Part shown: in pieces, positions 1 to 64,000 of the stretch
Position numbering within the stretch: position 1 is the first letter of the stretch
How the letters are laid out: the number at the start of each line of letters is the position of its first letter
Assembly (NCBI GenBank): GCA_048937405.1
Contig: JBHLNF010000007.1
Location: 64,001-128,000 of the forward strand
Source: Promethearchaeota archaeon
GTDB lineage: Archaea > Asgardarchaeota > Lokiarchaeia > Sigyniarchaeales > SOKP01
Length of the DNA stretch: 64,000 bases
Reading direction: 5' to 3'
Position numbers and translations under genes: made by a program
The notes under the pieces: generated by a model
Databases searched by the model: none
Told to the model about the DNA's origin: nothing
What the model saw: the letters and a program-made list of their open reading frames with translations, nothing else

Positions 1-976
1 CTTCTAAAGGGAGTATCTGGCGAGGTTCATGTACAACAAGACCTTGAGCATATTTTCTTAAGATAGAAATTATACTTAAAAACTCTGATTTTTTTATGAT
101 AGTATTTATAGCAAACCATCCTTCAGAATCTGCCCCAGCTAATTTAGAAATTGTAGGACGCTTTAATGCGGGGAGGGATTTTAAAATTATATCTAAGTTC
201 TCTTCTCTAACATTTAAAAATACATGGAGAGATTTTGAAGCTTTTATAACGCCTTTTAACAGAACCAAAATATCTTTAATTTTTTCTCTTTTCCATTCAT
301 CTTTTAAGGCATTTTTATTTGCTATTAGAACAGCAGTAGAGGTATCAACAACCTCAATAATTTTTAGATTATTAGCTTTAATAGTTGATCCTGTAGCGGT
401 GTTATCAATAATAACATCCACTTCTTCTGGAGGTTTGGCTTCAGTTGCTCCAAATGATAAAAATATCTTAATTTTATCATTTTTTCCCCATTTTCTCCAA
501 GGAGTAATTATGAGAGGATTAATATCACCATAAAGTTTTTTATATGTTTTATTATTTTTAATGTAATCTAAAGAAAGAGTTAGATATTCAGTAGAGATTC
601 TTAGAACCTTCTTATCATTATAGAATTTTAAGAGCACATCATCTAAAGAATTGATGTGTTCCCAATCATTAGGAATACAAAAAACAATTGAAACGCCACC
701 TATTTCTAAATCTAATAATACTTCCACATCTGCATTAGTTTCTTTAACCCAATCTTTCCCTGATATTCCTAAATCAAATTCATTTTCGCCAATTAAATAA
801 TTAGGAATTTCTTGAGGACGTAATAATTTAACATAAATTTCTGAATCTTTTACAGATGGTCTATAATCTCTTTTTGAAGAAAATGTAAGCTTTAATCCAG
901 CTCTTTCAAAAAAGGAGGCAACTTCATCATGAAGGCTTCCTTTAGGAAGTGTAATTTTTAATTTTTTATTATTCAT
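1..976 (-). CDS. hisG: ATP phosphoribosyltransferase (long form), 3' end runs off the window
   Basis: Not in ORF track. Manual translation from ATG at 976: MNNKKLKITLPKGSLHDEVASFFERAG...LLRPQEIPNYL...FDLGISGKDWVKE...; HisG PKG, RPQEIP and DLGISGxD motifs. Confidence 0.93.
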   Translation of the reverse strand, partial: MNNKKLKITLPKGSLHDEVASFFERAGLKLTFSSKRDYRPSVKDSEIYVKLLRPQEIPNYLIGENEFDLGISGKDWVKETNADVEVLLDLEIGGVSIVFCIPNDWEHINSLDDVLLKFYNDKKVLRISTEYLTLSLDYIKNNKTYKKLYGDINPLIITPWRKWGKNDKIKIFLSFGATEAKPPEEVDVIIDNTATGSTIKANNLKIIEVVDTSTAVLIANKNALKDEWKREKIKDILVLLKGVIKASKSLHVFLNVREENLDIILKSLPALKRPTISKLAGADSEGWFAINTIIKKSEFLSIISILRKYAQGLVVHEPRQILPLE

Positions 977-1220
977 TTAACGTCACTAAATTTTTGAAAT
1001 ATAATAATTTATTTATGAAAAAATTTGCAAATTCTATTTTTAATCAGACTTTTTAAGATTGTTTACATTATCTAAATGCTTTATAGATAATCTTAAAATA
1101 TGAGTAAACAAGTATTATTGAATGTTTATAGAAATTATTGTTAAGATTACTTTAATCTTAATTATATTTCTAATAATCCTTTTAAATTTTTAGGGGATAT
1201 AGAACCTACAACTTTCAGGT

Positions 1221-1265
1221 AAGGTAAATTCAGCGACTGATTTCAATGAAAATTTCATGTAAAAA
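1221..1265. repeat. Direct repeat copy 1 (core CTGATTTCAATGAAAATTTC at 1237-1256)
   Basis: 20-bp core identical to 1876-1895; imperfect similarity extends over about 45 bp. Confidence 0.85.
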
Positions 1266-1382
1266 ATGAGATGAAAAAAACTGAGAGTGTTCTTTGATAT
1301 TTTACTTTTTTTCGTAATTAAATCATAAGAATTATGAAATATAAGATTAAAACAATATAATTTTCTTATAAAGATAACCTGA

Positions 1383-1760
1383 TTATTGCTTTCTCAATGC
1401 CTTTTCAATACTATCTAATTCTTTTTCTAATTCCTTTTTCCTTTCTTCAAGTAAGTTCTCTCGTTCTATCAGTTCTTCCTTACTTGGTGTCGTCAAATAT
1501 TTTCCTTTTTCATGATTGGATTGCGAATTTTTCAGTTCTTTTAAAACTTCACGTCTATTTAACTTTTTAAATGATGGATCTGATTTATTAGGATAGATTG
1601 ATCGATTAATTTCAGCAATCCTTTTCCTTACTGCAGATCTAATAAATTCAGACTTAGTTTGTAGTTGTAAGTGTGAATATCTGTCTATTTTTTTGTATAG
1701 CCTTTCGGATACCATAACTTTAATAAATTTCTCTTTTTTTTCATCCTTCATTTTAAACAT
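1383..1760 (-). CDS. Ribbon-helix-helix (CopG-like) transcription regulator with C-terminal coiled coil
   Basis: FIKVMVSERLYKKIDRYS...TKSEFIRSAVRKRI is an RHH pattern. Confidence 0.75.
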   Translation of the reverse strand: MFKMKDEKKEKFIKVMVSERLYKKIDRYSHLQLQTKSEFIRSAVRKRIAEINRSIYPNKSDPSFKKLNRREVLKELKNSQSNHEKGKYLTTPSKEELIERENLLEERKKELEKELDSIEKALRKQ

Positions 1761-1777
1761 CTACTATTGATATAATT

Positions 1778-1803
1778 ATGATCATTATGATCATCATGAT
1801 CAT
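1778..1803. promoter_or_regulatory. Three tandem ATGATCAT palindromes (9-bp period), putative operator of the RHH gene
   Basis: ATGATCAT at 1778-1785, 1787-1794 and 1796-1803, between a TATA-like element (minus-strand TTTAAATATAAA, about 1805-1816) and the RHH start at 1760. Confidence 0.6.
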
Positions 1804-1859
1804 CTTTATATTTAAATTTAATTAAAATCAAAAGTATATTTTTTGTGAAAATAAAGGGA

Positions 1860-1904
1860 AAGTTAAATTTTGCATCTGATTTCAATGAAAATTTCTTTGA
1901 AAAA
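1860..1904. repeat. Direct repeat copy 2 (core at 1876-1895)
   Basis: Matches copy at 1221-1265; the pair brackets the RHH gene. Confidence 0.85.
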
Positions 1905-2024
1905 CTTTTCTCATCTAATAAATTATACCTAGATCAATTGAACAATGAATTTTCAAGAGTTATAAAGGTATATATCTTCAAATTACAGCGGCTTTACTAT
2001 TTTGATTTAAGAAACTAAAAAAAA

Positions 2025-2351
2025 TTAATTAATAATTTTTTGAATCATTTCATAATTTCCGGTACATTGAATTTTTTCTTCTCCTTCTTTTATATAGAAT
2101 TGAACATCGTAGTATGGCCAAAAAATTCTTTGCTTACCAACTAAGCCTCTTGTTACCACAATATTCAATTGATTTTTCATCGATTCAACCACATTCATAT
2201 ATTTTTTATATTGTGTCTCAGTATCCTTCATTACTTCCACATTAAGCACCAATATTTCTTGACCTTCTTGTGCAATTAACTCTTTGAGACGCTCTATTAA
2301 ATAGATCCATTTAAATTCCCATGAAGTATTTTGTTCGGTCATAATTCCCAA
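2025..2351 (-). CDS. Hypothetical protein
   Basis: 108-aa ORF co-oriented just downstream of the TPR gene. Confidence 0.55.
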   Translation of the reverse strand: MGIMTEQNTSWEFKWIYLIERLKELIAQEGQEILVLNVEVMKDTETQYKKYMNVVESMKNQLNIVVTRGLVGKQRIFWPYYDVQFYIKEGEEKIQCTGNYEMIQKIIN

Positions 2352-2396
2352 TCATATTGAGATTATATAAAAAAAAAATTAAAGAGTTTCTCAATA

Positions 2397-4091
2397 TTAT
2401 TTATGAATATTCGGATATATTATCTTATTTGGGTAAATTTTACGTGCTTTTTTTATTATTTCAAGAGCTGCTTCATTTTTCTTCATATTAAATAATATTC
2501 CTGCTTGTTCTGAGTAAATTTCAAATAATAAGTCTTTTTCCAATTCTGGATTGAGAATATCTTCCAAGATTTTTAATGCATCTCTATTTTTTTTTAAATA
2601 GAAAGCAAGATATCGTGCTTTTTGTAAATATAACTGTGTTGATGTTGGGGCGATATTGATAGCAGTATTTAATACTTCTAAAGCCTTTTCATACATATCC
2701 AAGAAACAATAGACCGAGGCTAAATTTGAATAGTATTGTGGAACGGAAGGATCTATTTCGATAGCTCGATTTATTGCTTCTATAGCTTTTTCATATTTAT
2801 TCTTCCACATTAAAATATTTGCTAAATTTATATGATAATTTGCAACTTCTGGATTTATTTCAATGGCTTTTTTAATATTTTTCAAGGCTTTATTATATTC
2901 ACCATTAAATTGTAATATTTGCGTTTTAATAGCATAATTTAATGAATTTTTAGTATTTAAGTCAATTGCTTTATCAACGTATTCTAAACTATTATTAACC
3001 ATTGTATCATGTTTGAAATGTGGAATTTCTTTATTAGCTTCTTTAAGACATGTTATTGCTTTTTTTTGCAAATAATCCAGACGTTCAAAAATATATATAT
3101 CAGAAGTTAAAATTAAGGCAGGAATTTCTTTTAGATTTAGGTAATTAAAAAAGTATTTTTTCTTAAAGTCTTTAAACATTTTTATTAAATAATTCCTTAT
3201 TACGTAAAAAAGAGGAATTTCTAAACTCTCGTGAAAAAGATTGTACTTTTTAATTAACTCAAATAAGATTTCTTCACATAAATCATTTATAATGATTTCT
3301 TTAAAATTATTAGAGTCTACAATTCCTAAATAATAATGGCTTCTCAGGATAGATTGAATTATAGCTTTAAAAATCGTTCCATATTCATCTGTGGATCTAA
3401 AATATAGAATAATATTTTCTTTTGATAATTTTACTTCATAAAACGTAATAAAACAAGCTTCTTTCACAACAACTTGATGTAAGAACCATTTTAATTCCAT
3501 CTTAGTTAACTTATTCTTTCCATATTTTTTGATAAAATCCTCTAATGAAATTGATATTTTTTTAGCTTCATCAAAAAATTTTACGTGATTTAAAGTTAAA
3601 TATAAAATTGAAATATTTAACTTATCTTCAGAAAACGACTTTAAATTTTCTGTTGGTAATTCATTTCTAATTTTGAGAAACTCAATGACAATATTTATAT
3701 CTTTTATATTAAATAAATTTAAGAACTGATTAATTTGATCAAGATTTTTAGTGGAAACTTTTTGTTCCAAATTTAAAATAGTCTTAATATCTAACCTATA
3801 GGATTTAAGTCTTTTAATCAATTCTTTCACTCCCAAACTAGTGACTGAATAAATACTATTCTTTTGATCCCGTGTAACGTTGATAAAATTTTTGCTTTTT
3901 AATTTTCTCGCCCATTTATGAAAAGTATTTTTATTCATTCTATTTGATATCCCCTTTTCAGAACTGTTTATAAATTCTTCACGTCTCATTGGGCCATAGA
4001 CACCTAATATATAGAGAATAGCATCTTCATACTTTTTATTCTCCCAAATTTGAACAGGAATTTTATAAGGAATGATATTCATTTCAGCCAT
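2397..4091 (-). CDS. Winged-helix plus tetratricopeptide-repeat protein
   Basis: N-terminal wHTH (MNKNTFHKWARKL...YSVTSLG); C-terminal TPRs (KAIEINPEVANYHINLA, RAIEIDPSVPQYYSNLA). Confidence 0.8.
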   Translation of the reverse strand: MAEMNIIPYKIPVQIWENKKYEDAILYILGVYGPMRREEFINSSEKGISNRMNKNTFHKWARKLKSKNFINVTRDQKNSIYSVTSLGVKELIKRLKSYRLDIKTILNLEQKVSTKNLDQINQFLNLFNIKDINIVIEFLKIRNELPTENLKSFSEDKLNISILYLTLNHVKFFDEAKKISISLEDFIKKYGKNKLTKMELKWFLHQVVVKEACFITFYEVKLSKENIILYFRSTDEYGTIFKAIIQSILRSHYYLGIVDSNNFKEIIINDLCEEILFELIKKYNLFHESLEIPLFYVIRNYLIKMFKDFKKKYFFNYLNLKEIPALILTSDIYIFERLDYLQKKAITCLKEANKEIPHFKHDTMVNNSLEYVDKAIDLNTKNSLNYAIKTQILQFNGEYNKALKNIKKAIEINPEVANYHINLANILMWKNKYEKAIEAINRAIEIDPSVPQYYSNLASVYCFLDMYEKALEVLNTAINIAPTSTQLYLQKARYLAFYLKKNRDALKILEDILNPELEKDLLFEIYSEQAGILFNMKKNEAALEIIKKARKIYPNKIIYPNIHK

Positions 4092-4291
4092 ATTACTACA
4101 ACTTATTTTTAAAAATTTAAAATTAACTGATTAGGACAAGTATTAGGACAAAAGACATAAATCTCAATAAATTCAATTACTTTTTAATAAAATAGAAATA
4201 AATCTTCTTAGTTTAAGATTAAAAAAACTTTAATCAATAAGTCTATACATTTTAGTTATTTCACTTAATTTTAAAGAATAAAGGTGAAAAT

Positions 4292-4495
4292 TTGTATAAG
4301 AAGGTAAACAAAAAGAAGTATAAATGTCCTCGCTGTAAAAGTGAAAACATTTTAGAATTTGATACTTTCATCACATGTAATAAATGTCATTTAGATTTTG
4401 ATAAATATCATCTAGGGATAATTGATGATGAAAATATTTTAGCACATGAGGAATTAAAGGGCTTTTTTGACGCTTTTAATAAAAAAGATATATAA
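4292..4495 (+). CDS. Small zinc-ribbon protein
   Basis: CPRC...CNKC; GGTGA Shine-Dalgarno upstream of TTG. Confidence 0.7.
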   Translation: MYKKVNKKKYKCPRCKSENILEFDTFITCNKCHLDFDKYHLGIIDDENILAHEELKGFFDAFNKKDI

Positions 4496-4820
4496 TTTTA
4501 TGATTTTCATTAAATTAACTAAATAAAGAAAGGAAAGGGTTAATAAATAAAGATAATCACTTTATTTGGAACATATATAAAATAAAAATAGTTGATTAAG
4601 TGAAATGAATGATTAAACTCAAACATAATGGGATTTATTAGCAATTTCTAATTGAATATTTTAATACTTATCCTTTATCAAAGACTTTCTTTACAAATCT
4701 TAAATTTTAATTTTACGTGTAATTATTTGGAAATAGATTCTATTAAAATTCTATAAAAATTGTTGATATCAGTAATATGGACCTATAAAGCCTCTAGAAA
4801 TTAGAAAACCTTTAAAAAAA

Positions 4821-5189
4821 TTGATATTGAGTATTAAATTAGACAGAATTACTAATAATAAAAAAATGAGTATTATGAATTACTATATTTTTTTTGTAAC
4901 TGTGCCGAATATTGAAGAAGGGCAAAAAATAGCTAAGATATTAGTAGAAAACAAACTTGCTGCATGTGTAAATATAATTCAAAATGTTTTTTCAATTTAC
5001 AGATGGAAAGGGAATATAGAAGAAGATAATGAACAATTATTAATAATCAAAACCACAGAGCATAACAGTACTAAGATAATTAAAAAAGTAAAAGAAATTC
5101 ATTCTTATACAGAACCAGAGTGTATTGGTGTGAAGATTGAAAAGGGATCTGAAACCTATCTAAATTGGATTAAAGAAATGATAGAATAA
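4821..5189 (+). CDS. cutA: Divalent-cation tolerance protein CutA (true start probably 4867 or 4876)
   Basis: LVENKLAACVNII, SIYRWKG, HSYTEPEC, YLNW motifs. Confidence 0.92.
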   Translation: MILSIKLDRITNNKKMSIMNYYIFFVTVPNIEEGQKIAKILVENKLAACVNIIQNVFSIYRWKGNIEEDNEQLLIIKTTEHNSTKIIKKVKEIHSYTEPECIGVKIEKGSETYLNWIKEMIE

Positions 5190-5214
5190 AAAGAGAATAA
5201 AACATTCTAGAACT

Positions 5215-6051
5215 ATGCTATATGATATTTTTCAAATCGATTGGATCTTTGTCGATACAATTATAATAATTTTATTGATTTTACTCTTAATTTGCGTTAA
5301 GATTTTTAAATCAACACAACGATGGCGATCATCATTTTCTAATATAGCTTTAAATACTTTTTTCATTTCTGATATCCCTAATCTTAATACAAATGAAAAT
5401 CTTCTTGTAAAAAAGGTAGTTTTGATTAAAAATACTTCTTTAGTAGATAAATGCAATAAAAATCCAATTATTCTAATTTTAAGAACACATCCTAGAAGAA
5501 GATTATCAAGAATTTTAGCTGAGGGTATAGGAAGTAATGGTTACAATGTTATTTTAGCAAAAATTAAGATCAAGTATTATTCAAAAAAAAAAAATTCCCC
5601 TGAAATTATAATTAATGAGTTAAAATCTTTTCTTTCTATTATCTTAGATTCGTATAAAGAAAAAGGACTAATAATTAACCAGCATTATATAATATTAAAT
5701 AATTCAAGATTGTTAATTCCTCTTAAAGCGATTTTAACAGATAATAAAAACAGTGGTTTAATTTTAATCAATCCGAAAATAAATTCAGGAATTTTATATA
5801 ATAAAATAACAGCTAGTAGCGAAAAAAACACAAAAATGCCAATATATGCAATTTTCAGTAAAAATAACTTCTTTCTTTTCCCAAATAAAAACTTAAAAGT
5901 TCTACAATCTAATAATTTCTCTCAAAAATTGGATGAACTAAAAATTATCACTCTTGAAAAGGCAAAAAAATCATTTAAATACTATGAAACAATTATATTG
6001 GGAATTATTATTGATATTATTGAAAATAAATTAGTTAAAATAAATAATTAA
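5215..6051 (+). CDS. Hypothetical protein with N-terminal membrane anchor
   Basis: Hydrophobic N-terminus; operonic spacing with neighbours. Confidence 0.6.
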   Translation: MLYDIFQIDWIFVDTIIIILLILLLICVKIFKSTQRWRSSFSNIALNTFFISDIPNLNTNENLLVKKVVLIKNTSLVDKCNKNPIILILRTHPRRRLSRILAEGIGSNGYNVILAKIKIKYYSKKKNSPEIIINELKSFLSIILDSYKEKGLIINQHYIILNNSRLLIPLKAILTDNKNSGLILINPKINSGILYNKITASSEKNTKMPIYAIFSKNNFFLFPNKNLKVLQSNNFSQKLDELKIITLEKAKKSFKYYETIILGIIIDIIENKLVKINN

Positions 6052-6061
6052 TATTTAACTG

Positions 6062-6769
6062 ATGAAAAAAGAGAATATTTTAAGAGATCATAATGAATCG
6101 ATAATATATTCTGAAAAAGATTGGAATCTCTTAAAGGACAAAAGAGCGAATGCAATAAAACTATTAAAAATATTCACTATAGAAGGCTTTAATCCATTTA
6201 TTTATGGAAGTATTGCACGTGGCAATGTTCATGAAAATAGTGATATTGATATTATATTTCTTGACCAAGTTCCCTCATTTCAAATTGAATTCATATTAAA
6301 TAAAAATGGTTATAAAAATTATTTTAGAGAAATTATAATGGCAACTCCCTTAGATTCAATAAAACTTTACATTTACTTAAGTGAATTAGAGAGTATAACA
6401 ATACCATTATCAAAATTAGATAAAAATATTTTAGAATTTTATGATTTTGGTGGAAAAATCAACTATAATCAACTTGATTCAGATTTAAGAGTAGCGGGTA
6501 TTGATAAAAGACTAGTTCTAATCAACCCTACACCTGAAGGACACGAAGAAATCTCAATTATTGGAAATGAAGTAAGAGCTGCAAAAGAGGTAGGGATTAG
6601 TATTGAGACTTTAAATGAACGCAAAAAAGTGTTTTTAAGAAGGGAAAAACATGGAAGAACTGGTGTATTTTTAAAAAGACAACTTCAAATTAATGAAACC
6701 ACTGAAGAAGCTTTAAAAAATTTAGCAAATAAGAAATCTATTGTGAGAAAAAAATTATTTAAAATATGA
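6062..6769 (+). CDS. Archaeal Pol-beta-type nucleotidyltransferase (COG2413-like)
   Basis: YGSIARGNVHENSDIDI, RVAGIDKRL, GRTGVF. Confidence 0.85.
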   Translation: MKKENILRDHNESIIYSEKDWNLLKDKRANAIKLLKIFTIEGFNPFIYGSIARGNVHENSDIDIIFLDQVPSFQIEFILNKNGYKNYFREIIMATPLDSIKLYIYLSELESITIPLSKLDKNILEFYDFGGKINYNQLDSDLRVAGIDKRLVLINPTPEGHEEISIIGNEVRAAKEVGISIETLNERKKVFLRREKHGRTGVFLKRQLQINETTEEALKNLANKKSIVRKKLFKI

Positions 6770-7917
6770 GAAAGAAAATTTTAACCAAATCAGAAGGAGA
6801 AACTTATTTTATAAAAGTTAGGAGCATACCAAAAGGGTGTAAGTATTGTCTAGAAGGAAGTAAGGTTGTGTTATTTCTAAATGGTATTTGTCAAAAACCT
6901 AATCATTGTTCATGGTATTGCCCTATTTCGGAAGAAAGGAGAAATAAAAATCAAACTTATGCAAATGAAATTGAGATTACATCTAAAGAAGAACTAATTA
7001 AAGAAATAAATATGATAGACGCTCATGGAATGAGTATTACTGGAGGAGAACCACTTTCAGAGCTAAATTTTGGAAAAACCCTTGATTATATTAAATACAC
7101 TAAAAATAAAAAAGGAAAAAAATTTCATATTCACCTGTATACTAATGGTATTAATTTTAGTGAAGAAAAAGCTGAAAAACTATCTAGAGCAGGTTTGGAT
7201 GAGATAAGATTTCATCCTTCTAAAGAAAACTGGATTAATATAGAGAATGCTCTCAATAAACATATGACAGTGGGAGTAGAAGTACCCGTTATCCCTGAAA
7301 ATGAGAAGATAAAAGAACTCAAACAACTAATCCTTTATTTAAATACAATTGGAGTAGATTTTATTAATTTAAATGAATTTGAGTATTGTTTTCCTAATAG
7401 TCAATCATTAAAGGAACGAGGTTTTCAATTGAAAAAAGGATCAATTGCTTCAGTTGTCAATAGTCATGAAACTGGACTTAATTTAATAAGAACCATCGGT
7501 CCTAAAGTATCTTTTATGATGCATTTTTGCACTATAAAAGCTAAAGACTATTTTCAATTAAAAAACAGATATATTAGGAGAGCTAAAAATATCAGGCTAC
7601 CTTATGAAGTAATTAATGAAGAAGGGCTTATAATTTATGGACAAATAGAGGGAAGCAAAAAGGAATTAGATGAATTTTACAAAATTCTCTTGAATAAGCT
7701 AAAAATTCAAGATGAATTGATATCTTATAATAGGGTTAATATTAAACTTCCCTTTTATATCTCAATTAGGGATGAATTTTTATCACTTCTGGAAAATTAT
7801 GACTTAAAAGGTTACATTGTAGAGATTACACCTTTTAGACTTTTAAAATATCAACAAATAACTGAAAAGACCCCTATTAAATTATTTAAGGAAGAATATG
7901 GTTTTAATGGAAGTTAA
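6766..7917 (+). CDS. Radical SAM protein (archaeal COG2108-like)
   Basis: GCKYC, C-x5-CWYC cluster motif, SITGGEP, GLDEIRFHP, NLNEFE. Confidence 0.85.
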   Translation: MRKKILTKSEGETYFIKVRSIPKGCKYCLEGSKVVLFLNGICQKPNHCSWYCPISEERRNKNQTYANEIEITSKEELIKEINMIDAHGMSITGGEPLSELNFGKTLDYIKYTKNKKGKKFHIHLYTNGINFSEEKAEKLSRAGLDEIRFHPSKENWINIENALNKHMTVGVEVPVIPENEKIKELKQLILYLNTIGVDFINLNEFEYCFPNSQSLKERGFQLKKGSIASVVNSHETGLNLIRTIGPKVSFMMHFCTIKAKDYFQLKNRYIRRAKNIRLPYEVINEEGLIIYGQIEGSKKELDEFYKILLNKLKIQDELISYNRVNIKLPFYISIRDEFLSLLENYDLKGYIVEITPFRLLKYQQITEKTPIKLFKEEYGFNGS

Positions 7918-8383
7918 AAAGGTTAATATCAAGGACTTAAACAAAATATTAAATCTCGAAAAGAGAATTTTTAAAGAGAATGCATTTTCCAAGAAATTAA
8001 TAGAGAAATTAATTTCAAATAATTTGGTTTTTTTAAAACTAGAAATTTCTAAAATAAATAAAAAATTAATCGGATTTATCATTGTTATAAAAGATCGAGA
8101 GGAGAGTGTTAGTATTATTAATTTTCTCATTGATCCCAAATATCAAAATAAGGGATATGGATCATATCTTCTACAGTATACAATAGAAAAGATAAAAAAT
8201 CTAAAGAACATTAAAAAAATAAGCTTAAATGTTCAATTGAGTAATTCCCCCGCTATTAATCTGTATGAAAAATTCAATTTCAAAAGAAATCCAACAATTT
8301 TAGAGAATTATTATCAATCCGGAGAAAGTGCTTATTTAATGGAACTTGAAATTAACTCTCGATTAACTAAAACTTATAAATAA
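7898..8383 (+). CDS. rimI: RimI/Ard1-like GNAT N-acetyltransferase
   Basis: YQNKGYGS acetyl-CoA motif, NSPAINLYEKFNF, NYYQSGESAYLM. Confidence 0.82.
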   Translation: MVLMEVKKVNIKDLNKILNLEKRIFKENAFSKKLIEKLISNNLVFLKLEISKINKKLIGFIIVIKDREESVSIINFLIDPKYQNKGYGSYLLQYTIEKIKNLKNIKKISLNVQLSNSPAINLYEKFNFKRNPTILENYYQSGESAYLMELEINSRLTKTYK

Positions 8384-8456
8384 ATTCTATTACAATATGT
8401 GTAAATATCAATTTAATTATTTTTAATGAATTTAAAATAGAAGGTGTTTATTAAAA

Positions 8457-8609
8457 TTGGCTCCAGTAGATAAAGAACTTCAAGAAGAAATTAAAAAAGG
8501 TGTAACTCTTCAAAAAGTTGATGAAGCAGAATTAAAGAGACGTGAAGAAGAAAAAAAGAAACGTATGGAAGAATTAGAAAAAGTAAAAGCAGCTCTAGGT
8601 GAAAAATAA
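8457..8609 (+). CDS. Uncalled 50-aa mini-protein with WH2-like motif and charged single helix
   Basis: TTG start with AGGTG SD about 10 nt upstream; MAPVDKELQEEIKKGVTLQKVDEAELKRREEEKKKRMEELEKVKAALGEK; T-rich tract downstream. Confidence 0.75.
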   Translation: MAPVDKELQEEIKKGVTLQKVDEAELKRREEEKKKRMEELEKVKAALGEK

Positions 8610-8743
8610 GAAAAATACTATCTTTAAATGAGTTAATTTTTATCTTTTTTATTTATTTTATTTTCGCAAATATTTTTACTAACGCAGATTAAATTAAGCT
8701 TTTCTTTAATTTTAGATTAGTTTTATTTAATGTATAAATTTTT

Positions 8744-9835
8744 TTGATAAAACATAAGGATTTGAAAATTCTAAATCTCGACCTAAAACTTGGAGAAGTT
8801 ACAGTACAAACTGAAAATCTCTACGATTTATGGTCTCTGTATAATGTTATTGATAAAAATGATGAAGTAAGTGCTTTAACTCAGAGAAGAGTAGTTCTTA
8901 GAGAAGGTACAAAAGGTGAACGAAAACGAATGAGATTAAAATTAAAAGTCGAGGATGTCTCCTTTCATGAATTTTCAAATCGATTGAGAATTAAGGGTAA
9001 AATTCTTGAAGGTCCAGAGGATTTTGTCAGCTTTGGATCATACCATACTTTTAATATCGAAATACCCCAAAAAGTAACAATTATTAAGGAAAATTGGTTA
9101 AATCATGAAATTAATCGACTAAAAGAGACCTCAAGATTCAAATCTAATTTCATAATTTTAGTATGTGCAATTGAAACAGGATTAGCAACATTAGCACTTA
9201 TTACGAATTTTAGTCATAATCGAATTGCTACTATCAAAAAAAACATCCCTGGTAAAAGATATAAACAGACATACCGCAATAAGGCTTTAGAGGAATTTTT
9301 TAATGAAATAAAGAAAGTTATGATTGAAAATATTAAAAATTCAGAAATTGATTTAATTATCTTATGTGGACCAGGTAATACTAAAGATTATTTCAAGAAA
9401 TATTTTCAAAATATTCCTGATTTGGACTTTAGGGGAACAATAGAAACTTGTCATGCAAGTTCTGGGACAGAGAGTGCTATTAGAGAAACTTTAAAATCAA
9501 ATAAGTTAGAAAAGCTAAAAGACAAAATTAAAGTTCTGCAAGAAACTGAGAAAATTGAAAATATTATGGAACAATTTGCAAAGGATGCCGATCTCATAGT
9601 TATTGGAATTGAAGAAGTGTCTGAAGCCTCTGAAAAGGGTGCAATTAAACAATTAATGATAGCAGACATATTAATTAGAGGTTCTTCTAAAAAAGAAAAA
9701 TTAAAAATAGAAGAGATTATAAAAAATGTTGAAAATGGTGGGGGCGAAATTAATATAATGAGTACTGATAATATAACTGGGGAGCAATTAGTAAATCTAG
9801 GTTCAATAATAGGTATTTTACGATATAAACTTTAA
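8744..9835 (+). CDS. pelA: mRNA surveillance protein pelota
   Basis: DLWSLYNVI, RLRIKGKI, GSYHTFNI, IPGKR, CGPG, GILRY. Confidence 0.95.
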   Translation: MIKHKDLKILNLDLKLGEVTVQTENLYDLWSLYNVIDKNDEVSALTQRRVVLREGTKGERKRMRLKLKVEDVSFHEFSNRLRIKGKILEGPEDFVSFGSYHTFNIEIPQKVTIIKENWLNHEINRLKETSRFKSNFIILVCAIETGLATLALITNFSHNRIATIKKNIPGKRYKQTYRNKALEEFFNEIKKVMIENIKNSEIDLIILCGPGNTKDYFKKYFQNIPDLDFRGTIETCHASSGTESAIRETLKSNKLEKLKDKIKVLQETEKIENIMEQFAKDADLIVIGIEEVSEASEKGAIKQLMIADILIRGSSKKEKLKIEEIIKNVENGGGEINIMSTDNITGEQLVNLGSIIGILRYKL

Positions 9836-9844
9836 TTTAAAAAA

Positions 9845-10879
9845 ATGACCTCTAAAATAATCTATGTGGATGAAAAATCAGAAATACCATTATTTGGAGT
9901 AGATTTCATTGGTGTAATTGATAGGGGTACTAATGTTATTGAAGTGAAACCATTAACTTTATGCAACTTAAATTGTAAGTATTGTTTTGTAAGTGCTGGA
10001 GATTATAATACTGATTTTATTGTAGATCCAAACTTCTTACTTAAGAAAATAAAAGATATTATTAATATAAAAGGAAACCACAATATTGAAATTCATTTTG
10101 CTCCATATGGGGAAATATTGCTATATTCAGGATTATATGATTTATTAAAAGAACTATGGAATATCGAAGGAGTAGAAGTTATCTCCTTACAGACTAATGG
10201 ATTATTACTTAATAAAGAACTAATAAAAAAATTAGAAAAATATAATGTTACAAGAATTAACATTAGCTTAAATTCGCTAAATCAAGAAAAAGCTAAGTTT
10301 TTAAGTAACTGTGAGACATATAACGTAGAGAATCTTTTGAAAAGCATCCTATTGTTATTAAAAACACAAATAGACGTATTAATTGCCCCTGTTTGGTTTC
10401 CAGGCGAAAATGATAGTGATATTGAAGATATTATTAAATTTGTTCTTAATCTAAGAAATAAAGGATTCTCTCAAAAGAAAATTCAAATTGGAATTCAAAA
10501 ATATTTGATTTATAAAACTGGACGTAAATTAAAAAAAATAAGACCAAAAAGTTGGGATTATTTCTACAAACAATTATCCATAATGGAGAAAAAGTTTGGA
10601 ATTAAGTTAAAATTGGGTCCACAAGATTTCGGGATCCATAAACGGAAAATAGGTGCCAGATTGAATATACAGAAAAATGATCGTATCAGATTAAAAATCA
10701 TCTCTATAGGTCGATATGATAGAGAATATATTGGAAAATTAAATGATAATTTTGGTATAAAAGTACTCTTAAATAAGCCAATTCAGCAACCTAAACAACT
10801 TATCGGTAATTATATTGAAACCAAAATTATTAAAGCCAACTATAAAGACAATATTCTAACAGCATCTTTTTCAATATAA
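9845..10879 (+). CDS. Radical SAM protein (archaeal COG2100-like)
   Basis: IPLFG..FIGVIDRGTNVIEVKP, CNLNCKYC, LQTNG. Confidence 0.85.
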   Translation: MTSKIIYVDEKSEIPLFGVDFIGVIDRGTNVIEVKPLTLCNLNCKYCFVSAGDYNTDFIVDPNFLLKKIKDIINIKGNHNIEIHFAPYGEILLYSGLYDLLKELWNIEGVEVISLQTNGLLLNKELIKKLEKYNVTRINISLNSLNQEKAKFLSNCETYNVENLLKSILLLLKTQIDVLIAPVWFPGENDSDIEDIIKFVLNLRNKGFSQKKIQIGIQKYLIYKTGRKLKKIRPKSWDYFYKQLSIMEKKFGIKLKLGPQDFGIHKRKIGARLNIQKNDRIRLKIISIGRYDREYIGKLNDNFGIKVLLNKPIQQPKQLIGNYIETKIIKANYKDNILTASFSI

Positions 10880-10939
10880 AATTAAATAATAAAAATATTA
10901 TATTGATCAAAATAGGTGTCACATTTTTAATCATAAGCA

Positions 10940-11200
10940 ATGATCCCTCAAGCCCATAAAAATGTGTCTCTAAATCACCATATTGAAAATCGCGTTTCCT
11001 CTTGATTTGGATTGTGGTAAACAATTCACTCTCGATCCTGAAGAACTTAACTATTTAAAGAACCAAGAACACCGAAATGTCTTATTTTTCAACGGTCTTA
11101 TTTTTCATCGAATCAGAAATTATCAAACATTCCAGAAATTGATTACAACAAATTTTACAGTTCTGAAAATGATCAGAAAAAGATGGATAATTATTTATAA
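10940..11200 (+). pseudogene. Possible frameshifted zinc-ribbon gene
   Basis: With one +1 and one -1 shift reads MIPQ...SS(C)LDCGKQFTLDPEELNYLKN-RTPKCLI...DQKKMDNYL*, ending in a PIP-box-like tail. Confidence 0.35.
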
Positions 11201-11289
11201 CTAGAATCTCTATTATTCTTTTATTAGAATGAAAAATATTATACTATAGATTTTATTCAAATTACATTACAATGGAGATGTAGAAAATT

Positions 11290-11913
11290 ATGAGTCCGAT
11301 AATTACACATCAGGATGAATTAATCTTAGCGAAGACTGAGAAGGAATTAGTCTCCCAATTTAAAAAACTAGCTAAATTACAAAGCACTCTTATAGATTCC
11401 CAGAAAAAGTATGCAGAAAATCTAACTAGAGCAAATATTTTTAGAGATATGCTAAATCGAACTTTTAGAGATGTATTAAAACAAATGGAAACTCTTGCTC
11501 GAGAACATAGATCAAATATTAAGGATGAAGAGGTTAAGTTATATAGAGAAATAATCCAAAAAAATGACGATTTCATAAAAGATAATAATGCATACCTAAA
11601 TGCAATTAAAGATGTTACGATACAAAAAGAATACTTAGTTCAAAAAAAAATAGAATTTGCCGATGCCTTAGCTAGTGTTGCAAGTAGAAGATCAACTGTA
11701 ATTAGAAAAGCTTTGAATGTTGAAAAAGCGAAAAACAAATTAATCGATGGTGATAAATTAAACATTCTCGACCAACAACTTAATGATGTTCAAAGAGATT
11801 TTGATAGAGCACGAGATATATTATTAAAAAAAATATATCAGTTTGTTGAAGTAAGAGATGAGATTAATACCTTGTGGATCAAATTAAAAGATACTATAAC
11901 CGAATTAAGTTAG
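11290..11913 (+). CDS. All-helical coiled-coil protein, BAR-domain-like
   Basis: 207 aa of long helices; C-terminal DKLNILDQQLNDVQRDFDRARDILLKKIYQF recalls helix 3 of SNX/Vps5-type BAR domains (by eye). Confidence 0.5.
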   Translation: MSPIITHQDELILAKTEKELVSQFKKLAKLQSTLIDSQKKYAENLTRANIFRDMLNRTFRDVLKQMETLAREHRSNIKDEEVKLYREIIQKNDDFIKDNNAYLNAIKDVTIQKEYLVQKKIEFADALASVASRRSTVIRKALNVEKAKNKLIDGDKLNILDQQLNDVQRDFDRARDILLKKIYQFVEVRDEINTLWIKLKDTITELS

Positions 11914-12039
11914 AAAAAAAACTTTCCCTATCTTCTATTTTTTTTTAATAAAAAATATTAGGCTTAAACTTAAATTTATTAAATTAAAATCCATTAAATT
12001 AATAGTAAAAATAAAAAATACTTGATATAAAGAATTAAA

Positions 12040-12501
12040 ATGTGTGCCGAAGAATTTGCAAGCTTCTTAGATAGTACTCGAAAAGCGCCATTGGAAGAAA
12101 AACTGAATGCATTTGGCGATATCATTGAAAAAATTATGTCAATTGTTTTACGCATACCAGATTTAGTAGATCAGTCTCTTGGTTCTGTAAATGATAAAGT
12201 ATCAAATTTACAAAATCAAATAAATTCTTTAAATAGCCAAATAACATCTCTACAGTCTAGATCAGGGGTAACTCCAACGGCATCCGCTCCAGCGGCACGT
12301 ACCCCAGGCGGTCCTCCAGGAGGCCCTCCAGGATCTCCACCACCAACACCAGGTGGTCCACCAGGTGGTCCACCAGGCGGTTCAAGAGGACCTGGTGCTC
12401 CACCCGGTCCTAGTCGTCCTGCAAGTCCAGTTTCGCTTAGAGGTGCTATAATGGGAGAACTTAAACAGTTGTTTGCAAAGAGAAAGAGCCAATCTGGCTA
12501 A
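12040..12501 (+). CDS. Coiled-coil / Pro-Gly-rich / C-terminal basic amphipathic helix protein (NPF- or VASP-like architecture)
   Basis: Heptads VNDKVSNLQNQINSLNSQITSL; PGGPPGGPPGSPPPTPGGPPGGPPGG; tail SLRGAIMGELKQLFAKRK. Confidence 0.6.
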   Translation: MCAEEFASFLDSTRKAPLEEKLNAFGDIIEKIMSIVLRIPDLVDQSLGSVNDKVSNLQNQINSLNSQITSLQSRSGVTPTASAPAARTPGGPPGGPPGSPPPTPGGPPGGPPGGSRGPGAPPGPSRPASPVSLRGAIMGELKQLFAKRKSQSG

Positions 12502-12697
12502 TCAATATTACCAAACAACAAATTCAATTATTCTTTTTTCTAAGGATAATCAATCTTATGTATGATTACTAAATTAATTAAAAATTTGATTGCAGCTGAT
12601 TTTAATCTAAGATTTTTTGAAATAATTTAATTAAAATTAAAAATTTTCTTAACTTATCATACTAAATTCCAACTTTAAAGTTTAGTGGTTAAGGGAA

Positions 12698-14449
12698 TTG
12701 GAACCAACAAAAGAGAGATCCGTTAAAAGTGCTAATGTTAGAGTCGCCCATGACTTGCAAAGACAGATATTAGAAATGACTTCCTTTTTAAGAGTCATGA
12801 ATAATTACTATAAAAAAAAAATAGAGCTTCAAAATCGAGTAAAACCATTTATTCAAAGAATGTACAAAGGGGAATTAAAAGAAATTAATGAAAATGAATA
12901 TTGGCTTTATACGATACCACTTGCTTTAAATGTGCTGAGTAAAGCTTTTTTAAATAAAGAAGATTCGTTTAAATTTCCTGATAGCATTATTTTATTTGAA
13001 GCATGGATGCATTTAGGTATTAATGCACTGTATCCTCGAATTGCGCTTCAATTTCAATTTCCAGGATTATTTAGAGGTGAAAAAGTAAGGAATATTTTTC
13101 AATTTATTTATTCTACTTCCCGTGGATTTGGCTTTCCAATGAATTTTGGACCAGAATTCTATACTTATAAACCCAAGCTGGCTCGTATTCTGGATCCATT
13201 ATTAAGATGGAGTTACACCGTATGTCATCGAGCTAATCAAGCAATTTTATTAGGAAATAAACTTTTAAAATCTAAAAGACATCATCCAGGTGATTTTGAA
13301 TCAGTTATAATATCCGAATTTACTAATCATATATTTAAAGGAATTGATACAATCTTACATGGATATTTTAAAAATGAAGCAAAAGATTTAGATAAATTTT
13401 CTTCCTTAAACGATCTCCTTTCAAATTCTACTTTTTATTATTCTATTGGAGATCATGCAATGAGAATTGAAAGTGATAATTTAAACAAAGTTTTATCTAT
13501 TCCTTTAGTGACTCATGAATTTATAGTAAAAAAGTATGCGGTTGACTTCAAATTTTACGTTAAAACCCTCTTAGAAGTAAATAAAATGTTAATAAAGAAA
13601 ATAAACTATTACAGAGAACTGAGGAATAATCTTATCAGAAAATTAAATAAGAAAGACAAAGTTAAATTAAGGACTGAACAATCAAAGCATTTTGCGAAAA
13701 AAATTGCTAGAATGTCCCGAAAACTTTCGAAGAAATATCCAATTATTGATATTTATAGCCACAATAAAACATTATTAGAAAAAATTAGGGAACTTTTATT
13801 TACTACACCAATCTATATGCACGCAAGTCAATTTCCTGAAAATTCTCAAACAAATTCTAATAAATTATCTAAAAGTAGAGAAAAAATTGATAGAATTAAA
13901 AATAAATCAGTAGACTCAATTTTATTATTATATATTAAAAAATTTGAAAAGAATCATAATTTTAAATTTGAGGAAGAAGAAGTTTTAGATGAACTGGAGG
14001 GATTACATAATATTATCACTAAAATGTGGATAGCATTTAAAGAAAATCATTTTAGATTTGCAATGAATAAATTAAATGCATTATCAACGCTTGGTATATA
14101 TGAAAAGAATTATAAAATTAAAATTAATGAACTTTTAGATGAACTTCTTCCTATTTTAGCCATTTATGAGATGTTTAACAGACCATTATTTGAATCAGTA
14201 TATCCAGAGTCGATTCCACAAACTAAAAGACTTGGAACATATTTTGCTCGTTTTTTAGCATCAAAATATAACCTTTTTGGTACTAATTTAATGAAAATAA
14301 TCAATAGATTAGCTTTTCATAATTGGAGTTACCTCATAATTAAGAAACAAATGAATAGGAGAGAATTTTTTAACTATCTTCTGAAATTGCCAATCTGGAA
14401 ATATATTCCCTCAAAAATAAAAACACGAATAATTGAACAAAATAATTAA
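12698..14449 (+). CDS. Hypothetical helical protein
   Basis: 583-aa ORF, no recognised motif. Confidence 0.7.
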   Translation: MEPTKERSVKSANVRVAHDLQRQILEMTSFLRVMNNYYKKKIELQNRVKPFIQRMYKGELKEINENEYWLYTIPLALNVLSKAFLNKEDSFKFPDSIILFEAWMHLGINALYPRIALQFQFPGLFRGEKVRNIFQFIYSTSRGFGFPMNFGPEFYTYKPKLARILDPLLRWSYTVCHRANQAILLGNKLLKSKRHHPGDFESVIISEFTNHIFKGIDTILHGYFKNEAKDLDKFSSLNDLLSNSTFYYSIGDHAMRIESDNLNKVLSIPLVTHEFIVKKYAVDFKFYVKTLLEVNKMLIKKINYYRELRNNLIRKLNKKDKVKLRTEQSKHFAKKIARMSRKLSKKYPIIDIYSHNKTLLEKIRELLFTTPIYMHASQFPENSQTNSNKLSKSREKIDRIKNKSVDSILLLYIKKFEKNHNFKFEEEEVLDELEGLHNIITKMWIAFKENHFRFAMNKLNALSTLGIYEKNYKIKINELLDELLPILAIYEMFNRPLFESVYPESIPQTKRLGTYFARFLASKYNLFGTNLMKIINRLAFHNWSYLIIKKQMNRREFFNYLLKLPIWKYIPSKIKTRIIEQNN

Positions 14450-14466
14450 ATACACTTTAATACGTA

Positions 14467-15054
14467 TTAAAATTCCAAAAATCCAGGATCATCAAAAATA
14501 TCATCGATTTTACGCTCTTTTTTTATCTTGGTCTCACTTTCAGCAAATAAGGATTCTTCATCAGTACGAACTCCACGTTCTAATTCTTCGGTATCTAATT
14601 TTAAGATTGTATCCTTTTCTAATTTCTTGTATTCTTCGCCTTTCATTTTCCAGTTATTAACTTCATCTAAATTAACATCTTCTTCTTCTAATAATACAGC
14701 AGCTTTAGTTTTACAAAGATCCGATAAAATAGAATAAGCTAAAGCTAATTCACCCCATTCGTGATCTTCTTTTAATCTTTTTATTCTTTTCTCTAATCTT
14801 TGTAATTCTTGATCAGCATAGTAAATATCAATAAAATCTCCGAATGCATCTACAGGTTCTGAAATTGAATTAACTAATACTTCTTTAGTTAAATCGCAAT
14901 TTCCGCATTTCACCGTAGCAAAAGCACCTTTCTTCTTAATATCAGTTACCTTGACGCTCTTTTCACCACATTCTGGACAGGTAAAGATTTTTGGCACTCG
15001 CTTTACACGTTTAGGAGAAACTTGTTTACGTTTTCTTCTTCCCATTATTATCAC
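14467..15054 (-). CDS. elf1: Transcription elongation factor Elf1 with C-terminal extension
   Basis: MGRRKRK...KIFTCPECG...CGNC...EPVDAFGDFID, followed by about 110 extra helical/acidic residues. Confidence 0.85.
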   Translation of the reverse strand: MIIMGRRKRKQVSPKRVKRVPKIFTCPECGEKSVKVTDIKKKGAFATVKCGNCDLTKEVLVNSISEPVDAFGDFIDIYYADQELQRLEKRIKRLKEDHEWGELALAYSILSDLCKTKAAVLLEEEDVNLDEVNNWKMKGEEYKKLEKDTILKLDTEELERGVRTDEESLFAESETKIKKERKIDDIFDDPGFLEF

Positions 15055-15167
15055 TACTAATGTCTAAAAAAATAGATCTTTATTCCATTAGAATATAGAT
15101 AAGGAAAACTAAAATATTTTTGCTTTTATGTTAAAAACTTCGAAGGAATTAGTAAAATTTTTTAGGA

Positions 15168-16343
15168 ATGTTTTATTATTTTACTTACTCTTTTTTACTG
15201 AAATGTTTTAGCAGTTTTAATTATAAGGAGTGGATTTTAGGCTTGGAACACAAAAATTTAACATTAGAATTTGATAAAAACTTAATTGATAACATTCTTG
15301 ATAATTTAGACATGAGATATATCATTCTATTTTTGTATATCATTAGAAATGATTTATTTAAAGATTTAACTGACGAGAGTATCAAAGAGTCTTATGAGAG
15401 AGTGTTGATATTAGATGAAATATTTAAAAACAATGTTGTAAATTTTTGGGATAAAGAATTTATTGAAAATTATATTGATTTAGGTTTAATTAAAAACATT
15501 CGAAGTATGAGAGAGTTTCAACAAAAGGATAATGATTTTCTTCTAAAATTAGGAGAAGAAACCATAACTATAGAAAATGATACAATTTCAGTACCAGATG
15601 ACACACTTTTTTTAATAATAAATAAAAAATTTAAATCCTTAACAAGAAGGAATTTTAATTTAGCACTCACTAGATTAAAAGGTGTTCGATGTGAGAAAAG
15701 TAGTATAATTCATCCATTAATTTTCGAAATTGGTGAGCATGATTATACATTATCTAATGATTTATACAACATATTAGATCAATATGGAAATATTTATCAA
15801 ACAATTAAAATTGAAGTCACAATTGAAGGATTTTATCAAAGGTTTAATGAGATCCAAGAGAAAATTAATAAATTCATTAAAATTTATGACCCTATATTAA
15901 ATACGATACCATTAAAGAAAAAGATTGCGAAGGCGATGGAAGAAAATAAAGATATTATTCAATACCTTAAGGATGAGAAATTAGAACTCCCAGAAAAGTT
16001 TAATTTTGAGAAATTAGATAAGGATAATAAGATATTTCAAACATGGAATTCTCAATTAATATCATTACTGACAATTAGAAACAAAATTGAACAATTAGAA
16101 AAGGAAATAATAGAATTGAAAAATATTTATTCAGGTACAAGCAAAAAATATAGATATTTAGAGTTCATTGAAAAAGTATCTTTTAATGAAGATGAAATTG
16201 TTGATAATATTCAAAATTCATTGATAGAACATCGAAAAGAATTAGTAGCAATAAATGAAGAAATTTCTGAAATAACTGAAAAGGAAATAAAGTTATTAAA
16301 TTTAGATTATGAAAGATTTCTAGTAATGAGTAGTGAGGAATAA
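15168..16343 (+). CDS. Hypothetical protein, winged-helix-like middle plus C-terminal coiled coil (start probably TTG near 15243)
   Basis: LTRRNFNLALTRLKG...YTLS; stop lies 2 nt before the relic ATG at 16346. Confidence 0.7.
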   Translation: MFYYFTYSFLLKCFSSFNYKEWILGLEHKNLTLEFDKNLIDNILDNLDMRYIILFLYIIRNDLFKDLTDESIKESYERVLILDEIFKNNVVNFWDKEFIENYIDLGLIKNIRSMREFQQKDNDFLLKLGEETITIENDTISVPDDTLFLIINKKFKSLTRRNFNLALTRLKGVRCEKSSIIHPLIFEIGEHDYTLSNDLYNILDQYGNIYQTIKIEVTIEGFYQRFNEIQEKINKFIKIYDPILNTIPLKKKIAKAMEENKDIIQYLKDEKLELPEKFNFEKLDKDNKIFQTWNSQLISLLTIRNKIEQLEKEIIELKNIYSGTSKKYRYLEFIEKVSFNEDEIVDNIQNSLIEHRKELVAINEEISEITEKEIKLLNLDYERFLVMSSEE

Positions 16344-16345
16344 AA

Positions 16346-16540
16346 ATGAAATGCCCCGCATGTGATATACAAATGCAACTTTTAGTAGAAGGTATTTTCC
16401 AGTGCCCCCAATGCAAAAAAATAATTAAGCAAAAGGATTAGAAGGCAGAAGCAAAGGAGAAAAAAGCAACTGAAGAGGGTGTTTTTCAAGATGACGAATA
16501 TTTTCATAAAAAAGCGAGTTTGAATAATAAATATAAAATT
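16346..16540 (+). pseudogene. Relic 5' end (65 codons) of the zinc-ribbon gene at 21343
   Basis: Gap-free alignment to 21343-21537 with 26 mismatches in 195 nt by hand count; in-frame TAG at 16439-16441. Confidence 0.95.
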
Positions 16541-16643
16541 AAAATCTCTCGACCAGCCCTTAAACCTTCAGAAGTTCGTTCGAAAAACAGATTATTTTAA
16601 AGCTTTTAATCAATTTTTTTTCTATAAAAAATAGTTATTATCA

Positions 16644-17789
16644 TCAATTAATCAAAAATTGGAAATTCTTTTTATTATATCCATTTATCACAGTACCAGG
16701 AGATATATTTTCAAATGGCAAGATATTAGTATTTTCTCCAATAATACTATTAACTATTATAGCATGATCCCCAATTACTGCCCCATCTAAAACTATTGAA
16801 TTCATTATTTTAACTTCTTTACCTATGAAAACATCATTTCCTATAATTGAACTACTAATAATGCAATAATCACATAATTTAGAATTATTTCCAATTAAAA
16901 TTGGAATATTCATTTTAATAGATGATCCTAAATTTAAATCCTTTCCAATCCATAGTTGATCTCTTATTAATGAATAATGAATATCAAAATCAATCTTCTT
17001 TTTTATAATATCCATTTGAATATTGTAATAATTTGATATTGTTCCAATATCGTATCGATATCCATTTTCAATATTGAAACCATAACATGGAATATTTCTA
17101 TTTAATATTTGAGGAAATACGTCTAGAGCAAAATCAATCCCATCCATATCTGAAATAAAATCTGTTATCCTTTTGTCAAGGAGATATACAGCAGCATTAG
17201 CCACAGGACTTTTAAATAATTTTATATTTGATAATAATGGTTTTTCTTCTATTCTAATCACCTGATTGCTCTCTGCTATATCCAATACACCATAATTTGT
17301 TCTTGGTCCTTGATTAGGTAATTTCATGTTTTTATCATGGTATTCATATTGAAAGTGTTCAAAATTTGGTTGATGATACAAAATTGTACAAAAAGATTTT
17401 TTTTCTTTATGAAATTCAATCATTTTGTTATAATCTACTTTTAATAGACTATCACCGTATATAACTATGAAAGGATCACTAATAGTATTTTCTATACTTG
17501 TTATAATTGATTTTACAATACTTGCGGTTCCAAACACTCCTATGTTAGTAAAATATTCCATTTTGATATCAATTTCTTTTTTGTTAGAAAAATAATTTTT
17601 GACTTCTCCATTAAATCCCTCTGAAGTACAGATAAAATTAGAAAATCCATTAGACTTTAATTCACGTATTAAATAAAATAAAAGTGGTTTTCCTAAGAAA
17701 GAAATCATACATTTATTTTTATTTAATGATAGAGGATTCATTCTTAATGCAGGTCCTCCTATTAGAATAATTATGGATATGTCTTTCAT
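16644..17789 (-). CDS. NDP-sugar pyrophosphorylase-family nucleotidyltransferase with left-handed beta-helix
   Basis: IILIGGPALRMNPLS (variant of GGxGTRL), VIYGD, EEKP, YDIGT, C-terminal hexapeptide repeats. Confidence 0.85.
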   Translation of the reverse strand: MKDISIIILIGGPALRMNPLSLNKNKCMISFLGKPLLFYLIRELKSNGFSNFICTSEGFNGEVKNYFSNKKEIDIKMEYFTNIGVFGTASIVKSIITSIENTISDPFIVIYGDSLLKVDYNKMIEFHKEKKSFCTILYHQPNFEHFQYEYHDKNMKLPNQGPRTNYGVLDIAESNQVIRIEEKPLLSNIKLFKSPVANAAVYLLDKRITDFISDMDGIDFALDVFPQILNRNIPCYGFNIENGYRYDIGTISNYYNIQMDIIKKKIDFDIHYSLIRDQLWIGKDLNLGSSIKMNIPILIGNNSKLCDYCIISSSIIGNDVFIGKEVKIMNSIVLDGAVIGDHAIIVNSIIGENTNILPFENISPGTVINGYNKKNFQFLIN

Positions 17790-17877
17790 AAGAATATAGC
17801 TATTTATCTCGTATAAATTAAATCTATTTTTTTATTTAAATTTGTAATTATTATGGAATTTCACTCCTTTTTTATAT

Positions 17878-20784
17878 TTAAAACCATATTGGTGTTGGTT
17901 TTGTATTATCAATAAAATAGCTTTTAAAATCATTTTGGGAACTTGGACATAATGTTTTATAAAAATCATATAATTTAGTAAGAAAATAATTATGATAAAA
18001 AAATCTTGTACAATCAGCACATTGTTCATATAATTCTTGTAAAGTAATCTTTTCTAAGTCTTTTCTGATCTTATTATACTTCTCCGATTCCCAAATTTTT
18101 TCAAAATTGAATCCATTTTTTCTTAGATTCCCGCATGATATAGCATTACGCTTGATATTATAGTATGGATCAAATGTATTATTATTATCATAATAAAGAT
18201 GACAACAAGGATATATTTCTCCATTAGTATCAATTATTGAGAAAATGTATGTTGCAAAACATCTAAAATATTCATTTTCAGAATTATATAAATTCTTACA
18301 CGGTTTTCCTGAACTGATTCCATCAAAACCTAATTTATCAATAAACCAACTTAGGTATTTTAAATTAGTGTATCTTTTTATATTTGCGTTTGAATGATAT
18401 CGATCAATTATGGTTCTAATTTTTTCAATAGAATCTGAACTGCAAAGAAATTTAGAATCTATACTATCGTTTTTACCATGTGCGAATTTGAAAGAAAAAT
18501 GAGAAAATAAACTAAAATCAATCGAACTGTTTTCTGAATTATTCTGTTGATTACTAATTATACTTAGCATTTTTTCAAAATCATCAATATTCTCTTTTTG
18601 AATTGTGTAACACATTCCAATATTACAACTATCATTTCTATTGCTTTTTAAATTACATAGAGACTTTATTAAATTATTATATATTTCTCCTCCTCTTATC
18701 TTATTTATGATTTCTTTATTAGTACCATCTACCGAGATCCTTATCCAATCAGAAAATTTACACATATTTTTAGCTAAATTTTCATCAATATCCAAACCAT
18801 TTGAGAGAATACCAATATTTAAATTAAAACTTTCTTTGGCTAATCTCAATATATCACTAAACTGGCTATGTAATGTTGGTTCTCCGCCAGAAAAAATAAT
18901 ATTTTTCACATTATAATTGGATATTGATTGAAGTATTCTACTAAGATCATCCAATTTCATATAATTAGCACTACTATCAAGATGTCTTTCACACATTAAA
19001 CATTTTGAATTACATTGATTTGTTATTTCAATCTGAATGCATAAGGGTGGAAGAATGTGTTGATTTTTTTCTAAAATATCAAATATTTTTGGAATATTAT
19101 AATTATAGGATTTTAAATTATTTTGTCTTAATTGGTCTGGATTAAAAATTTCATCGGATTGTATTTCTAAAATTCTAGATTGAATATCATTTTTTTTTAA
19201 AAATTCTTTCGATTTTTCAAAAATATTAATTATACGGTTATCCAAGTAATTAACTAATTTAAAATTACTTTTTATTTCTAATCTTAATTTCTTGACATAA
19301 TCCCCTGTATGAATATCATAAATTGCAATTTTTTGTTCATTTTCTTCTTTTGGAAATACTACTATACTTTCCCAAAATAGTTTATTAGATAATCTGAAAT
19401 TAAAGTTTTCTTTATATTTTTCTCTTAGTGTATAGAAACAATCCAAAGATAAAGCAATATCTCTTTCTAATTGATATCTTTCTCTTTTATCTAATATTGA
19501 TAAATTAGTTTTTGGATCAAGTAATACCATTTTAAATTTGATCTTTTTGTCCTCTATTGTCTTACTAATATCAGCTTTATTATTAGCCCAATGCAATAAA
19601 GATCTCCCGGATATATGAATATTACCATTCTCTTTTACCATTGAAAGGATTTTGTTAATTTGATAATATTTTTCAAAATCTTCATCATTTTCAAAATATT
19701 TAAGTGTAATTTTTGGTGTTTCATAGAATTCTTGATTTTTTTCTTCACTATGTTCAACAAAATAATCTCTTTTGACATCATTATAAAAATAAAGACTTAC
19801 ATGTAATTCTCTATTATCTTTAATATCTATTAGCACAAAACCATTTTTTTGGGTCTTTCCACTTAGTGAGGGGGCACCAACTAAAATCAGTTTTTCCTGA
19901 TCTTTTGTACGAGTTAAAACATCAAAATTAAATTGATGACTATGTCCATAAGTGATTATTTGATATCCCCTATGACGAGCAATTGTAGTAAATTCGGCAC
20001 CATATCTAATTGTGGAATAGGGTCTTAAATTTTCTTGTTGTATAGGAATAAATGAATGATGGCACAATATTATCTTTGTGAATTTATTTTTATCACTTCC
20101 ATATTCTCTTTCAAAATCATCATCACATTTTATAAATTGATCATATTGTTCATTTGTTATTGCAGGAATATCAGGAAATAATCGTTTTTTTAAATTTTCC
20201 CTAATTTCCTTAAATTCTGAATTTTGTTTTAATTTTATCTTGCTTGTGAAATCTAATAATTTTCTAATAATTGGATCCTCTCTTCCTGCAATTTCGACGG
20301 TAGATAAACAAAAGATTGCTATTTTTAAATCATTATAAATGTATAACGGTGCAAATTTCTTTTTGGTATATGGAGTTAAATAATCTTTAAATTTTGTTTT
20401 AAAAATTTTTAAAGGTAGTTTTTCTCCTCTTTTAATATCATGATTTCCTGGTACAATTAATACCCTATCCATAAAATTGATAAATTTTTCTTTTGTATTT
20501 TCTTTTAGGTCTTTTAAAAATGTAAGCATTTCATTGAATCTAGGGGATTTTTTTAGATTATCTATATTATCTTTTCCAGTAGCATAATCACCACAAAAAA
20601 ATAGAAAGTCTGGATTAAGTTTATTAACTTGCCTGTAGAGATACTTACTAGGATCAGAGACATTTTTTTTATAACCATTTTTAATAGATTTTATATTTTT
20701 ATGAAATGAGCCAAAATGTATATCGGAAATCTGTATAATTCTAACTATTTTTTTATATTCTTCATTATTAACGAGATCAACCAT
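17878..20784 (-). CDS. Fusion of calcineurin-like metallophosphoesterase, a DUF5919/PLD-like middle domain and radical SAM/SPASM-twitch
   Basis: SDIHFG, GD, VPGNHD, CHH, GHSH; HISGRSL...FKMVLLDP; CNSKCLMC, SGGEP, C..IDTNGEIYPCC...CADC. Confidence 0.82.
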   Translation of the reverse strand: MVDLVNNEEYKKIVRIIQISDIHFGSFHKNIKSIKNGYKKNVSDPSKYLYRQVNKLNPDFLFFCGDYATGKDNIDNLKKSPRFNEMLTFLKDLKENTKEKFINFMDRVLIVPGNHDIKRGEKLPLKIFKTKFKDYLTPYTKKKFAPLYIYNDLKIAIFCLSTVEIAGREDPIIRKLLDFTSKIKLKQNSEFKEIRENLKKRLFPDIPAITNEQYDQFIKCDDDFEREYGSDKNKFTKIILCHHSFIPIQQENLRPYSTIRYGAEFTTIARHRGYQIITYGHSHQFNFDVLTRTKDQEKLILVGAPSLSGKTQKNGFVLIDIKDNRELHVSLYFYNDVKRDYFVEHSEEKNQEFYETPKITLKYFENDEDFEKYYQINKILSMVKENGNIHISGRSLLHWANNKADISKTIEDKKIKFKMVLLDPKTNLSILDKRERYQLERDIALSLDCFYTLREKYKENFNFRLSNKLFWESIVVFPKEENEQKIAIYDIHTGDYVKKLRLEIKSNFKLVNYLDNRIINIFEKSKEFLKKNDIQSRILEIQSDEIFNPDQLRQNNLKSYNYNIPKIFDILEKNQHILPPLCIQIEITNQCNSKCLMCERHLDSSANYMKLDDLSRILQSISNYNVKNIIFSGGEPTLHSQFSDILRLAKESFNLNIGILSNGLDIDENLAKNMCKFSDWIRISVDGTNKEIINKIRGGEIYNNLIKSLCNLKSNRNDSCNIGMCYTIQKENIDDFEKMLSIISNQQNNSENSSIDFSLFSHFSFKFAHGKNDSIDSKFLCSSDSIEKIRTIIDRYHSNANIKRYTNLKYLSWFIDKLGFDGISSGKPCKNLYNSENEYFRCFATYIFSIIDTNGEIYPCCHLYYDNNNTFDPYYNIKRNAISCGNLRKNGFNFEKIWESEKYNKIRKDLEKITLQELYEQCADCTRFFYHNYFLTKLYDFYKTLCPSSQNDFKSYFIDNTKPTPIWF

Positions 20785-21342
20785 TTTATTTCGCTCTTTT
20801 TTATCAAATAAATCATACTTAAATCTTTACAATAACCTATTTTTTCTTTAATTTAAAAATATTACTAAAATATCAATTTATAGCCTTATTGGAATCAGTA
20901 GATTATAAAAGAGAAAATTACAGAATTTTCTATCCAATCCTCTTTTTTTGTTGAAATATGATCATTCGATCTTTATACTAATATAACGATTTTAAGTAAA
21001 TATCACTTTAATTTAAGTTAAAATGCGTTATTTTGGCACTTATATGAAAAAATGGTGTTATAAAAAATGAGAGATTAATTAGATTATTAGATATCCTGCA
21101 TATCTTTTAAGAATTATTAAAAGACTCCTTTGTTTTAAATATGGCTTCTACTATTGTAAAATGTTGTTTAACATTTATATTACATAAATTAATCTGAATA
21201 GAATGATTTGTAAACATAAAATTTATTTGAAATGTTAAATTATGTTTTTTAACTTTTTTTAAAGAAAACTAAATAATTTTTACATGATAAGCTAGTGGAT
21301 TTTAGGATAAATTGTAATTAAGTTATAGTGAAGTAAATAAAG

Positions 21343-22308
21343 ATGAAATGTCCTGCATGCGATATACCAATGCAACCTTTAGTAGAAGGTATTTTCCAGT
21401 GCCCTCAATGCAAAAAAATAATAAAACAAAAAGATAAAGAGGCAGAAGCAAAGGAAAAAAAAGCTATTGAGGAGGGCAATTTTCAAGATGGGGAATATTT
21501 TCATAAAAATGCGAGCTTGAATAAACAATATGAAATTGCGGAATCTGGGATTATCATAAATAAAACCAATAATCGACTATTCGCAGTACTAATTTGTCAT
21601 AGTGCCTATTTAAAGGATGAGAAATATGTGAGATTATCTTGGTGGAAAAATTATCAACATGCAGGCATGTTAAAAATCTATGATAAATATGTTTTAAACA
21701 ATCTTATTATTGCTTTAGAAAAGGTAGATGAAGCATTTGATGATATTTGGGGTTGGAAAGGAAAATTTGGCAAACAAAAATCCAAAACAGAAGAAGATTT
21801 ACAGAAAGAAAAAAATTTGGATATTATAAAGTATAGAATTCTCGAAAATAAAACGTGTCCCAAATGTCAGAAAAAGATGGATAAAATGAAATCTCACTAT
21901 GAATGTCAGCACTGTGGAGAAATCGTCATTTTAGAAGGTTATAATCAACCTATATTCAATATTGCTCCAGAAGATATCGATCTACGATTTCACGCTAATT
22001 TTCCGATAAATTATTATTTACCCGTAAGTGGAATAACACTAAAATGGTTAATGGGTGAATGGAAAGCATTAGCAGTAATTTATTCTAAAGACAATCCCAA
22101 TAAAAAATGGTTAAGATTTTATTGGTGGATAAGAGATTTAAGTAATATTTTAAAATTTGGACAGAGAGAAATGGGAAATGGCACTCAGATGGGGTGGAAA
22201 ACTCAAAAGGGTGTTTCATCTCCAAATCTATATGAGAAAAATTTAGTTAAGCCTCTAATTAACGCACTAAAAAATATAGCAATCAAATTAAATTGGCAAA
22301 TTAATTAA
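21343..22308 (+). CDS. Protein with two repeats of zinc ribbon plus PC4-like domain
   Basis: CPAC/CPQC and CPKC/CQHC, each followed by a beta-rich unit (YVRLSWWK; WLRFYWW...WKTQKGVS) ending in a helix. Confidence 0.6.
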   Translation: MKCPACDIPMQPLVEGIFQCPQCKKIIKQKDKEAEAKEKKAIEEGNFQDGEYFHKNASLNKQYEIAESGIIINKTNNRLFAVLICHSAYLKDEKYVRLSWWKNYQHAGMLKIYDKYVLNNLIIALEKVDEAFDDIWGWKGKFGKQKSKTEEDLQKEKNLDIIKYRILENKTCPKCQKKMDKMKSHYECQHCGEIVILEGYNQPIFNIAPEDIDLRFHANFPINYYLPVSGITLKWLMGEWKALAVIYSKDNPNKKWLRFYWWIRDLSNILKFGQREMGNGTQMGWKTQKGVSSPNLYEKNLVKPLINALKNIAIKLNWQIN

Positions 22309-22335
22309 GAATAATTTAGAAGCTAAGGGAAGAAA

Positions 22336-23475
22336 TTGTCAGAAATTCAAGACACTACATGGAAAGAGTTATTAAAAAACTTTCAAGATGGGCTTGAAAA
22401 AGCAATTGAGGAATTACAAAAAAGAGATGTAGAGAATATTCCAGGGGCAAAGGAAGCCTTGATTCAAAGATTAAATAATATGAAGCTTCATTTTCCAAAA
22501 AATAATGGAGAAATTTTTTTAAAATCAATTAATGATAAAATTCAAAATGCTTTTTTTCCTAATACCACTAATTTCTCAGAAGCTTTTGAAAAAATATTAA
22601 AATCTAGAACTCACGAACAGGATTTCATAATTAATGAACTATTAAATGGTTTTGTAGCTTCTAAAGCAAAAGCAATAGCTTCAGGAACTCAAGGACCGAT
22701 AATAGATAGAATAGTTGAGGCCTTTAGTAAGAGAAATGACTTCCATATTGTTGATCATCAGTTTTTTGCTATGTTTGGAGACCCAAATAAACCTCGTCAA
22801 TATGTAAAAAAACAACTTGAAGAACTTGTAACCATGTTTGGTCTCATATCCAAAGAACTTGTAATTGAAAAGGATGTAAGAAGAAGTGAAGAGAAAATCT
22901 ATACATTTTATACATTTCCAGATGATATCATAAAAATTCTTGAAGAGAAATATTTAATTATTGATGAAGAACTAGGGTATGCCTATGTTTCTGAAAATTT
23001 TGATAGAAATGTTTTTATATGTATGTTTTTAGCAAATGTTACCATAAATAGAGATAATATTGAAAAAATTGGAGGTTCTTATACAATTAATGGAATATCC
23101 GCAATTTTTGCCTTAGTTTTATTACTGAGTTTCATGCCAAAATTGAGTGTGGATGAAACTAATCCTGTTTTAAACGATCCAAGTTTTAGTGAGAAAAATA
23201 TGAGTGTAATTCCGAAATCTTGGATGATGAAACAAGTTTTAGAACCTTTATTTGAACCCCTCATAAAAATCATCGCATATCGAATAGGGGGAGGATTATG
23301 GTTATCTAAAATCATTGATTCAGAAATTAATAAGAAGATCCATACCCAAATTAGATTTCTTCTCAAAGATGTAAATAAATGGATACTTGGGAATTTATGT
23401 AGAGTTGAAATTCCTATATTTGTTGAAATATCTAATATATTTACCGAAATTTTAGTAGGTTATGATGAGCAATAA
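22336..23475 (+). CDS. Hypothetical protein
   Basis: 379-aa ORF in a tight operon. Confidence 0.7.
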   Translation: MSEIQDTTWKELLKNFQDGLEKAIEELQKRDVENIPGAKEALIQRLNNMKLHFPKNNGEIFLKSINDKIQNAFFPNTTNFSEAFEKILKSRTHEQDFIINELLNGFVASKAKAIASGTQGPIIDRIVEAFSKRNDFHIVDHQFFAMFGDPNKPRQYVKKQLEELVTMFGLISKELVIEKDVRRSEEKIYTFYTFPDDIIKILEEKYLIIDEELGYAYVSENFDRNVFICMFLANVTINRDNIEKIGGSYTINGISAIFALVLLLSFMPKLSVDETNPVLNDPSFSEKNMSVIPKSWMMKQVLEPLFEPLIKIIAYRIGGGLWLSKIIDSEINKKIHTQIRFLLKDVNKWILGNLCRVEIPIFVEISNIFTEILVGYDEQ

Positions 23476-23500
23476 ATACAAAATAAATTAATAATAAAAA

Positions 23501-24808
23501 ATGAGTTATAAAAAAAAATCTACAAGAACTATAAAACCAGGAAGGAAAAGAGAAAAATGGACAGACATATTACCTAGATATCTGACTTTTATTAGTCATA
23601 TGCGTCCTATCCTTAGAGAAACAAGAAGAATTATTATAAATTTAGATGCCGATTTATTATTAGATACAGAAGTTTTAGATAAAATTCGTCAAGAGGAAGA
23701 AAAAAGAAATATTCGTAAAGTTAGAGCACTTTCAGAATTTTCTGCTATGTATAGATCAAATGTTTATGATATTGTTAAAGATTTTATCGTCAAGTATAGA
23801 GATAATATTCCGATAATAGATATTAAAGATTACATTTTAGATTTTCTTCATGAATCTGTTGATGCTTTAAATGTTTTACGGCATATTACTAATCCTGATG
23901 AACTTAACCTAGAGAATACTTACTTATATCAACTTGTAAAGTTTATTGAAAGTAAATTATTTCCAAGAGGAGCAAATCTTAAAATTATCTATGAGAAATT
24001 AATACAAGAATCAGTAGATTTTTATGAATGTCAACGACATATACTACAACCTCATACATTTTATCGGGAGAAATTAGAAAGTCCCGATTATTTTGAAATT
24101 CCTGGAATATCTCCGAAAATATATCAAATAATTAACAACATTACATCCCTTTATAACTTAGATCCTAATTTTGGAGAATTTCCCGAAAGAGAGAATTGTG
24201 AACTCCCAATAATTTTAAAGAATGATATATTTCTTCCTTATGTAGATTCTATAGCAAATCCAGAAGAAGAGGCTATAGAAAAAATTGCCGAACGTATTGG
24301 ATTACGCTTATTAGATGAAATATTTTTAGCTCCAGAGGAAGATTTTGTTGAATTGCTCTTAGAAAACAATTTTTTACGTGAAAATAAACAATCCGATGGA
24401 AAATTAAGATACTATCCACAATTTAGTAATGAAACACTAATATTATACTATTTAGCTTTTGCTTCTCAAAGACGAGGTTTTCTCTCAAAAGAATTGGTTA
24501 ATTGGATTTCAATGAATTTCGCATTCTTAATTTATATGAGTATCTTAAAATGGAAATTATCTGATGAAAATATATTCTATGCAATTTTCAAAGATTTACA
24601 GACAAATGAAAAAGTACTTCCTTATTTAATGAAACTTATTTGTTTTTCGAATTATTTGGGTCTAGATAAGATGAAGATTCGAGATTCTGTCCAATATCGG
24701 AAAGAAATTTTTAATTTTATTGGATCTCAAATTGATAATCTAAAAGATTTAATTAATGAGACAGCTAATTATTGTAAGAGTATTAGTGAAAATAATAAAA
24801 GAAATTAA
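23501..24808 (+). CDS. Hypothetical protein
   Basis: 435-aa ORF in a tight operon. Confidence 0.7.
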   Translation: MSYKKKSTRTIKPGRKREKWTDILPRYLTFISHMRPILRETRRIIINLDADLLLDTEVLDKIRQEEEKRNIRKVRALSEFSAMYRSNVYDIVKDFIVKYRDNIPIIDIKDYILDFLHESVDALNVLRHITNPDELNLENTYLYQLVKFIESKLFPRGANLKIIYEKLIQESVDFYECQRHILQPHTFYREKLESPDYFEIPGISPKIYQIINNITSLYNLDPNFGEFPERENCELPIILKNDIFLPYVDSIANPEEEAIEKIAERIGLRLLDEIFLAPEEDFVELLLENNFLRENKQSDGKLRYYPQFSNETLILYYLAFASQRRGFLSKELVNWISMNFAFLIYMSILKWKLSDENIFYAIFKDLQTNEKVLPYLMKLICFSNYLGLDKMKIRDSVQYRKEIFNFIGSQIDNLKDLINETANYCKSISENNKRN

Positions 24809-24829
24809 TAAAAAAATAATTAAAGTATT

Positions 24830-25939
24830 ATGAGCAAACAAAAAACTGAAAAAGAAGAAAAAATAGTATTTTCCGATGATATTGTAAAAGAAAGACTTGG
24901 AAAATATGGTGCAGTCTATTTCCCTTCAGATATTAAAGAAACAGTAGAGGATATTTTAGGAAATGAAACTAAAAAAGAGATTTTAAATGATTTTTTTAAA
25001 GCATTAAGGAAATATGATGAATTTACTGAACAATTGAAAAATACTAAATTAACTCCTAATTTAACTGTGCTTTTATACGGACCTCCAGGAACAGGAAAAA
25101 CTTCTTTAACAAGAGGTTTTGCTAAGGAATATAACATTCCCATATGTGTTGTAGAATCTGATAGGCTTGTATCACCTTTGCTTGGAGATACAATTAAAAA
25201 TATTCGCGGAGTTGTTGAACTCGCAGCAGAAATTGCTAAAGAACGAGGGGCTTTTATATTATTTTTTGATGAGATCGACGCAATTGGTTCTGAAAGATCA
25301 AATATCCACGAAGTTGGAGAAATTAAACGAGCAGTAATTTCTTTTCTACAAGTTATAGATAAAACTAATTATGAAGGAGTTCCACTAGCTGTTTTTGGTG
25401 CTACTAATCATCAACATCAACTTGACTCTGCGATATGGCGACGCTTTACATTTCATTTTAAGTTTGATTTCCCAGATTTTCATTTAAGAAAAAAAATTAT
25501 TGAATCATTTATGAATAAATTAAAAAAGGCAAAAATTGGAATTGATCAGACTATATTTTCTAATTTAGATAGCGAATACAAAGAAATTCTTAAAATTTCA
25601 AAAGATTTAGATTCCAAATTAGGATATTCAGTTTCGGAATTTGATAATAATCTTATATGGACAGAATTCAATATAAAAAATAAAGTAAGAGGTCTTTTAG
25701 CAATAACTTCTGGTTATTCTGGGTCTGATATTGAAAGAGGAACTCGAGTTGCGATTTTAAAAGCAATTAATACAGAGCTGCTAACATATGATCTTTTTTA
25801 TAATTCTTTGCAATTAGTTGGTGGAACCGCTATACATGTTGAGAGACAAAATGTGCTAAGTGATTCAAGAATAAAATCAGATCAGATAAATAGATCTAAG
25901 GGGAATAAGAGGAGTTTATCTGGACCTCCTGAAATTTAA
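24830..25939 (+). CDS. Classical-clade AAA ATPase
   Basis: GPPGTGKT, FFDEIDAIG, GATN, LDSAIWRRF, GYSGSDIE. Confidence 0.92.
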   Translation: MSKQKTEKEEKIVFSDDIVKERLGKYGAVYFPSDIKETVEDILGNETKKEILNDFFKALRKYDEFTEQLKNTKLTPNLTVLLYGPPGTGKTSLTRGFAKEYNIPICVVESDRLVSPLLGDTIKNIRGVVELAAEIAKERGAFILFFDEIDAIGSERSNIHEVGEIKRAVISFLQVIDKTNYEGVPLAVFGATNHQHQLDSAIWRRFTFHFKFDFPDFHLRKKIIESFMNKLKKAKIGIDQTIFSNLDSEYKEILKISKDLDSKLGYSVSEFDNNLIWTEFNIKNKVRGLLAITSGYSGSDIERGTRVAILKAINTELLTYDLFYNSLQLVGGTAIHVERQNVLSDSRIKSDQINRSKGNKRSLSGPPEI

Positions 25940-25987
25940 AGCAAAAAAATATTTAATAATTCTATAACGATTTTAATTATCACTACA

Positions 25988-27028
25988 ATGACCAATAAAC
26001 AAATATTTGATTTGGATAAAATTAAAGAATTAACTTTCCCAATTGAAGAACTTCAGATAAAAGTTAATCAATTGAATGAATCCTCTAGAAATTCTATAAA
26101 AAATATCCACAATATTGAAGATGAATTAAGGGATGAGAAATTAATATCTCAAATTGAAATTGTGCAAGAATTATTGGATAATATTAATGGTAAATTGAAT
26201 CTTGTTTCAAAATCAAATCTAAATAAATTCTTGGATTTACAAGATCATCTAATTAAAAAATACAAGGAAATTTTTAAAAAAAATTTAAAAAAAGTAACTC
26301 TAAATGAAAATAATATAAAATCTATTGGATTATCTTTTATTGAAGATAAAAGCATTTGTAAAATCATCGATGATGTCTCTTTTATTCCTTCAATTGAAAT
26401 TCCAAAATGGTTACAACTTTTAGATTCATTGAAGTATAATAATCTTTTTCTGAAATCAGTAGAACAGATGAAATGTTATTTTCAAGAACTATTACAAGAA
26501 AGACTTGACATAGAAGTAAGTAGAATCCCTGATCATACAGATCCAGTACTAATTAATGAATATAAAAAATATTTCATGAAGAATTCCAATTCAACATTTG
26601 AGGACTATATACAGATTATCAAAAATGAACTTACCCAAAAAGAAATTGAATCTAAAAGTGAGATCAGAAAAAAAATTAAAGAAAAAGAAGAACTGGAAAA
26701 ATTAAAAAAAAAACAAGAAGAACAAAATAAAACCTATCAGGATTACTTACACCTCTCAGAAAGTGAATTTGAAAGAATAAGGCGGAAAAAGAGCAGAGAA
26801 AAACTAACAGAAGTGTCTAAAGGAACAAATCAGGAAAAAGAAATAGAACTTAGTGATGAAATCTCAGAAAAAATTAAAAAATTTAAATCTCAATTTGAAA
26901 AAAATTTTGATGAAAAATATATGATTCAAAAAGATGATGAAACGGATCCAATTGATATAATAAGAGAAAGAAAGAAGAAAAAAGAAAAAGAATATAAGGA
27001 ATTCAAAAATCATTTTGAAAACAATTAA
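25988..27028 (+). CDS. Coiled-coil-rich hypothetical protein
   Basis: 346-aa charged helical ORF. Confidence 0.7.
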   Translation: MTNKQIFDLDKIKELTFPIEELQIKVNQLNESSRNSIKNIHNIEDELRDEKLISQIEIVQELLDNINGKLNLVSKSNLNKFLDLQDHLIKKYKEIFKKNLKKVTLNENNIKSIGLSFIEDKSICKIIDDVSFIPSIEIPKWLQLLDSLKYNNLFLKSVEQMKCYFQELLQERLDIEVSRIPDHTDPVLINEYKKYFMKNSNSTFEDYIQIIKNELTQKEIESKSEIRKKIKEKEELEKLKKKQEEQNKTYQDYLHLSESEFERIRRKKSREKLTEVSKGTNQEKEIELSDEISEKIKKFKSQFEKNFDEKYMIQKDDETDPIDIIRERKKKKEKEYKEFKNHFENN

Positions 27029-27117
27029 GCACAAATAAAAAGGTATTACAAATTCTAAAAAATAATTTAAAGATCTCTATTGGTTCATCCGAAATTCCAA
27101 TTCTAGATCGATTCACT

Positions 27118-28665
27118 TTGATTCATGGAAAAATTAAAAAAGATTTGTTGAATGAATTTAAAAATGATTTGTTTATTGAGATTACAGAAGATATGAATAT
27201 AATATCCATTGTAAAATTTATTCAATTATTACAAGAGCAAACTCAAGAATTATATGAATTGGACAAATCTTTAAATTTATTAGATTATATAAGTGAATAT
27301 AGTAAAATTGCATCTAAAAATATAACCATCTCTTCTCAATTCATTGAAATTATAGGAACTTTAAGTGTAATTTTAAAATATTATAAATTATCAAAAAGAA
27401 GGGAGTTATTATTAAAAGAGTTAGAATTGTCAGAGTATTATGAAAAATCAAGGAATAAAACAACCCTCACAGATTTATTGAATAAATTGAATGAATCCTT
27501 ACTAAAAAATAAAAATAAGTTAAAATTCCTTGAAGAGGACTATCTCAAACAAAAAAACCAAATTACTCAGACTAAAAATAAAATTGAAGAGATAAATCAA
27601 AAAATTCAAGAATTAACTAATCAAAAAAAACAATGTTTTAATCAGATTAATAGAATCACAAGATCAATGAGTGAAAATATCCATAAAGTAAAACAAGAAT
27701 CAAATTCAATTGATACAGACGCTAATAAAAATTTAACAAACGCAGAAAAAATAAGGAATATTCAAAAGAAAGCAAAAGAAATTCAATATGAAATTAACAA
27801 GAATAAAGAAAAGAAAAACCAAATTGAATTAAAATTCAACGATCTGAATCCCATTTTTGAAAGTTATAAGAATGATTATGAAAAGATCTCAGAAATAATT
27901 AATAATGATGAAAATAGAATAAAAGAAATTCAAATAGAAATAAAAAAAGAAATTAGAAATGAAGAAGATAAAAATATTAAAGATCTTTCTTTAGTTGATT
28001 TGCAAACCCTAAAGCCTTTACAAGTAATTAAAGATGATATAGAAAAAGTAGAAAAAGAGTTAGATAAAATTTTAATTCCGAAAGAATTCTTAAATCCTCA
28101 TAATTTTTCCGACATATCCAAAATCATTCAAAAATTAAAAGAATTGGATGAATTCATTGAAAACCATAAATCTGAAGTTACGATTCAGGTAAATGAAGAG
28201 GAAATAGTCAGATGTCTCGAACAATTCGCAAAATTGGAAGATGCACTTGACAGTATAGAATCTATTACTAATATATTCCTGTCAGAAGTTAGTCTAATAG
28301 CCCAATTTAGATTTATTTTAAATGATAATAACCAACTATTTTTTCTTGAAATAAATTTCATCAGAACTGATGAAAACCTAGTTAGTTTTGATGAATTGAC
28401 TACTCCAGAAAAAATTTTTGTCATAATTGTTTTTTATATCTCAATAAAACTATATGTTAAGAGTAAAAATATTATTTTTTCAAATGTTTCAATTTTAAGT
28501 AAATATAATAAAGCAGGTTCTATATATAGAACAATTAGAAAAATTTTACCACTTTTTGAAAAGGATACTCTTCTTTCTGGATTTAATTTAATCTTTATTT
28601 TATCAAACTTAGAATTAAAAAAAGAAATTAAAAATTTAAAAATAAAAACAATACAAGAGACTTGA
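27118..28665 (+). CDS. SMC-like long coiled-coil protein with degenerate C-terminal head
   Basis: About 300-aa coiled coil; FDELTTPEKIFVIIVFYISI at the position of the LSGGEK signature; no Walker A; frame is open upstream to 27019. Confidence 0.55.
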   Translation: MIHGKIKKDLLNEFKNDLFIEITEDMNIISIVKFIQLLQEQTQELYELDKSLNLLDYISEYSKIASKNITISSQFIEIIGTLSVILKYYKLSKRRELLLKELELSEYYEKSRNKTTLTDLLNKLNESLLKNKNKLKFLEEDYLKQKNQITQTKNKIEEINQKIQELTNQKKQCFNQINRITRSMSENIHKVKQESNSIDTDANKNLTNAEKIRNIQKKAKEIQYEINKNKEKKNQIELKFNDLNPIFESYKNDYEKISEIINNDENRIKEIQIEIKKEIRNEEDKNIKDLSLVDLQTLKPLQVIKDDIEKVEKELDKILIPKEFLNPHNFSDISKIIQKLKELDEFIENHKSEVTIQVNEEEIVRCLEQFAKLEDALDSIESITNIFLSEVSLIAQFRFILNDNNQLFFLEINFIRTDENLVSFDELTTPEKIFVIIVFYISIKLYVKSKNIIFSNVSILSKYNKAGSIYRTIRKILPLFEKDTLLSGFNLIFILSNLELKKEIKNLKIKTIQET

Positions 28666-29171
28666 TTTTAATGTCAGCAGAAATGAAAAATATTGAAGAA
28701 ATTGTAAAAAACATTACTAAAATTATTTTAACAAATCCTCAAAAAGTCATTAGAGAAGAAGATCTTCGAAATTTAAGTAAAGAACTTGACTTTGAACAGA
28801 TTATGAGTGAAGTTTATTTAAATTTGAGAAATGTTGGTTTTGAACTGATTAAAACAAAATTCCTTGAACAGCAATATTACGTTTTAACCACAGATGGTAA
28901 AGATGATAATATTACGCCTTCACAATATGGCATTTTAGCCCTAATAATAGCCTTAAGTAAGGAAGTTGATGAAAATATTAAAATAAAGGATTTAAAGGAG
29001 ATTTTTAGTGATTTATGGGCTTCTGATATTCAACATTTAATTGATAACGATTATTTGCGGATGTTTGAAGAGTTAGGAATAATTAAAGTCACTCCATTGG
29101 GAAAAGCAATAATGAAAAATGTCATTAAGGATCTAAGATTACAAAATTTACTTAATTTATTTGAAAATTGA
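28662..29171 (+). CDS. Tandem winged-helix protein, KITE (ScpB/Nse1/Nse3/JetB)-like
   Basis: FEQIMSEVYLNLRNVGFELIK..YYVL..ITPSQYGILALII..LIDNDYL..IKVTPLG; overlaps the stop of the SMC-like gene. Confidence 0.55.
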   Translation: MILMSAEMKNIEEIVKNITKIILTNPQKVIREEDLRNLSKELDFEQIMSEVYLNLRNVGFELIKTKFLEQQYYVLTTDGKDDNITPSQYGILALIIALSKEVDENIKIKDLKEIFSDLWASDIQHLIDNDYLRMFEELGIIKVTPLGKAIMKNVIKDLRLQNLLNLFEN

Positions 29172-29205
29172 TGAAAACTTATAATTTAAAAAAAATAAAA
29201 AGAAA

Positions 29206-29634
29206 TTATTCTTCTATTGGGTTTTCTAAATCCATTTTAAATTGGTCAACAATCTTTTTTACGCGATCTGCTGAAGGGCCTGTCCCTCTTACTTCATTCT
29301 CATCAACAATTATTTTTCCATTCAAAATTGATATAATATTTTGATCTTCAATATAATTAACATGCCCTTTTGAAAATATAGTTGCAATTCTGTCGGCTAA
29401 AGCTTTCATTGGAAATGGTTCTTCTTCTAAACTCACATAGTTGTAGAATGAACTTTTGATAAGAAGTTTTGGAAATGATTTATTTTTCTCATTTTTTGCA
29501 TTAATTAAAATCAGATTTGAATCTTCGGATACTCCCTTTAATTGACCAACAAAGAATTTATCCTTATCAAGATAAACCTTGACAATCTTATCAATTAATA
29601 AACCTAACTCAGTATTATATTGTCTTAATGACAT
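29206..29634 (-). CDS. Lsm/Sm-like protein with C-terminal domain (SmAP3 type)
   Basis: VKVYL..FFVGQLKGV...NLILINA Sm fold; C-terminal GTGPSADRVKKI. Confidence 0.8.
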   Translation of the reverse strand: MSLRQYNTELGLLIDKIVKVYLDKDKFFVGQLKGVSEDSNLILINAKNEKNKSFPKLLIKSSFYNYVSLEEEPFPMKALADRIATIFSKGHVNYIEDQNIISILNGKIIVDENEVRGTGPSADRVKKIVDQFKMDLENPIEE

Positions 29635-29812
29635 GATCCATCAGATAATTCCTTTGTAATTGATTTAATTTATTTTTGCTTTTATACTTATTATAGTGAG
29701 TATTTTTTATAAAAACTATATCTTTTATATTCATTTGATATTATTATTGGAAAGATTAGTTATTTTAAACTCTGTATTTTATTAAATAGGAATATTTTTT
29801 AATAATATTAAC

Positions 29813-31021
29813 GTGAAACTAATTGAAGTTATCCAAGTAGACTATTCATCAGAATTATCAAATTTATGTCATTTAGCAAAGAATCTTTACAATTTAGCCA
29901 ATTGGTATGTGAGACAACAGTTCTTTAATCTCAATAATTTTTTAACTTATTATGATTTAGATTTCATTCTAAAAAATAAAGATGCATATCGAATTTTACC
30001 CTCTCAAACATCACAACAAATTCTCAAATATATAACTCGAAATTGGAAGTCCTATTTTAGAGGATTAGAAGAGTATAAAAGAAATTTTAAGAAATTTAAA
30101 AAAGGGCCCAAAATTCCACGATATAAGAAGAAAAATGGAGAATCTATAATAATTTTTACTAATCAGCAGTGTAAAATCAAGAATGGATATTTATATTTTC
30201 CAAAAAGGGTAGATCTTGAACCAATTAAAACAAGAATCACCGAAAGATTAAAAGAAGTGAGGATAGTCTCCTTAGGAGTAAAGTATAAAATTGAACTTGT
30301 ATATGAAAAAGAAGTGAAGGATTTAAGATTAGATAAAAATCACATATTAAGCATTGATTTAGGATTGACTAATCTCATAACTGCAGTAAATAATAATGGG
30401 TGCAAACCATTTATTATTAAAGGTGGGATGATAAAATCTATAAATCAATATTATAACAAGCAATTAGCATATTATAGAAGTATAGAAAATAAGAAAGGTA
30501 ATTTCACCGATACAAAAAGGATTCAAAAACTCCATTTAACTCGAAACAATAAACTTACTACCTTTTTTCATCGAATCTCTAAGAATATAATTGATTATTG
30601 TGTTCAAAATAACATTGGGGCAATAATAATAGGATACAATCATGGCTGGAAGCAAAAAATCAACATAGGAAAAAGAAATAATCAGAAATTTGTACAAATC
30701 CCTTTCCTGAAATTAATAAAACAACTCGAATATAAAGCGAAATTGAAACGAATTCATGTTTTAACTGTCAATGAGAATCATACTTCTAAATGTACTTTCT
30801 TAGATAATGAACCAATTGGAAAACATACAACCTATACAGGAGAAAGAATTTCAAGAGGGCTGTTCAAAACCTCCACAGGTGTTCTACTTAATGCCGATGT
30901 AAATGGGGCATATAATATTATGAGAAAAGCATTCCCAAATGCCATTTCGGTAGATGGGATAGAGGCATTCGGACTAATACCGCAAATACTACAACAAAAT
31001 ATTGTTGATATCAGTATTTGA
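29813..31021 (+). CDS. tnpB: RNA-guided endonuclease TnpB (IS200/IS605 group, no tnpA nearby)
   Basis: AKNLYN, SIDLG (RuvC-I), IIIGYN, VNENHTSK, NADVNGAYNI (RuvC-III). Confidence 0.93.
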   Translation: MKLIEVIQVDYSSELSNLCHLAKNLYNLANWYVRQQFFNLNNFLTYYDLDFILKNKDAYRILPSQTSQQILKYITRNWKSYFRGLEEYKRNFKKFKKGPKIPRYKKKNGESIIIFTNQQCKIKNGYLYFPKRVDLEPIKTRITERLKEVRIVSLGVKYKIELVYEKEVKDLRLDKNHILSIDLGLTNLITAVNNNGCKPFIIKGGMIKSINQYYNKQLAYYRSIENKKGNFTDTKRIQKLHLTRNNKLTTFFHRISKNIIDYCVQNNIGAIIIGYNHGWKQKINIGKRNNQKFVQIPFLKLIKQLEYKAKLKRIHVLTVNENHTSKCTFLDNEPIGKHTTYTGERISRGLFKTSTGVLLNADVNGAYNIMRKAFPNAISVDGIEAFGLIPQILQQNIVDISI

Positions 31022-31055
31022 AATAAAATGAGCATAATTTTACTTGTTTTAATGG
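30950..31055 (+). ncRNA. Putative omega-RNA scaffold / element right end
   Basis: Nested hairpin CAAATACT(30983-90)/AGTATTTG(31013-20) enclosing CAACAA/TTGTTG, overlapping the tnpB 3' end where omega-RNAs are normally encoded; boundaries approximate. Confidence 0.45.
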
Positions 31056-31060
31056 TCTAA

Positions 31061-31717
31061 CTAATCCAAAATATAATTTATAAGTTTGGAGATATTTTCT
31101 CCAGATGTAGCACTGGTTTTAACAATCTTAAGGTTTGGATTAATTTTTTTTGCATCTTTAACCATTTTATCAATATTTATATCCATTACATCAATTAAAT
31201 CAAGTTTATTGATCACAGCTATATCTGACATTTTAAAGAGCATTGGATGTTTTTCTATTACCCATTCACCCTCTGTTATGGATACGATTACTATTCTTTT
31301 CTCAGTACCCAAAATAAAATCGGAAGGACATATCATGTTTCCCACATTTTCAATGAAAAGAATATCAACCTCCTCTAAATCATAGTTTTTTAATACTTGA
31401 GAGATATGATATGAATTTAAGGCACATTCTCGACCAGTATTTATCTGAATTGTTTTAACTCCATGCTGTTCAATTCTATCAGAATCTATTCGAGTAGCAA
31501 CATCACCATTTATAACTAAAATTCTGTATTTTTTAGCAATTTCTTGAACTATCGATTCAATTATCGCTGTTTTACCTGCTCCTATCGCTCCAACAAAATC
31601 AAAAGCTCTTATATTTTTCTCTTTTAATATTTGAATATTTTGTTCTGCCAATTTATCATTATTTCCTATTAAATCTTCATTTAATTCAATTATCCGAGAA
31701 ATTTTCTTTTCAGACAT
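31061..31717 (-). CDS. hypB: Hydrogenase nickel-incorporation GTPase HypB
   Basis: GAIGAGKT, QINTGREC, ENVGNMICP, KHP.LF, INKLD. Confidence 0.92.
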   Translation of the reverse strand: MSEKKISRIIELNEDLIGNNDKLAEQNIQILKEKNIRAFDFVGAIGAGKTAIIESIVQEIAKKYRILVINGDVATRIDSDRIEQHGVKTIQINTGRECALNSYHISQVLKNYDLEEVDILFIENVGNMICPSDFILGTEKRIVIVSITEGEWVIEKHPMLFKMSDIAVINKLDLIDVMDINIDKMVKDAKKINPNLKIVKTSATSGENISKLINYILD

Positions 31718-31818
31718 CTTAATTTTTCAATTACTCTTTTAACTTTGATAGAATATAAAAATAAAGATTTACTCCTTGATAATTCTTGTGAATTTGAATG
31801 AAATTTGTGAATCAAGTT

Positions 31819-32760
31819 CTATCTTATGGGAAATTGATACTTATAAATTATATAAGCGCCTAAAATTCCTCCCAATTCAGGTAGGTAAACTATAATATAA
31901 GAAAGATCATACCAAATAAATAATAAAACGGGAAGTACCCTAAGCAATATGATAATTAATAGCAAAGATCTTCCATTCATTCTAACTGGAAGAAAATACA
32001 TAAGAGCGGTTACTTTTTTATTCATAATTGGAAATAGTGAATAGGATATTAATCCTAAAACTCCTCCCCACGCCAATCCGGTATAGATGGAAAAACTATC
32101 TAATGGATATATTGATATTAGAGAGAGTCTCAATAAAACATAGAATAAAGCTGTAAATAAACAGCAAGTTATGTATAATTTTATCAAAAAATTTGTTCCA
32201 AGGCTCATTTCAATATTTCTAGCCATAAAGTACAAAATAAATAACATGATAAATAAGAAGAATATGCTAATTACATCATATGAACTAACAAAAAGACTAG
32301 TAAAAATTGTATAGTATGTAAATTTGTATATTAATCCATGTAAACTTAAATAAAAATATTCTGGAATCTGATAAGCAGCAAAAACTAAAGCGGTAATGGA
32401 AAATATTATAATCACAGCAAATAAGATTTTCGACCCTTGATATTGGGAAGGCTTTCCATAAGACTTCTGATAGCTCCTTAATGTTCTTTCTCTTTGTTTT
32501 TCTTGTCTTCTCAAATATTTCCTTAAGGTTTTAGGGCCTCTATCCAAATATAGTCTTGATTCTTGATTTTTTGCTATACTTTTCTGATATCTCTGTCGTG
32601 GTTCTCTTGGAGAGGTAGGAACAACAGGTACATGCTTTAATTCAAATGTGCATTCATGATTTTCTGGTAAACGATGTTTTTTACAATATGTACCTCCGCA
32701 GTATTTACACGTAAATGGTAAATAACTAATCTGATCTCCGCAAAATTCACAATATGTCAG
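31819..32760 (-). CDS. AN1 zinc finger plus rhomboid-superfamily pseudoprotease
   Basis: Frame extends 71 codons upstream of the called start to CTG at 32760 (GGTGA upstream): LTYCEFCGDQISYLPFTCKYCGGTYCKKHRLPENHEC; membrane part has GLAWGG and PELGG in place of GxSG and AHxxG. Confidence 0.75.
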   Translation of the reverse strand: MTYCEFCGDQISYLPFTCKYCGGTYCKKHRLPENHECTFELKHVPVVPTSPREPRQRYQKSIAKNQESRLYLDRGPKTLRKYLRRQEKQRERTLRSYQKSYGKPSQYQGSKILFAVIIIFSITALVFAAYQIPEYFYLSLHGLIYKFTYYTIFTSLFVSSYDVISIFFLFIMLFILYFMARNIEMSLGTNFLIKLYITCCLFTALFYVLLRLSLISIYPLDSFSIYTGLAWGGVLGLISYSLFPIMNKKVTALMYFLPVRMNGRSLLLIIILLRVLPVLLFIWYDLSYIIVYLPELGGILGAYIIYKYQFPIR

Positions 32761-32942
32761 TCCTATTCACCAAGAAAGCAATAAAATATTTCAATACTAT
32801 GATCAAAGAATTAAAAAGTATAATAATGAATAATCATAATCCTTGATAATTTTTACTTTTTATTTTTTTAAATACCTTTTAATCTTACTTAAAAATTTTA
32901 AAAGTGAGTATTTAAAATAGAATGTCCTCCTAAAACATACGA

Positions 32943-33956
32943 TTAATCTGCTGCAATTGTCCAATATAGGTTCGTAGGAGGTGGAGTAAAGATCAGAACA
33001 TACGTTGTTATTAAAAATATCAGTAATGATCCACATAGAGCAATATATATTTTTTTATTCCATCTCCAGATGTTTTGTCCATCTAAAATGCCAATAGGAA
33101 TCATATTAAACGTACCAAGCATGAAATTTAAATTTGCTGCTAAACAAAATAATTGATTGAGGGGATAAATTGGAATTATAAATGAAATTATAAAGAGTAT
33201 ACTACCATATACAAGATTAACTGTTGGTCCTGCGGCTTTACATAATCCTGTGGTTCTGTCAATCGTACTTAATCCTAAGACAACAACAGCACCAGGTAAT
33301 GCCAAAGTAGGGAAATTTGTACCACCAGATATTAATGAGTAAATATTCATACCTATACCAATTACAGTTAACATCATCCCATAGGTCAATAATCTAAATT
33401 TTGTTTGAAGATTAAAATGACGTGCTACTTGTCTATGTCCTAACTCATGAAAAAGAAAAGCTGTGGCATAGAAACCAGCTAACATAAAAATTGCCCACTG
33501 ATATCCCTTAAGAGTTATTAAATTTGGTGTGAAGGTTATAATACCAATGAGATAAATTAATGATACACCTACTACAAAATGAAATAATTCCGATTTATGA
33601 GGTAATAAAATTCCCTTAAAATCGATTCCTGAATCAGGATCAAATGCATCTACTGGAATTTGACTCTCTTGGCGATACCAGGTATATGTTCCATCTGTGG
33701 TTCCTCGAACTACTCCTGGAGTAGTTGATTGTTGAGATCTGTATTCTTGAGAAATAGGCGCTACTTGTGTTGGCTGACTATAAGAAGGGGTTATAGTTGG
33801 AGCTTGTTGGAAACTACTAGATCCTCTTACAATACTACAATCGTGATTTTCTGGTTCTTTATGTCGTAAACAATAACCATACCCACACTCATTACAATAA
33901 AAGGGATCTCCAATTATTTCATCACCACAATGGGCACAATTTGTAATTATAAACAC
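32943..33956 (-). CDS. AN1 zinc finger plus site-2 (M50) intramembrane metalloprotease
   Basis: CAHC...CNECGYGYCLRHKEPENHDC; HELGH, AAGP..N, FNMIPIGILDG. Confidence 0.88.
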   Translation of the reverse strand: MFIITNCAHCGDEIIGDPFYCNECGYGYCLRHKEPENHDCSIVRGSSSFQQAPTITPSYSQPTQVAPISQEYRSQQSTTPGVVRGTTDGTYTWYRQESQIPVDAFDPDSGIDFKGILLPHKSELFHFVVGVSLIYLIGIITFTPNLITLKGYQWAIFMLAGFYATAFLFHELGHRQVARHFNLQTKFRLLTYGMMLTVIGIGMNIYSLISGGTNFPTLALPGAVVVLGLSTIDRTTGLCKAAGPTVNLVYGSILFIISFIIPIYPLNQLFCLAANLNFMLGTFNMIPIGILDGQNIWRWNKKIYIALCGSLLIFLITTYVLIFTPPPTNLYWTIAAD

Positions 33957-34154
33957 CTTTTTTTTCTGAAAGAAATATTTTTTATTAAATTATAATAATG
34001 AAGATTTAAAATTTTATTGAGAATATTATTAATTAATTATTTTCCTAAAGTTCTTAATAATCTTTACTTATACTTATTAACTCTAAATTAAGATAAATAT
34101 ATTAAGCCAAAGTATACTATTTAATTAAAGCTAAAGATTTTATTGGTCTATATT

Positions 34155-34316
34155 ATGAGTGAGAATGAAAATAATGATGACATGTCATTGGATGAGGAGC
34201 GTAAGAAATTAAAAGAAATGGGTGTCAACAGTACTTGGGGTATATTAACATCTGGAGAAAAGAAAAAAAAAAAGTCCGAGGATGAAGAAAAACCTGCTTT
34301 TAGAGGATTTCAATAG
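34155..34316 (+). CDS. Uncalled 53-aa charged small protein
   Basis: MSENENNDDMSLDEERKKLKEMGVNSTWGILTSGEKKKKKSEDEEKPAFRGFQ, coding-like composition in a gap. Confidence 0.6.
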   Translation: MSENENNDDMSLDEERKKLKEMGVNSTWGILTSGEKKKKKSEDEEKPAFRGFQ

Positions 34317-34387
34317 AAAATTAAAAGTTTTCACATATTTAAATCGTAAATGATATAAATTTATTTCATTTATTTTAATACACTTTA

Positions 34388-35995
34388 TTGGCTAAATTAA
34401 TAAACCAATCTGATGACAATTTGTCTATACCAGTTTCAATTCAGGATGGATCGTTTACAACTAACACATTAGCCTCAAAATATTTCCTTATTCATTATAT
34501 TAGCCTTATTTGGTTCTCATCTCTTCCCTTATTATTAGAATCTTATTTATTTTGGAAACTTGTAGATAACAATTTGTTTTTAATCATTTTGCTTTTACCT
34601 CTCCAAATATATATTGGATATGTAACCTTGGTAATAAGTTCTATTTTGTTAGCAAAATGTTTTTTAATTGTAACCTATATCATCCATCAACCTAAAGAAG
34701 GATTTTTTAAGACAGCGAAATTAGATAAAGATTATTATTTTTGGAGTTTAAGAGCCGTAATAAAAAAATGGCCTATATGGATTTCTAAGTTTATAACATT
34801 ACCATTAATTAATAAAATAGTTCTAAGATGGTTTAACAATGATTCAGAGTTTATTCACTTTGGTAAAAACGTCGTTATTGGACAGGGAACTTCTATAAGA
34901 GCTAGTATGATTCTTGGAAATAGCCTTATTATTAAAAAAGTAAAGCTTGAAGATAATGTAACCATAGGTTCAAATTCTTTTATATCCCCAGGAACACATA
35001 TTTCCAAGAATATTACATTAGGAGCAATGTCATTGACAAAATTTAATCAAGAAATTAAATTAGATTCTGATTCAGTTTCACTTGCCATTACTTCGACTCC
35101 AAAATTAAATCAAATTTTATCAAAAAAAAAAGATAATAATATTAATAGTAATTTAAATGAAAATACTATTCCAGTTAAACAGAAATCTGAGAAATTTATT
35201 AAAAATTTAAAATTTAATATCTCTATCTTTGGATTTCTCTACTTTATTTCAAACTCAATTCCTATTTTAGGATTATGGTATTATTTGAGTAGAGTTTTTC
35301 AACCAATTTTTTTACGGAATTCTAATTTTCTAACAATTTTTATAAATACTAACGTTTTTGTAATATTTTTAATAACACCTTTATTTCTTATAATGTTATA
35401 TATTATAAACTTGCTACTTGTAATTCTTTTCACTAAATTACTTTATAAAATACTCCAATATTTAAATCCTATAAAAGAGGGCATATTTAAATGGGATAAT
35501 AAAAATAAAGATTATAAATATTATTTCAAACGCTCATTTATACTAAGATATATGAAATGGAAAATCGTGAAGAGCCCATTTCCTTGGTTAATGAAATTTG
35601 CTTTCAATTACATTGGAAATTGCCAAATTGGAAAAAATTCAGTCATAGAAGATTCTTATTTAGCTAAAGAATTAATGAAAGTTGGAAAAAATTCATATAT
35701 TGGCAAGGCATTATTAGCAAATCACTTATGGGATAAAAATTTGACAATAAAAAAGATTTCTATAGGAGATAATGTATCAATCCTAGATAATTGTTGTATT
35801 TCTCCAGGAACAGAAATTCAGGAAAATGTGTGTCTATTGCCATTGTCAATAACTACCAAAAATGATAAATTAATCACGCATTCAATAAATTTTAATATTC
35901 CTTCAAGTAAAACTTTAAATAATAAATTAATTGACATTTATAATTTGCCTTTTTGTGCTTTATTTAACTCGAAAAAAAAACCCGATGAAAACTAA
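34388..35995 (+). CDS. Membrane protein with two TM-pair plus left-handed beta-helix (acyltransferase-like) repeats
   Basis: HQPKEG..F..YYFWSLR and NPIKEGIF units, each followed by hexapeptide repeats. Confidence 0.75.
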   Translation: MAKLINQSDDNLSIPVSIQDGSFTTNTLASKYFLIHYISLIWFSSLPLLLESYLFWKLVDNNLFLIILLLPLQIYIGYVTLVISSILLAKCFLIVTYIIHQPKEGFFKTAKLDKDYYFWSLRAVIKKWPIWISKFITLPLINKIVLRWFNNDSEFIHFGKNVVIGQGTSIRASMILGNSLIIKKVKLEDNVTIGSNSFISPGTHISKNITLGAMSLTKFNQEIKLDSDSVSLAITSTPKLNQILSKKKDNNINSNLNENTIPVKQKSEKFIKNLKFNISIFGFLYFISNSIPILGLWYYLSRVFQPIFLRNSNFLTIFINTNVFVIFLITPLFLIMLYIINLLLVILFTKLLYKILQYLNPIKEGIFKWDNKNKDYKYYFKRSFILRYMKWKIVKSPFPWLMKFAFNYIGNCQIGKNSVIEDSYLAKELMKVGKNSYIGKALLANHLWDKNLTIKKISIGDNVSILDNCCISPGTEIQENVCLLPLSITTKNDKLITHSINFNIPSSKTLNNKLIDIYNLPFCALFNSKKKPDEN

Positions 35996-36013
35996 TAATT
36001 TAAAAGCATTTTA

Positions 36014-36766
36014 ATGACAAATATAAATTCTCTGATAATTACAAACAATCAATTAAGAGTTAATATTACTCATTGGTTATATCCAATCTTAATTTGGCTT
36101 GCATTTTTCCCTACTAGTCTAATTTTCATATTTTTTTTCAACTTTTTTTCCTTCTGGATTGATCCTATTATTATAATATGTTTTTTACCGCTGTCTATGG
36201 TAATTTACTATTCAATTTTCATTTTGTTTATTCTATTGTTTGCTAAACTATTTTTAGTTCTTATTAATGTAATTCATCAACCAAAAGAAGGTATTTTTCA
36301 TAGAACTTTACAGGATAAAGATTTCTTATTTTATTTGTTAAGAACAAATATAAAATCTTTTGTTCTAAAAATTTTTAATTACTTTCCGTTACCCTGGGCA
36401 AAAATATTAGCCTTGAAAATTTTTGATGTAGTAATTCCGTATAATGTAGGTTTATTGGACAGTTATATTGAATCAGAATTTATAGAAATAGGTAATAATA
36501 CAATAATCGGTGAAGGATCAATCGTTATGAGTTCAATGATATTAGGAGATTTCTTACTAGTAAAAAAAGTAATGTTAAAAGATAATTGTACAATCGGTGC
36601 ATTTAGTGTAGTGGCTCCTGGAACGATTGTAGAGGAAGGAGCGATTTTAGGGATGGGAAGTTATACAAAAATAAATCAATGCTTAGAGAAGTATCATATT
36701 CATTATGGTCGACCAGCGAAAAATTGGGGAGAAATAGATGATAATTTTATCTCAACCCAAAAATAA
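36014..36766 (+). CDS. Membrane left-handed beta-helix acyltransferase-like protein (single repeat)
   Basis: HQPKEGIF, IEIGNNTIIG, VAPGTIVEEGAILG, YGRPAK. Confidence 0.78.
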   Translation: MTNINSLIITNNQLRVNITHWLYPILIWLAFFPTSLIFIFFFNFFSFWIDPIIIICFLPLSMVIYYSIFILFILLFAKLFLVLINVIHQPKEGIFHRTLQDKDFLFYLLRTNIKSFVLKIFNYFPLPWAKILALKIFDVVIPYNVGLLDSYIESEFIEIGNNTIIGEGSIVMSSMILGDFLLVKKVMLKDNCTIGAFSVVAPGTIVEEGAILGMGSYTKINQCLEKYHIHYGRPAKNWGEIDDNFISTQK

Positions 36767-36822
36767 ATAAAGTTCAAAATACTAATTTTAAATATTATAG
36801 ATAGATTTAAGGATAATTTAAC

Positions 36823-37089
36823 ATGGTTCATAAGGTATATTGCCCTACCTGTGAAGAAATTGTCACATTACGCAGGAAAAATTTTGATCATGTTTATCAT
36901 GAAGTTCTATGTTTCATGGTAATCCTAACTCTAGGGTTGGGCTTCATTATTTACTTTATCCTAAAGTATACTAAAAAACCGAATACTTGTCCTAATTGTG
37001 AATCTGAATTTGATTTAAAAAATCTATCAACAGAAACGATTAATATAGAAAAACCTTTTGAGTCGGGTTCTACATTTACTTTACCTTAG
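36823..37089 (+). CDS. LITAF-like zinc ribbon membrane protein
   Basis: CPTC, hydrophobic segment, CPNC. Confidence 0.7.
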   Translation: MVHKVYCPTCEEIVTLRRKNFDHVYHEVLCFMVILTLGLGFIIYFILKYTKKPNTCPNCESEFDLKNLSTETINIEKPFESGSTFTLP

Positions 37090-37342
37090 GATTCATCTTT
37101 TTATTACATCTAGGACAAATGAGATCTTTATCAGTAAGTTCTTTTTTCATTATTCGTTTTTGATATTTGCATTTTGTATTTGAACAAATAAGGATATATT
37201 TAGTTAAGTGAATTAAAGGCTTATCAATAGAACTTTTCTGTTTTTGTTCAATCTGGTTTTCGGATTTTTGATCTATAGTTTCCTTTTTTTTCTTTTGTTT
37301 TTTTTTTTCATCTTCAGATTTGAGCCATTTGTCTAAACTCAT
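37076..37342 (-). CDS. Small zinc-finger protein
   Basis: CSNTKC...CPRC; N-terminal MSLDKWL. Confidence 0.65.
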   Translation of the reverse strand: MSLDKWLKSEDEKKKQKKKKETIDQKSENQIEQKQKSSIDKPLIHLTKYILICSNTKCKYQKRIMKKELTDKDLICPRCNKKMNPKVK

Positions 37343-37474
37343 TTAAACTCACTTAGACAATTTCTAATTTTATAGTGGTCTATGATGTCAAATTATTATA
37401 TTACTTAGTATAAATAAAACCTAATAATTAAAAAAAGAGAAAAAAATAAAAATTTGTTTATCAATATTAATTAA

Positions 37475-38719
37475 TTAAAAGACTTGTACCTCTCCAGCAA
37501 TAAGTCTTTTTCTTAGTTTAAGGAAACTTTCTTTACTTAAGCTATCAGCTGAAACTTCTTCTGCTATTTTCCTTATTGAATCAAAATTAACGTTATCTGC
37601 TGGGATCAATTCAATTGAATTAACCCAAGGGTCAGTTATTGGACGTCCTATTTGAGACAATAATTTAACATGGGCTTCTAATATATCTCCTTGCCCTCTT
37701 TTAATAATAAATCTTGCAATTTCAGTACTTAATACATTATATAATTTTCCTACGTGATTTATTGGATTTTTTCCACATACAGCTTCTAAACTCATCGTTC
37801 TACAAGGTGTGATAAGCCCGTTTGACCTATTTCCACGTCCTACTTCACCATCATCACCAGCTTCGGCAGACGTACCAGTTATAGTCAGATACATTATTCC
37901 TTTTTCTATATTATCACCAACATTTACTTGACATGATACATCTCGTTCTGGGATGATGTCTGCCGCTAAATCTAAAACTGCTTCTTTTATTTGATTTGTA
38001 TAGCTGACATATTCCCCAGCATCATTGATAAATTTACTTACCATCGCAGCAGCAATAGTAATACCCACATCATTTCCAACCCTCTCTACCATTACTTTTA
38101 TGTCTTCCCCTGAAGCTTTACATTTATCCTTGAATTTATCTGAATTAATTAACTTTTCTGCTTCCAATGCTATTTTATCAACATCAGAATATGGAGCATA
38201 TCCTACTCCAAAACTCGTATCATTAGCAAGTGGAACTTCTTCAGTATGATGAGATTCATCAAAAACTCCTGTTAAGTCTATTGATCCTGGTCGAACAGCA
38301 TAATCAAACTGGATATCTTTATTTAAATCAAGGTTTCTAAAAATATTAGAAAGAACTTTTCGCTGTGTTTCTATACAAATGGTTGGAATAGGAATATATT
38401 CAAGTTTACTGGTACCATCGCCACATTCTGTAAGTATCTGATTTATAGCTCGTCCAACAATGAGAAAATATTGTGGTTGGATAATCTGACCTCCACCAAA
38501 TTCCGGTCTCGCAGTACCTCCAACTAAAGCGGCTTTATCAACATTATGGTGATAAACCCTATCAAAATTTTCAAGATAATAATTACATAATGCCCTAGAA
38601 CAAGCATCAGCAACAGCATCACAAACAGTATCTGGATGTCCAATCCCTTTCCTTTCAACTAGCTCTGGGAATTCACTTTTTTCAATTGGTAAAAAGTTAG
38701 CGCGAGTTATTTTCAACAT
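37475..38719 (-). CDS. mat: Archaeal S-adenosylmethionine synthetase
   Basis: [48 protein letters not shown]. Confidence 0.96.
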
Positions 38720-38925
38720 TTCGTGTAACCAACTTATTAATCTTATAAATAGTTCTTTTAAATATATTTCTAAATTTATTATCAGTTAAATTCCTTATTA
38801 AATCAAAAATGCAATCAATACATTTTAATTGATTAAAATAAAGTATCTTTATAAATATTTTATTCTTATAATGCATAAGAATCATTTTATTATGCATAAG
38901 CTTCATAAAAAATTATTGTTATACT

Positions 38926-39495
38926 ATGCAAATCTTACCATCATTGAGTGATATTAAGCGTTTACGCAAAAAATTAAATATTAGTCAAAAAGCTTTAGGA
39001 GAAAAATTAAAAATCTCTCAATCCTTAATCTCCAGAATAGAAAGTGGAGAAGTAGATCCTCCTTATTCTAAATTAAAAAAGATTTATGAATATTTAGAGA
39101 ATGAACGTAAGGTACGGGAAAAATCAAAAAAACATGCTAGTGATATTATGAGTCCAGATCTACATTCAATACAGCTTAATTCTACTATTAGAGATGCTGT
39201 CGATTTAATGAATAAATATGAAATTTCTCAATTGCCTATAATCGAAAAAAATATAAATTTAGGAAGTATAACCTCTAAAAAAGTACAGAAATCCATTACA
39301 GAGAATCCAGAGATTATTAAAATGGATGTGTCTCTCATAAAAGAATTACCTTTTCCTGAAATTGATAGAAATTGGAGTGTAAAAGATATATCTAATCTCC
39401 TTTTACAATATCCGGCTGTTCTAGTAAGAGAAAATAATTCTTATATTGGAATAATTACCGATTCTGATCTTCTTAAAATAAATAATAAAAATTAG
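38926..39495 (+). CDS. XRE HTH plus CBS-domain regulator
   Basis: ISQSLISRIESGEVDP; CBS pair. Confidence 0.88.
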   Translation: MQILPSLSDIKRLRKKLNISQKALGEKLKISQSLISRIESGEVDPPYSKLKKIYEYLENERKVREKSKKHASDIMSPDLHSIQLNSTIRDAVDLMNKYEISQLPIIEKNINLGSITSKKVQKSITENPEIIKMDVSLIKELPFPEIDRNWSVKDISNLLLQYPAVLVRENNSYIGIITDSDLLKINNKN

Positions 39496-39547
39496 GATGA
39501 AAAAAAAAATAATTCTTTTATACAATACTGTGTTTTAATGATTAGAT

Positions 39548-40540
39548 TTGACAATTGAAAAGATACTTCAAAAGCTTAACGTTTTATTCAAACAGGCTAA
39601 TTATGAAACATTGGCATTAGGTAATTTTGCAGAAAAAAAAAATAAATTCTGCTTTGATCTTTTAGTCAAAAAGGAGGATTTGGTATTTAGTGTAAAAATT
39701 TTCCCCAATATTGATAATTTAAATCCCAATATCATTCAGGATATCAAATCTTTATCAGCAATCCTCAAATCAAAACCATTATTAATTGGAATTAGGAATA
39801 GATATCAAAATTTAGAAGACAATACAATATATATAAGAGAAAATTTACCTTTTATTACTATTAATACATTTGAAAATATCCTTAATAGCAATTATCCTCA
39901 TATTTTAGCAAGAAGGGGTGGTAAGGTCGTATTTTTAGAGGGATCATTAATGAAAACATTAAGAGAAGATCACTCTATAACAAGAAAAGAACTTTCGGAT
40001 AAATTAGGGATAACGAAAAGAACTGTATGCGCATATGAAAATGAATCTATGAGACCTTCAGAGAAAATTGCAAAAAAAATATCAGAAATATTAGAAAATG
40101 ATGAACTTTTTAAAAAAATTAACATATTTGGATGGCCAATTAAAGTAGATATCAAAAATTTTGAAGAGGAGGAATTGACTGAATTCGAGATTCATGTTCA
40201 AAATATTGTTAAAGATATTGGATTATCTTCATATTGGTATAGAAAAGGTTCTATCCCATTCAAATTATCTCTATATTCTACTTCTGACAAAAAAGAATCA
40301 GAAGGATTTTATCCTCTCTTCTCTGCTATCTCAGAAGAACAAAATAAAATTAATGAAATGAGTTTTAAATGCCTTAAAATGTTCACAGATTTATTCCACA
40401 AAACCTCATTATTTATTATAAACAATGGAATAAAAATACCTGAAATCTTTCATAAAGATAAAATTCCTATTGTCAAAATTAAAAATTTGGAAAAAGTAGA
40501 TGATGAAGAGGAATTCATTGAACTCATCCAAGATTCATGA
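39548..40540 (+). CDS. Archaeal HTH regulator (COG1395-like)
   Basis: CFDLLVK, NIDN, ARRGG, TKRTVCAYEN HTH. Confidence 0.8.
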   Translation: MTIEKILQKLNVLFKQANYETLALGNFAEKKNKFCFDLLVKKEDLVFSVKIFPNIDNLNPNIIQDIKSLSAILKSKPLLIGIRNRYQNLEDNTIYIRENLPFITINTFENILNSNYPHILARRGGKVVFLEGSLMKTLREDHSITRKELSDKLGITKRTVCAYENESMRPSEKIAKKISEILENDELFKKINIFGWPIKVDIKNFEEEELTEFEIHVQNIVKDIGLSSYWYRKGSIPFKLSLYSTSDKKESEGFYPLFSAISEEQNKINEMSFKCLKMFTDLFHKTSLFIINNGIKIPEIFHKDKIPIVKIKNLEKVDDEEEFIELIQDS

Positions 40541-41245
40541 TGGTAGATCACAATTAATTTGTGGGATAGACGAGGCTGGCAGAATTTAATTCACTTCGAA
40601 TTTATGTTAAAAGGCTCTGTCTTAGGCCCAATGGTTATATGTGGTGTTTGTTTTACTAAATTAAATCTTGACACCCTTTCAGAAATTGGAGTCAAAGATT
40701 CAAAAAAGTTATCTCCTCAAAAAAGAAAAAATTTAGCTGAAATTATCAAAAAGAACTGTAATTCATATAAAATAATTGAGGTAACTGCTCAAGAGATTGA
40801 CGAGAGAGAACAAAAAAAAATTTCTCTGAACCGACTTGAGGAGCTTAAAATGGCTGAAATAGTTAATAACTTAAAACCTGATGTTATTTATATAGATGCT
40901 GCTGATGTCAATGAAAAAAGATTTGGAATATCAATAAAAAAATTATTAAATTATAATCCCAAAAACATCATTTCTAAACATAGAGCAGATGATATTTATC
41001 CTATCGTTTCTGCTGGTTCAATAATAGCTAAGGATAGAAGAGATTTCCTAATTGAAGAAATACATAAAAAATATGGAAATTTTGGTTCTGGTTACCCTTC
41101 GGATCCTAGAACGATCAAATTTCTAAGAGATTATATAAAAAAGTATAAAAAAGCTCCTGGAATTGCAAGAAAAACCTGGGATACTACAAAAAAAATAATA
41201 AATGAAGAAGTATCAAATAAGAAAATAACTGAGTTTTTTAGCTAG
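40518..41245 (+). CDS. rnhB: Ribonuclease HII, two exons: join(40518..40582,40612..41245), 232 aa
   Basis: Exon 1 ...LICGIDEAG(R) is in a different frame from exon 2 GSVLGPMV...VKDSKKL...DAAD...VSAGSIIAK...GSGYPSD, PIP box KITEFF; alternative starts at 40500 or 40503. Confidence 0.92.
40583..40611 (+). other. Putative 29-nt BHB-type mRNA intron in rnhB
   Basis: Central helix TGGC/GTTA, bulges AG|A and AA|A, intron stem AATTC/GAATT; removal gives GGC AGA GGC TCT (GRGS). Confidence 0.8.
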
Positions 41246-41937
41246 GTTCTTTTTTTTGCTATGAGAATTAAATGATTAGCGGCATATTTATGAATATCTA
41301 CACTTTCTAAAATATCCAAATTTGCATTTTCAAGGATTTTTTTCTCTTGTGCGTATACACGTTCAGATTTCTTAATACTATCTATAGATTGAGATTTTAT
41401 GATAATAATTAATAATCCATCATCTTTTAGATAATAATCGCAATTTTTTATCGCAATTTGGGCTTGTTGGGGTTGAGCAACATCTTGATATATTAAATCT
41501 ACCCTTGTAAAAATATAATTAGCATAACTTTCTGGATAACGAGCATCTGCTAATATTGGTATGATATTTCCTCTATTAGACGAATTCTGAATCAGTTGTC
41601 TCATACTTCTCTCGGCAAATTCTACACCATAAATAATTCCAGAATCTAAAATATCTGAAAGGTGAGAAATAGTCGTTCCTGAAGACGCGCCCAAATATAA
41701 ACAATTAATATTATCGGTAAAAAAATTTGTTAAAGGTTTTTCTAAAATTAGGGCTGCCAATTTACTTCTAAAAGGATCCCATTCTCTATATTCATTTCCC
41801 TTATGGGTTATTAATCTCTCTCCATATACTCTTTTTCCTTCAATTAAATTTTTTGTATAAAGCTTTAATCTTTCTTGAGGCCCAGAAATAAACACATTAC
41901 TATATTTAGGGTGATTTCTTATCTCTATTTTTGACAT
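41242..41937 (-). CDS. flpA: Fibrillarin rRNA/tRNA 2'-O-methyltransferase
   Basis: VYGE, WDPFRSKLAA, LYLGASSGTT, DVAQP. Confidence 0.96.
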   Translation of the reverse strand: MSKIEIRNHPKYSNVFISGPQERLKLYTKNLIEGKRVYGERLITHKGNEYREWDPFRSKLAALILEKPLTNFFTDNINCLYLGASSGTTISHLSDILDSGIIYGVEFAERSMRQLIQNSSNRGNIIPILADARYPESYANYIFTRVDLIYQDVAQPQQAQIAIKNCDYYLKDDGLLIIIIKSQSIDSIKKSERVYAQEKKILENANLDILESVDIHKYAANHLILIAKKRT

Positions 41938-41954
41938 TTTCGATCTTTTTTATC

Positions 41955-43157
41955 TTATTTTCTTTTTTTTGATTTTTTTTTACTCCTTACTGATTGTCCT
42001 TTTTTAGGGGGATTTGGATATTTTTTTTCAAGTTCTCTTATTTTGTCCTCAATTTCTTTTGAAAAAACATCTGCTATGTATTCTCCAGAAAAAAAATCCA
42101 CTTTTGCTGAAAGTGCAATTTTTCCTGCCACAATACGCGCAATCTTGCCCCGAATCCAAATTTTAGCCGACCTAATTTGATTCCATTGAAATATCAATCC
42201 ATGTTTCGGTCTTTTTTCACCAGTTTTAAGGAATCTATATAATGCTTTTTCAGCTCCTAATAATTGAATTCTTGACGCTGGCATATATGCCAATTTCTGC
42301 AATCCTCCTGCTTTAGCTATTAATTTAGCCCCGATCAAAGAACCAATGAGAAAATTGACGTTTGGAGCTGTATTCTCCATTAATTCTTCTAAATAATTCT
42401 CTAATTGCTGACGATAAGTATCTAGAGAAATTATTTGTTCTGCGTAGCTCTGTAGAATGTTTAAATCAATATCTGCTCCCATCGATTCTATAGCATATTG
42501 TTCCAATCTTTTAACTTTACCTTCATCGAAATCAAAGATTTCTTCAATATTTTTAGAAGTATAATTTTTTCTAGGACCTATTTTTGAAACCATTTCTGCT
42601 AAAATGATATTATCATCAATTATTTTATCAGTTAATTCTGGGAAATGTAAACCATACCATTCCCTAAGATGACTTGAAAATAAACTAATTGATTTTTTAA
42701 TAACATCTAAAACAGTGATAATTTGAGTAATAATATTATCAGAATGTCCGCTTACCTGACTAACTTTTATCCTTGTTAATTCTTCACTAACTATTTTATA
42801 TTGATTAAGAATTTCTTCCCTTGTTTTACTAATTCCAATTTTTTTTAGATTTTCTTCTAAATTTAAGCGGAATTCTTTAAGTTCCATTGATTTAGGCTCA
42901 AGAATGGTCTTAATTTCAAACTTTTTTGAAGATAATGATTCCAATTTTGCATTATCAAATATAAATTCATTAAAACCTGAATTTTTTAATTCTAATATAA
43001 AATTATCAAATGCATTCTGAATTACATCGTTTTCTAATGCACTATAAAATTCAACAATTTTCACATGGTCATCATCAAAATCAATAAAATCTAAGATATT
43101 TCCAGTTTCATCAAATGCAAAAATTCCAATTAACGTATCTGCTATGAAAGACTTCAT
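41955..43157 (-). CDS. nop5: C/D-box RNP protein Nop5 (Nop56/58)
   Basis: EWYGLHFPEL, APN, PASRIQLLGAEKAL, PKHG, RGKIAR. Confidence 0.95.
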   Translation of the reverse strand: MKSFIADTLIGIFAFDETGNILDFIDFDDDHVKIVEFYSALENDVIQNAFDNFILELKNSGFNEFIFDNAKLESLSSKKFEIKTILEPKSMELKEFRLNLEENLKKIGISKTREEILNQYKIVSEELTRIKVSQVSGHSDNIITQIITVLDVIKKSISLFSSHLREWYGLHFPELTDKIIDDNIILAEMVSKIGPRKNYTSKNIEEIFDFDEGKVKRLEQYAIESMGADIDLNILQSYAEQIISLDTYRQQLENYLEELMENTAPNVNFLIGSLIGAKLIAKAGGLQKLAYMPASRIQLLGAEKALYRFLKTGEKRPKHGLIFQWNQIRSAKIWIRGKIARIVAGKIALSAKVDFFSGEYIADVFSKEIEDKIRELEKKYPNPPKKGQSVRSKKKSKKRK

Positions 43158-43236
43158 TTTGAAAGGGTAATTTCTTGTTTATTTTTCCTTCATTAATAAT
43201 TATTATAAAACTATAATCATTATTGTCTTTTAAAAA

Positions 43237-44163
43237 ATGCTAGAAGTAAATCTATCTGGGTTAAAATTAAAATCTCCTATTATTTTAGCCTCGGGAATTT
43301 TAGGAGTGTCTTTTTCTTCGATGAAAAGGGTGTTTGATGCTGGAGCTGGTGCAGTTACTACTAAATCCATTGGACCAAAACCAAGAAAGGGTTATAAAAA
43401 TCCATCTATAATTGAAATATATCCCGGAACTTTTATGAATAGCGTAGGTCTAGGTAATCCTGGTATCAATGAATTTATCTCAGAAATAAAAGAAATGAAA
43501 AAATTTGACATTCCACTAATCGTGAGTGTCTTTGGAAATACTAATGACGTTTATCTTGATGTAGCAGTTAAAGCAGAAAACGCAGGAGCTGATGCTATTG
43601 AAATTAATATTTCTTGTCCGCATGCAGAAGTATCTTCTATAGGGATTGATAAAGGATTAACTTTTGAAATTGTACAATTTTTAAAAAAAAAGCTTAAAGT
43701 TCCTCTTTTTGTCAAGTTAAACCCAAATGTGACAAATTTAGTAGAAATTGCTTTAGCAGCAGAAAAAGGAGGTGCTGATGGGGTAGTTGCTATAAATACC
43801 TTGTCAGCTTTGAAAATTGATATAAATACGAAAAGACCAATCCTATCACATGGAAGTGGAGGTCTTTCTGGCAAATCAATTCATCCCGTTGCTATAAAAA
43901 AAGTATATGACTTATATAAAGTCTTAAAAATTCCAATTATTGGATGTGGCGGTATAGATTCTTGGCAAGATGTAATAGAATTCTTTTTAGCTGGCGCCTC
44001 TGCAGTGCAAATCGGTACAGCGTTATATAAAACAACTGATATTATTTCTGAGATTAATAGCGGTATTTCTCAATATCTTAAAGATAATAATTATAAATCT
44101 ATTAATGATTTAAAAGGATTAGCTCATCAGTTTAAAACTCAGGAGGTACCAGATTTTGACTGA
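43237..44163 (+). CDS. pyrD: Dihydroorotate dehydrogenase family 1B catalytic subunit
   Basis: LASG, TKS, EINISCPH, VKLNPN, INT, GGLSG, GCGGI. Confidence 0.95.
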   Translation: MLEVNLSGLKLKSPIILASGILGVSFSSMKRVFDAGAGAVTTKSIGPKPRKGYKNPSIIEIYPGTFMNSVGLGNPGINEFISEIKEMKKFDIPLIVSVFGNTNDVYLDVAVKAENAGADAIEINISCPHAEVSSIGIDKGLTFEIVQFLKKKLKVPLFVKLNPNVTNLVEIALAAEKGGADGVVAINTLSALKIDINTKRPILSHGSGGLSGKSIHPVAIKKVYDLYKVLKIPIIGCGGIDSWQDVIEFFLAGASAVQIGTALYKTTDIISEINSGISQYLKDNNYKSINDLKGLAHQFKTQEVPDFD

Positions 44164-45010
44164 AAATACAATTAAGACAGTGAAAGTCCGAAACATTATT
44201 GAGGAATGCAAGGATGTAAAAACCCTTGTTTTTAATATGAAAATTAGAAAAAGTGAAAAATATATTACTCCTAAACCTGGACAATTTGTTATGGTATGGA
44301 TACCTGGCATAGATGAGGTACCTATGTCCCTATCTGGATGTGATAGTAATGGAAATTGGTCAATCACAGTTAAAAATGTAGGAGAATGTACAAATGCCAT
44401 GCATAATCTTAATATTGGAGATTATATTGGCATAAGAGGCCCATTAGGCAATCATTTTAAACTAAAAAATCATAATTTAAAAGAAATCTTCTTAATTGGG
44501 GGTGGAATTGGGATGGCTCCATTAAAATACCTCTCTACCCAACTTACTCAGATGAATATTAAACATAGAATTATAGAAGGAGTAAAAAATGAAGATGATA
44601 TTATGTTTAATAACTATTTTCAAGAAGCTATAAGGAATCATTCTGAAATTCACTATTGTACTGATGATGGAAGTTATGGAATAAAAGGTGTTGCTTCTGA
44701 TGTTTTTAAAGAACTGATAAGTAAATCTAATAAAAAAAAACTGTCTAATCTAGTAGTTTATTCCTGTGGTCCAGAAGTTATGCTATTTAAATTATTTCAA
44801 ATATGTCAAGAACAAAAAATTGAGTTTTATGCGAGTCTTGAAAGAATAATGAGATGTGGGTGTGGATTATGTGGTTTATGCGCATTAGATCCATTAGGAT
44901 TACTTGTTTGTAAAGATGGTCCTATATTTAATTCAAAACAATTAGAAAAAATTAAAGACTTCGGAAAATATCAGCGTGATTTTACAGGAAAAAAAATTTT
45001 AGTTAATTGA
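44156..45010 (+). CDS. pyrK: Dihydroorotate dehydrogenase electron-transfer subunit
   Basis: PGQF, RGPLG, GGGIGMAP, CGPEVM, MRCGCGLCGLC, VCKDGPIF. Confidence 0.95.
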   Translation: MTENTIKTVKVRNIIEECKDVKTLVFNMKIRKSEKYITPKPGQFVMVWIPGIDEVPMSLSGCDSNGNWSITVKNVGECTNAMHNLNIGDYIGIRGPLGNHFKLKNHNLKEIFLIGGGIGMAPLKYLSTQLTQMNIKHRIIEGVKNEDDIMFNNYFQEAIRNHSEIHYCTDDGSYGIKGVASDVFKELISKSNKKKLSNLVVYSCGPEVMLFKLFQICQEQKIEFYASLERIMRCGCGLCGLCALDPLGLLVCKDGPIFNSKQLEKIKDFGKYQRDFTGKKILVN

Positions 45011-45252
45011 TTTAATTTTATTGTTTTTCTCTTTTTGATTTTTTTTTAAATATATTAGATTTCGTGAATATCCTCTCTAATTCTGATATCTCTTTTTTCT
45101 AATTTTTTTCTAAAAGAACAAAATCAAATCTAATCAAAGCTTACCAAAAAATCACATCTTACAGAATATTAATAATTTAAACATTAATTTTATAATATTA
45201 ATAAATTAAATAAAATTGATAGAAATTATAATAGAGTTTAATAAATAATTCC

Positions 45253-45822
45253 ATGTGCTTCTATATTACATCAACGCTTCCAAAAAAGGTTAAATTAGAA
45301 GATTTAGAAGAAGTTTTTAAAAAATATAATATGGCTTTTAAATCGATAAAGAATGTATCAATTCAAGATCAATTAAGACCAGAGGAACTTTATTTTAGAG
45401 CAACTAATGCATATTGTGATTGTAATACTATATTGGGTGCCCTAAACACTTCTGAAGAATATAAAAAATTGCTAGATTCTGAAAAGATAAGGAGTTTAAA
45501 AAAGAAAAAGTGGACATCGGAACAAATTGATATCTGGATCCATGAAAAAATTAAAGGGAAAAACCCAAAATTTGAGAAACTTACTGAGATCGAAAAAGAA
45601 AATGAAATAAAAAGATGGAAAGACTTTATTCAAGAGATATTAGCATCAAAAAAGGTTAAGAGAATTGGAATTTTAAAGCACTGGTATAATTCAAGTCTTT
45701 CTGAGGAAAAATTTAAAATTAGAGAATTTAAACAAATACAAATAGACCGATTAAATAAAAATTTACTTTTAAATTTAGAAGAAGATATTCTTTATGAGTT
45801 TATCCCACTTTACAAATATTAA
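45253..45822 (+). CDS. Hypothetical protein (possible Cys/His metal site)
   Basis: MC...YCDC...HWY; first cargo gene after pyrK. Confidence 0.65.
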   Translation: MCFYITSTLPKKVKLEDLEEVFKKYNMAFKSIKNVSIQDQLRPEELYFRATNAYCDCNTILGALNTSEEYKKLLDSEKIRSLKKKKWTSEQIDIWIHEKIKGKNPKFEKLTEIEKENEIKRWKDFIQEILASKKVKRIGILKHWYNSSLSEEKFKIREFKQIQIDRLNKNLLLNLEEDILYEFIPLYKY

Positions 45823-45986
45823 TGATATATAATCGTATTTAGACCATTTTTTCAAGAGTAATAATTTATTGAATAATAATCTTTTAAACAATTATTAAAA
45901 GCTTTTTTCATTTTATAGACTGAGGAATAACGATTTTCAGGTTTATAGGTCACAGTTTTTCGAAAGAATTAATTAAAACAATCTAA

Positions 45987-46127
45987 CGCGGTTTATGAGC
46001 ATTAGATCAATTATAATTGCTGGACTATAAGGATGGACAGATTTTTAATCTGGAAACTCTCAAAGAAATTCAGGATTTTGGGAAGTATAAAAGAGATTTT
46101 ACTGGTAAAAAGATATCATTAGAATAG
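45987..46127 (+). pseudogene. Relic pyrK 3' end, copy 1
   Basis: GL*ALDQL*LLDYKDGQIFNLETLKEIQDFGKYKRDFTGKKISLE* aligns without gaps to PyrK GLCALDPLGLLVCKDGPIFNSKQLEKIKDFGKYQRDFTGKKILVN*. Confidence 0.93.
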
Positions 46128-46130
46128 TTT

Positions 46131-47414
46131 TTAAGTCTTTTTTGTTGGTCGAAGCCCTAAAATAGCTTCGCTTATTTTATTACCAATCTTAACAATTCCT
46201 AGCATATTAAGCAAGATATCAAAGAATAAATAAGGTTTCACAGGATTTTCATCATTTTTTAGAATCTCAGCTAATTTGGAATGAAACTCAAAGCTTAATG
46301 CCTCAACCTTCTTGTATTGGTCCTCAGATATAAACTGATAGTATATCAAGTTCTTCTCGAGTGCCTCCATAAGTACACTAATTATCTCTATCATTGGTAA
46401 TTCTTCCATAGATACAGATGTCAGGAGATGACTCTCTGTCGCTTCTAAATAACTATTAATGTAGTCTGAAATCATCTTAAGTTTTTTATATTCATAAGAG
46501 AATTTAGGTATATTTGCCAGAAGAGGTTCCCAATTATTCTCTCTTATTGCCTTTTCTAAATCAAATTCCTTTTTTTCCAATAGCAAATCAAAATCTTTAC
46601 TTAGCTTATAATATTTTCTCTTGATATTGCCAGGTTGTACCTCATCTTCTTTTGTGTATGATTGAATTAATCCCAATCGAATTAAATCTCTTGTGCAACG
46701 AGAAAGTTGTGCTTTACTTTTACCTGTATGATAAGACATTTCTTTAAGGCTTAATTCCTTATAAATTTTCAGTAATATGAATATTCTGAAGTCTAATTCA
46801 TTCCGAAAAACATCTACAAACTGCCTTTTAGGATATACCCTTTTAATTATTTTCGCAAAATTATTAAAAAGATCTACTATTTCTTTTTCTTTTTCTGAAG
46901 ATATTTCTATCGCTCCGATTAGATTTCTTGTGGAGGCTAACTTATTACCATGTTCGATAGAGACCTCTCTCTCATCTTGAAGATCTGCTTTAGTTCCAAT
47001 CATTAGAATCGGAATACTCACATTTCTTTTGGTTTTTTTAAATAATTTTAGCCACCATTCTAAATCGGCTAGACTAGATTTATCGGTTATATCATAAACA
47101 AATATAGCCCCCGCAGCACCTACAGTAAAAGGTTCAAAATAAGGTTGTGGTTTTTTTAATTTACCTTCCCTTTTTGTTTTTGTTAATTTAAGATCCTTAA
47201 ATTTTTCTGTACCTGTGAGTTCCCAAACATGCAATATTAAGTCTATATCATCTATTTTTAATGTCTTCTGATAGAATGTTACTCCTAAAGTTAATTTTGG
47301 GGGAGCACCTAAACTTTTATTATCAGCTTCTTTAAAATATTTACTTAATAATGTGGATTTTCCCACTCCACTTTCTCCAAAAACACATATTTTATAGATT
47401 TGTGGTTTTTTCAT
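46131..47414 (-). CDS. Rab/Ras-like small GTPase fused to a winged-helix domain
   Basis: GESGVGKS, WELTG, VYDIT, GTKAD, EISS; then LSLKEMSYHTGKSKAQLSRCTRDLIRLGLI...RKYYKL. Confidence 0.85.
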   Translation of the reverse strand: MKKPQIYKICVFGESGVGKSTLLSKYFKEADNKSLGAPPKLTLGVTFYQKTLKIDDIDLILHVWELTGTEKFKDLKLTKTKREGKLKKPQPYFEPFTVGAAGAIFVYDITDKSSLADLEWWLKLFKKTKRNVSIPILMIGTKADLQDEREVSIEHGNKLASTRNLIGAIEISSEKEKEIVDLFNNFAKIIKRVYPKRQFVDVFRNELDFRIFILLKIYKELSLKEMSYHTGKSKAQLSRCTRDLIRLGLIQSYTKEDEVQPGNIKRKYYKLSKDFDLLLEKKEFDLEKAIRENNWEPLLANIPKFSYEYKKLKMISDYINSYLEATESHLLTSVSMEELPMIEIISVLMEALEKNLIYYQFISEDQYKKVEALSFEFHSKLAEILKNDENPVKPYLFFDILLNMLGIVKIGNKISEAILGLRPTKKT

Positions 47415-47545
47415 TTTTTTATTACCATTTTATTTTTATTTAATTTCATAAAAAATGTAACGTTTCATATATATAAATATTATGCAACGCTGGAAATCAT
47501 CCCTAATCATTACAAAATCAACTTTAAAAATTTTTAAAAATCTTT

Positions 47546-47638
47546 AAAGATGACCCGATTTTCGATTTGGAATCGCTAAAAAAGATTCAAGATTTCGGAA
47601 AATCTCAAAGAGAATTCACAGGTAAAAAAATAAAAATT
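47546..47638 (+). pseudogene. Relic pyrK 3' end, copy 2
   Basis: KDDPIFDLESLKKIQDFGKSQREFTGKKIKI vs PyrK KDGPIFNSKQLEKIKDFGKYQRDFTGKKILV. Confidence 0.9.
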
Positions 47639-47642
47639 TGCT

Positions 47643-49049
47643 TTATTGACTGAGGATACTACCTACATCGTTAATTAATTTTTTATAAAATTGATCTTCT
47701 TCCATCTCATGTTTTAATATTCCTTGTACTCTTCGAATCCGCATCTTTAATCCCGGACTTAAGTCTGTTTCTCTTAAATATATTGCTAAATATGGTTTCT
47801 TTTCATTCATAGCAAGATGAATTTCATCTTGAGTATTATCCGATTCCATCACATAAGGAGATATAAATGAAAGAAATAAACTGCATCCTAATAATTTTTC
47901 TGCAATAGTATTACACCAATCTGTACTTAAGGGAATTCCTTCATCATACCATATTCGAAAACCTTTATTATCTAATTTTTGTAGAATGGGGTATACCTCC
48001 GCTTTATCTTTATGAGTATAACTTACGAAAATAAATTTTTTATCTCCCATATATGCTGAGAAAGGAGGTTCAACTGATAATTCTGCTGTGGTTTGCTTTA
48101 AATTGCTTTTAAGATAAGTTTCCAAATCCTTTTCGTTTTTGGGTAGACTTGGATCATTAAGATCACCAAATTTCTTTAAAATTTTTTGAACATGCTTAGG
48201 ATTGTTCATTATTTTAGAAATAACATCATAATTATCTAATATTAATTTTGTTGGCTTTCCAGATTCTGCTCTTTCTTTTGGGATTTTTACAATTAAGCTT
48301 ACAACCTTTTTTGTTACCCAATTCTCAACACCTGTTTCTTCATTAAACAAATCTTTTGTCGTTTTACCGGCATATTCACCCCCCCACTCTAAAGTAACCA
48401 GCTCATCATTAATAAATATTTTATAATCACCTTCTAGCATAATAGCTGGATCTTCTTTGAACAAACTTTGAGTAGCTACAAGATCTATTCTTTTTTGGAT
48501 TGATTTAAAAAATTCTTTACTAACTTTGAACGGTAAATTATCTGATGTAATGATTTTTTTTCCTATTAGCATGAGATAAATTGCCGTCTGGTGCAAACAT
48601 AATCCTTTTTTTTTTCCAATAATACAAGAACAGCTTCTTTTTACAGCACCGTCGACAATTTGAAGGGAAGCTTTTTGAGATCCATATTTACTTGAAAACC
48701 AGACGTTATATCCTTTTCCACCACCTATAATAACAGCATTTTGAATTTTTTCGACCTTATGCTCTCCGCTAATTAGTGATACTGCATTTAATAATAATTG
48801 TTCTGCAAAATCCTTTTCAAAATCTTTGTATAATCTCTTTTTTTCATTATCTTCTAGTGAGGAGTCGAGAAAAGTCACTAATTCCTCCTTTTTAAGGTTT
48901 GAATATCCTTTCAAATTCTTTTCTTTGCTAATAGCGCCTTGATTATATCCCTTTATTATCTCCTTAATTTTTGGAATGGTTAGTGATTTCAAAAATGTCT
49001 CAAATGTGAAAGGCTCTAATCCTTTTACTTTTGGTTTCTTTTTTCCCAT
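47643..49049 (-). CDS. SAP/HeH-like, SWIM zinc finger and C-terminal TIR domain protein
   Basis: LTIPKIKEII..GYSNLKKEELV; CSC-x8-CLH; FVSYTHKD...WYDEGI...QDEI. Confidence 0.82.
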   Translation of the reverse strand: MGKKKPKVKGLEPFTFETFLKSLTIPKIKEIIKGYNQGAISKEKNLKGYSNLKKEELVTFLDSSLEDNEKKRLYKDFEKDFAEQLLLNAVSLISGEHKVEKIQNAVIIGGGKGYNVWFSSKYGSQKASLQIVDGAVKRSCSCIIGKKKGLCLHQTAIYLMLIGKKIITSDNLPFKVSKEFFKSIQKRIDLVATQSLFKEDPAIMLEGDYKIFINDELVTLEWGGEYAGKTTKDLFNEETGVENWVTKKVVSLIVKIPKERAESGKPTKLILDNYDVISKIMNNPKHVQKILKKFGDLNDPSLPKNEKDLETYLKSNLKQTTAELSVEPPFSAYMGDKKFIFVSYTHKDKAEVYPILQKLDNKGFRIWYDEGIPLSTDWCNTIAEKLLGCSLFLSFISPYVMESDNTQDEIHLAMNEKKPYLAIYLRETDLSPGLKMRIRRVQGILKHEMEEDQFYKKLINDVGSILSQ

Positions 49050-49127
49050 ATTTTATCAAATTCATTTTCCATAAAAAGTATTCCTATTGACTATTAAAGA
49101 ATATTTTTTAGATAAAAATTAAAATAA

Positions 49128-49235
49128 TTTGCCCTATCTCATATTGGAATCTTTTTAATTAGAGACTAATTACTTTATATCTCAGAAGTCCTTAGTAATT
49201 TGGAAGATTTTAGAAAATATTAACATAAATTTCAT
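49128..49235 (+). pseudogene. Relic pyrK 3' end, copy 3 (heavily decayed)
   Basis: FALSHIGIFLIRD*LLYISEVLSNLEDFRKY*HKF stays in register with CALDPLGLLVCKDGPIFNSKQLEKIKDFGKYQRDF. Confidence 0.6.
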
Positions 49236-49370
49236 AAAGAAGGCAATATAAAATCGATTTTGATATCAAAAAGTAAAATTATGAACTTTAATTAATTGAG
49301 TTGTTTCTTGGATATTTAGAATTCTTTTTAAGATTTAAAAAAGATAAAAATTTTTTAAAGTGTTTTTTAG

Positions 49371-50246
49371 CTATACTATTTCGCTATAAAGGGGAGATCC
49401 GGCTTTCATATAACGATTCATTTGACGTAGAGAGGCAACTTCTTTGCCCCCTTCTTTTTCTTTTAAAATAGCATCGTACCAGTAATATTCTGTCTTTCGA
49501 CTAACACCCGCACATATTACTTTTCCAGTTGCTTCATAAGGAATCCCAACCATTACTGGTCCATTAATATTTTGAATTTCAGTAGCCCCATAAAATGGTA
49601 CACCTTGGGTCCTCGCAATGTCTAAGATATTTGAGTTTAGAGACATCGTCCAAAATATAGCTGTCGGTGATAGAATTGATTTTCCCCATGGTGAATTTCC
49701 CTTATAGTAATCAAGATGATCAGTTATCGTTTTTAATCCTTCATTAGCATCCTCTTGGAAGATTAAGACATCTTTCATATTAAGATCGTCTCCTACTTTC
49801 ATTCCTGCTAAAATTCGCAGTTCCTCTGGTTTACTATTTTTAAGTTCTATACTTTGAAGGTAAGATAATTCTTTTGGTTCACCAACTGCTGCTGTACCTG
49901 TTGCAACGACTTGTCCGTTTGGCATCTCAACTCGCGCTTCTACTTGAACATCTTTAGACTCCTCAGAAGGCATCTTAATAATCCCTCTTACCTTTTCTTT
50001 ATGAGTTGTAGCAAATGTGTAATACATACTTAATGATCCTCTTTCAAACCATCGCTGCCCAAAAATTTCAAGTAATAACGGAGCGAATAAACTCAAATGG
50101 ATTGTTCCAGGAATTGTCCCACCTCGCATTCCTACTTTTTTTGCAGTAGCATCATCATGAATTGATGTTTTTAAATTGCTCCAAAGGTTTTCTGGGGCTC
50201 TCCAAGCGCCATACATAAATCCATCTTTAATAGTAATTTCAGTCAT
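49371..50246 (-). CDS. Double hot-dog-fold (MaoC-like) protein
   Basis: SIHDDATAKKVGMRGGTIPGTIH resembles the MaoC hydratase motif. Confidence 0.7.
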   Translation of the reverse strand: MTEITIKDGFMYGAWRAPENLWSNLKTSIHDDATAKKVGMRGGTIPGTIHLSLFAPLLLEIFGQRWFERGSLSMYYTFATTHKEKVRGIIKMPSEESKDVQVEARVEMPNGQVVATGTAAVGEPKELSYLQSIELKNSKPEELRILAGMKVGDDLNMKDVLIFQEDANEGLKTITDHLDYYKGNSPWGKSILSPTAIFWTMSLNSNILDIARTQGVPFYGATEIQNINGPVMVGIPYEATGKVICAGVSRKTEYYWYDAILKEKEGGKEVASLRQMNRYMKAGSPLYSEIV

Positions 50247-50535
50247 TTAAATAACCTAAAAATTATTTACTGCTATAAGAAAATTATGTCTAATCTATTA
50301 AATCTTTTGATTCAAATTATCGAAATAAAGGATAAAAAATATTCTTAAATGATTATTTCCCTAAATTGCGGAAGATAAATAAAAAAAAGTAAAATCTTCT
50401 TTTTATTGGAGTTCTAATACAAATTAGGTTGATATTCTCTCTATTTTTACTTTAACAATTTTCTAGATAAATTCTATCATTATACAAACCAATACTCCTA
50501 ATTGTGGAGAGGAATTAAGAAAAAAATTGTTTTAG

Positions 50536-51567
50536 TCAATCTGGTTTAAGAAGATCATATACTATCTCTGGTTCAAGTGGCTGATATGGTGTCTTCTTGA
50601 AGTGTTCTTTGCATAATTCATAAAGAATTTTATTAAACGGAGCATCCACTCCAAGTAAATTAGCTAATTTTATAAAATAACCATTAAGGGATTCTAGTTC
50701 TGATCGACCTTTTTGACGAATTATCATATCCTGTATCATACTGTTTGGCCCCCTATCTATGAAAAATCTCGAAAATATTTTATCTGCTATTTCGGTGGGT
50801 AAATTTACAGCATCTTGTAACTCTTTCCAAGGTAAAAAACCTGGTAAACTGTATTCATGATACCCAGCAGCTTGAACTATATTGATACCTTCATTCAATG
50901 TAGTGACAATGATCTCTCTCAGAATTGAGATTGAGTTTGGACTAGGATTTTTATGATTGATTAGTGTTAAAATGGAATTTAAAAGGTTGAAAATCATTTT
51001 ACCATGAATAGCATCCTGTATTTTCTCTGAGATTTGAACTTTCGTAGCTTTACTTAATATTTCACACATTTCTTTTAGTTCTTTTTGTAAACTATTGTCA
51101 AGCGTACCAAGAATGAGGTATCCCCGATTTAAGTATCCAAAAATGCCTGGTTCATCCCTCCATGCCGATATCATTATAACACCGTATATAATTTTAGAAA
51201 AATATTTAGGCAACACTTTTTGGTTTTCAGTACCATTTTGTAATGTGATAATGATTGGGTTATCTCCTAATTTCTCATGAATATCTTTCGCAACTTCCTC
51301 CAAGTCATAATTCTTTACAACTATGATTACGACATTAGTTGAAGGCTTTTCGTTTAAATCTTGAATAATTTTCACAGGAATTGGATTTTTCGGGGGATTT
51401 TCTTTTCTGTATAGAATTATTCCTTTATTCATCATAACTTTGGCGTTTTGACCACGTGCCAACAGATAAACTTTATCATAATAAGGTGATAGCCATGCAC
51501 CAATTGAAGCGCCTATTGCACCCGCGCCATATATCACAATCTCATAATCCTTATTCAAATTTGACAT
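50536..51567 (-). CDS. panE: Ketopantoate reductase family protein
   Basis: GAGAIG, VKNYD, LQNG, K...N, SMIQD, SELESLNG. Confidence 0.85.
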   Translation of the reverse strand: MSNLNKDYEIVIYGAGAIGASIGAWLSPYYDKVYLLARGQNAKVMMNKGIILYRKENPPKNPIPVKIIQDLNEKPSTNVVIIVVKNYDLEEVAKDIHEKLGDNPIIITLQNGTENQKVLPKYFSKIIYGVIMISAWRDEPGIFGYLNRGYLILGTLDNSLQKELKEMCEILSKATKVQISEKIQDAIHGKMIFNLLNSILTLINHKNPSPNSISILREIIVTTLNEGINIVQAAGYHEYSLPGFLPWKELQDAVNLPTEIADKIFSRFFIDRGPNSMIQDMIIRQKGRSELESLNGYFIKLANLLGVDAPFNKILYELCKEHFKKTPYQPLEPEIVYDLLKPD

Positions 51568-51741
51568 GTCAAATATAGTTGTACTTTAACTTTAAATTTT
51601 AATAATTATCTAACTGAAAATAAGAAATTAATAGATTAGAAAGAGAAATCATATTATAAAATCTTTATATTAGAACTTAAATCAAAAAGTATAATTTTCA
51701 TGAATGTTTAAATCATTTTAACAAATTGATTAATTTTAAGA

Positions 51742-53401
51742 ATGGAACAATCAGAGAATATAAACTTAAGTAAAGTAAAGAAAATAGCAAGGGAAATAAT
51801 TGAATATCTGTTAATAAATCCTAATACTTCCCGCAGAAAAATTACAAACCTTAAAGGACAAATTGGCAAAAAATATAATTATGATCGAGTAATAAAAAAT
51901 GCCACAATCTTGTCTCATGCAACAAATGAAGAAAAAGAGATTATCACTAAATTATTGAAGAGAAGAACAACAAGAACTATTTCAGGAGTTTCAGTAATTG
52001 CTATTATGACAAAACCTCTTCCTTGTCCTGGAACATGTATTTATTGTCCAGGTGTAAAATCCCAACCAGGAGAAAAAGTTGCCCAATCATATACAGGAAG
52101 AGAACCCGCAGCTATGAGATCAATATATAATAATTATGATCCCTACAAGCAAGTTCAATCTCGAATTAAAGATTTAGAAGCAATTGGGCATAAAGTGGAC
52201 ATGGTTTACGCTTGGTTGTATTCCACCATAAAAGATTGAACTTATTATAATGGGAGGGACATTTTTATCAATAGATTCAGAATATCAAAAACAATTCGTA
52301 AAAGGAGCATTAGAGGGAATAATAGAACAGAAAACAAATACCATAGAAGAAGCTAAGATATTAGCAGAAAAGGCTAAGCGAAGAGTTATAGGAATTACAG
52401 TTGAAACAAGACCAGACTATTGTAAAGAAACCCATATTGATAATATGTTACACTTTGGAACTACTCGAGTCGAAATTGGTATTCAAACAATTTATAATGA
52501 AATCTATGATTTGATAAAAAGAGGACATACTACTGCTGATAGCATTGAATCGATAAGACTTGCTAAAGATGCTGGGTTAAAGATCAATGCTCATATAATG
52601 CCAAATTTACCGGGTTCCAATTATTCTCTAGATTTAAAACTATTTGCCAATTTGTTCTCTATACCAGATTATCGCCCAGATATGTTAAAGATTTATCCCA
52701 CTCTGGTAATAAATGGAACTGAATTATATGATTGGTGGAAAAGTGGTAAATATATGCCCTATTCTGATAAAGAATTAATAGAACTAATTGTAAAAGCTAA
52801 AATCGATCTCCCTCCTTATGTTAGAATTCAAAGAATTATGCGAGATATCCCTGCTACCTTAATTGAAGCAGGTTGTAAGAATAGTAACTTAAGACAGTTA
52901 GTACAAGAACGATTAAAAGAAACTAATCAAATTTGTAAATGTATTAGGTGCAGAGAATATGGAATCAGTAAAAGAAAAGATATTCTCAATGAAGATTCAT
53001 TTGATGATATAAAACTATATCGTTTGGATTATGATGCCTCGCTAGGAAAAGAAATTTTCTTATCTTATGAAAATAAAAAAGAAGGTTATTTAATTGGATA
53101 TTTACGCTTAAGAAAGCCTTCTGAATTTGCTCATAGACCTGAATTGAATGATGGAAAAACAATGATTGTAAGGGAGATTAAAGTCGTTGGTGAATTAGTT
53201 CCTAAAGACATGAAACCAAATAGATATACTCAAATCCAACATAGAGGATATGGTAAACTTTTAATGGAAAATGCTGAGAAAATATCGTTTAAAGATTTCA
53301 AAATGAGTAAATTAGCTGTAATTAGTGGTCTTGGCGCAAAAGACTGGTTTTATGATTTAGGATATAAACCAGATGGTGTATATGTCTCGAAAATTCTTTA
53401 A
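51742..53401 (+). CDS. elp3: tRNA U34 acetyltransferase Elp3, two exons: join(51742..52200,52232..53401), 542 aa
   Basis: RTISGVSVIAIM, CPGTCIYCPG, QSYTGREPA in exon 1; (K)IELIIMGGTF, ETRPD, LKIYP, RIMRDIP, QHRGYG in exon 2. Confidence 0.95.
52201..52231 (+). other. Putative 31-nt BHB/BHL-type mRNA intron in elp3
   Basis: Central helix GTGG/CCAT, bulges AC|A and AA|A, intron stem TGG/CCA plus TAC/GTA; removal gives GHKVD-KIELIIMGGTF. Confidence 0.82.
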
Positions 53402-54006
53402 TTTTAAAAATCGAATTTGTTAGTAATTTGATTATAATTATTTTATTGAATCCTTTTTAAAACATTTTATTATTTAAAAAAAAGGCATTAAAAATTAATA
53501 AAAATAGAGGAGAATTAAAGGAGGATTTCTCGCTCCTTCAATCTGTTTTTTTTCATTTAAATTGAAATTGTGGCAAGGCTACAGTCAAACTTTGAATCTT
53601 ATCAAGAAAAACTGTACAAAGATAGTTTTTCGAGATCATTTATAAAGATAGTTGTAATAATTTTAATTTAAAGATCACTACTCTAAAGATTCTACAAAAC
53701 AAAAGTAATGAAAAAATAGCATATAACCTATCAATATGGAGAAATCATATTTCTGAAAATTCCCAGACACTAATCAAAACAACAACAAGTAAATTAAATT
53801 ACATAGATTTTAATTTCTCATTTAACAACAATTTATATCATTGAGAAGAATATCATCTTTTCAAGTTCTTTTTTAATTATATTTAAGAATTTACCATTAT
53901 CCTTGTTAATCTTATTATTTTATCATAAACCTTTTTTGAAAATAAGTATAAGATTTATTACTTCACTATTTATAGTATTGGATAATCATTAAAAAATAAA
54001 ATTTGA

Positions 54007-55935
54007 TTGAGTATGACTCAACAATATGATTATAAAAAATTGGGTCTTAAGTGTGGATTAGAGATCCATCAGCAACTTGATACAAAAAAAAAATTGTTTT
54101 GTAGATGTCCAACTAATCTTCAAGGAACTCGAGAACCAGATTTTACAATTAGTAGAGAAATGAGACCCGTATTGGGCGAAATGGGAACTTATGATCAAGC
54201 AATGCTCACAGAATATGAAAAGGGAATGGGAATTATTTATGAAGGTTATAATGACGTGGTATGTACTTATGAACTTGATGATACACCGCCTTTTTCATGT
54301 AATAATGAAGCAAGGAGGATAGCATTACAAATTGCTACGCTCTTAAACGCTAATATAATCGAGGAAATGCATGTATGCCGAAAAAATTATTTAGATGGAA
54401 GTGTTCCAAGTGGATTTCAAAGAACAATGATCTTAGGTACTGAAGGGTATATAACATTAGAAAACGGTAAAAAAATTCGGATAGATATATTAAGTTTGGA
54501 AGAAGAAGCTGCGAGAAAAATTAAAACAGAAAATAAAACAAATTACTTTCGATTAGATCGATTAGGAATTCCATTAATAGAAGTTACTACCAAACCTGAT
54601 ATAGATACTCCCGATGAGTGTCGAGAGTGTGCTGAAAGGATTGGACTACTCTTATGGTCAACAAATGTTAAAAAAGTTCTTGGATCAATTAGACAAGATG
54701 TTAATGTAAGTATTGAAGCAGGAACGAGAATTGAAATTAAAGGAGTTCAAAAATTAGGTTGGATCCCTCTCTTAATTAATCATGAGATTTCACGTCAATT
54801 AAAGCTTCTTGAAATAAAAGATGAACTTCAAAGAAGAAAGTTAAATGCTGAAGGTATTCTAAATAAACCAGTTGATTTATCAAAACTATTAACTAACACA
54901 AAATCATCTTTCATAGCTAAAGGTATTAAATCAGGAAAAAAATTATACGGAATAAATTTCAAGGGATTTAAGGATCTATTTGGGAAAGAATTAATGGAAA
55001 ATTATAGATTTGGAACAGAAGTTAGTAGTAAAGTAAAACTGATCTCAGGACTAAAAGGAATTATTCATTCCGATGAAGAACTAAGTAAATATAATTTAAA
55101 TAACAGAGATATTAGTTTAATTAAAGAGAAATTAAATACAAAAGAAAAAGATTGTTTCGTGTTAGTATTAGGTACAATGAAAGAATGCATTAAAGCCATG
55201 AATGTTATAATAACCAGAGTTAAGTTTGCTTTTAAAGGTGTACCACCGGAGACTAGAAAGGCTTTAGAAAGTGGAGAAACAGAATTTTTGAGAGAACTTC
55301 ATGGAGGTGCAAGATTGTATCCTGACACAGATTCAGAAGCTATTTTTAATTCTGAAGAAGAACTTAACGAAATTAGAAAGAATCTTCCAGAATATCCGTG
55401 GATAACTATAAAACAATATTCTGAAAAATTTAAAACAGAAGATAGAATCATAAAAGACTTAATATTTACTGGGAAAATTGAGTTATTCAATAAATTAATT
55501 GAATTATATCCAAATAATCCCTCGTTAATTTTTACTACTCTATTGGAAACTACAACCGCTTTAAGAAGGGAATCGAAAAATATAGAAAATATAACTGATG
55601 ATGATTATATTAAAATTTTTACTCTCTTAAAAAAAAAAGAAATTAGTAAAGAGGCTATTGAAGAATTAATGAGTCTTAAAGCTGATTCTCCAGAACTTTC
55701 TATTAACCAGATTAAGAAGAAATTGAAAATAGAAAGTATTTCTATTGATGAACTCAAAAACTTAATTTATGAAATTGTTAAGAATAACCTCAATTTAATA
55801 AAAGAAAAAGAAATAAGAGCAAAAGGACCATTAATGGGAGAAGTTATGAAAAAAGTAAGAGGAAAAATTGACGGCGCTATAGTTTCCAAAGAATTAGAGA
55901 ATTCTATAAAAGAAATATTAAAGGAGATGAAATAA
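54007..55935 (+). CDS. gatE: Glu-tRNA(Gln) amidotransferase subunit E
   Basis: GLKCGLEIHQQL, DGSVPSGFQRT, RLDRLGIPLIE, IRQDVNVSI, GARLYPDTD. Confidence 0.96.
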   Translation: MSMTQQYDYKKLGLKCGLEIHQQLDTKKKLFCRCPTNLQGTREPDFTISREMRPVLGEMGTYDQAMLTEYEKGMGIIYEGYNDVVCTYELDDTPPFSCNNEARRIALQIATLLNANIIEEMHVCRKNYLDGSVPSGFQRTMILGTEGYITLENGKKIRIDILSLEEEAARKIKTENKTNYFRLDRLGIPLIEVTTKPDIDTPDECRECAERIGLLLWSTNVKKVLGSIRQDVNVSIEAGTRIEIKGVQKLGWIPLLINHEISRQLKLLEIKDELQRRKLNAEGILNKPVDLSKLLTNTKSSFIAKGIKSGKKLYGINFKGFKDLFGKELMENYRFGTEVSSKVKLISGLKGIIHSDEELSKYNLNNRDISLIKEKLNTKEKDCFVLVLGTMKECIKAMNVIITRVKFAFKGVPPETRKALESGETEFLRELHGGARLYPDTDSEAIFNSEEELNEIRKNLPEYPWITIKQYSEKFKTEDRIIKDLIFTGKIELFNKLIELYPNNPSLIFTTLLETTTALRRESKNIENITDDDYIKIFTLLKKKEISKEAIEELMSLKADSPELSINQIKKKLKIESISIDELKNLIYEIVKNNLNLIKEKEIRAKGPLMGEVMKKVRGKIDGAIVSKELENSIKEILKEMK

Positions 55936-57294
55936 ATGGTTGAAAAACTTAAAGGATATAGAGAAGAAGGTAAAGAACTCCTTAAAAAAAATCAATTAGA
56001 AATTTGGGATATTGTCCAAATAAAAACAAAAAATACTCAATATGAGGGGATTATATTACCAAGAATTGAACATTCAGCCCCGAATTTCATAAATATTAAA
56101 TTAGAAAACAATTACAACATAGGAATAAAGGTTTCTGAAATTTTAGAAATCAATAAAATTGGAAAAAGAGAAGCTTCATATAAAATACCGGAAAAAGATT
56201 TCCCTTATAACAAAATTCTTCCGACTCTAAAATTGTTTGGTACAGGAGGTACTATTGCTTCACGACTAGATTATACTACTGGAGCCGTAATTCCTTCATT
56301 TACCCCAGGAGAATTATTCAGTGCTGTTCCAGAATTAGCAGAAATCTGTAACCTCGAATGTGAAATTCTATTTGAAATTCTTTCAGAAAACATGAAACCT
56401 CATAACTGGCAAAAACTCGCAGAAAAAGTCAAAGATGCCGCAAATTCAGGAATTGATGGTGTTGTAATAGGCCATGGAACCGATACAATGTCATATACTA
56501 GTGCTGCCCTCTCGTTTATGTTAAAAGATTTATCTATTCCAGTAGTTTTAGTAGGAAGCCAAAGAAGTTCTGATAGACCTTCTTCTGATGCTGCTTTAAA
56601 CCTCATTAATGCCGCTGTAGTAGCAAGTTCTGATATTGCAGAAGTAGTAATTACAATGTTAGGATCCCCTTCTCATGATTATGGTTTGATTCATAGAGGA
56701 ACTCTGGTAAGAAAAATGCATTCTTCTGTTAGACATACTTTTAGAACAATTGATAGTATTCCACTAGGATTAGTTCAAAACAGAAAAATAAAGATGTTTA
56801 CCTCAGATTATAAAAAAAGATCAAAAATAAAAACTAAGACTAATACTAATTTTGAAGAAAAAGTCGCTCTTGTGTATTTCTATCCAGGTAGTGATAAGGA
56901 AATCATTGATTTTTACATTGACAAAGGCTATAAGGGAATTGTACTTGTTGGAACGGGATTAGGGCACATATCTACTAATTTATATGAGTCGATAGAAAGA
57001 GCTATTGAAGAAGAGATAACAGTAATAATGACTACTCAAACACTCCATGGATTTGTAGGAATGAATGTTTATTCCACAGGAAGAGAATTATTGAATATGG
57101 GTGTCATTCCTGGTAGAAATTTATTACCAGAAGTAGCATATATTAAACTAGGGTGGGTATTAGGACAAACTAATATTCCTGAAGAAATTAAGCATTTAAT
57201 CTCACAAAATATTGCCGGTGAATTTCTAGAAAGAGAAATTCCTATAGCATTCAATTACAATATCGATGAACTATTGAGAAATAAAAAGCTCTAA
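55936..57294 (+). CDS. gatD: Glu-tRNA(Gln) amidotransferase subunit D
   Basis: TGGTIASRLDY, HGTDT, GSQRSSDRPSSD, RKMHSS, GTGLGH. Confidence 0.96.
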   Translation: MVEKLKGYREEGKELLKKNQLEIWDIVQIKTKNTQYEGIILPRIEHSAPNFINIKLENNYNIGIKVSEILEINKIGKREASYKIPEKDFPYNKILPTLKLFGTGGTIASRLDYTTGAVIPSFTPGELFSAVPELAEICNLECEILFEILSENMKPHNWQKLAEKVKDAANSGIDGVVIGHGTDTMSYTSAALSFMLKDLSIPVVLVGSQRSSDRPSSDAALNLINAAVVASSDIAEVVITMLGSPSHDYGLIHRGTLVRKMHSSVRHTFRTIDSIPLGLVQNRKIKMFTSDYKKRSKIKTKTNTNFEEKVALVYFYPGSDKEIIDFYIDKGYKGIVLVGTGLGHISTNLYESIERAIEEEITVIMTTQTLHGFVGMNVYSTGRELLNMGVIPGRNLLPEVAYIKLGWVLGQTNIPEEIKHLISQNIAGEFLEREIPIAFNYNIDELLRNKKL

Positions 57295-57423
57295 AATATT
57301 AGATTTAGCTCATTTTAATCAAAACTTCTTAATTTTCAAATCTTTATTTAAAATCAATTAAAAAGATAAAAATTTTAAAGTTTGCATAATTCAAGTTCAT
57401 ATTCTGAGAATAATGTGAAGTAA

Positions 57424-58152
57424 ATGGGAAAACGAATTTTAGCTCAAAGGAAAGGCAGAGGTGTCCTAGGATTCAGAAGTCCAAGTCATCGACATATAGG
57501 ACAAGTAAAATATCGTCCATTCAAGAAAAATGAGAAACTTTTTAAATTTAAAGTATTAGATCTCATTCATTCTCCAGGAAGAGGTGCTCCAATAGCCAAA
57601 ATTCAATATGATGATAATACAAAAGGTCTATGGTTACCTCCAGAGGGAGTTTTTGTAGGTCAAGAATTTATCCAATCCAAAACGGGATACGGACAACCAA
57701 TAGAAGTTGGAAATATTTTACCTTTAAAAAAGATGCCTTTAGGAACTCTTGTTTTCAACATTGAATCAACACCTCAAGATGGTGGTAAATTTGCCAGAGC
57801 ATCTGGAGTAGCTGCAATTGTGAGAAACAGATCAGGAAACAAAGTCGAACTGCTCTTTCGATCAAAAAAAACTAAATGGATACATGGGGAGTGTTTAGCT
57901 ACTGTTGGTGTAGTAGCTGGAGGCGGAAGAACAGATAAACCTTTTCTTAAAGCAGGAAATAAGTTCCACTATGTAAAATCTAAGGCTAAAAAATGGCCTG
58001 TCGTTCGTGGTGTCGCTATGGTAGCAGCTTCTCATCCCTATGGTGGAGGGGCCAAACAGAGTCCGCATAAACCCACAACTACCAGTAGAAACGCCCCACC
58101 TGGCAGAAAAGTAGGACAAATAGCTGCGAGAAGAACTGGACACCAAAACTAA
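57424..58152 (+). CDS. rpl2: 50S ribosomal protein uL2
   Basis: MGKRILAQRKGRG, HSPGRGAP, VRGVAM..HPYGGG, PPGRKVG. Confidence 0.98.
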   Translation: MGKRILAQRKGRGVLGFRSPSHRHIGQVKYRPFKKNEKLFKFKVLDLIHSPGRGAPIAKIQYDDNTKGLWLPPEGVFVGQEFIQSKTGYGQPIEVGNILPLKKMPLGTLVFNIESTPQDGGKFARASGVAAIVRNRSGNKVELLFRSKKTKWIHGECLATVGVVAGGGRTDKPFLKAGNKFHYVKSKAKKWPVVRGVAMVAASHPYGGGAKQSPHKPTTTSRNAPPGRKVGQIAARRTGHQN

Positions 58153-58378
58153 TCAATTTCATATATACTATTAATCTTAACATTTTCTATACAATAATTT
58201 TCTTCTTTTTCATTATTTTCGCCTTTATAATGATTATCAACAGATTTAAATATTCTATTCATTTAATATAATAATATATAATTATATATGATATTAATGC
58301 CAAAAATATACAAAGATATAAAAAATTTAAAAATTAATTGAATTATCTTTAAATTAGAAAATAAAAAGGACATCCAAT

Positions 58379-59149
58379 TTGAATATAAAAATTGTTTGCG
58401 GAACTCTAGTTGGTGGAAGCCCTCGACTTAGTGGAAGATATGACTATAAATTGAATTTAGAATTAGTAGGAATTGGAACTATGGACAAACCCTATTTAAT
58501 TACATCTAAACTAGCATACCAAGATAAATTAGACCAGTTATATTTAAAAAAAAAAAAGGATTATAATTATGTTGATTTAAAGAATTATCCTTCTTTTTTA
58601 AAACAGCAGTACACTTTGAAAGGATATAAAATTATATATACATCTACACCTCAAAATAATTCTGATTCTTATAATAATGGGCTTTTTTCTATTTTTTTAT
58701 CTGATTCAAATTCTTTCCTTGAATTTAAATATTTATACTTAAAAAGCTTAGATCTGAGTAATTGCCAAAATATTTCAATTTCAGACAGTATACTAGAAGA
58801 TATAATACTCAAAAATTGTTCTAATATCTCAATTCAGGAAGCAAATATTGGAAACCAAATGAAACTGTTAAATAGCTATGAAGTAAAATTTTCTAATTCT
58901 TATATTTATAAAATAGACGCATTATCATGTGGTAATATAATTATTTCAAACTGCTCTATTGAGAAAATCTCAAAAAAATCAAAAAAAAATGTTCAAATAA
59001 TAACTAAAGATAAAGCACCAATATTAAAAGATAAAACTGAATTCCAAAATAACCAATTAAAACAAAAAACAATGTTTTGTCAGTATTGCAAATCAAAAAT
59101 CAATTTGGATTCATTATTTTGTGATAATTGTGGTGAGAGAATTAATTAA
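58379..59149 (+). CDS. Beta-helix-repeat protein with C-terminal zinc ribbon
   Basis: GIGTMDKPYLI, LSNCQNISI repeats, CQYC...CDNCG. Confidence 0.6.
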   Translation: MNIKIVCGTLVGGSPRLSGRYDYKLNLELVGIGTMDKPYLITSKLAYQDKLDQLYLKKKKDYNYVDLKNYPSFLKQQYTLKGYKIIYTSTPQNNSDSYNNGLFSIFLSDSNSFLEFKYLYLKSLDLSNCQNISISDSILEDIILKNCSNISIQEANIGNQMKLLNSYEVKFSNSYIYKIDALSCGNIIISNCSIEKISKKSKKNVQIITKDKAPILKDKTEFQNNQLKQKTMFCQYCKSKINLDSLFCDNCGERIN

Positions 59150-59215
59150 TATCTAAAATCTCAAATTAAATAGAATATTAAATAAAAAAATAAATTTTAA
59201 TACTGATAATCGAAT

Positions 59216-59521
59216 ATGGTTGAAAAAAAAAATAAAATAATAATTGTACGAATTTCAGCATTTTTAATAATTTTTTTAGCTTTTTTTTCTTCCTTGGCTT
59301 ATTTTTGGATTTTTTCATTACCAATAATATTCGTTATTTTTACCTATAATTATATATTAATAAAGAAAAAATCAGTAAAGATTAATGTCCTATCATTGAA
59401 AGAAAACTTGGATAAGTCAAATAATAAAGGGAAATCTATTAATTTTTATTGCAAATTTTGTTTTTCAAAAAACAAAAAAGGGTCTCTAATTTGTAAGTTT
59501 TGTGGTAGTAAATTCAACTAA
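59216..59521 (+). CDS. Small membrane protein with C-terminal zinc ribbon
   Basis: Hydrophobic N-terminus, CKFC...CKFCG. Confidence 0.6.
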   Translation: MVEKKNKIIIVRISAFLIIFLAFFSSLAYFWIFSLPIIFVIFTYNYILIKKKSVKINVLSLKENLDKSNNKGKSINFYCKFCFSKNKKGSLICKFCGSKFN

Positions 59522-59607
59522 TATTAAAATTAATTATATAATTAAAAAATTGGCCCCCAACCCTGGATAATTTAAAAAAAATGGAAATGGAAAAAAAAAA
59601 CTTTTGC

Positions 59608-60504
59608 TTAATTTAGATTAACATTAAAATTAAATGTTACATTATGTAAAAATTCTTTATATCGAGAGCGAAGTGTTACTTCAGTGACTCCTATTATTTT
59701 AGATATATCTTTCTGACTTACTTTTTGATTTTTTAGTTTCGCTACCAAATATATTGCACCTGCACATAAACCTTTAGGATCTTTTCCACAGATAGAAGTG
59801 TTCTCTATGAAATTCTGTAACACTTTTATAGCTTCCTTCTCTATATTAATCGATAAACCTAAATCAGCACAGTAGCGTGGAATAAGGGATACAGGATCAA
59901 TATGAGGTGATTTTAAGTTCAATTCTCTTACTAAGATCTTATAGCACTTCTTCACAATATTATCATTTATAGAAGCCTCATCTAAGATTTCTTGAAGAGT
60001 AATAGGAACTTTCTCCTGTTTGCATACATAATAAGCACATGCAGCAATCATACCATTTATAGATCTGCCCCTTAAGAGATTCCTTTTAAATACTTCTTTA
60101 TATAATCGAACGGCTGATTTTTTTACACGTTCTGGAAAATTGAGATTACCTCCAATTCTCTTTAATTCAGTTATAGCAATTAACATATTACGTTTTTCCC
60201 AAGATAAGTGAGTATTCCATTTCGCGGCTCTTCTTAAATCGGGATTTTTAATTTTTGTCCGATCAATTATCGTACTCAACCCGATGTCAGGCATTAAAAT
60301 TGAAATCGGACATCCCGTTCGTTCTTTTTTATCTTTCTCTTGCTTAGAATAAGCCCTTATACCACTGTGAGATACATCAACGGCTTTTTCAGATACTACT
60401 AAACCGCAATGTTGACATACTATCTCCCCTCTCTGATGAATATCTATTGTTGATCCACCACATTCAGGACAAAAACCAGTTTGAGGTGAAATTTCTACAA
60501 CCAT
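59608..60504 (-). CDS. tfb: Transcription initiation factor IIB
   Basis: CPECG...GEIVCQHCG, LLRGRS, GKDPKG, VTEVTLRSRYKE. Confidence 0.95.
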   Translation of the reverse strand: MVVEISPQTGFCPECGGSTIDIHQRGEIVCQHCGLVVSEKAVDVSHSGIRAYSKQEKDKKERTGCPISILMPDIGLSTIIDRTKIKNPDLRRAAKWNTHLSWEKRNMLIAITELKRIGGNLNFPERVKKSAVRLYKEVFKRNLLRGRSINGMIAACAYYVCKQEKVPITLQEILDEASINDNIVKKCYKILVRELNLKSPHIDPVSLIPRYCADLGLSINIEKEAIKVLQNFIENTSICGKDPKGLCAGAIYLVAKLKNQKVSQKDISKIIGVTEVTLRSRYKEFLHNVTFNFNVNLN

Positions 60505-61109
60505 TGTTTAAACCCTTATCAAAAAATATTTAATATTAGCTTTTTTTACACACACAATAGAAAAGAATTTTTCTTTTGTTGTAAAAAAGAATATTTGTTA
60601 TTATAAAATATTAATCATTTACTGATATTTAAATGTTATTGTGATAACAAATAATTATTAATACTCTTTATTTGTATAAAAAGATATCTAGATAAATTTT
60701 TTTTTATAATTATTGTTAGTACAAACTATTAATTAATTTGTTTAAAATTATTATAATATACACAATATATTTTTATTCGATTTATTTTATAACAAATAAA
60801 ATAACCTACTCTAATTTTAATGAAATACAAGATAAGTAGGGCAATAATTCTAATTTTTTCATATACAAATACGAATTAATCAAAATTTTTTTTATCTTTT
60901 TGTGTACAAATTAATATTCACAAGAACGATTATCAAATAAAAAAATGTTAAATAATAGTTTTTTTATTAAATGTTCAAGCAAAAACTAGTTAGGATTAGG
61001 TTGTACAAAAATTAACCCCATTAAAAATACTGAGGAAAATGACAGCAATGATGATGAAGAAGAGTATCATATCAATAATAATGACAATTCTTTTGAAAAA
61101 ACAGAAGAA

Positions 61110-61943
61110 ATGAAAAAATATGAGAAGGAAACTGGGCGTTATGCTATTTGGCGGGGTGTAATAACTGAAGGTTTTAGAAGGTGGCAAAAAGGAGAGAAAG
61201 TGTATCATAGAGATAAAGAACGTATCTCTTTGTATGTATCTGAAGATACAAAATTAAAATGGTTAAATTATACTAAAAATAATGGAGAATTAACCATTTC
61301 TAAGTTAATAAGGGAAGCAGTTTCATCATTTATAGAAAGTAAATCTAATGGATCTCAACATAGTTTATCAAAATTAAATCCTCAAACAATTTCAAATATT
61401 TCTCACACCTTAAAAGAACCATTAACTTCAATTAAGGGGTATTCACAATTATTACTTGAGAATTACAGGGAGAAATTGAATAATCAGGTTCTAGATACTG
61501 TAAGAAATATCTTTGAACAGAGCATCCTCCTTGAGAAGAAAATAATAAATATTTTAGATAATATAAAAGTAGAATCTGAGTATGATGTGTTATTAATAGA
61601 AGATGATCTCGCGACTATTAGATTAATATCAAGTTATTTTGAGAGTAAGGGATTCAGATGTAGAGGTGTAGTGAGCGGTTCAAAAGGTTTGGAGGAATTA
61701 GGAAACACAATTCCAAAATTAATTTTATTGGATATAATCTTGCCTGATCTGAGTGGGTATGATATCTGTAAAACGATCAAGTCGGATAAAGAATGGACTA
61801 AAATTCCAATTTTCTTTTTAACAGCTATAGCGGGAAGTGAAGTCGAAAAGAACTTATCTGACACAAAAGCAGATGGCTATATTTTAAAACCTTTTAATTT
61901 CTCTGATTTTGAAATAATTTTTGATATATTAAATAAAAGTTAA
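61110..61943 (+). CDS. RHH plus HisKA-like plus receiver-domain regulator (paralog 1)
   Basis: AIWRG motif; RISLYVS..ISKLIREAV; ISHTLKEPLTSIKG; LLIEDD, LDIILP, KPF; frame open upstream to 60990. Confidence 0.82.
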   Translation: MKKYEKETGRYAIWRGVITEGFRRWQKGEKVYHRDKERISLYVSEDTKLKWLNYTKNNGELTISKLIREAVSSFIESKSNGSQHSLSKLNPQTISNISHTLKEPLTSIKGYSQLLLENYREKLNNQVLDTVRNIFEQSILLEKKIINILDNIKVESEYDVLLIEDDLATIRLISSYFESKGFRCRGVVSGSKGLEELGNTIPKLILLDIILPDLSGYDICKTIKSDKEWTKIPIFFLTAIAGSEVEKNLSDTKADGYILKPFNFSDFEIIFDILNKS

Positions 61944-62218
61944 GACGAAAATAGCTCTTTAACAATTATACTATTCTTAAAGATTGATTAAATTAGATCT
62001 TAAAAATATAAGTATTGGCTTTTATTGTGATAATATTATTAATAGATAATAAAAAAAATATATAAGTGGATAAAAAACTACATTATAGTGAAATTAATTG
62101 TAAATATTAATTGAATCCATCTAGATTGTTATTAAAAAAGAAAAATGGATGGAGTTTGATATAAAAAACGTAAAATGTTTTTGCATATCTTTGCATATCT
62201 ATTCACCAGTACCTATTA

Positions 62219-63229
62219 GTGTTTACAAAAATTGTAAGATATGATAAAAAAAGAGAGATGAGAAAAATTTCAAAAGATTCTAAAACCAAAAAAAATACGA
62301 GTGAAAAACCTACAAGAGATGCATCCGAAAGAAGAAGTATGACTGATAAAGAGATTGCTAATCTTGATTTAGAGAGTAAGGAAGCTAAACAACTCATGGA
62401 AGAATATCAAGAAGAAACCGATAAATATGCTATTTGGCGTGGTTCTATTACAGAAGGATTTAAAAAGTGGTTAAAAGGTGAAAAAATATATGACAGAGAT
62501 AAAGAAAGAATCTCTCTTTACGTATCAGAAGAGACTAAGCAGAATTGGCAAGATTTTAAAGAATTAAATAATTATTCAACAATCTCAGCTTTGATTAGAG
62601 AGAGTGTTGACTATTATATTGAACAAAAATCAGATCTTTTTGGAGAAGGATTGCGTAGGATGGATGATAAGACCATTTCAAACATCTCTCATGCCTTAAA
62701 GGAGCCATTAACAACCATTAAGGGGTTCAGTCAGCTTCTTTTAGAAAATTATAATGATGAATTAAATGAAGAAGTACTGGTTACTATCAAAAATATTTTT
62801 GATCAGAGTTTACTCCTTGAAAATAAGATTATTAATATTTTAGATAATATTGCTATAGAAGAACCACATCCCCAATATGATATATTATTAATTGAAGATG
62901 ATTTAGCAACAATTCGATTACTTACGAGTTACTTCGAAAGCAAAGGATATAAATGTAAAGGAGTGGTGAGCGGAACAAAAGGCTTAGAAGAGTTAAGAGG
63001 AGGTATTCCTAGACTTATTTTATTAGATATCATCCTACCAGATATTTCAGGTTATGAAATCTGCAAAATGATTAAGGATCATAAAAAGTATAAAGATATA
63101 CCTGTGTATTTATTAACAGCAATCCCGGGATCAGAAGTAGAGAAGAAAATGGGTGAAACTCATGCTGATGGATATATTTTAAAACCATTTGATTTTTCGG
63201 ATTTTGAAGTTGTATTTAAATATTTATAA
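62219..63229 (+). CDS. RHH plus HisKA-like plus receiver-domain regulator (paralog 2)
   Basis: Same architecture as 61110..61943; start may be at a later ATG. Confidence 0.82.
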   Translation: MFTKIVRYDKKREMRKISKDSKTKKNTSEKPTRDASERRSMTDKEIANLDLESKEAKQLMEEYQEETDKYAIWRGSITEGFKKWLKGEKIYDRDKERISLYVSEETKQNWQDFKELNNYSTISALIRESVDYYIEQKSDLFGEGLRRMDDKTISNISHALKEPLTTIKGFSQLLLENYNDELNEEVLVTIKNIFDQSLLLENKIINILDNIAIEEPHPQYDILLIEDDLATIRLLTSYFESKGYKCKGVVSGTKGLEELRGGIPRLILLDIILPDISGYEICKMIKDHKKYKDIPVYLLTAIPGSEVEKKMGETHADGYILKPFDFSDFEVVFKYL

Positions 63230-63277
63230 TTTTTTTAGATTAATTCTAAGTTTTATCCTTTTTTCTCAAAAAATTAA

Positions 63278-63381
63278 CGGGCTATGAGGGAATTTCGCGC
63301 TCACCATTCTTTAAAGAGCGATTCGAACCCCCGACCTGCCGGTTAAGAGCCGGTTGCGCTACCTGCCTGCGCCAATAGCCC
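63278..63381 (-). tRNA. tRNA-Lys(CUU) with 30-nt non-canonical intron at 59/60 (63292-63321)
   Basis: GGGCTAT/ATAGCCC acceptor stem, CT-CTT-AA loop; BHB with TTCG/CGAA helix, bulges AA|T and AT|T, intron stem CGCTC/GAGCG. Confidence 0.93.
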
Positions 63382-63420
63382 ATATATTATACCATATATT
63401 ACCGATTGAAAGCTATAATA

Positions 63421-63522
63421 CGCAGATGGAGGGACTCGAACCCCCGAGCGCTCACGCGCACCGGCTCACTCGGTTGTGAAAAACACTCAAGGCCGGCGTC
63501 TTACCAGCTAGGCTACATCTGC
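63421..63522 (-). tRNA. tRNA-Ser(UGA) with 19-nt canonical 37/38 intron (63467-63485)
   Basis: GCAGATG/CATCTGC acceptor stem, long variable arm; BHB with CTTG/CGAG helix, bulges AG|T and TG|A, intron stem GTT/AAC. Confidence 0.93.
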
Positions 63523-63700
63523 AATTATATAACCATAAATAAATTGTTCATAAATCGTAATTAATGGCTATTAAATTAGAGTATATTCTATAAAATAAAT
63601 TTTTTTCATTTTGTACTGCTTTTAAAACTATTTTCTTGCATTAGATAAAGAAAACTATAAATTTTATGCTACATTGACCTCTAATTGAGTTGGGTAAGAA

Positions 63701-64000
63701 ATGAGCGCGGCAAAGGATTTTCGTTATTTAATACCTGAAAGTTTATTCAAAGAGATTACTCAAAAGGCAGCGGAAGAGTACCCTATGATAGTTCATGGGT
63801 GGTTGTTTGCCGATCGTAAAGAAAATTTTGGAATCTGCAAAAAGTTCATTATGAACCCTGATTTACGAAAAAACAAAGTCCATGTCAAACCAAGAAGTTG
63901 GATGCGCTACAAAAAGTCTAAAATCTATAACATGCGCAAGTTTAAAGCCGAACTGGGGGTAGACATTGTATGGATGTGGCATAGTCACCCTTCTGGTAAT
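63701..64000 (+). CDS. JAB/MPN-domain protein, partial
   Basis: Not in ORF track; MSAAKDFRYLIPESLFKEITQKAAEEYPMIVHGWLF...DIVWMWHSHPSGN carries the HSHP motif. Confidence 0.75.
   Translation, partial: MSAAKDFRYLIPESLFKEITQKAAEEYPMIVHGWLFADRKENFGICKKFIMNPDLRKNKVHVKPRSWMRYKKSKIYNMRKFKAELGVDIVWMWHSHPSGN

Follow-up and report, generated by a model that had tools for sequence, protein, structure and literature searches.

A 50-amino-acid microprotein, encoded at positions 8457..8609 on the + strand of the window (the whole 64,000-nucleotide stretch of DNA analysed here), is in our preferred and, on balance, probable explanation a WH2/beta-thymosin-like module in free-standing form, of a kind specific to Asgard archaea and acting on Lokiactin. 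The explanation is supported by a real and constrained gene, by a WH2 likeness that is specific to the order of the residues, by the fusion of the module to profilin, and by the co-purification of a tandem form of the module with Lokiactin. As judged from sequence, the module resembles WH2 and beta-thymosin in every feature that was tested, fails the curated models of both families, and carries an extra conserved helix.

The coding sequence comprises 50 codons from a TTG start to a TAA stop, and is preceded by a Shine-Dalgarno-like GAAGGTG (8440..8446, +) 10 nt before the start codon; AAGGTG or AAGGGG is found at this distance from the start in orthologous loci. About 60-70 nt 5′ of the start codon, the TATA-like element TTCTATTACAATAT (8385..8398, +) is a putative promoter of the mini-gene; a 'ctattataat' block is kept 5′ of the mini-gene in 26 related loci. 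On the 3′ side, a T-rich tract (8637..8664, +) is likely to be an archaeal transcription terminator; the same block 'ttttatcttttttatttattttatttt' follows the gene in nearly all orthologous loci. The open-reading frame, Shine-Dalgarno sequence, TTG start and T-rich tract described in the initial annotation were all located on this strand. A word-indexed protein search returned 256 homologs of 49-51 aa sharing 78-96% identity, and the start codon varies between ATG, GTG and TTG at one fixed position across 26 related loci. In 30/30 related loci the genes follow one another as radical SAM, GNAT, mini-gene and Pelota, and conservation there is higher for the mini-protein (76-96% identity) than for its neighbours (48-89%). 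These neighbours, GNAT, Pelota and radical SAM, have no connection to actin.

As the window has a G+C content of 27.4%, a K/E-rich reading frame is by itself little evidence for a gene, and it is conservation that decides. The mini-gene could be taken for a chance open-reading frame in AT-rich intergenic DNA, given its 50 codons, its TTG start and its absence from the ORF track, yet among 22 orthologs pN/pS was 0.09 (pS 0.52, pN 0.048) and the variable columns at codon positions 1, 2 and 3 numbered 18, 7 and 45 of 50. These codon-level constraints, together with the homologs and with ortholog peptides detected in Lokiarchaeum ossiferum by mass spectrometry (see below), refute a chance origin, to which we assign next to no probability, and they bear out the conservation and, for an ortholog, the expression on which the initial annotation had made its proposal depend. 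We therefore regard 8457-8609 as a real gene under strong constraint.

An AF2 model built with 43 diverse sequences (mean pLDDT 87.8) predicts three segments in the protein. Residues 6-14 (KELQEEIKK; 8472..8498, +) are modelled as an N-terminal amphipathic helix, on which V4, L8 and I12, being spaced i, i+4, i+8, are expected to lie on one face. Residues 15-22 (GVTLQKVD; 8499..8522, +) form a loop in the model, made of a helix-breaking Gly and an extended L-x-K-V-D stretch with an LKKV-like core, whilst residues 23-49 (EAELKRREEEKKKRMEELEKVKAALGE; 8523..8603, +) form a long charged helix, in agreement with the charged helix that had been proposed to follow the motif. The WH2-like part, residues 8-22, reads LQEEIKKGVTLQKVD; here the modelled first helix ends at G15, and the LKKV/LKKT-type motif follows at fixed spacing with a conserved Leu and a conserved basic residue. 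The exact string LKKV occurs in many stand-alone relatives (49-56 aa in length), and the window protein has L18-Q-K20-V21 at this place.

Conservation was examined at several depths. In the profile of close relatives (A1), P3, I12, G15, L18, K20, D22, R29, R36, E39, L40, K42, K44 and G48 are invariant, whilst in the more diverse set (A3) R36 and E39 are; along the charged helix the near-invariant residues are R29, K33, R36, E39 and L40. Among 52 units taken from proteins of the tandem and fusion types, constraint was strongest at L18 (98%), R36 (96%) and K/R33 (96%), followed by I/V21 (71%), D22, I12, the hydrophobic pair before I12, and G15, with K20 also conserved; in tandem units this pair and the following Ile appear in the first helix as LL/LM-x-x-I. 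Kept in 98% of the units, L18 of the LxKV motif is the module's most conserved residue, and the motif positions on which the initial annotation had staked its reading are thus constrained.

Curated models did not recover this likeness. Neither the mini-protein nor its orthologs in family f3 matched the Pfam models WH2 (PF02205, the check proposed in the initial annotation) or Thymosin (PF01290) at E-values up to 10, and a whole-genome scan with PF02205 (gathering score 23.1 bits) missed the open-reading frame, returning as its sole match an unrelated 10.6-bit hit on contig 13. Profile searches of 177,635 PDB sequences gave a different picture: the top match of A1 was the N-WASP tandem WH2 chain 3m3n_W (E 5.6e-4), and its list also contained 2vcp_D as well as 2d1k_C, a MIM WH2 chain. 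With A3, 3m3n_W again came top (3.2e-4), ahead of Spire 3mn7_S (0.004) in second place; both are WH2-actin constructs. In a library of 1.84 billion representative proteins, A1 found 52 proteins under the cut-off of E 1e-3, nearly all of them family members, and reached P0172 (E 7.7e-4), a multi-WH2 protein validated by Pfam (PF02205, 80.8 bits); these PDB and library E-values owe their significance to summed tandem repeats, as single WH2 units score 5-9 bits against A1. An hhalign comparison of A3 with five WH2 units of P0172 gave 85% probability and E 6e-6 over 23 columns, and eight WH2-type units scored 11-19 bits against A3, a score attained by 0/500 shuffles of each, although both tests are partly circular because P0172 was itself retrieved by the family profile. 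Together these searches support a WH2 resemblance that is specific to the order of the residues and detectable by profiles, in line with the WH2 match claimed for the motif from the letters alone; the N-WASP string quoted at that stage (LLDQIREGAQLKKVE) is identical, letter for letter, in 3m3n_W.

The weak PDB matches also included a de novo TIM barrel, as well as aEF-1beta. The latter (1gh8_A, from M. thermautotrophicus) gave the best single-stretch PDB score at 14.5-15.7 bits, and with the fixed synteny with Pelota it could suggest a translation-related protein, either a fragment of aEF-1beta or its paralog, or else an accessory to the neighbouring Pelota in ribosome rescue. This we hold to be highly improbable: the mini-gene has its own promoter-like box and terminator, and none of the fusions of the module described below is to a translation domain. 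Kinship with aEF-1beta was rejected on the score of -1.2 bits that the genome's own copy (L097) obtained with the family profile.

Compared with the WH2 motifs of WASP/N-WASP, WAVE, WIP, MIM, Spire, Cordon-bleu and the bacterial VopL/VopF, the module shares a short amphipathic helix with hydrophobic residues at i, i+4, then a Gly, an extended L-[KQ]-K-V and an acidic residue; I12 within the helix and the G15 that ends it are both among the A1-invariant positions. It aligns column for column with WH2 units of N-WASP, Spire, MIM and P0172 (G-x-x-LKKV), and it likewise occurs singly, in tandem arrays, and beside profilin-related functions. It differs from WH2 in being archaeal, in its lack of a PF02205 match, in its ~46-aa unit, and in the added charged helix, whose conserved residues have no place in canonical WH2; moreover Q, E, S or T frequently takes the second basic position of LKKV in the module, the Asp after V is nearly invariant, and its arrays reach 9-11 units, whereas those of WH2 have 2-4.

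The layout is also reminiscent of the beta-thymosins (thymosin beta-4, Ciboulot, tetrathymosin, actobindin). A free-standing protein within the ~40-55 aa range, with a helix, an LKKT-type segment and a second helix in that order, is what the window protein is predicted to be. Common to both groups is a free-standing acidic/basic peptide, 43-55 aa long, in which an N-terminal helix and then an LKKT/V-type segment precede a C-terminal helix, and tandem repeats are found in both. The stand-alone f3 orthologs have N-termini (EIE-x-H-DKS-x-M-x-x-V, with KLKKVSEEEK) close to the thymosin beta-4 segment EIEKFDKSKLKKTET. A language-model search listed two PF01290 Thymosin clusters directly after the family's own cluster (0.86 and 0.85), which we treat as a lead only. 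The module differs from beta-thymosins in the missing PF01290 match and in its C-terminal helix, which at 27 residues exceeds theirs in length, carries far more charge, and is conserved in another pattern.

The distribution of the module is narrow. In a search of 399 genomes of the phylum, A1 was positive in 123/133, 1/1, 12/14 and 4/4 genomes of the four families (f1 to f4) of a single order; the other families of the class gave 0/7 and the remaining phylum one weak match. The more diverse profile A3 found the module in 142/152 sampled genomes of the order, and added weak matches in f19 (9/19) and f31 (6). The f19 matches are small open-reading frames reading ELKREIKKGAKLEHV with a different C-terminus, those of f31 are proteins of 267-304 aa with ELKASILSGVSLKKVDEE, and both have the WH2-like N-terminal half in common with the module and are without the charged helix. 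Since the family is restricted to one order, with weak look-alikes elsewhere, the module is not a general Asgard trait. Its putative partner is present throughout, with a highly conserved Lokiactin encoded in 41/41 sampled genomes of the order (84-100% identical in 37, ≤51% in 4) and five actin-family genes in the window's genome; the best PDB match of Lokiactin is HC1 actin.

The ~46-residue module recurs in stand-alone, tandem and fused contexts, with a regular ~46-aa period in the tandem proteins. Proteins of ~480-505 aa in family f3, and likewise P0124 and P0160, carry 9-11 tandem copies. In a second context (L039, L042, P0144, P0163), 1-4 copies follow a profilin domain and are followed in turn by a conserved 'YIYDDFQLL' C-terminal domain. 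The N-terminal domain of these fusions scores below threshold with Pfam Profilin; residues 1-125 of P0163 match solved Asgard profilins (5zza_P at 6e-9, 5yed/5yee, 5zzb and 7pbh), a solid basis for assigning the domain as an Asgard profilin. Asgard profilins are themselves small actin-monomer regulators, unrelated to the module in sequence and fold, and the module comes attached, directly behind the profilin domain, to some of their paralogs. A search of the window's own genome for tandem-repeat or profilin-fusion forms returned the stand-alone gene only, its profilin-domain proteins being without the module.

In a third context (L040, L041, L044, P0166) the module is preceded by either a Ras/Roc-type GTPase or LRR domain, and followed by a ribbon-helix-helix (RHH) domain. 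Such partners would suit a general adaptor or a charged single-helix spacer with no direct part in actin biology, for example a docking element for signalling proteins of the small-GTPase or LRR type or for some other abundant partner, in which case the WH2 likeness would be chance in a K/E/L-rich motif from a 27% G+C genome. The base composition of the window, the failure of both curated models and the presence of a de novo TIM barrel and aEF-1beta among the weak PDB matches are all in keeping with this. We nevertheless think it unlikely, as the shuffle controls indicate that the match depends on residue order, the top two of all the PDB sequences are both WH2-actin constructs, and the profilin fusions join the module to a proven actin-binder family. 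It would further have to explain the co-purification described next as an indirect or electrostatic signal.

Published Lokiactin-antibody co-IP and proteome data of Lokiarchaeum ossiferum B35 (bioRxiv 10.1101/2025.11.30.690169, Suppl. Table 2) allowed the family to be followed at the protein level. We mapped the GNAMCCOK tags of that table to open-reading frames by mass and gene position, not by accession, in genome G138 (single contig, 6,035,313 bp). In G138 the actin gene at 3,924,747 corresponds to tag 03343 (the 42.75 kDa of the table being the monoisotopic mass counted from Met5), and the two-domain gelsolin genes at 4,784,000 and 3,040,124 to tags 04136 (2DGel1) and 02589; because actin and both gelsolins correspond in this way, we took G138 as L. 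ossiferum. Its ten-repeat protein (L038:2364-3827:-, 488 aa) has a monoisotopic mass of 56.414 kDa, and its gene lies at 4,726,534, for which interpolation between actin and 2DGel1 predicts a tag of ~4083. Mass and gene order therefore agree in identifying it as GNAMCCOK_04085, which is listed at 56.41 kDa with 44 peptides, 70.5% coverage and 366 spectra (bioRxiv 10.1101/2025.11.30.690169). Similarly, a tag of ~2443 was predicted for the stand-alone ortholog, and translation from a GTG start further upstream gives it a mass of 8.239 kDa, on the strength of which we identify it as GNAMCCOK_02436, listed at 8.24 kDa with 5 peptides (bioRxiv 10.1101/2025.11.30.690169).

The ten-repeat protein was enriched with Lokiactin over IgG at log2 4.53 (adjusted p 0.0021), in the same co-IP as actin itself at 4.44, 2DGel1 at 3.97 and the profilin Pro2 at 1.07, whilst the stand-alone ortholog reached log2 0.57 and was not significant (adjusted p 0.105; bioRxiv 10.1101/2025.11.30.690169). 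In the proteomes, the stand-alone ortholog has values in 16/16 columns at a mean log2 of 18.4, next to 17.4 for Pro2 and 21.7 for actin (bioRxiv 10.1101/2025.11.30.690169), and it is hence made as a protein in L. ossiferum. At least in its tandem form, the family thus associates physically with Lokiactin inside cells, in a contact which may be indirect since formaldehyde cross-linking was used. The link to actin proposed in the initial annotation is partly supported, through the profilin fusions and the ten-repeat paralog, and this support does not extend to significant enrichment of the stand-alone form. That last result would also fit an adaptor with no direct actin role; against such an adaptor, the enrichment of the tandem paralog is as strong as that of actin, on 44 peptides. 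The text of the preprint names profilin, gelsolins, Arf GTPase and BAR proteins only, leaving the tandem paralog undiscussed (bioRxiv 10.1101/2025.11.30.690169); its recognition among the top Lokiactin co-IP proteins, and the mapping of the stand-alone ortholog in the proteomes, are new here.

A difference in enrichment between tandem and single forms is also what would be expected if avidity on filaments counted. The module could then be a filament side-binder which uses its charged helix (REEEKKKRMEELEKVK), one unit per Lokiactin subunit, as a nebulin-type ruler or stabiliser; its WH2-like N-terminus would be convergent or secondary, and the 50-aa form would decorate filaments and not bind monomers. 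The regular ~46-aa period of the tandem proteins and the presence of R36 and K/R33 of the charged helix among the most invariant residues agree with such a role. It is made improbable, in our judgement, by L18 of LxKV being the single most conserved residue, by the look-alikes in other Asgard lineages, which keep the WH2-like half without the charged helix, and by the best profile matches, which are WH2 motifs and not filament side-binders.

Returning to the favoured WH2/beta-thymosin-like module, we infer a putative binding of the 50-aa protein to Lokiactin, a putative binding site and a putative effect on polymerisation from what is known for WH2 and thymosin beta-4. The N-terminal helix (6-14) would lodge between subdomains 1 and 3 of Lokiactin, in the cleft of the barbed face, Gly15 would terminate it, and the extended L18-x-K20-V21-D22 stretch would climb the actin surface like the LKKV of WH2, with L18 placed in the LKKV pocket. 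The charged helix 23-49 may then make a second actin contact, towards the pointed face in the manner of the C-terminal helix of thymosin beta-4, or may act as a spacer. A single unit would be expected to pair 1:1 with monomeric Lokiactin, buffering or delivering monomers, whilst 9-11 units in tandem could align several actins and serve as a nucleator or a filament-associated factor. A bolder version, which we offer tentatively and consider doubtful, would make the module an evolutionary relative or archaeal precursor of WH2/beta-thymosin, the 50-aa protein a thymosin-like sequesterer or shuttle, and the paralog with 9-11 repeats the missing filament nucleator of these archaea, in which neither formins nor a complete Arp2/3 system are known. 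Were this version true, WH2-type control of monomers would have arisen in Asgard archaea before eukaryotes.

The literature we searched on Asgard actin regulators describes profilins and gelsolins only, with no nucleator and no monomer binder of the thymosin/WH2 type; it likewise contains no free-standing WH2/thymosin-like protein, in line with what the initial annotation had supposed of stand-alone peptides, and no profilin-WH2 fusion or tandem array in Asgard archaea. The one WH2-like element that this literature records for Asgard archaea is the LKKT-like linker of gelsolins, which in the two-domain proteins reads LRRV, LKHV, LVDV or LKDV and touches actin in crystal structures (PMC9433394; bioRxiv 10.1101/2025.11.30.690169). 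This crystal contact shows that Asgard regulators do make use of this surface of actin-family proteins. The linker consists of four residues joining two gelsolin domains, lacks an amphipathic helix before it and is no protein of its own, whereas the present module is autonomous and separately encoded. If our reading is true, the module in its stand-alone, profilin-fused and ten-fold tandem forms would constitute a third class of Asgard actin regulators, and the origin of one of the most widespread eukaryotic actin-binding motifs would move to a time before eukaryogenesis. The reading lends itself to direct testing, as a 50-residue peptide can be synthesised, assays with Lokiactin and rabbit actin exist, and L. 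ossiferum is cultured.

Described at first as hidden, the mini-gene is so with respect to the ORF track of this genome, but the exact 50-aa protein is present in a public collection and its homologs of named source are annotated as 'hypothetical protein' in Promethearchaeota/Lokiarchaeota MAGs (NCBI). The case shows that very short and very conserved genes are still carried as 'hypothetical' in annotation, or are overlooked.

The module, a WH2/beta-thymosin-like unit, makes up almost the whole of a set of proteins of ~480-505 aa, which carry 9-11 tandem copies with a period of ~46 aa. These tandem-module proteins are encoded at the Asgard loci L037 (2312-3787, minus strand), L043 (1010-2494, plus strand) and L038 (2364-3827, minus strand; the Lokiarchaeum ossiferum copy, G138:C1, ~4.7264-4.7278 Mb), with P0124 and P0160 among database proteins. 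The L. ossiferum copy maps, by mass and gene order, to GNAMCCOK_04085, which is among the most enriched proteins in a Lokiactin co-IP (bioRxiv 10.1101/2025.11.30.690169) and is absent from the text of that preprint. In the same dataset (Suppl. Table 2, sheet 'CoIP Lokiactin') GNAMCCOK_04250 (20.6 kDa, log2 5.1), GNAMCCOK_00333, GNAMCCOK_02751 and GNAMCCOK_03085 (4.41 kDa, log2 2.66, adjusted p 4.7e-4) are also strongly enriched, and the preprint discusses none of these four.

Two further architectures combine the module with other domains. In the first, an Asgard profilin domain is followed by 1-4 module copies and a conserved C-terminal domain of ~55 aa (pattern '...YIYDDFQLL.VK..IE...'), for which Pfam gives no match; such fusions are found at L042 (2001-2765, minus) and L039 (1448-2290, plus) and in P0144 and P0163. 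In the second, a Ras/Roc-type small GTPase or LRR domain precedes a module variant reading 'AIPSH..G.YLKEID...', with a ribbon-helix-helix (DUF6290/NikA-like) domain after the variant, at L040 (1889-2857, minus), L044 (1277-2344, plus) and L041 (1155-2210, plus) and in P0166; this order is an unusual signalling architecture.

The genome from which the window derives encodes profilin-domain proteins of its own. Beyond the window, on contig 7, the second actin gene, an 85% identical paralog (L088:2271-3443, minus), has immediately downstream of it a gene (L088:748-1986, minus) for a protein of 413 aa that begins with a profilin-like domain and carries no module. Two further profilin-domain proteins (L089, L090) have in common a different C-terminal motif, 'LK.EI..FL.W....GLAGYI'.

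Weak relatives in other Asgard lineages have only the WH2-like half in common with the module: those of family f19 (L092, L093, L095) are small ORFs reading ELKREIKKGAKLEHV, with the C-terminal end ...EKLRAEGKLEEED, and those of f31 (L094, L096) are proteins, 267-304 aa long, that contain ELKASILSGVSLKKVDEE. Among database proteins, P0172 (439 aa, encoded on a 13 kb Logan contig) carries multiple WH2 motifs (Pfam 80.8 bits), and its N-terminus is hydrophobic; it also contains a UIM-like stretch. P0169 (169 aa, on a 774 bp ENA contig) has three LKKT/DKS.P thymosin/WH2-like repeats not called by Pfam.

The microprotein gene itself sits, at positions 6062-10879 of the window, in the order nucleotidyltransferase, radical-SAM, GNAT acetyltransferase, microprotein, Pelota, radical-SAM. 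None of these neighbours has an actin connection, and there is a 20-nt overlap (7898-7917) between the radical-SAM and GNAT ORFs. One contig with a copy of the gene at 78% identity (L106, DATKTW010000134.1) is assigned to a 'Candidatus Nanopelagicaceae bacterium' MAG, but is probably a mis-binned piece of an Asgard genome.

Follow-up and report, generated by a model that had tools for sequence, protein, structure and literature searches.

The locus analyzed here raises the question of whether a 207-aa all-helical protein, encoded directly upstream of a proline-rich protein in a Promethearchaeota genome, is a BAR-type membrane scaffold, and whether the two proteins together connect the membrane to actin. 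Cultured Asgard archaea of the Loki type form dynamic, actin-dependent protrusions, and neither the factors tethering Lokiactin to the membrane nor those nucleating or elongating it are known (PMC13716822; PMC9433394); the actin nucleation machineries of Asgard archaea were stated to be undiscovered (PMC9433394). Vps5-BAR homologues have been reported in Asgard MAGs (PMC10307638). The window, that is, the whole stretch of 64,000 nt of contig JBHLNF010000007.1 (assembly GCA_048937405.1) that was analyzed and to which all coordinates refer, is AT-rich, with a G+C content of ~26%. Its relevant features are collected in Table 1.

Table 1. Features of the 207-aa gene, of its product P0001 and of the neighboring genes, as positions within the window.
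Feature	Position	Strand	Basis
50-aa "WH2-like" ORF	8457..8609		ORF list
Gene for 207-aa all-helical protein (P0001)	11290..11913	+	ATG start; ORF list and translation
Helix 1, residues 7-70, predicted core of the antiparallel homodimer	11308..11499	+	AlphaFold2 model; dimer contacts
Helix 2, residues 79-149, with its N-terminal end (76-91) in the predicted dimer interface	11524..11736	+	AlphaFold2 model; dimer model
Basic distal tip, residues 131-150 (RR..RK, EKAKNK)	11680..11739	+	Charge and conservation analysis
Helix 3, residues 154-202, with its C-terminal half (171-206) in the predicted interface; invariant W196	11749..11895	+	AlphaFold2 model; dimer model
AT-rich spacer of 126 nt containing nine consecutive T ~20 nt past the stop codon	11914..12039	+	Sequence read directly
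153-aa proline-rich gene: helical/coiled-coil N-terminus, Gly-Pro-rich middle, basic C-terminal helix	12040..12501	+	ORF and alignment A2

The 207-aa gene is real and under strong purifying selection. Its dN/dS values against 12 orthologues lie between 0.05 and 0.16, and a sequence search returned 510 homologues at E<=0.01; among the 120 listed, a length of 207 aa is almost without exception, and identity to P0001 is 78-94%. This conservation, together with the dN/dS values, rules out a spurious ORF. Within the same loci the protein is conserved more than the products of the flanking radical-SAM and Pelota-like genes, and the 4.47-Mb assembly holds one full-length match only, so that the gene is single copy. 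Every named record among the homologues listed is called "hypothetical protein". The sequence-only reading had described the ORF, its size and its surroundings, and these were confirmed from the ORF list and translation: 126 nt separate it from the proline-rich ORF (11913 to 12040), and the peptide described as WH2-like, placed 2.7 kb away, is a 50-aa ORF lying 2.68 kb upstream. A 73-aa ORF at 10983-11204 was not counted as a gene, its conservation among relatives being only partial.

The family to which P0001 belongs is new, restricted to one Asgard order and near-universal there. When 1.84 billion cluster representatives were scanned exhaustively with HMMER, it was recovered in 37 clusters only, with ~20-24% identity in the most divergent full-length members; its named records are Promethearchaeota/Promethearchaeia (Loki-type) MAGs. 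The profile of the family alignment (A1), run against 301 genomes sampled from the Asgard phylum, matched 64 of the 68 genomes of the window's own family (f1) and six of the seven of a sister family from the same order (f2, which includes genera g10, g11 and g12); outside these two families only two marginal matches were obtained. The 207-aa family counts 73 of the 301 genomes. Residues W196, R60, D61, R71, K107, R134, R173 and K180 are invariant or nearly so, and the N-terminus carries the motif M(S)PI(I/V)T. Only one fusion was encountered, P0139 (344 aa), in which 140 additional residues at the N-terminus matched no family; a search for longer fused forms between 364 and 2000 aa found none. 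A scan for relatives with P0001 as the only query returned close MAG relatives exclusively, several of them under implausible submitter labels.

At the sequence level, nothing detectable ties the 207-aa protein to the BAR families. A Pfam scan of P0001 with a listing limit of E 1 gave no match to the BAR clan (BAR, Vps5, Arfaptin, FAM92, IMD), and the same was true of 21 diverse family members at E<=0.1. In six-frame searches of the genome, the Vps5 profile (PF09325) matched only at other loci and nowhere within 11290..11913, the BAR (PF03114) and Arfaptin (PF06456) profiles had no match anywhere, and the FAM92 profile (PF06730) left the locus untouched. A segment DKL...QRDFDR...F had been thought to recall helix 3 of SNX1/Vps5, a likeness that did not hold up, with no Pfam or PF09325 match at the locus or in the 21 members. 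Searches of PDB chain sequences with P0001 and with the family profile yielded weak coiled-coil noise only, namely apolipophorin-III (E 0.0017) and designed coiled coils. Weak Pfam matches to Vps4_C (E 0.066) and Mod_r are sub-threshold and were set aside.

The structural comparison is more suggestive of BAR proteins. AlphaFold2, run on alignment A1, predicted three long helices (pLDDT 91.3, pTM 0.75) in an almost wholly helical model the size of a BAR monomer, as the sequence-only reading had anticipated, and their antiparallel arrangement agrees with the BAR pattern of three long helices in ~200-250 residues. Arfaptin (1i49, 4dcn) and FAM92A/CIBAR1 (9uhd, 8ceg) resemble the model in having ~200 residues, three long antiparallel helices and basic tips. 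Foldseek searches of the PDB with the model gave no match at E<=0.001; the best TM, 0.65/0.68, was that of arfaptin-2 at an rmsd of 4.3 Å, E values lay at ~0.03-0.1 with 0.026 as the best of the search, and most rows belong to the BAR superfamily (SNX1, APPL, MIM, arfaptin, amphiphysin, Lsp1, FAM92A at TM 0.57, IRSp53). The exhaustive VIA search again placed arfaptin first (Z 13.5, rmsd 4.8 over 186 aligned residues), followed by SNX1 (Z 12.0), Lsp1 (11.6) and ACAP1 (11.5), with the I-BAR chains of IRSp53 (10.9) and MIM (10.6) below arfaptin; BAR-superfamily chains fill 13 of the 20 top rows, and Z values below ~13 are common for helical bundles. Non-BAR three-helix bundles score comparably, namely the SipB N-terminal region (3tul, Z 11.3), the PcsB coiled coil (4cgk, Z 11.2) and the trypanosome haptoglobin-haemoglobin receptor. 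In the ESM Atlas, a shape search returned a BAR cluster mixed with PcsB coiled-coil, M23-peptidase-family and EspA clusters (TM 0.55-0.69), the non-BAR clusters of a Bacillota hypothetical protein and the M23-peptidase family reaching TM 0.65-0.69. Beyond P0001's own clusters, the language-model neighbors are BAR, FAM92 and Bin3 clusters at 0.82-0.87, which we treat as a lead only. Judged on the predicted model, the match to BAR is no better than that of a long three-helix bundle. PcsB, SipB and the trypanosome receptor belong to the surface or secretion proteins of bacteria or parasites, have other partners and bear no sequence relation to P0001.

The same order also contains a genuine BAR family, which served as a positive control and sharpens this judgment. 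Its members, of ~215 aa and beginning MFKKFMD..., pass the Pfam cut-offs for FAM92 and BAR (alignment A3); the ESM Atlas and language-model lead had pointed to this family. It shares with the 207-aa family the archaeal order, a similar size, three helices and a stand-alone form. The FAM92/BAR family, however, is Pfam-positive and patchy (19 of 68 f1 and two of seven f2 genomes), whereas the 207-aa family is Pfam-negative and near-universal, and hhalign of A1 against A3 gave a probability of 1.6%. In the genome studied here the FAM92/BAR family was not found by six-frame profile search and genome survey, and hmmsearch with the A1 profile against the ORFs at FAM92 loci retrieved nothing. Folded in the same way, the control (pLDDT 85.3; helices 2-55, 57-128 and 138-206) obtained 72 Foldseek matches at E<=0.001, with FAM92A at E 3.5e-7, TM 0.84 and rmsd 2.0, and in VIA it matched arfaptin with Z 17.2 at rmsd 2.3, its first 32 rows all being BAR superfamily. 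Classical BARs thus fit the true Asgard BAR at rmsd 2-3 Å and P0001 at 4-5 Å, with no sequence or profile similarity in the latter case. Helix 3 of P0001 is also ~20 residues shorter (49 against 69 residues). Since the control fits far better and hhalign gave such a low probability, the 207-aa family is BAR-like in general architecture only, and in these archaea the proteins that resemble BAR in fold and those that belong to a BAR family form two distinct sets.

The predicted homodimer, too, is BAR-like. An ipSAE of 0.82 was obtained, the best of three controls giving 0.00; among proteins of solved structure, 20 of 30 one-chain pairs and one of 23 single chains attain the pass mark; contact agreement among runs was at least 88%, with partner pLDDT of at least 86. 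Contacts along helix 1 pair residue i with approximately 78-i of the other copy (20-58, 27-51, 34-44, 37-41), and the predicted dimer is antiparallel, with its two-fold axis near residue 39 in the middle of helix 1. The predicted interface comprises residues 6-72, 76-91 and 171-206, and all of the conserved hydrophobic residues L13, L20, F24, L27, L34, Y41, L45, L55, M66 and L69 lie in it. In the crystal dimer of the FAM92A BAR domain, helices 1 and 1' and helices 3 and 3' pack antiparallel and the N-terminus of helix 2 is buried (PMC12269497); the predicted interface of P0001 uses the same three elements, and in silico it yields the six-helix arrangement of a BAR dimer. Part of this result may stem from solved BAR-like dimers that the predictor has memorized. 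PcsB, SipB and the trypanosome receptor are not known to form an antiparallel six-helix dimer centered on helix 1. Since the dyad lies in the middle of helix 1, the chains would overlap over nearly their whole length and form a compact rod with short arms, not a long crescent; from the contact list, the rod would measure ~12 nm. Of the BAR dimer that had been proposed for this protein, the predictions thus retain the three-helix bundle and the antiparallel pairing centered on helix 1, combined with a loose fit to solved BARs.

The hairpin tip provides a possible membrane contact. Residues 131-150 have a net charge of +6 over 20 residues, of which residues 131-140 contribute +4, and K146, K148 and K150 are conserved, being basic in at least 80% of the 21 diverse members. 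P0001 as a whole has a pI of 9.2 and a net charge of +5, and the pI of the family ranges from 5.4 to 9.2, so the net charge varies. We hypothesize that P0001 has a structural role confined to its lineage and functions as an obligate homodimer of antiparallel three-helix chains. The full length of helix 1, together with the beginning of helix 2 and the last part of helix 3, would join the two chains into a six-helix rod. The conserved basic tips of this rod would bind acidic membrane surfaces, perhaps with a preference for certain curvatures, and the protein would serve as a compact, BAR-like peripheral scaffold. We consider this dimeric rod with basic tips the best explanation of the data and assign it a probability of about 0.4. 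The 207-aa proteins form a new lineage-restricted family, BAR-like without being canonical, for which a membrane or actin role is plausible.

The same dimer could also be a building block. P0001 would then form a polymer or lattice of the cytoskeletal or membrane-remodelling kind, either a filament or an assembly similar to ESCRT-III and PspA. Conservation is unusually high for a coiled coil on all helix faces, which fits many protein-protein contacts, and both Vipp1 (VIA Z 9.2 over 142 residues) and CdvB are among the fold matches. BAR rows outscore Vipp1 in VIA, however, and Pfam searches with P0001 and the 21 family members gave no Snf7 or PspA match. The ESCRT-III/PspA/Vipp1 fold is defined by a hairpin of helices 1 and 2 with short helices 3-5 packed on it, whereas the P0001 model consists of three long helices, whose lengths and topology suit a BAR-like bundle better. 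We therefore regard a polymer-forming role as improbable.

The gene neighborhood bears both on the function of the 207-aa protein and on its relation to the proline-rich one. In f1 the order is Pelota-like, radical-SAM, 207-aa gene and proline-rich gene, followed by either a 583-aa gene of no assigned family or Elf1, and the proline-rich gene adjoins the 207-aa gene in every f1 genus sampled; since the whole block is syntenic, this adjacency counts as one observation. In g11 (loci L034 and L038) the 207-aa homologue is immediately preceded, on the same strand, by a proline-rich homologue, and the outer neighbors differ, being RtcB-like and archease-like in our reading of their ORFs; here, therefore, the adjacency is kept with the order swapped. 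No proline-rich gene accompanies the 207-aa homologue in g10, g12 or g13, and in the single-contig genome G210 the two are 259 kb apart, the proline-rich gene adjoining Elf1. In this genome and in G089 and G282 (two from g10 and one from g12), the 207-aa homologue follows Rrp4-Rrp41-Rrp42-L37Ae-Pcc1, and the same genes lie directly upstream of the metagenomic member P0153. The pairing that had been expected to persist across relatives thus persists throughout f1 and, reversed, in g11, and is lost in g10, g12 and g13.

All three of these contexts are informational, which favors a different reading of the 207-aa protein, namely a coiled-coil adaptor that acts as a dimer in some housekeeping process away from membranes, such as chaperoning, RNA processing or the quality control of translation, and whose likeness to BAR would be generic bundle geometry. 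The near-equal scores of non-BAR bundles in the fold searches and the lack of any sequence tie to BAR are in line with it. On the other hand, clusters of housekeeping genes in archaea commonly include unrelated, highly expressed genes, and Pfam and PDB sequence searches with P0001 and its family gave no match to a nucleic-acid-binding or chaperone family. The predicted dimer interface fits the BAR pattern, and in one genome (G165) a divergent paralogue of the 207-aa gene is separated by 22 nt from a preceding gene that has a sub-threshold match to Longin, a type of domain tied to membrane traffic. We judge a housekeeping adaptor less likely than the membrane scaffold, our preferred reading, but a serious rival to it.

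If the 207-aa protein is such a scaffold, its frequent adjacency to the proline-rich gene suggests, as a weak link, that both products work jointly, and they may cooperate at the cell envelope or at protrusions. The proline-rich family (alignment A2) has an invariant C-terminal SLRGAIMGELKxLFxKR, and this tail may resemble the actin-binding motif of VASP. Neither the tail nor the 50-aa WH2-like ORF, when searched against PDB sequences, gave a match to an actin-binding motif. The spacer between the two genes contains a T run that may act as an archaeal terminator; the genes may be transcribed separately, and because of this run their co-transcription is doubtful. Filopodium initiation by the I-BAR protein IRSp53 and Ena/VASP (PMC9565809) offers a conceptual parallel to a putative dimeric, helical membrane scaffold encoded beside a protein that combines an oligomerizing coiled coil with a proline-rich segment and, at its C-terminus, a short basic helix. 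Unlike IRSp53, the 207-aa protein has no SH3 or other recruiting domain. It may be speculated that a hitherto unrecognized, compact BAR-type dimer specific to the Loki order docks on the membrane through its basic tips and, jointly with its proline-rich neighbor, places Lokiactin assembly at protrusions, as a prokaryotic counterpart of IRSp53-VASP that arose independently of the eukaryote-like FAM92/BAR family, an idea that we regard as a long shot. The 207-aa gene is near-universal, single-copy and strongly constrained in a lineage that builds protrusions; its product has a predicted BAR-like dimeric architecture and is missed by domain databases. These traits and the frequent adjacency to an Asgard-wide proline-rich protein make it a concrete candidate, cheap to assay, for membrane binding and localization at protrusions.

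A stronger form of the actin connection would have the 207-aa protein as a true, divergent BAR homologue that brings the VASP-like proline-rich protein to curved membrane for Lokiactin protrusions, perhaps along with the WH2-like peptide. The BAR-like predicted fold and dimer and the adjacency retained in two gene orders speak for it, but no homology signal to BAR was detected, and in g10, g12 and g13 the two genes are not linked. The proline-rich family occurs in 193 of the 301 Asgard genomes and in many families, against the 73 genomes of the 207-aa family, and in other Asgard lineages no three-helix partner was found beside it; being far wider, it is therefore older than the 207-aa family and independent of it. 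The doubtful co-transcription also weighs against a dedicated module. In the 2026 protrusion study of L. ossiferum, two "BAR-domain proteins" were present in the Lokiactin co-immunoprecipitate without significant enrichment (PMC13716822), which could be taken as support, although these may well be FAM92-type proteins. We consider a complete BAR/actin module of this kind to have only a small chance of being correct. A proline-rich paralogue does occur beside a genuine BAR gene, though at only one of 14 FAM92 loci, the other 13 lacking this arrangement: in genome G267 (locus L067), the proline-rich paralogue and a Roadblock/LC7 gene come after a Pfam-positive FAM92/BAR gene.

The proline-rich protein belongs to a family found in 193 of the 301 sampled Asgard genomes, whose members in the window and at loci L046-L058 (130-190 aa) share a layout: the N-terminal part is helical, the middle is rich in Pro and Gly, and the tail is conserved. 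This tail reads SLRGAIMGELKxLFxKRK in the 153-aa window member; other lineages have G(G)LMGELKxLLAARRKK. The tail resembles the G-actin-binding motif of Ena/VASP, a likeness to which the PDB sequence search lent no support. The gene is present as tandem duplicates in genome G237 (locus L049), and at L051, L054 and L058 a gene called by eye, from its N-terminal sequence, as a Rab-like small GTPase lies within about 3 kb of it.

The segment LQEEIKKGVTLQKV of a 50-aa ORF in the window matches the WH2 spacing L-x3-I-x2-G-x2-L-x-K-V. The ORF is kept in genera g2 and g3 at the same place, between the GNAT-like and Pelota-like genes, with 76% identity to the window copy at locus L039 and 47% at L040; searches of Pfam and of PDB sequences returned no match for it.

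The window's order also holds a family of about 215 aa, with the N-terminal segment MFKKFMD..., which by Pfam cut-offs and predicted fold is of genuine BAR type, its model aligning with FAM92A at a TM of 0.84. Its distribution is patchy (19 of the 68 genomes sampled in the window's own family), and none was found in the window's own genome. At one of the 14 FAM92 loci, L067, a gene for a paralogue of the proline-rich protein and then a Roadblock/LC7 gene come after the FAM92/BAR-like gene; the paralogue is proline-poor, 136 aa long and has the tail NELRDLLEKRK.

The 207-aa family itself has a divergent paralogue of 209 aa at L035, with about 21% identity, and the C-terminal ending of this paralogue is resembled by that of P0160, the most distant metagenomic member of the family. 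A gap of 22 nt separates the L035 paralogue from an upstream gene of 155 aa whose Longin match is sub-threshold (E 3.8e-4). The sole fused form found was the metagenomic protein P0139 (344 aa), in which an N-terminal extension of 140 residues, with no match to any known family, includes a coiled coil as well as a CxxC motif; its gene context differs, the proline-rich neighbour being absent.

Coordinates of the features discussed
Feature	Location	Strand	Remark
Divergent 207-aa-family paralogue with upstream 155-aa gene	L035 (G165:C27) 6004-7122	-	
FAM92/BAR-type genes	L061-L074, e.g. L061:617-1261	+	Pfam FAM92/BAR cut-offs passed
FAM92/BAR-like gene, Pro-rich paralogue, Roadblock/LC7 gene, in that order	L067 (G267:C47) 299-1977	-	
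50-aa WH2-like ORF	window 8457-8609	+	contains LQEEIKKGVTLQKV
Spacer 5' of 207-aa gene	window 10890-11285		
Pro-rich gene	window 12040-12501	+	
583-aa ORF	window 12698-14449	+	next after Pro-rich gene

The spacer 5' of the 207-aa gene measures about 410 nt in the window, as against about 100 nt in relatives, and since a stretch of about 180 nt within it is found again, at 84% identity, on contig C29 of this genome, a small repeated insertion is suggested. A 73-aa ORF inside this spacer is probably not a gene. On the 3' side of the gene pair, the 583-aa ORF, which has no Pfam match, is missing from some genomes of the same genus, where Elf1 directly follows the proline-rich gene; this ORF is therefore a variable insertion in the block.

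Follow-up and report, generated by a model that had tools for sequence, protein, structure and literature searches.

A conserved small protein of Asgard archaea that looks like a free-standing copy of the C-terminal module of Rag/Arf-like GTPases

To our knowledge, the actin regulators of Asgard archaea known so far are profilins and gelsolins, and the coupling of Lokiactin to membranes and to the many small GTPases of these organisms bears on the origin of eukaryotic cell dynamics. Eukaryotic small GTPases carry a membrane anchor at their C-terminus, and membrane-targeting helices usually keep their physico-chemical character only. Arfaptin is a GTPase-binding BAR protein. Among the systems described in the literature, two that serve here for comparison are the Loki-type gelsolin 2DGel (PDB 7whg), which carries a Zn-ribbon (PMC9433394), and human VASP, whose F-actin-binding motif (FAB) comprises residues 259-278 (PMC10340426). 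The rows listed in the upper part of the Lokiactin co-immunoprecipitation table (log2 ratio from about 10 down to -1.06, above 841 further rows) include gelsolins (five), a profilin and an 'Arf' GTPase among the significantly enriched proteins; the authors of this study of motility in Lokiarchaeum ossiferum state that the method under-represents membrane-associated proteins and expect regulation to be 'more intricate' (PMC13716822).

The window analysed here, a stretch of 64,000 nucleotides from a Promethearchaeota genome, contains a genuine gene for a small Asgard protein of 153 residues, conserved and as yet without a description in the literature searched [Table 1]. An earlier note on this DNA had proposed a miniature NPF/VASP-like protein made of heptads, Pro-Gly repeats and an FAB-like C-terminal tail, and this three-part layout is borne out by the sequence and by the succession of helix, disorder and helix in the AlphaFold2 prediction. 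On an alignment of 55 sequences, helices were predicted at residues 2-14 and 18-74 with a pLDDT above 90 (95-98 over the heptad portion), disorder over the arm at residues 75-129 (pLDDT 48-54), and a further helix at residues 130-152 (pLDDT 79-92). Read from the sequence, the a and d positions of the coiled coil, in 3-4 spacing, are L47, V50, V54, L57, I61, L64, I68 and L71. The arm reads TPGGPPGGPPGSPPPTPGGPPGGPPGG..., the protein ends in SLRGAIMGELKQLFAKRKSQSG, and residues 135-149, within the predicted end helix, correspond to the terminal GAIMGELKQLFAKRK. Pfam searches with the protein, its neighbours and three distant homologues returned coiled-coil noise alone, even at E <= 10, and a Foldseek search of the AlphaFold2 model against the PDB gave no match.

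Table 1. Positions of the gene, its parts, the adjacent BAR-fold gene and the tail-bearing GTPases encoded in the same genome
Feature	Position	Strand	Remarks
Whole gene (P0001)	12040..12501	+	ATG-to-TAA frame, 153 aa, stop codon included; from ORF list and translation
Conserved helical head	12043..12174	+	Helix 1 (residues 2-14, AEEFASFL...) and first half of helix 2 (residues 18-45), with invariant I-P-D kink
Heptad coiled coil, residues 47-71	12178..12252	+	Sequence variable, a/d positions kept
Low-complexity Ala/Pro/Gly arm, residues 75-129	12262..12426	+	GPPGGPP repeats, predicted disordered
C-terminal amphipathic basic helix, residues 130-152	12427..12495	+	Near-invariant; PVSLRGAIMGELKQLFAKRKSQS
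Neighbouring gene with predicted three-helix BAR-type fold, 207 aa	11290..11913	+	Directly upstream of the target gene; conserved adjacency
Tail-bearing Rag/Arf-like GTPase, own genome (G000)	C7:959786-961039		
Tail-bearing Rag/Arf-like GTPase, own genome (G000)	C7:206373-207857		
Tail-bearing Rag/Arf-like GTPase, own genome (G000)	C19:244689-245921		

The protein is widespread in Asgard archaea. A word-indexed search recovered 195 near-length homologues at E <= 0.01, the named ones all from MAGs assigned to Promethearchaeota, Lokiarchaeota, Thorarchaeota or 'Hodarchaeota', and an exhaustive search of 1.84 billion representatives yielded 104 representative clusters at 50% identity. By profile search, intact frames are found in 229 of 399 Asgard genomes, including 121 of the 133 genomes of the host's own family, nearly all of those of its order and class, and five further family-level groups. 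Genomes of about 1.4 Mb, putatively Odin-like, are among the positive groups, as is another large group whose relatives are labelled Thorarchaeota in the protein atlas; in eight family-level groups of at least five genomes each, the same 399-genome profile search did not detect the family. The ESM Atlas returned nothing beyond the protein's own family, and no convincing homologue from outside the Asgard archaea was seen in these searches. The proposal of the earlier note implied an absence from actin-lacking lineages, and this expectation held, every named homologue coming from Asgard archaea, an actin-bearing lineage. A search of the literature brought up no paper describing the family, the motif or the tail sequence.

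The probable ortholog in L. ossiferum, GNAMCCOK_02219 (152 aa), was detected in all 16 of 16 published proteomes with a mean log2 intensity of 18.47. Instead of an accession match, its assignment uses the order of the genes together with the mass of the adjacent Elf1 protein (24.01 kDa), which corresponds to GNAMCCOK_02218; the index of GNAMCCOK_02218 fits the position of Elf1 in the related genome G138 and, since the 152-aa ortholog adjoins this Elf1 gene, it is most probably GNAMCCOK_02219. We therefore attach next to no weight to the idea that the frame is a spurious or decaying one arising from a GC-rich repeat in an AT-rich genome. With a GC content of 0.52-0.57, the arm stands out from a background of about 0.25 in a way not usual in this genome, and a 48-aa ORF on the opposite strand is open across the repeat, but the codons for Pro and Gly suffice to explain the jump, the probable ortholog is seen in proteomes, and the conservation of both ends in a frame that is intact in 229 genomes refutes this explanation.

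Conservation was judged on 26 close, 18 phylum-wide and 55 mixed sequences and is concentrated at the two ends of the protein. Near-invariance is seen in the first 45 residues and in the final 20 (P-x-S-L-R-G-A-I-M-G-E-L-K-x-L-F-x-K-R-K), while the heptads and the arm between them change freely, in length as well as in sequence. The invariant columns of the head in alignment A1 are A3, E5, F6, F9, P17, E19, K21, F25 and G26, followed by I28, E30, M33, L37, I39, D41, L42 and D44. The tail, whose conservation in Asgard homologues the earlier note had proposed to examine, turned out to be where the Asgard classes differ least: E140 is present in all of 55 diverse sequences, and L141, K142 and L144 are each found in at least 90% of them. 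The ELKxL[FL] core persists across classes where the remainder of the protein is only 25-35% identical, and at that distance these four columns are the only fixed ones. Over 124 unique tails, the residues kept are R134 (R in 116 of the 124), I137, M138, E140, L141, K142, L144, F145, K147 and R148, and the only variable positions (-5, -1, +3, +6 and +10 relative to E140) make up one stripe of the helix.

The succession of stalk, arm and end helix is met again at the end of Rag/Arf-like GTPases. When all ORFs of the host genome were searched with a tail profile, the target was recovered together with three more ORFs, these three having Pfam matches to Arf and Gtr1_RagA and matching at their very ends (...NELKDLFSKRRSLDL, ...SELKELFIRRGLVPHKNI and ...RELKELLEKRSK) with the pattern ELK[DE]L[FL]..R. 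One of these GTPases is collinear with the whole 153-aa protein over residues 6-148 of the latter; we read this alignment as starting in the last helix of the G domain, such that residues 6-45 of the head would pair with that helix and the stalk. The exhaustive search of 1.84 billion representatives, which also served as a census of fused forms, revealed proteins made of an HhH-like domain, a G domain of the Arf/Gtr1-RagA type, stalk, arm and tail (P0162, P0185, P0194; e.g. SLRGAIMGELKELFAKKK), and residues 17-150 of the query align to residues 308-425 of P0162 with an E-value of 1.6e-8. Applied to 61 relatives, the tail profile recovered the 150-aa frames and, in many of these genomes, also scored more weakly on longer open frames of 400-480 aa. 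PDB entries 8yl2_A and 8zla_A, both annotated 'GTP-binding protein', come nearest to the G domain of the tail-bearing GTPases, and the database record for one such GTPase reads only 'ADP-ribosylation factor-like protein'; the Asgard Arf literature that we searched makes no mention of C-terminal tails of this kind.

The homology of the stalk, of the arm and of the ELKxL[FL]..R end helix with the C-terminal module of the GTPases is thus collinear, and because these three parts are shared, the small protein looks like a copy of the GTPase tail devoid of a G domain or, in other words, like a free-standing version of the stalk-arm-end-helix module with which the Rag/Arf-like GTPases of its own genome end. 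While it matches the Asgard GTPase module over its 153 residues, it differs from the proteins carrying this module in the absence of a G domain and of the HhH-like N-terminal domain, in an arm that is much richer in Pro and Gly, and in a more strictly conserved tail. The small protein reaches the Odin-like and Thor-like lineages as well. One protein, P0200, carries the tail motif internally, ahead of an acidic stretch. Searches for other longer proteins were dominated by proline-rich proteins when run with alignment A2 and gave no candidates when run with region 114-153. The leucine-rich repeat proteins P0182 and P0189, and P0203, a cytochrome c plus tail on a contig of 941 nucleotides, were judged spurious or chimeric.

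The stalk is found in other contexts too. It is fused to Ras/Rab-like GTPases in P0151 and P0199, and in proteins of the P0148 and P0227 type a gelsolin domain takes the position of the arm and tail. Residues 104-195 of P0148 match the Lokiarchaeota 2DGel structure 7whg_G with an E-value of 9e-11. P0227, a longer cluster member of 560 aa, consists in this order of a Rab-like GTPase, a gelsolin domain, the stalk, a second gelsolin domain and a Zn ribbon; the first of its gelsolin domains scores 33.8 bits in Pfam, above the cut-off, and its stalk is 45% identical to residues 18-77 of the 153-aa protein (E of 2e-20). P0148 and P0227 therefore match 2DGel in their gelsolin domains, between which lies the stalk of the family, and like 2DGel they end in a Zn ribbon, whereas the 153-aa protein is devoid of a gelsolin domain and shares with them the stalk as sole link. 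The gelsolin fusions number four sequences, drawn from no more than two clusters that are themselves related, and may therefore all go back to one fusion. They nevertheless make the strongest case for the module working near actin, a link that is real but indirect.

The genomic surroundings of the gene, rebuilt from genome sequences, are suggestive of a further connection. The product of the neighbouring gene [Table 1] was modelled by AlphaFold2 with a pLDDT of 92.5 as three long helices (residues 7-71, 79-149 and 154-202); no Pfam match was found for it, and BAR proteins make up nearly all of its top 20 Foldseek hits, arfaptin having the best TM-scores (0.58-0.62), with E-values of 0.011 or above, so that it is a candidate BAR-fold protein. 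Throughout family f1 the order is BAR-fold gene then target; the order is swapped in two genomes (G131, G132), the two genes are convergent in another (G130), and in family f4 one roadblock-like gene lies between them. Since the adjacency survives three rearrangements, it suggests that the BAR-fold gene and the target are functionally coupled. The two genes are unlinked in the closed genomes G135, G138 and G143. In G128, a roadblock-like gene and a gene with a gelsolin domain lie within 1.5 kb of the target, and in the Odin-like and Thor-like genomes the neighbours of the target are unrelated housekeeping genes. The BAR-fold family is confined to one order, in 139 of the 399 genomes and essentially in f1-f4 alone, whereas the tail is phylum-wide; the BAR-fold protein was therefore rejected as the universal partner of the tail.

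Taken with the homology to the GTPase module, this context leads us to lean, by a modest preference, towards a small adaptor of the Asgard small-GTPase system that is dimeric and whose end helix docks on a conserved partner surface. The conserved head and heptad stalk would pair two chains into a parallel dimer, a topology suggested by the I and V residues at a positions and the L residues at d positions; it is from this heptad pattern that the oligomeric state is deduced. Each chain would extend a flexible Pro/Gly arm of 55 residues, ending in a 20-residue amphipathic basic helix that may dock on one specific, highly conserved surface, so that the dimer would act as a bivalent tether between a GTPase, a membrane (as hinted at by the BAR-fold neighbour) and the cytoskeleton (as hinted at by the gelsolin fusions). 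On the side of the adaptor we count the homology with the GTPase tails, the portability of the stalk, the conservation of the tail, the gene context, the AlphaFold2 prediction and the expression of the probable ortholog; on the other side we count the confinement of the BAR-fold family, gelsolin fusions possibly stemming from one event, a tail compatible with lipid binding, an oligomeric state read from heptads only and the basis of the ortholog assignment.

Two other explanations deserve to be weighed against this adaptor. According to the one put forward in the earlier note, the protein would be a miniature Ena/VASP- or NPF-like factor. Spelled out, the coil would oligomerize, profilin-actin would be brought in by the arm, and the end helix would bind filaments in the manner of the VASP FAB, with elongation or bundling as the result. 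The protein does have the same three kinds of part as VASP (a coil presumed to oligomerize, a flexible stretch rich in proline and a short amphipathic helix of basic character), its stalk is found inside gelsolin-domain proteins, and the family is restricted to actin-bearing Asgard archaea. The FAB sequence given in the earlier note was correct and its hydrophobic and basic positions do coincide with those of the tail, Thor-type tails (GGLMGELKSLLAARRKK) coming closer still; this likeness is without statistical support, however, as the tail profile gives human VASP FAB 2.4 bits and VASP GAB about 0 bits. The coarse pattern common to FAB and tail can arise by chance: it was met in four ORFs among the 1.4 million ORF residues of the host genome, two of which are unrelated to the family, against 0.4 in shuffled sequence, and a eukaryotic proteome would therefore be expected to offer several chance matches. 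The order of the parts is also the reverse of that in Ena/VASP, the coil coming first, and the coil is of the canonical heptad type as opposed to the right-handed VASP tetramer, with no match to the VASP tetramerisation coil PF08776. EVH1/WH1 and WH2 (PF02205) found no Pfam match at E <= 10 in the 153-aa protein and three distant homologues, nor did EVH2 or the WAVE-homology domain, and the GAB-type KLRK/LKKT motif is absent from the sequence. The resemblance to the WAVE-homology coil invoked earlier dissolved into sub-threshold noise among dozens of coiled-coil families, WASH_WAHD (E of 0.072) and CCDC53 (E of 0.11) both falling on relatives rather than on the 153-aa protein. With the WH2 proteins (WASP, WAVE, WIP, MIM) the protein shares a proline-rich stretch followed by an amphipathic helix starting L-R-G-A-I, but this helix runs to the C-terminus with no LKK[TV] motif, and the end is basic and free of Trp in place of the acidic, Trp-bearing tail of the V-C-A type. 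A PDB search with the tail profile brought up only a designed coil and S100A12, at E of 0.34 or above, and no WH2-containing chain. As for the proline runs, the earlier note had cautioned that they are short, and they are indeed short and interrupted by Gly (GPPGGPP repeats, at most PPP) in the 153-aa protein, and although runs of four to six occur in some lineages (PPPPPG in L. ossiferum-like and some other relatives), there are none in the Thor-like and several other lineages. Its other caveat, on Loki profilins and polyproline, agrees with published work, where the profilins of Loki and Odin reportedly showed no binding to the polyproline of VASP, whereas two N-terminally extended profilins bound it weakly (PMC8410842). 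Also counting against a VASP-like factor are the eight family-level groups in which the family was not detected, the occurrence of an identical type of tail at the end of Rag/Arf-like GTPases, and the probable ortholog GNAMCCOK_02219, which does not figure among the listed rows of the Lokiactin co-immunoprecipitation table (log2 ratio from about 10 to -1.06) where gelsolins and profilin are enriched. In sum, the resemblance to animal actin regulators such as VASP is one of layout only, and we regard a miniature VASP- or NPF-like factor as improbable.

The other alternative is that the end helix is a membrane-targeting amphipathic helix, of the type known from MinD and FtsA or from the polybasic C-termini of unlipidated Ras-family proteins, that holds the stalk, or a fused GTPase, on the membrane by way of the flexible arm. 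The helix has much in common with those of MinD and FtsA, with polybasic Ras-family tails and with the septin amphipathic helix that follows a coiled coil, being terminal, amphipathic and basic, placed behind a flexible linker and attached to GTPases and to a coiled coil: one of its faces bears six hydrophobic residues, its hydrophobic moment is 0.29-0.52 and its net charge +2 to +4, and it sits at the extreme C-terminus behind a linker predicted to be disordered. The tail moreover ends small GTPases at the very place where eukaryotic ones carry their anchors, and the neighbouring gene has a predicted BAR-type fold. Membrane anchorage would further explain the absence of the probable ortholog from the listed co-immunoprecipitation rows, membrane-bound proteins being under-represented there. 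Against this, conservation in the tail goes beyond its character, for E140 does not change, K142 is found in at least 90% of 55 diverse sequences and R134 in 116 of 124 unique tails, across phylum-level divergence; an acidic residue is unhelpful on anionic lipid; the mean hydrophobicity is modest (0.1-0.27); and in P0200 the motif is internal with an acidic stretch behind it. A membrane anchor is the main and a serious rival of the adaptor, possible but, in our estimation, unlikely.

Within the adaptor reading, the fixation of R134, E140 and K142 on a par with the hydrophobic residues is more suggestive of a protein than of bare lipid as the docking surface, and the joint conservation of charged and hydrophobic residues is indicative of a specific protein interface, of which a lipid-binding helix has no need. 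From the sequence we therefore consider a protein to be the probable docking surface. Lipid is a possible surface that we hold to be unlikely. The actin filament is the best candidate that can be named, though only a tentative and rather unlikely one. It is more doubtful still that the end helix is a true actin-filament-binding peptide and that the family, together with the tail-bearing GTPases, forms a GTPase-coupled oligomeric proline-rich actin regulator. Compared by eye with what we take to be the ESCRT-III MIM1-like motif (Vps4 MIT), the tail has E in place of a key R and F in place of K/R. The 'Arf' that copurifies with Lokiactin was considered as a carrier of the tail and rejected, as its mass of 38.1 kDa, given in the part of the table that is listed, maps to a 329-aa Rag/Arf-like GTPase devoid of the tail.

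The family is abundant and conserved, with gene links to BAR-fold and roadblock-like proteins and to gelsolin domains, and provides a concrete handle in the form of one short invariant helix common to a small adaptor and to Rag/Arf-like GTPases. The identity of the partner of this helix would tell whether a eukaryote-like connection of GTPase switches, be it to actin or to membranes, already existed in Asgard archaea. Should actin binding prove true, the family would be the first class of Asgard actin-binding proteins other than profilins and gelsolins, functionally analogous to the FAB and C-helix type elements of Ena/VASP and WASP-family proteins and perhaps even their forerunner; should the partner be lipid only, the helix would still represent a new kind of archaeal GTPase membrane anchor.

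Elsewhere in the window, a 50-aa WH2/thymosin-like gene at 8457-8609 was considered as a relative and discarded, having no sequence likeness to the tail. Immediately around the gene itself, we note a run of six T at 12534-12539, 3' of the stop codon.

The gene neighbouring the small stalk-arm-tail gene encodes a protein with a predicted BAR-type fold that appears arfaptin-like going by TM-score, and the family to which it belongs is limited in its distribution to the order of the window. Its probable ortholog in Lokiarchaeum ossiferum, GNAMCCOK_02568 (23.9 kDa), ranks among the most abundant proteins of that organism (mean log2 22.0) and is only weakly enriched in the Lokiactin co-immunoprecipitation of the motility study (PMC13716822; log2 0.71, adjusted p 0.053). 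Across families f2 to f4 of the order, the stalk-arm-tail and BAR-fold genes form a syntenic block with those for archease, a roadblock-like protein and RtcB; in family f4 and in genome G128, the stalk-arm-tail gene is directly flanked by small genes judged by eye to be roadblock/LC7-like [Table]. Two genomes from neighbouring families carry the small gene itself in two tandem copies.

Table. Coordinates of features discussed in the text (window positions unless a locus or contig is named).
Feature	Position	Strand	Basis or remark
50-aa WH2/thymosin-like micro-gene	8457-8609	+	LQKV motif
207-aa protein, BAR-type fold	11290-11913	+	confident three-helix fold; TM-score
583-aa ORF	12698-14449	+	directly 3' of the stalk-arm-tail gene, same strand
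Elf1-type zinc ribbon	14467-15054	-	Pfam E 3.6e-18
Roadblock/LC7-like small gene	L089:2552-3007	+	by eye from sequence
Roadblock/LC7-like small gene	L090:2797-3249	-	by eye from sequence
Roadblock/LC7-like small gene	L039:7510-7911	+	by eye from sequence
Tandem pair, small stalk-arm-tail gene	G126:C93:51024-51532		
Tandem pair, small stalk-arm-tail gene	G124:C202:85-667		

The 583-aa ORF, which found no match in a Pfam search, is kept between the stalk-arm-tail and Elf1 genes in the window's own family, f1 (44-51% identity at loci L041 and L043), and is missing from the corresponding place in genomes G135, G138 and G143. The Elf1-type protein bears a long acidic helical extension, and in three closed f3 genomes its gene immediately precedes the stalk-arm-tail gene on the same strand. 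GNAMCCOK_02218, the Elf1-type ortholog in L. ossiferum, is listed in the same co-immunoprecipitation (log2 1.36, adjusted p 0.034), a presence that is probably unspecific. Also enriched with Lokiactin there is an "ARF GTPase", GNAMCCOK_04696 (38.1 kDa), which was matched by mass to a 329-aa protein at locus L053 (G138:C1:5470844-5474425). This protein combines a Rag/Arf-like G domain with a globular C-terminal domain instead of being a 20-kDa Arf, and it is without the tail helix of the stalk-arm-tail family.

The WH2/thymosin-like micro-gene bears no sequence likeness to that tail. P0203 (106 aa, on a 941-nt contig) joins a signal peptide and cytochrome c haem motif to a stretch that matches the arm end and tail perfectly, and is most likely an assembly chimera. 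The stalk recurs in P0227, a 560-aa metagenome protein, where it separates two gelsolin domains, with a Rab-like GTPase ahead of the first and a Zn ribbon behind the second; this looks like a Loki-type two-domain gelsolin that has a GTPase in front and its two domains parted by an inserted coiled coil. P0148, P0176 and P0228 were grouped with it as natural fusions.

What the first reader, a model, noticed from the sequence alone, without database searches (positions are those of the whole stretch)
40518..53401. Candidate tRNA-type (BHB) mRNA intron system: two protein-coding genes in one 64-kb Asgard window
Seen: rnhB and elp3 each carry a 29- or 31-nt non-triplet insertion inside a conserved motif. 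Both fold with the 3-nt bulge / 4-bp helix / 3-nt bulge geometry that the two tRNA introns here also show (63292-63321, 63467-63485). In both, cutting after the second nt of each bulge restores the frame and motif exactly; both introns start with A and share the 3' bulge AA|A. Established: the archaeal splicing endonuclease EndA cleaves BHB/BHL motifs, and the crenarchaeal cbf5 intron is the classic and almost only mRNA example. Inference: this lineage may splice many mRNAs with EndA/RtcB, tying RNA-metabolism enzymes to tRNA-splicing capacity, loosely like eukaryotic HAC1/XBP1 non-spliceosomal splicing. Pipelines would call these genes pseudogenes.
Basis: partly seen in the sequence, partly recalled or inferred. 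Interest (0 to 1): 0.95.

Follow-up and report, generated by a model that had tools for sequence, protein, structure and literature searches.

The report
tRNA-type mini-introns in two Asgard genes
Two essential-looking genes of a Loki-type Asgard archaeon (RNase HII and the tRNA-modifying enzyme Elp3) are each broken by a ~30-base insert shaped like an archaeal tRNA intron, and comparison with over 100 related genomes indicates the inserts are cut out of the messenger RNA, something so far documented inside a coding sequence for only one archaeal gene (cbf5).

Summary
Observation confirmed. rnhB carries a 29-nt insert and elp3 a 31-nt insert at the stated places. Removing them rebuilds GIDEAGR|GSVLGP and GHKVD|KIELIIMGGTF exactly.

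Both genes are single copy. The rnhB insert sits at the same site in 60 alleles from eight genera (28, 29 or 30 nt, always with an in-frame stop) and is cleanly absent in 29. The elp3 insert occurs in 5 of 117 family genomes plus further metagenome contigs, always 31 nt.

Both fold as bulge / 4-bp helix / bulge next to a hairpin, and base changes compensate each other. Exons are under strong purifying selection (dN/dS 0.09-0.19). Natural variants (G076, G077) exclude a cut one base later. The genome encodes a two-subunit EndA and RtcB, and two tRNAs in the window carry introns of the same geometry.

Best reading (0.85): EndA/RtcB-spliced mRNA introns. No RNA data exist, so splicing itself is inferred.

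The elp3 intron sits inside recombination patches, which suggests lateral spread. The proposed regulatory link to RNA metabolism is unsupported, because the hosts are functionally diverse. This scan had already noted such introns on other pieces of this genome. I re-verified three by motif, making five genes. My genome-wide structural scan had no statistical power.

The parts
40500..40582 (+). rnhB exon 1 (27 codons plus AG of the Arg codon). It encodes ...ICGIDEAG(R) with the first catalytic Asp and Glu, and overlaps the 3' end of upstream ORF 39548-40540.
   Evidence: ICGIDEAGR is kept in all 60 intron-bearing alleles.
40583..40611 (+). rnhB intron, 29 nt in the BHB register (cuts AG|A and AA|A). 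5' bulge 40581-40583, hairpin h' 40584-40605, H 3' strand 40606-40609 pairing with exon 40577-40580, 3' bulge 40610-40612. In-frame TAA at 40587-40589.
40612..41245 (+). rnhB exon 2 (last base of the Arg codon, then GSVLGPMV... to the stop).
   Evidence: Pfam RNase_HII positions 9-199 of 199, E 1e-40. Only copy in the genome.
51742..52200 (+). elp3 exon 1 (153 codons: ELP3_N and the radical-SAM Cys motif, ending GHKVD). The H 5' strand is 52195-52198.
52201..52231 (+). elp3 intron, 31 nt (cuts AC|A and AA|A). 5' bulge 52199-52201, hairpin 52202-52225, H 3' strand 52226-52229, 3' bulge 52230-52232. No closing exon-exon helix (relaxed HBh').
52232..53401 (+). elp3 exon 2 (KIELIIMGGTF..., the rest of the radical-SAM domain, Radical_SAM_C and the acetyltransferase-like C-terminus).
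   Evidence: Only Elp3 in the genome.
63278..63381 (-). tRNA-Lys(CUU) with a 30-nt intron at 63292-63321 in the T-loop (59/60). H = UUCG/CGAA, bulges AA|U and AU|U, hairpin stem CGCUC/GAGCG, and the T-stem serves as the outer helix.
63421..63522 (-). Class II tRNA, read as Ser(UGA), with a 19-nt intron at 63467-63485 (37/38). H = CUUG/CGAG, bulges AG|U and UG|A.

Best explanation
Both inserts are archaeal bulge-helix-bulge (tRNA-type) introns inside coding sequence.

Proposed mechanism. The pre-mRNA folds so that four exon bases just upstream of the 5' splice site pair with four intron bases just upstream of the 3' splice site. This presents two 3-nt bulges on opposite strands. [quoted passage not shown] RtcB then joins the exons and probably circularises the 29- or 31-nt intron. 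The joined mRNA encodes full-length RNase HII and Elp3. Unspliced mRNA ends at a stop codon in or just after the intron.

The rnhB intron is old and widespread in this Promethearchaeia (Loki-type) family, with presence and absence mixed within genera. The elp3 intron is rare and appears to move between lineages by homologous recombination together with flanking exon sequence.

Shown: the inserts, their geometry, covariation, selection on the exons, and the presence of the enzymes. Inferred: cleavage by EndA, ligation by RtcB, and the recombinational spread.
For: (1) Exact restoration of frame and motif. Intron-less relatives define the same junctions...GCAGGAAGA|GGCCCA... in 29 rnhB alleles and ...GTTGAT|AAAATT... 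in about 50 sequenced elp3 alleles.

(2) rnhB distribution: 60 intron-bearing alleles in genera g1, g19, g21, g22, g23, g27, g28 and g29. Lengths are 30 nt (57 alleles), 29 nt (2) and 28 nt (1), with exon frames intact. All 60 have an in-frame stop inside the intron.

(3) rnhB covariation on 45 alleles: 88.6% of cells paired against 26-44% when partners are slid. There are 60 double-change cells against 14.6+-3.2 in shuffles. Both variable H pairs covary with synonymous exon sites (UG/CG/GC/UA and UA/AU/CG/UG). All 9 hairpin pairs show compensatory changes.

(4) elp3: 7 distinct alleles, all 31 nt. 91.7% of cells are paired, and 5 of 8 hairpin pairs show compensatory changes. The G077 hairpin is a different sequence with the same geometry.

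(5) Register: in G076 rnhB and G077 elp3, a cut one base later would give Ser or a stop in an invariant motif. The BHB cut gives Arg and Asp-Lys.

(6) dN/dS is 0.09-0.19 between intron-bearing alleles. Both genes are single copy.

(7) Enzymes: EndA paralogues of 197 aa (Tyr/His/Lys present) and 200 aa, and RtcB 2.5 kb before the window. Asgard (alpha-beta)2 EndA carries the L1 loop linked to broad specificity (PMC5829648).

(8) Two tRNAs in the window have introns of the same geometry, one at the non-canonical T-loop site.

(9) The inserts stand in many independent assemblies from NCBI, JGI, ENA and Logan.
Against: No spliced RNA, circular intron or cleavage assay exists for any of these genes.

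Folding energy of the single G000 sequences is not better than shuffles.

In G000 the rnhB central helix has two G-U pairs. In 5-7 of 45 alleles one H pair is mismatched.

The rnhB exon-exon helix shows no covariation, and one of its pairs is broken in 28 of 45 alleles. elp3 has no such helix at all.

The elp3 H helix never varies, which says nothing for or against it.

The cut position within the bulge rests on my recollection of the EndA-RNA structure literature and on the tRNAs here. It was not tested.
Confidence: 0.85

Rival explanations
1. The genes are pseudogenes, inactivated by small insertions and now decaying.
For: Unspliced, both frames are broken. Gene callers emit fragments, one of them named 'hypothetical protein'.
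Against: dN/dS is 0.09-0.19 and all exon frames are intact across 60 rnhB and 7 elp3 alleles that have diverged to synonymous saturation. There is no second copy of either gene. The helices keep pairing through compensatory changes.
Confidence: 0.02
2. The mRNA is not spliced. The ribosome copes by translational recoding: bypassing (as in T4 gene 60 or mitochondrial byp elements), frameshifting or stop read-through.
For: Each insert has a hairpin and an early stop, as bypass elements do.
Against: rnhB inserts of 28, 29 and 30 nt coexist, so no single frame rule works. Take-off and landing codons do not match: AGA versus AAA before GGC in rnhB, and GAC versus UAA before AAG in elp3. Read-through would put about 10 residues inside the catalytic GIDEAGRG motif. 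Covariation involves an exon-intron helix that places both junctions in 3-nt bulges, which bypassing does not require.
Confidence: 0.03
3. These are split genes. Each half is translated separately and the pieces assemble, for example elp3 from 51742-52239 and from ATG 52250.
For: An in-frame ATG lies 6 codons into elp3 exon 2. Databases hold both halves as separate proteins.
Against: The six codons between the 3' splice site and that ATG (KIELII or KIELIV) are conserved as coding sequence in all intron-bearing alleles. rnhB exon 1 would be a 29-residue peptide carrying the catalytic Asp and Glu. Nothing in this model explains the conserved BHB geometry.
Confidence: 0.03
4. The inserts are removed at the RNA level, but by something other than EndA and RtcB (an unknown nuclease or ligase, or a ribozyme).
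For: No enzyme assay exists. The elp3 motif is relaxed.
Against: The geometry equals that of the tRNA introns in the same window. 28-31 nt is too short for group I or II introns, and no Rfam family matches. Broad-specificity (alpha-beta)2 EndA is known to cut relaxed motifs, including the cbf5 pre-mRNA (PMC2738675, PMC5829648).
Confidence: 0.05
5. Assembly or binning artefact.
For: The genome is a 29-contig assembly with 5.7% estimated contamination.
Against: The same inserts occur in dozens of independently assembled genomes and in contigs from NCBI, JGI, ENA and Logan. DNA contigs of four runs from two studies carry the rnhB insert and its 30-nt variant.
Confidence: 0.01

Closest known systems
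BHB intron in the cbf5 (pseudouridine synthase) pre-mRNA of Crenarchaeota (Watanabe 2002; Yoshinari 2006; Yokobori 2009, PMC2738675)
   Same: A short intron (16-44 nt in cbf5) inside a coding sequence, with a BHB or relaxed BHB at the exon-intron borders. It is found in lineages with a hetero-oligomeric broad-specificity EndA, encodes no protein, and is gained and lost among related species.
   Different: The phylum differs (Asgard / Promethearchaeia). The host genes differ, and there are several per genome (rnhB and elp3 here; AMP phosphorylase, PFK and rubredoxin elsewhere). The size class is very narrow at 28-31 nt. For elp3 there is evidence that the intron travels in recombination patches. 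cbf5 splicing was shown experimentally; these introns have no such evidence.
BHB intron in the 5' UTR of HVO_1309 mRNA, Haloferax volcanii (PMC7714728)
   Same: A non-tRNA, non-rRNA EndA substrate in an mRNA.
   Different: It lies in the untranslated leader and does not interrupt a reading frame. It is a single case in that genome.
[quoted passage not shown]
   Same: Same motif, same predicted enzymes and similar lengths. The tRNA-Lys T-loop intron in this window is 30 nt.
   Different: The host RNA is an mRNA and the exons must stay in frame. The exon strand of the central helix is made of codons, and its synonymous sites covary with the intron.
HAC1/XBP1 unconventional splicing and RTCB-dependent 'SOS splicing' of transposons from animal mRNAs (PMC12779559)
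   Same: Spliceosome-independent cut-and-ligate removal of a short structured insert from an mRNA, sealed by a tRNA ligase.
   Different: A different nuclease is involved (Ire1 or unknown, not EndA). HAC1/XBP1 splicing is a regulated stress switch, and nothing here indicates regulation. This is an analogy only.

Membership tests
Archaeal bulge-helix-bulge (EndA-type) intron | Two 3-nt bulges on opposite strands separated by a 4-bp helix | tested here: met
   rnhB: UGGC/GUUA with bulges AGA and AAA. elp3: GUGG/CCAU with bulges ACA and AAA. The rnhB H helix is 92.8% paired over 45 alleles, and two of its pairs change on both sides. The elp3 H helix is invariant in 7 alleles.
Archaeal bulge-helix-bulge (EndA-type) intron | Flanking helices h (exon-exon) and h' (intron hairpin) of the canonical hBHBh' form | tested here: inconclusive
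   h' is met in both genes, with compensatory changes in 9 of 9 (rnhB) and 5 of 8 (elp3) pairs. For rnhB, h is 87% paired but never covaries and one pair is mostly broken; the exon Glu codon is GAG in 60 of 60 intron-bearing alleles against 12 of 29 intron-less ones. For elp3, h is absent, giving a relaxed HBh' / BHL-like motif.
Archaeal bulge-helix-bulge (EndA-type) intron | Cuts at symmetric positions in the bulges give a functional ligated RNA | tested here: met
   Cutting after bulge base 2 restores GIDEAGR|G and GHKVD|K. It matches the intron-less alleles base for base. It is the register that keeps Arg in G076 and avoids a stop in G077.
Archaeal bulge-helix-bulge (EndA-type) intron | The genome encodes a splicing endonuclease able to cut relaxed or non-tRNA motifs, and an RtcB ligase | tested here: met
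   There are two PF01974 genes above cut-off, of 197 and 200 aa, so an (alpha-beta)2 architecture. RtcB scores 565 bits. The broad specificity of this particular enzyme was not assayed; it rests on PMC5829648 and on the T-loop tRNA intron here.
Archaeal bulge-helix-bulge (EndA-type) intron | Excision and exon ligation observed in RNA (spliced junction, circular intron) | not testable with these tools
   No RNA run holds the locus.
Self-splicing group I / group II introns or inteins | Ribozyme core of hundreds of nt, or an in-frame protein-splicing domain | tested here: not met
   The inserts are 28-31 nt, carry stops and are not always a multiple of 3. No Rfam family matches at the gathering threshold.

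The most novel reading that the evidence does not exclude
A family of uniform ~30-nt BHB micro-introns has colonised conserved sites of many protein-coding genes in one family of Loki-type Asgard archaea. Expression of core enzymes therefore depends on the tRNA-splicing machinery. The introns spread between species by allelic recombination patches rather than by an intron-encoded homing enzyme. This would be a protein-dependent mRNA-intron system in the closest prokaryotic relatives of eukaryotes.
Probability: 0.5. Interest if true: 0.9.

Novelty: new variant of a known kind. Interest (0 to 1): 0.85.

Why it matters
In the papers I could search, an EndA-type intron inside an archaeal coding sequence is documented for a single gene, cbf5, in Crenarchaeota (PMC7714728, PMC2738675). 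Here at least five unrelated genes of one Asgard genome carry them. One of them (rnhB) is kept across eight genera.

If splicing is confirmed, four things follow:
- mRNA maturation by the tRNA-splicing enzymes is a routine part of gene expression in a lineage close to the eukaryotic ancestor.
- Annotation pipelines systematically miscall such genes as fragments or pseudogenes. This distorts metabolic reconstructions of Asgard genomes.
- The elp3 recombination patches offer a concrete, testable answer to how protein-free archaeal introns arrive at new sites. A 2026 preprint on Asgard tRNA introns calls this the central open problem.
- Codons that form the exon strand of the splicing helix are visibly constrained, which is a rare case of RNA structure shaping synonymous sites.

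Tried and rejected
(1) Genome-wide de novo scan of G000. I required a 4/4-paired H, two closing hairpin pairs, L of 18-60, and excision joining two open frames. The control was the same structures with the 3' cut shifted by 1-2 nt. There was no excess in the true frame class at any stringency (for example L27-33, E<=-2: 45 against 28-38). Adding the bulge consensus gave 154 against 143 and 129. Adjacent-gene junctions in this 29% GC genome swamp the signal. The scan did recover rnhB, elp3 and the AMP phosphorylase intron, but it cannot give a count.

(2) RNA evidence: no RNA holder is listed for this stretch.

(3) Laying DNA contigs of four runs. The unitigs are fragmented. They carry the inserts and the 30-nt rnhB variant. 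No contig joined across either insert was listed, but the tables were truncated.

(4) Single-sequence thermodynamics gave z-scores near 0, so this is not informative.

(5) RNAalifold on its own preferred a continuous exon-exon helix and the hairpin for rnhB, and did not draw the 4-bp H. Counting pairs on the stated structure was needed.

(6) blastn of five intron sequences against the genome found only chance matches of 17 nt or less. The introns are not a repeated sequence family.

(7) ARAGORN without the intron option finds no tRNA in the window. With it, ARAGORN calls the class II tRNA Thr(UGU) with boundaries 2 nt off. I rejected this because the long variable arm fits Ser.

(8) No target-site duplication or terminal inverted repeat of a DNA transposon is seen at either insert.

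(9) Literature searches for Asgard or Lokiarchaeal mRNA BHB introns found none.
Full report
WHAT IS THERE

The window is G000:C25:64001-128000 of a 4.47-Mb, 29-contig, 29% GC genome. Its relatives are deposited as Promethearchaeota / Promethearchaeia archaeon, the Loki-type Asgard lineage.

rnhB starts at ATG 40500 and reads ...ICGIDEAGR. A 29-nt insert follows, and the frame resumes with GSVLGPMVICG... to the stop at 41245.

elp3 reads from 51742 to ...IGHKVD at 52200. A 31-nt insert follows (52201-52231). The frame resumes with KIELIIMGGTF... to 53401.

Pfam puts rnhB exon 2 on RNase_HII profile positions 9-199 of 199. elp3 exon 1 matches ELP3_N, and it contains the radical-SAM cysteine motif. 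elp3 exon 2 matches Radical_SAM positions 62-156 plus Radical_SAM_C. Neither half of either gene is a complete domain. Both genes are the only copies in the genome.

GEOMETRY

In both genes, four exon bases ending two bases before the 5' junction pair with four intron bases ending two bases before the 3' junction.
- rnhB: UGGC/GUUA.
- elp3: GUGG/CCAU.

This leaves 3-nt bulges of AG|A and AA|A in rnhB, and AC|A and AA|A in elp3. The rest of each intron is a hairpin of 22 or 24 nt. For elp3 this half of the motif is the minimum-energy fold.

rnhB also has an imperfect exon-exon helix. elp3 has none, so elp3 is a relaxed HBh' motif.

Such a register (4/4 H pairs plus two closing hairpin pairs) occurs at 0.42% of random positions in this genome. 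Folding energy alone is unremarkable, with z-scores of -0.06 and -0.24.

The two tRNAs at the end of the window confirm the local rule.
- A class II tRNA, read as Ser(UGA), has a 19-nt intron at 63467-63485 (37/38), with H = CUUG/CGAG.
- tRNA-Lys(CUU) has a 30-nt intron at 63292-63321 in the T-loop, with H = UUCG/CGAA. Its T-stem serves as the outer helix.

A T-loop intron implies an endonuclease of broad specificity.

COMPARATIVE EVIDENCE, rnhB

I read the junction in 89 alleles from relatives.
- 60 alleles, from eight genera of the same family, carry an insert at exactly this site.
- 29 alleles have none. These are 15 from other families and 14 from the same family, including one congener, G105. 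They read ...GG(N) (A/C)G(N)|GG(N) CC(N)... without a gap.

Insert lengths are 30 nt (57 alleles), 29 nt (G000 and G066) and 28 nt (G155). The exons keep the frames that only precise excision reconciles. Every one of the 60 inserts has an in-frame stop.

On a 45-allele alignment the hBHBh' structure is 88.6% paired, against 26-44% when partners are slid by 1-3 columns. There are 60 double-change cells against 14.6+-3.2 in shuffles.

The two variable pairs of the central helix join the third positions of the Ala and Gly codons to intron bases. They run through UA/AU/CG/UG and UG/CG/GC/UA. All nine hairpin pairs show compensatory changes, and some hairpins (G076, G077, G154) share almost no sequence with that of G000.

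The exon-exon helix is built from conserved codons and does not covary. However, the Glu codon is GAG in 60 of 60 intron-bearing alleles and in 12 of 29 intron-less ones, and Arg is AGR in 59 of 60. This fits a structural constraint on the exon, with the caveat that relatives are not independent.

COMPARATIVE EVIDENCE, elp3

Of 117 family genomes with the gene, the exon-2 frame opens exactly at the junction in only five: G000 and G024 (genus g1), G082 and G083 (g27), and G077 (g23). I inspected the junction sequence in these five and in about 50 of the others. The remainder were classified only by open-frame length.

Exon-1 fragments clustering with the G000 fragment led to two further alleles in JGI, ENA and Logan contigs. 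All seven distinct introns are 31 nt, with GUGG/CCAU, AC|A (or AU|A, AC|U) and AA|A. The hairpin keeps pairing through compensatory changes in 5 of 8 pairs. Overall 91.7% of cells are paired, against 20-64% when slid. About 50 sequenced intron-less alleles read GT(N)GA(Y)|AA(R)AT(N) without a gap.

REGISTER

Each intron begins with the same base that begins the downstream exon, so in G000 two cut registers give the same product. Natural variants decide against the later register.
- In G076 rnhB the intron starts with U. A cut one base later would give Ser in the invariant DEAG-R-G motif, while the BHB cut gives Arg.
- In G077 elp3 the intron starts with U. A cut one base later would create a stop, while the BHB cut gives D|K.

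A cut one base earlier is not excluded by coding alone (it would give Lys in rnhB and Glu in elp3). The BHB geometry is what selects the stated register.

NOT PSEUDOGENES, ARTEFACTS OR RECODING

dN/dS between intron-bearing alleles is 0.09-0.19, with synonymous sites near saturation. All exon frames are intact.

The inserts are present in dozens of independent assemblies. They are also in DNA contigs of four runs from two studies, which in addition carry the 30-nt congener variant of the rnhB intron.

Translational bypassing or frameshifting cannot accommodate 28-, 29- and 30-nt versions, and matching take-off and landing codons are lacking.

Independent translation of the halves is contradicted by the conserved KIELI(I/V) codons between the elp3 3' junction and the first ATG.

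The inserts are too short for ribozyme introns, and no Rfam family matches.

ENZYMES

The genome has two EndA paralogues: one of 197 aa with the Tyr/His/Lys triad, and one of 200 aa without the His. This is the (alpha-beta)2 type that PMC5829648 reports for Asgard archaea, with the L1 loop associated with broad substrate range.

A full-length RtcB lies 2.5 kb upstream of the window.

HOW THE elp3 INTRON MOVES (INFERENCE)

G083 (intron) and G084 (no intron) are 95-97% identical over several kb on both sides. They fall to 75-79% in a patch that runs from about 1.2 kb upstream of the intron to about 100 nt downstream of it.

G000 and its closest relative G101 (no intron) are about 90% identical around the gene but 68-76% identical from the elp3 start to the intron. 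In that same patch G000 is 90% identical to G024 (intron), against a background of about 78%.

All five genome alleles with the intron share a Ser-Arg codon pair, TCT-CGA, 40 nt upstream. Only 1 of 49 intron-less alleles has it.

The simplest reading is that an intron-bearing allele segment is exchanged by homologous recombination. The direction (gain by import or loss by replacement) is not resolved, and formal recombination tests were not run.

OTHER GENES

Earlier notes of this scan report similar introns elsewhere in this genome. I re-found three by sequence.
- AMP phosphorylase: C28:498455-498484, 30 nt, DKHS|TGGV. My scan recovered this one independently.
- Phosphofructokinase: C25:149016-149046, 31 nt, GGG|DCPGLN.
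- Rubredoxin: C7:432998-433026, 29 nt, CPVCGV|GKDMFEKIEG.

All are 29-31 nt with bulges A(G/C)|(A/U). The hosts are functionally unrelated, which argues against a specific tie to RNA metabolism. My structural genome scan could not separate true introns from gene-junction noise, so the total number is unknown.

KNOWN AND NEW

The mechanism class is known. The cbf5 pre-mRNA intron of Crenarchaeota is 16-44 nt, often has a relaxed motif, and is gained and lost (PMC2738675). There is also a 5'-UTR intron in Haloferax. As of 2020 these were described as the only mRNA cases (PMC7714728). A 2026 preprint on Asgard tRNA introns does not mention mRNAs. Six further searches found no report of Asgard mRNA BHB introns.

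What is new here:
- the lineage;
- several host genes per genome;
- the tight 28-31-nt size class;
- the depth of covariation evidence;
- the recombination patches.

Public gene calls already hold the fragments as separate proteins (228, 165 and 383 aa, with one neighbour named 'hypothetical protein'), so the misannotation is real.

VERDICT

Splicing itself remains inferred. Confidence is 0.85 that both inserts are EndA/RtcB-type mRNA introns.

Noticed in passing
G000:C25:60212-61519 (minus strand), 2.5 kb before window position 1: The genome's only RtcB RNA ligase gene (565 bits, 519-aa open frame) lies on the same contig, about 43 kb from rnhB.
   Followed up: partly
window 51640-52340; L168/L169 (G083/G084), L170 (G101), L171 (G024): elp3 is a mosaic. 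Pairs of genomes that are 90-97% identical around the gene drop to 68-79% in a patch that ends about 100 nt downstream of the intron. In the same patch G000 resembles the otherwise more distant intron-bearing G024. This suggests intron transfer or replacement by homologous recombination.
   Followed up: partly
window 63278-63381 (minus strand): tRNA-Lys(CUU) has a 30-nt intron in the T-loop (59/60). Rfam sees only a truncated tRNA below the gathering score (28.0 against 29 bits), and ARAGORN misses it entirely.
   Followed up: yes
window 63421-63522 (minus strand): ARAGORN -i calls this tRNA Thr(UGU), with the intron 2 nt to the left. The long variable arm and the BHB register both fit Ser(UGA) with the intron at 63467-63485.
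   Followed up: partly
G000:C28:498455-498484; G000:C25:149016-149046 (= window coordinate 85016, beyond its end); G000:C7:432998-433026: Three more 29-31-nt BHB-type inserts lie in AMP phosphorylase (DKHS|TGGV), phosphofructokinase (GGG|DCPGLN) and rubredoxin (CPVCGV|GKDMF). I checked motif restoration and H pairing only.
   Followed up: partly
L112 (G105:C291:4378-4548): One congener (G105) lacks the rnhB intron precisely, whereas every other congener allele I inspected (about 36) carries it. Its flanking codons (GAT GAA GCA GGA CGT) look like those of intron-less alleles of other genera. This may be allele replacement rather than simple deletion.
   Followed up: no
window 40569-40582 and orthologous positions in 89 alleles: Synonymous sites next to the rnhB intron look constrained. 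Glu is GAG in 60 of 60 intron-bearing alleles against 12 of 29 intron-less ones, and Arg is AGR in 59 of 60 against CGN in 7 of 29. Relatives are not independent.
   Followed up: partly
window 40500-40540: The rnhB start (ATG 40500) overlaps the last 41 nt of the upstream ORF 39548-40540 in another frame. The exon-1 region is therefore doubly coding.
   Followed up: no
window 40559-41245, 51742-52239, 52250-53401: Public protein collections hold exactly these three fragments as separate called proteins. An orthologous exon-1 fragment is named 'hypothetical protein ACFFB0_00925 [Promethearchaeota archaeon]'.
   Followed up: yes

What the first reader, a model, noticed from the sequence alone, without database searches (positions are those of the whole stretch)
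40583..40611. 29-nt intron splitting the catalytic DEAGR|G motif of RNase HII
Seen: GAC GAG GCT GGC AG[AATTTAATTCACTTCGAATTTATGTTAAA]A GGC TCT GTC TTA GGC CCA. Unspliced, the frame stops almost at once (AGA ATT TAA). Fold: exon helix GACGAGGC/GGCTCTGTC (one mismatch, one bulge), central helix UGGC/GUUA (two G-U pairs), intron stem AAUUC/GAAUU. The rest of the gene, including the PIP box, is intact, arguing against decay. The ORF-track N-terminus MWDRRGWQ is an artefact lacking the catalytic D and E.
Basis: partly seen in the sequence, partly recalled or inferred. Interest (0 to 1): 0.88.

Follow-up and report, generated by a model that had tools for sequence, protein, structure and literature searches.

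The report
tRNA-type mini-intron splits Asgard RNase HII
The only RNase HII (DNA-repair) gene of this Loki-type Asgard archaeon is broken inside its active-site motif by a 29-base insert shaped like an archaeal tRNA intron; 80 related species keep it at the same spot, so the messenger RNA is very probably cut and rejoined before translation, which the papers I could search confirm for only one other archaeal coding sequence (cbf5).

Summary
Confirmed. A 29-nt insert (40583-40611) sits in the Arg codon (AG|A) of the DEAGRG motif of the genome's single rnhB. Unspliced, the frame stops two codons later. Removing it at the bulge-helix-bulge (BHB) cut sites gives an intact 238-aa RNase HII. The insert is at the same site in 81 of 134 genomes of this Lokiarchaeia family (mostly 30 nt) and was not found in 265 other Asgard genomes. 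Related alleles without it differ by exactly the insert. Exon wobble bases covary with intron bases, and all 56 distinct inserts carry an in-frame stop. Read-through, ribosome hopping, internal restart and decay each fail a test. Two EndA subunits and RtcB are encoded. Four more genes of this genome carry 29-34-nt BHB inserts whose removal restores a conserved motif; cbf5 is intact. Weak points: there are no RNA data, and in this genome the BHB fold lies 3.3 kcal/mol above the best fold. I found no paper on it. This scan's own notes report the same rnhB intron on other genomes (about 30 notes).

The parts
40500..40582 (+). rnhB exon 1 (27 codons plus AG of the Arg codon); carries catalytic Asp (40569-71) and Glu (40572-74) and the first Gly of the GRG motif; overlaps the 3' end of the upstream HTH gene by 41 nt
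   Evidence: intron-less relatives have the same N-terminus at the same distance, -69 nt from the Asp codon; the start codon itself is inferred
40583..40611 (+). 29-nt BHB intron; in-frame TAA at 40587-40589; stem 40588-40592 with 40598-40602; an ATG at 40604 in frame with exon 2 is not conserved
40577..40580 (+). exon strand of the 4-bp central helix (UGGC)
   Evidence: pairs with 40606-40609; 94% of cells paired in 38 sequences, compensatory G-C, C-G, U-A types
40606..40609 (+). intron strand of the central helix (GUUA)
40581..40583 (+). 5' bulge AG^A (predicted cut after 40582)
   Evidence: BHB rule (cut after second bulge base); boundary fixed independently by intron-less alleles
40610..40612 (+). 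3' bulge AA^A (predicted cut after 40611)
   Evidence: same as above
40569..40621 (+). exon-exon helix, 40569-40576 with 40613-40621 (one G-G mismatch, one bulge); can extend outward to about 40540/40660
40612..41245 (+). rnhB exon 2: last base of Arg, then 210 codons to the stop, ending in a PIP-box-like KKITEFFS
   Evidence: matches Pfam RNase_HII from profile position 9 to 199, E 1e-40; positions 1-8 are supplied by exon 1

Best explanation
The insert is a tRNA-type (BHB) intron in the rnhB mRNA. Shown in sequence: the insert, its exact boundaries, its conservation, the covarying helices, and the genes for the enzymes. Inferred: the pre-mRNA folds into exon helix, 3-nt bulge, 4-bp helix, 3-nt bulge and intron hairpin; the two-subunit splicing endonuclease EndA cuts after the second base of each bulge; RtcB joins the exons and rebuilds the Arg codon of DEAGRG; translation from 40500 then gives a 238-aa active RNase HII. 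Unspliced mRNA stops two codons into the intron, so no enzyme with a disrupted active site is made. History (inferred): most simply one gain early in this family, vertical descent, and about 8-10 exact losses; repeated gain at one site is not excluded. The intron is probably a tolerated passenger. A regulatory role (RNase HII output tied to splicing capacity) is possible but has no evidence.
For: Same site in 81 of 134 family genomes, 8 of 13 genera; lengths 28-31 nt, 52 of 56 distinct ones 30 nt. 31 distinct family alleles lack exactly the insert. Named structure on 38 sequences: 89% of cells paired against 24-44% for slid controls; 10 pairs with two-sided change against 3.5 in shuffles (0/500); central helix 94% paired; intron stem 7 of 9 pairs with two-sided change. 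The Gly wobble base pairs with its intron partner in 55 of 56 (U-G 29, G-C 12, C-G 10, U-A 4). Exon codons are skewed against the genome: Glu GAG 55/56 against 20% genome-wide; Gly GGA 0/56 against 48% genome-wide and 14/31 in intron-less alleles. Intron hairpin beats shuffles at p<=0.05 in 44 of 56; the BHB is the best fold or within 1 kcal/mol in several divergent genera. Stop in the exon-1 frame in 56/56 against 8 and 30 in the other frames; 11/11 among divergent inserts that lack the common stop, chance about 0.5 each. Single rnhB. D, E and GRG are essential or substrate-binding in RNase H2 (PMC3025331). Two EndA subunits and RtcB present. tRNA introns of 28-31 nt in the same genome (best-scoring removals).
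Against: No RNA or protein data. In this genome the BHB is 3.3 kcal/mol above the minimum fold (median 4.5 over 56, up to 10.2) and RNAalifold does not return it as consensus. The central helix has only 3 of 4 pairs in 15 of 56. The structure was named from these same sequences, and kin are not independent, so the shuffle counts overstate. Two RNase HI-like (RVT_3) genes exist, so rnhB need not be essential.
Confidence: 0.9

Rival explanations
1. Ribosomal bypass (hopping) as in T4 gene 60: the ribosome takes off at the Arg codon, skips the stop-containing hairpin and lands at its end; no splicing.
For: A stop codon follows the take-off codon within a hairpin in most alleles; length is nearly fixed at 30 nt.
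Against: Take-off and landing codons match in 1 of 56 alleles (AGA against AAA, ACA, ATA and others). Pairing of the intron with upstream exon bases that would be inside the ribosome covaries. Geometry fits the BHB cut rule to the base.
Confidence: 0.03
2. Stop read-through or frameshift gives an enzyme with a 10-residue insertion; or exon 2 is translated alone from an internal ATG, with or without the exon-1 peptide as a separate chain.
For: 52 of 56 inserts are 30 nt (in frame); 30 of 56 have an ATG open to exon 2, including this genome.
Against: This genome (29 nt) and others (28, 29, 31 nt) are out of frame; stops are TAA, TGA or TAG at six different codon positions, and some alleles have two; 26 of 56 have no in-frame ATG. 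The insertion would split the GRG substrate-binding motif, and exon 2 alone lacks D and E, whose mutation abolishes activity (PMC3025331).
Confidence: 0.03
3. Dead gene or assembly artefact.
For: Two RNase HI-like genes could take over part of the work; the 29-nt length is a one-base loss in a T-run.
Against: Exon 2 is open for about 210 codons at 63-82% identity across the genus; exon 1 keeps DEAG with synonymous variation; the insert is in independent assemblies of many studies.
Confidence: 0.02
4. The insert is removed from RNA, but by another route than EndA/RtcB, or it is a BHB cleavage site used mainly to destroy or regulate the mRNA, with ligation only as a minor path.
For: EndA processes a BHB in the 5' UTR of a Haloferax mRNA (PMC7714728); the fold is weak in this genome.
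Against: The only rnhB must be rejoined to give enzyme; 29 nt is far too short for a group I or II ribozyme (established knowledge); ends are not GT-AG.
Confidence: 0.02

Closest known systems
BHB intron of cbf5 (pseudouridine synthase) pre-mRNA in Desulfurococcales and Sulfolobales (Watanabe 2002; Yokobori 2009, PMC2738675)
   Same: Short BHB intron in a coding sequence, placed in the catalytic motif, must be removed to give enzyme; lineage-specific exact losses; two-subunit EndA in the host.
   Different: Other gene (rnhB), other phylum (Asgard); cbf5 is intact here; the cut is in the Arg codon of the GRG motif, not in the catalytic Asp codon; length nearly fixed at 30 nt with a stop always kept in frame; at least four other genes of the same genome look split the same way; splicing not shown experimentally.
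BHB introns of archaeal tRNAs, including the heavily interrupted Asgard tRNAs (bioRxiv 10.64898/2026.10.13.758758)
   Same: Same motif, same predicted enzymes, same size class as several tRNA introns of this genome (28-31 nt).
   Different: Host is an mRNA. The preprint covers tRNAs only ('mRNA' occurs 0 times). No sequence like the rnhB intron was found in a tRNA of this genome.
EndA-cut BHB in the 5' UTR of Haloferax HVO_1309 mRNA (PMC7714728)
   Same: EndA acting on an mRNA.
   Different: There it lies in an untranslated region; here it interrupts the reading frame.
Ribosomal bypass, T4 gene 60 type (own knowledge)
   Same: Stop codon in a hairpin inside a coding gap.
   Different: Needs matched take-off and landing codons; found in 1 of 56 alleles.

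Membership tests
Archaeal BHB intron | 4-bp central helix between exon 1 and intron 3' end | tested here: met
   4/4 here (two G-U); 4/4 in 41 and 3/4 in 15 of 56 alleles; covariation
Archaeal BHB intron | Two 3-nt bulges on opposite strands with boundaries after the second bulge base | tested here: met
   Boundaries fixed by intron-less alleles and motif restoration fall at these places
Archaeal BHB intron | Flanking exon helix (h) and intron helix (h') | tested here: met
   h 86.5% and h' 89.7% of cells paired; in this genome h' is weakened by a one-base loss
Archaeal BHB intron | BHB is a favoured fold of the RNA | tested here: inconclusive
   3.3 kcal/mol above minimum here, z -1.2; best or near-best fold in several relatives
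Archaeal BHB intron | Host encodes EndA and RtcB | tested here: met
   Two tRNA_int_endo genes on C27 and C8, RtcB on C25; catalytic Tyr/His/Lys seen by eye only in the C27 subunit, so an (alpha-beta)2 type is inferred
Archaeal BHB intron | Cut by EndA and ligated in the cell (spliced RNA, circular intron) | not testable with these tools
   No RNA run listed
Archaeal RNase HII | DEAGRG motif with D and E, later acidic residues, RNase_HII profile over full length | tested here: met
   Only after removal of the insert; exon 2 covers profile 9-199; an intron-less relative aligns to solved archaeal RNase HII from GIDEAGRGP on
Ribosomal bypass element | Matched take-off and landing codons | tested here: not met
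   1 of 56
Mobile intron with homing endonuclease | Endonuclease gene in or beside the intron | tested here: not met
   29 nt hold no ORF; neighbours are HTH and fibrillarin genes in about 110 loci, no nuclease-sized extra ORF seen; a nuclease acting from elsewhere was not tested
Group I, group II or spliceosomal intron | Ribozyme core or GT-AG ends | tested here: not met
   Ends AA..AA, 29 nt; no Rfam match at the site

The most novel reading that the evidence does not exclude
In this Asgard family tRNA-type splicing is a routine step of protein-gene expression: a class of about 30-nt BHB introns sits in conserved motifs of many mRNAs (rnhB, phosphofructokinase, HdrA, a B12 mutase and an AIR-synthase-family gene in this genome alone), is still being gained, is lost exactly, and is under selection to keep an in-frame stop so that unspliced mRNA gives no protein, a rule so far described for eukaryotic introns (own knowledge).
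Probability: 0.65. Interest if true: 0.88.

Novelty: new variant of a known kind. Interest (0 to 1): 0.76.

Why it matters
Papers in the searchable library name cbf5 as the only archaeal coding sequence with a confirmed BHB intron (PMC2738675, PMC7714728). A second, ancient, family-wide case in Asgard archaea, next to several more in the same genome, means that mRNA splicing occurs in the prokaryotes closest to eukaryotes, in cells without a nucleus where translation can start before splicing. That makes old questions testable: how introns enter and leave protein genes, and how a cell copes with unspliced mRNA. In practice, gene callers give a catalytically dead RNase HII for about 60% of this family, so gene-content and metabolism calls for these genomes need a second look.

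Tried and rejected
RNA evidence: no RNA holder listed; the four runs laid are DNA contigs and show no joint 40582-40612. The spliced junction pattern was not found in metagenome contigs, while the unspliced pattern gave 15 hits, all 30 nt; this says nothing on splicing. Single-sequence folding and RNAalifold do not single out the BHB. A genome-wide strict BHB scan with a mirror-image decoy showed no overall enrichment (6751 against 6858 raw; 5 against 2 at -8 kcal/mol or better); only candidates that restore a conserved motif were kept, and it missed the phosphofructokinase case. Two scan attempts timed out. Seven neighbouring genes checked in up to 111 loci showed no comparable insert. No second copy of the intron sequence in the genome, so no source was found. 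Motif checks for the mevalonate kinase, rpo10 and elf1 leads were inconclusive. The phylum search used a DNA pattern that needs G-P/S-V-x-G after the site, so 'not found' outside the family holds for that pattern only. The rnhB tree is a quick tree, as is the neighbour tree; neither can tell gain from loss. Tocchini-Valentini 2011 (PNAS) could not be read, so earlier predictions of archaeal mRNA introns there were not checked. Nine literature searches found no report of an rnhB intron or of Asgard mRNA introns; subscription journals are not covered.

Full report
Setting. The window is G000:C25:64001-128000 of a 4.47-Mb, 29% G+C genome. Named relatives of the gene lie in Promethearchaeota (Lokiarchaeia) MAGs, so the host is a Loki-type Asgard archaeon (inferred from those hits). 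The gene lies between an HTH regulator gene (39548-40540) and the convergent fibrillarin gene. It is the only RNase HII match in the genome.

Observation. Exon 1 reads from ATG 40500 to DEAG and AG; the unspliced frame stops at TAA 40587-40589. Removing 40583-40611 gives a 238-aa protein with GIDEAGRGSVLGP; no other 29-nt removal nearby does, apart from the sequence-equivalent shift by one base. Exon 2 matches Pfam RNase_HII from position 9, and solved archaeal RNase HII proteins read GIDEAGRGP at this place. The D, E and GRG residues are catalytic or bind the substrate 2'-OH (PMC3025331). The public collection holds the artefactual 228-aa product. A short-read contig of depth 54.7 carries the 29-nt form unchanged; that run may be the source sample.

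Relatives. A pattern search finds the insert at the same site in 81 of 134 genomes of the family, in 8 of 13 genera, and 49 of 53 in the genus; it finds none in 265 genomes of other families of the phylum (pattern-limited). Of 56 distinct inserts 52 are 30 nt, two 29, one 28 and one 31. Family members without the insert read straight through DEAGRG and differ by exactly the insert. On a tree of the two neighbouring genes the state changes 11 times, at least 9 forced by strong branches, with intron-less tips nested among carriers; the rnhB tree of a smaller set gives 5 changes. One early gain with exact losses is the simplest reading. Supporting hint: intron-less alleles still use GAG for Glu in 21 of 31 cases against 20% genome-wide. 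Repeated gain at a favoured site is not excluded.

Structure. With the boundaries fixed by intron-less alleles, the flanks form a canonical BHB: central helix 40577-40580 with 40606-40609, bulges AG^A and AA^A, an exon helix, and a 9-bp intron stem with a 5-nt loop in the 30-nt consensus. On 38 sequences 89% of cells pair (slid controls 24-44%), and 10 of 21 pairs show two-sided changes (shuffles 3.5, 0/500). The clearest signal joins exon and intron: the Gly wobble base is U, G or C and its intron partner follows in 55 of 56 alleles; GGA, the commonest Gly codon of the genome, never occurs there. The caveats are that kin are not independent and that the structure was named from these sequences. 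Thermodynamics alone is weak: here the BHB lies 3.3 kcal/mol above the best fold, while in several divergent genera it is the best fold or within 1 kcal/mol; RNAalifold returns only the exon helix and the tip of the stem.

An extra regularity. All 56 inserts carry a stop in the exon-1 frame, against 8 and 30 in the other frames. Among 11 divergent inserts without the common stop, all 11 have one elsewhere, with a shuffle chance of about 0.5 each; these form about 9 lineages, 6 of them in-frame 30-mers. This suggests selection against translating the unspliced RNA into an enzyme with a 10-residue insertion in its active site. It is a post hoc test on few lineages.

Machinery. Two EndA genes (C27, C8) and RtcB (C25, about 2.5 kb before the window) are present. 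Only the C27 protein shows the Tyr/His/Lys triad by eye, which fits an (alpha-beta)2 enzyme; that type cleaves non-canonical introns (PMC5829648 abstract). tRNA genes of this genome have introns of 28-31 nt among others. cbf5 is uninterrupted.

Rivals. Bypass needs matched codons (1 of 56). Read-through fails on out-of-frame lengths, double stops and three stop types. Internal restart fails because 26 of 56 lack the ATG and exon 2 lacks D and E. Decay fails on conservation of both exons. No homing-endonuclease gene was seen beside rnhB in about 110 loci.

Other genes of this genome. My strict scan ranked rnhB eighth; its top three hits were 29-, 31- and 34-nt inserts in an AIR-synthase-family gene (C7), a B12-mutase-like gene (C15) and an HdrA-like gene (C19), each giving a motif-like join (the mutase and HdrA names rest on my recognition of the motifs). 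For the C7 case 28 relatives carry exactly the joined sequence uninterrupted. A lead from earlier notes, phosphofructokinase at C25:149016, also checks out in sequence (31 nt, 4/4 central helix, ILTGGG-DCPGLN). The scan as a whole is not enriched over its decoy, so these rest on motif restoration. Seven neighbouring genes show no such inserts in up to 111 loci.

Known and new. It works like the cbf5 intron and meets every BHB-intron feature testable in sequence except fold stability; cutting and joining are untested. The searchable literature names cbf5 as the only confirmed case in an archaeal coding sequence and has nothing on rnhB or Asgard mRNAs; a 2026 preprint treats Asgard tRNA introns only. 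Earlier notes of this scan report the same rnhB intron in other genomes and further introns in this one; my reading was fixed before I opened them, and they are not independent evidence. Verdict: a real, conserved BHB mRNA intron (0.9), a new variant of the cbf5 kind because it belongs to a multi-gene set; interest 0.76.

Noticed in passing
window 63420-63523 (-): tRNA-Ser(TGA) with a probable 19-nt intron at about 63467-63485; missed by the plain tRNA scan, seen by Rfam and by removal tests.
   Followed up: partly
G000:C7:314151-314179 (-), L165: 29-nt perfect BHB insert (-19.9 kcal/mol) in an AIR-synthase-family gene; 28 relatives are uninterrupted at this site, so it looks like a recent gain.
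   Followed up: partly
G000:C15:3033-3063 (+); C19:207132-207165 (-); C25:149016-149046 (+): 31-, 34- and 31-nt BHB-shaped inserts in a B12-mutase-like gene, an HdrA-like gene and phosphofructokinase; removal restores conserved motifs.
   Followed up: partly
G000:C7:159429-159460 (-), L166: 32-nt BHB candidate near the start of a DUF354 gene; the Pfam match does not need the join, so it is doubtful.
   Followed up: partly
G000:C25:42600-61500: cbf5, intron-bearing tRNAs and rtcB lie within about 20 kb just before the window.
   Followed up: no
L080:2063-2503 (also L052, L081, L102, L103): One genus has an extra 146-aa gene without Pfam match between the HTH gene and rnhB.
   Followed up: partly
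window 40540-40660: The exon helix can extend to a long interrupted hairpin of about 120 nt (z -1.8), which may bring the splice sites together.
   Followed up: partly
L033, L034, L054, L059, L062: Contigs titled Thorarchaeota, Hodarchaeota, Odinarchaeota or an actinobacterium nest inside this Loki family on both trees, so these record titles look wrong.
   Followed up: no
G000:C1:14161-14490 and C16:104183-104512: Two RNase HI-like (RVT_3) genes.
   Followed up: no
window 40613-40618: The usual Pro after GRG is Ser in much of this genus, a change that strengthens the exon helix; an intron-less allele (G061) keeps Ser like its intron-bearing sister G060.
   Followed up: partly
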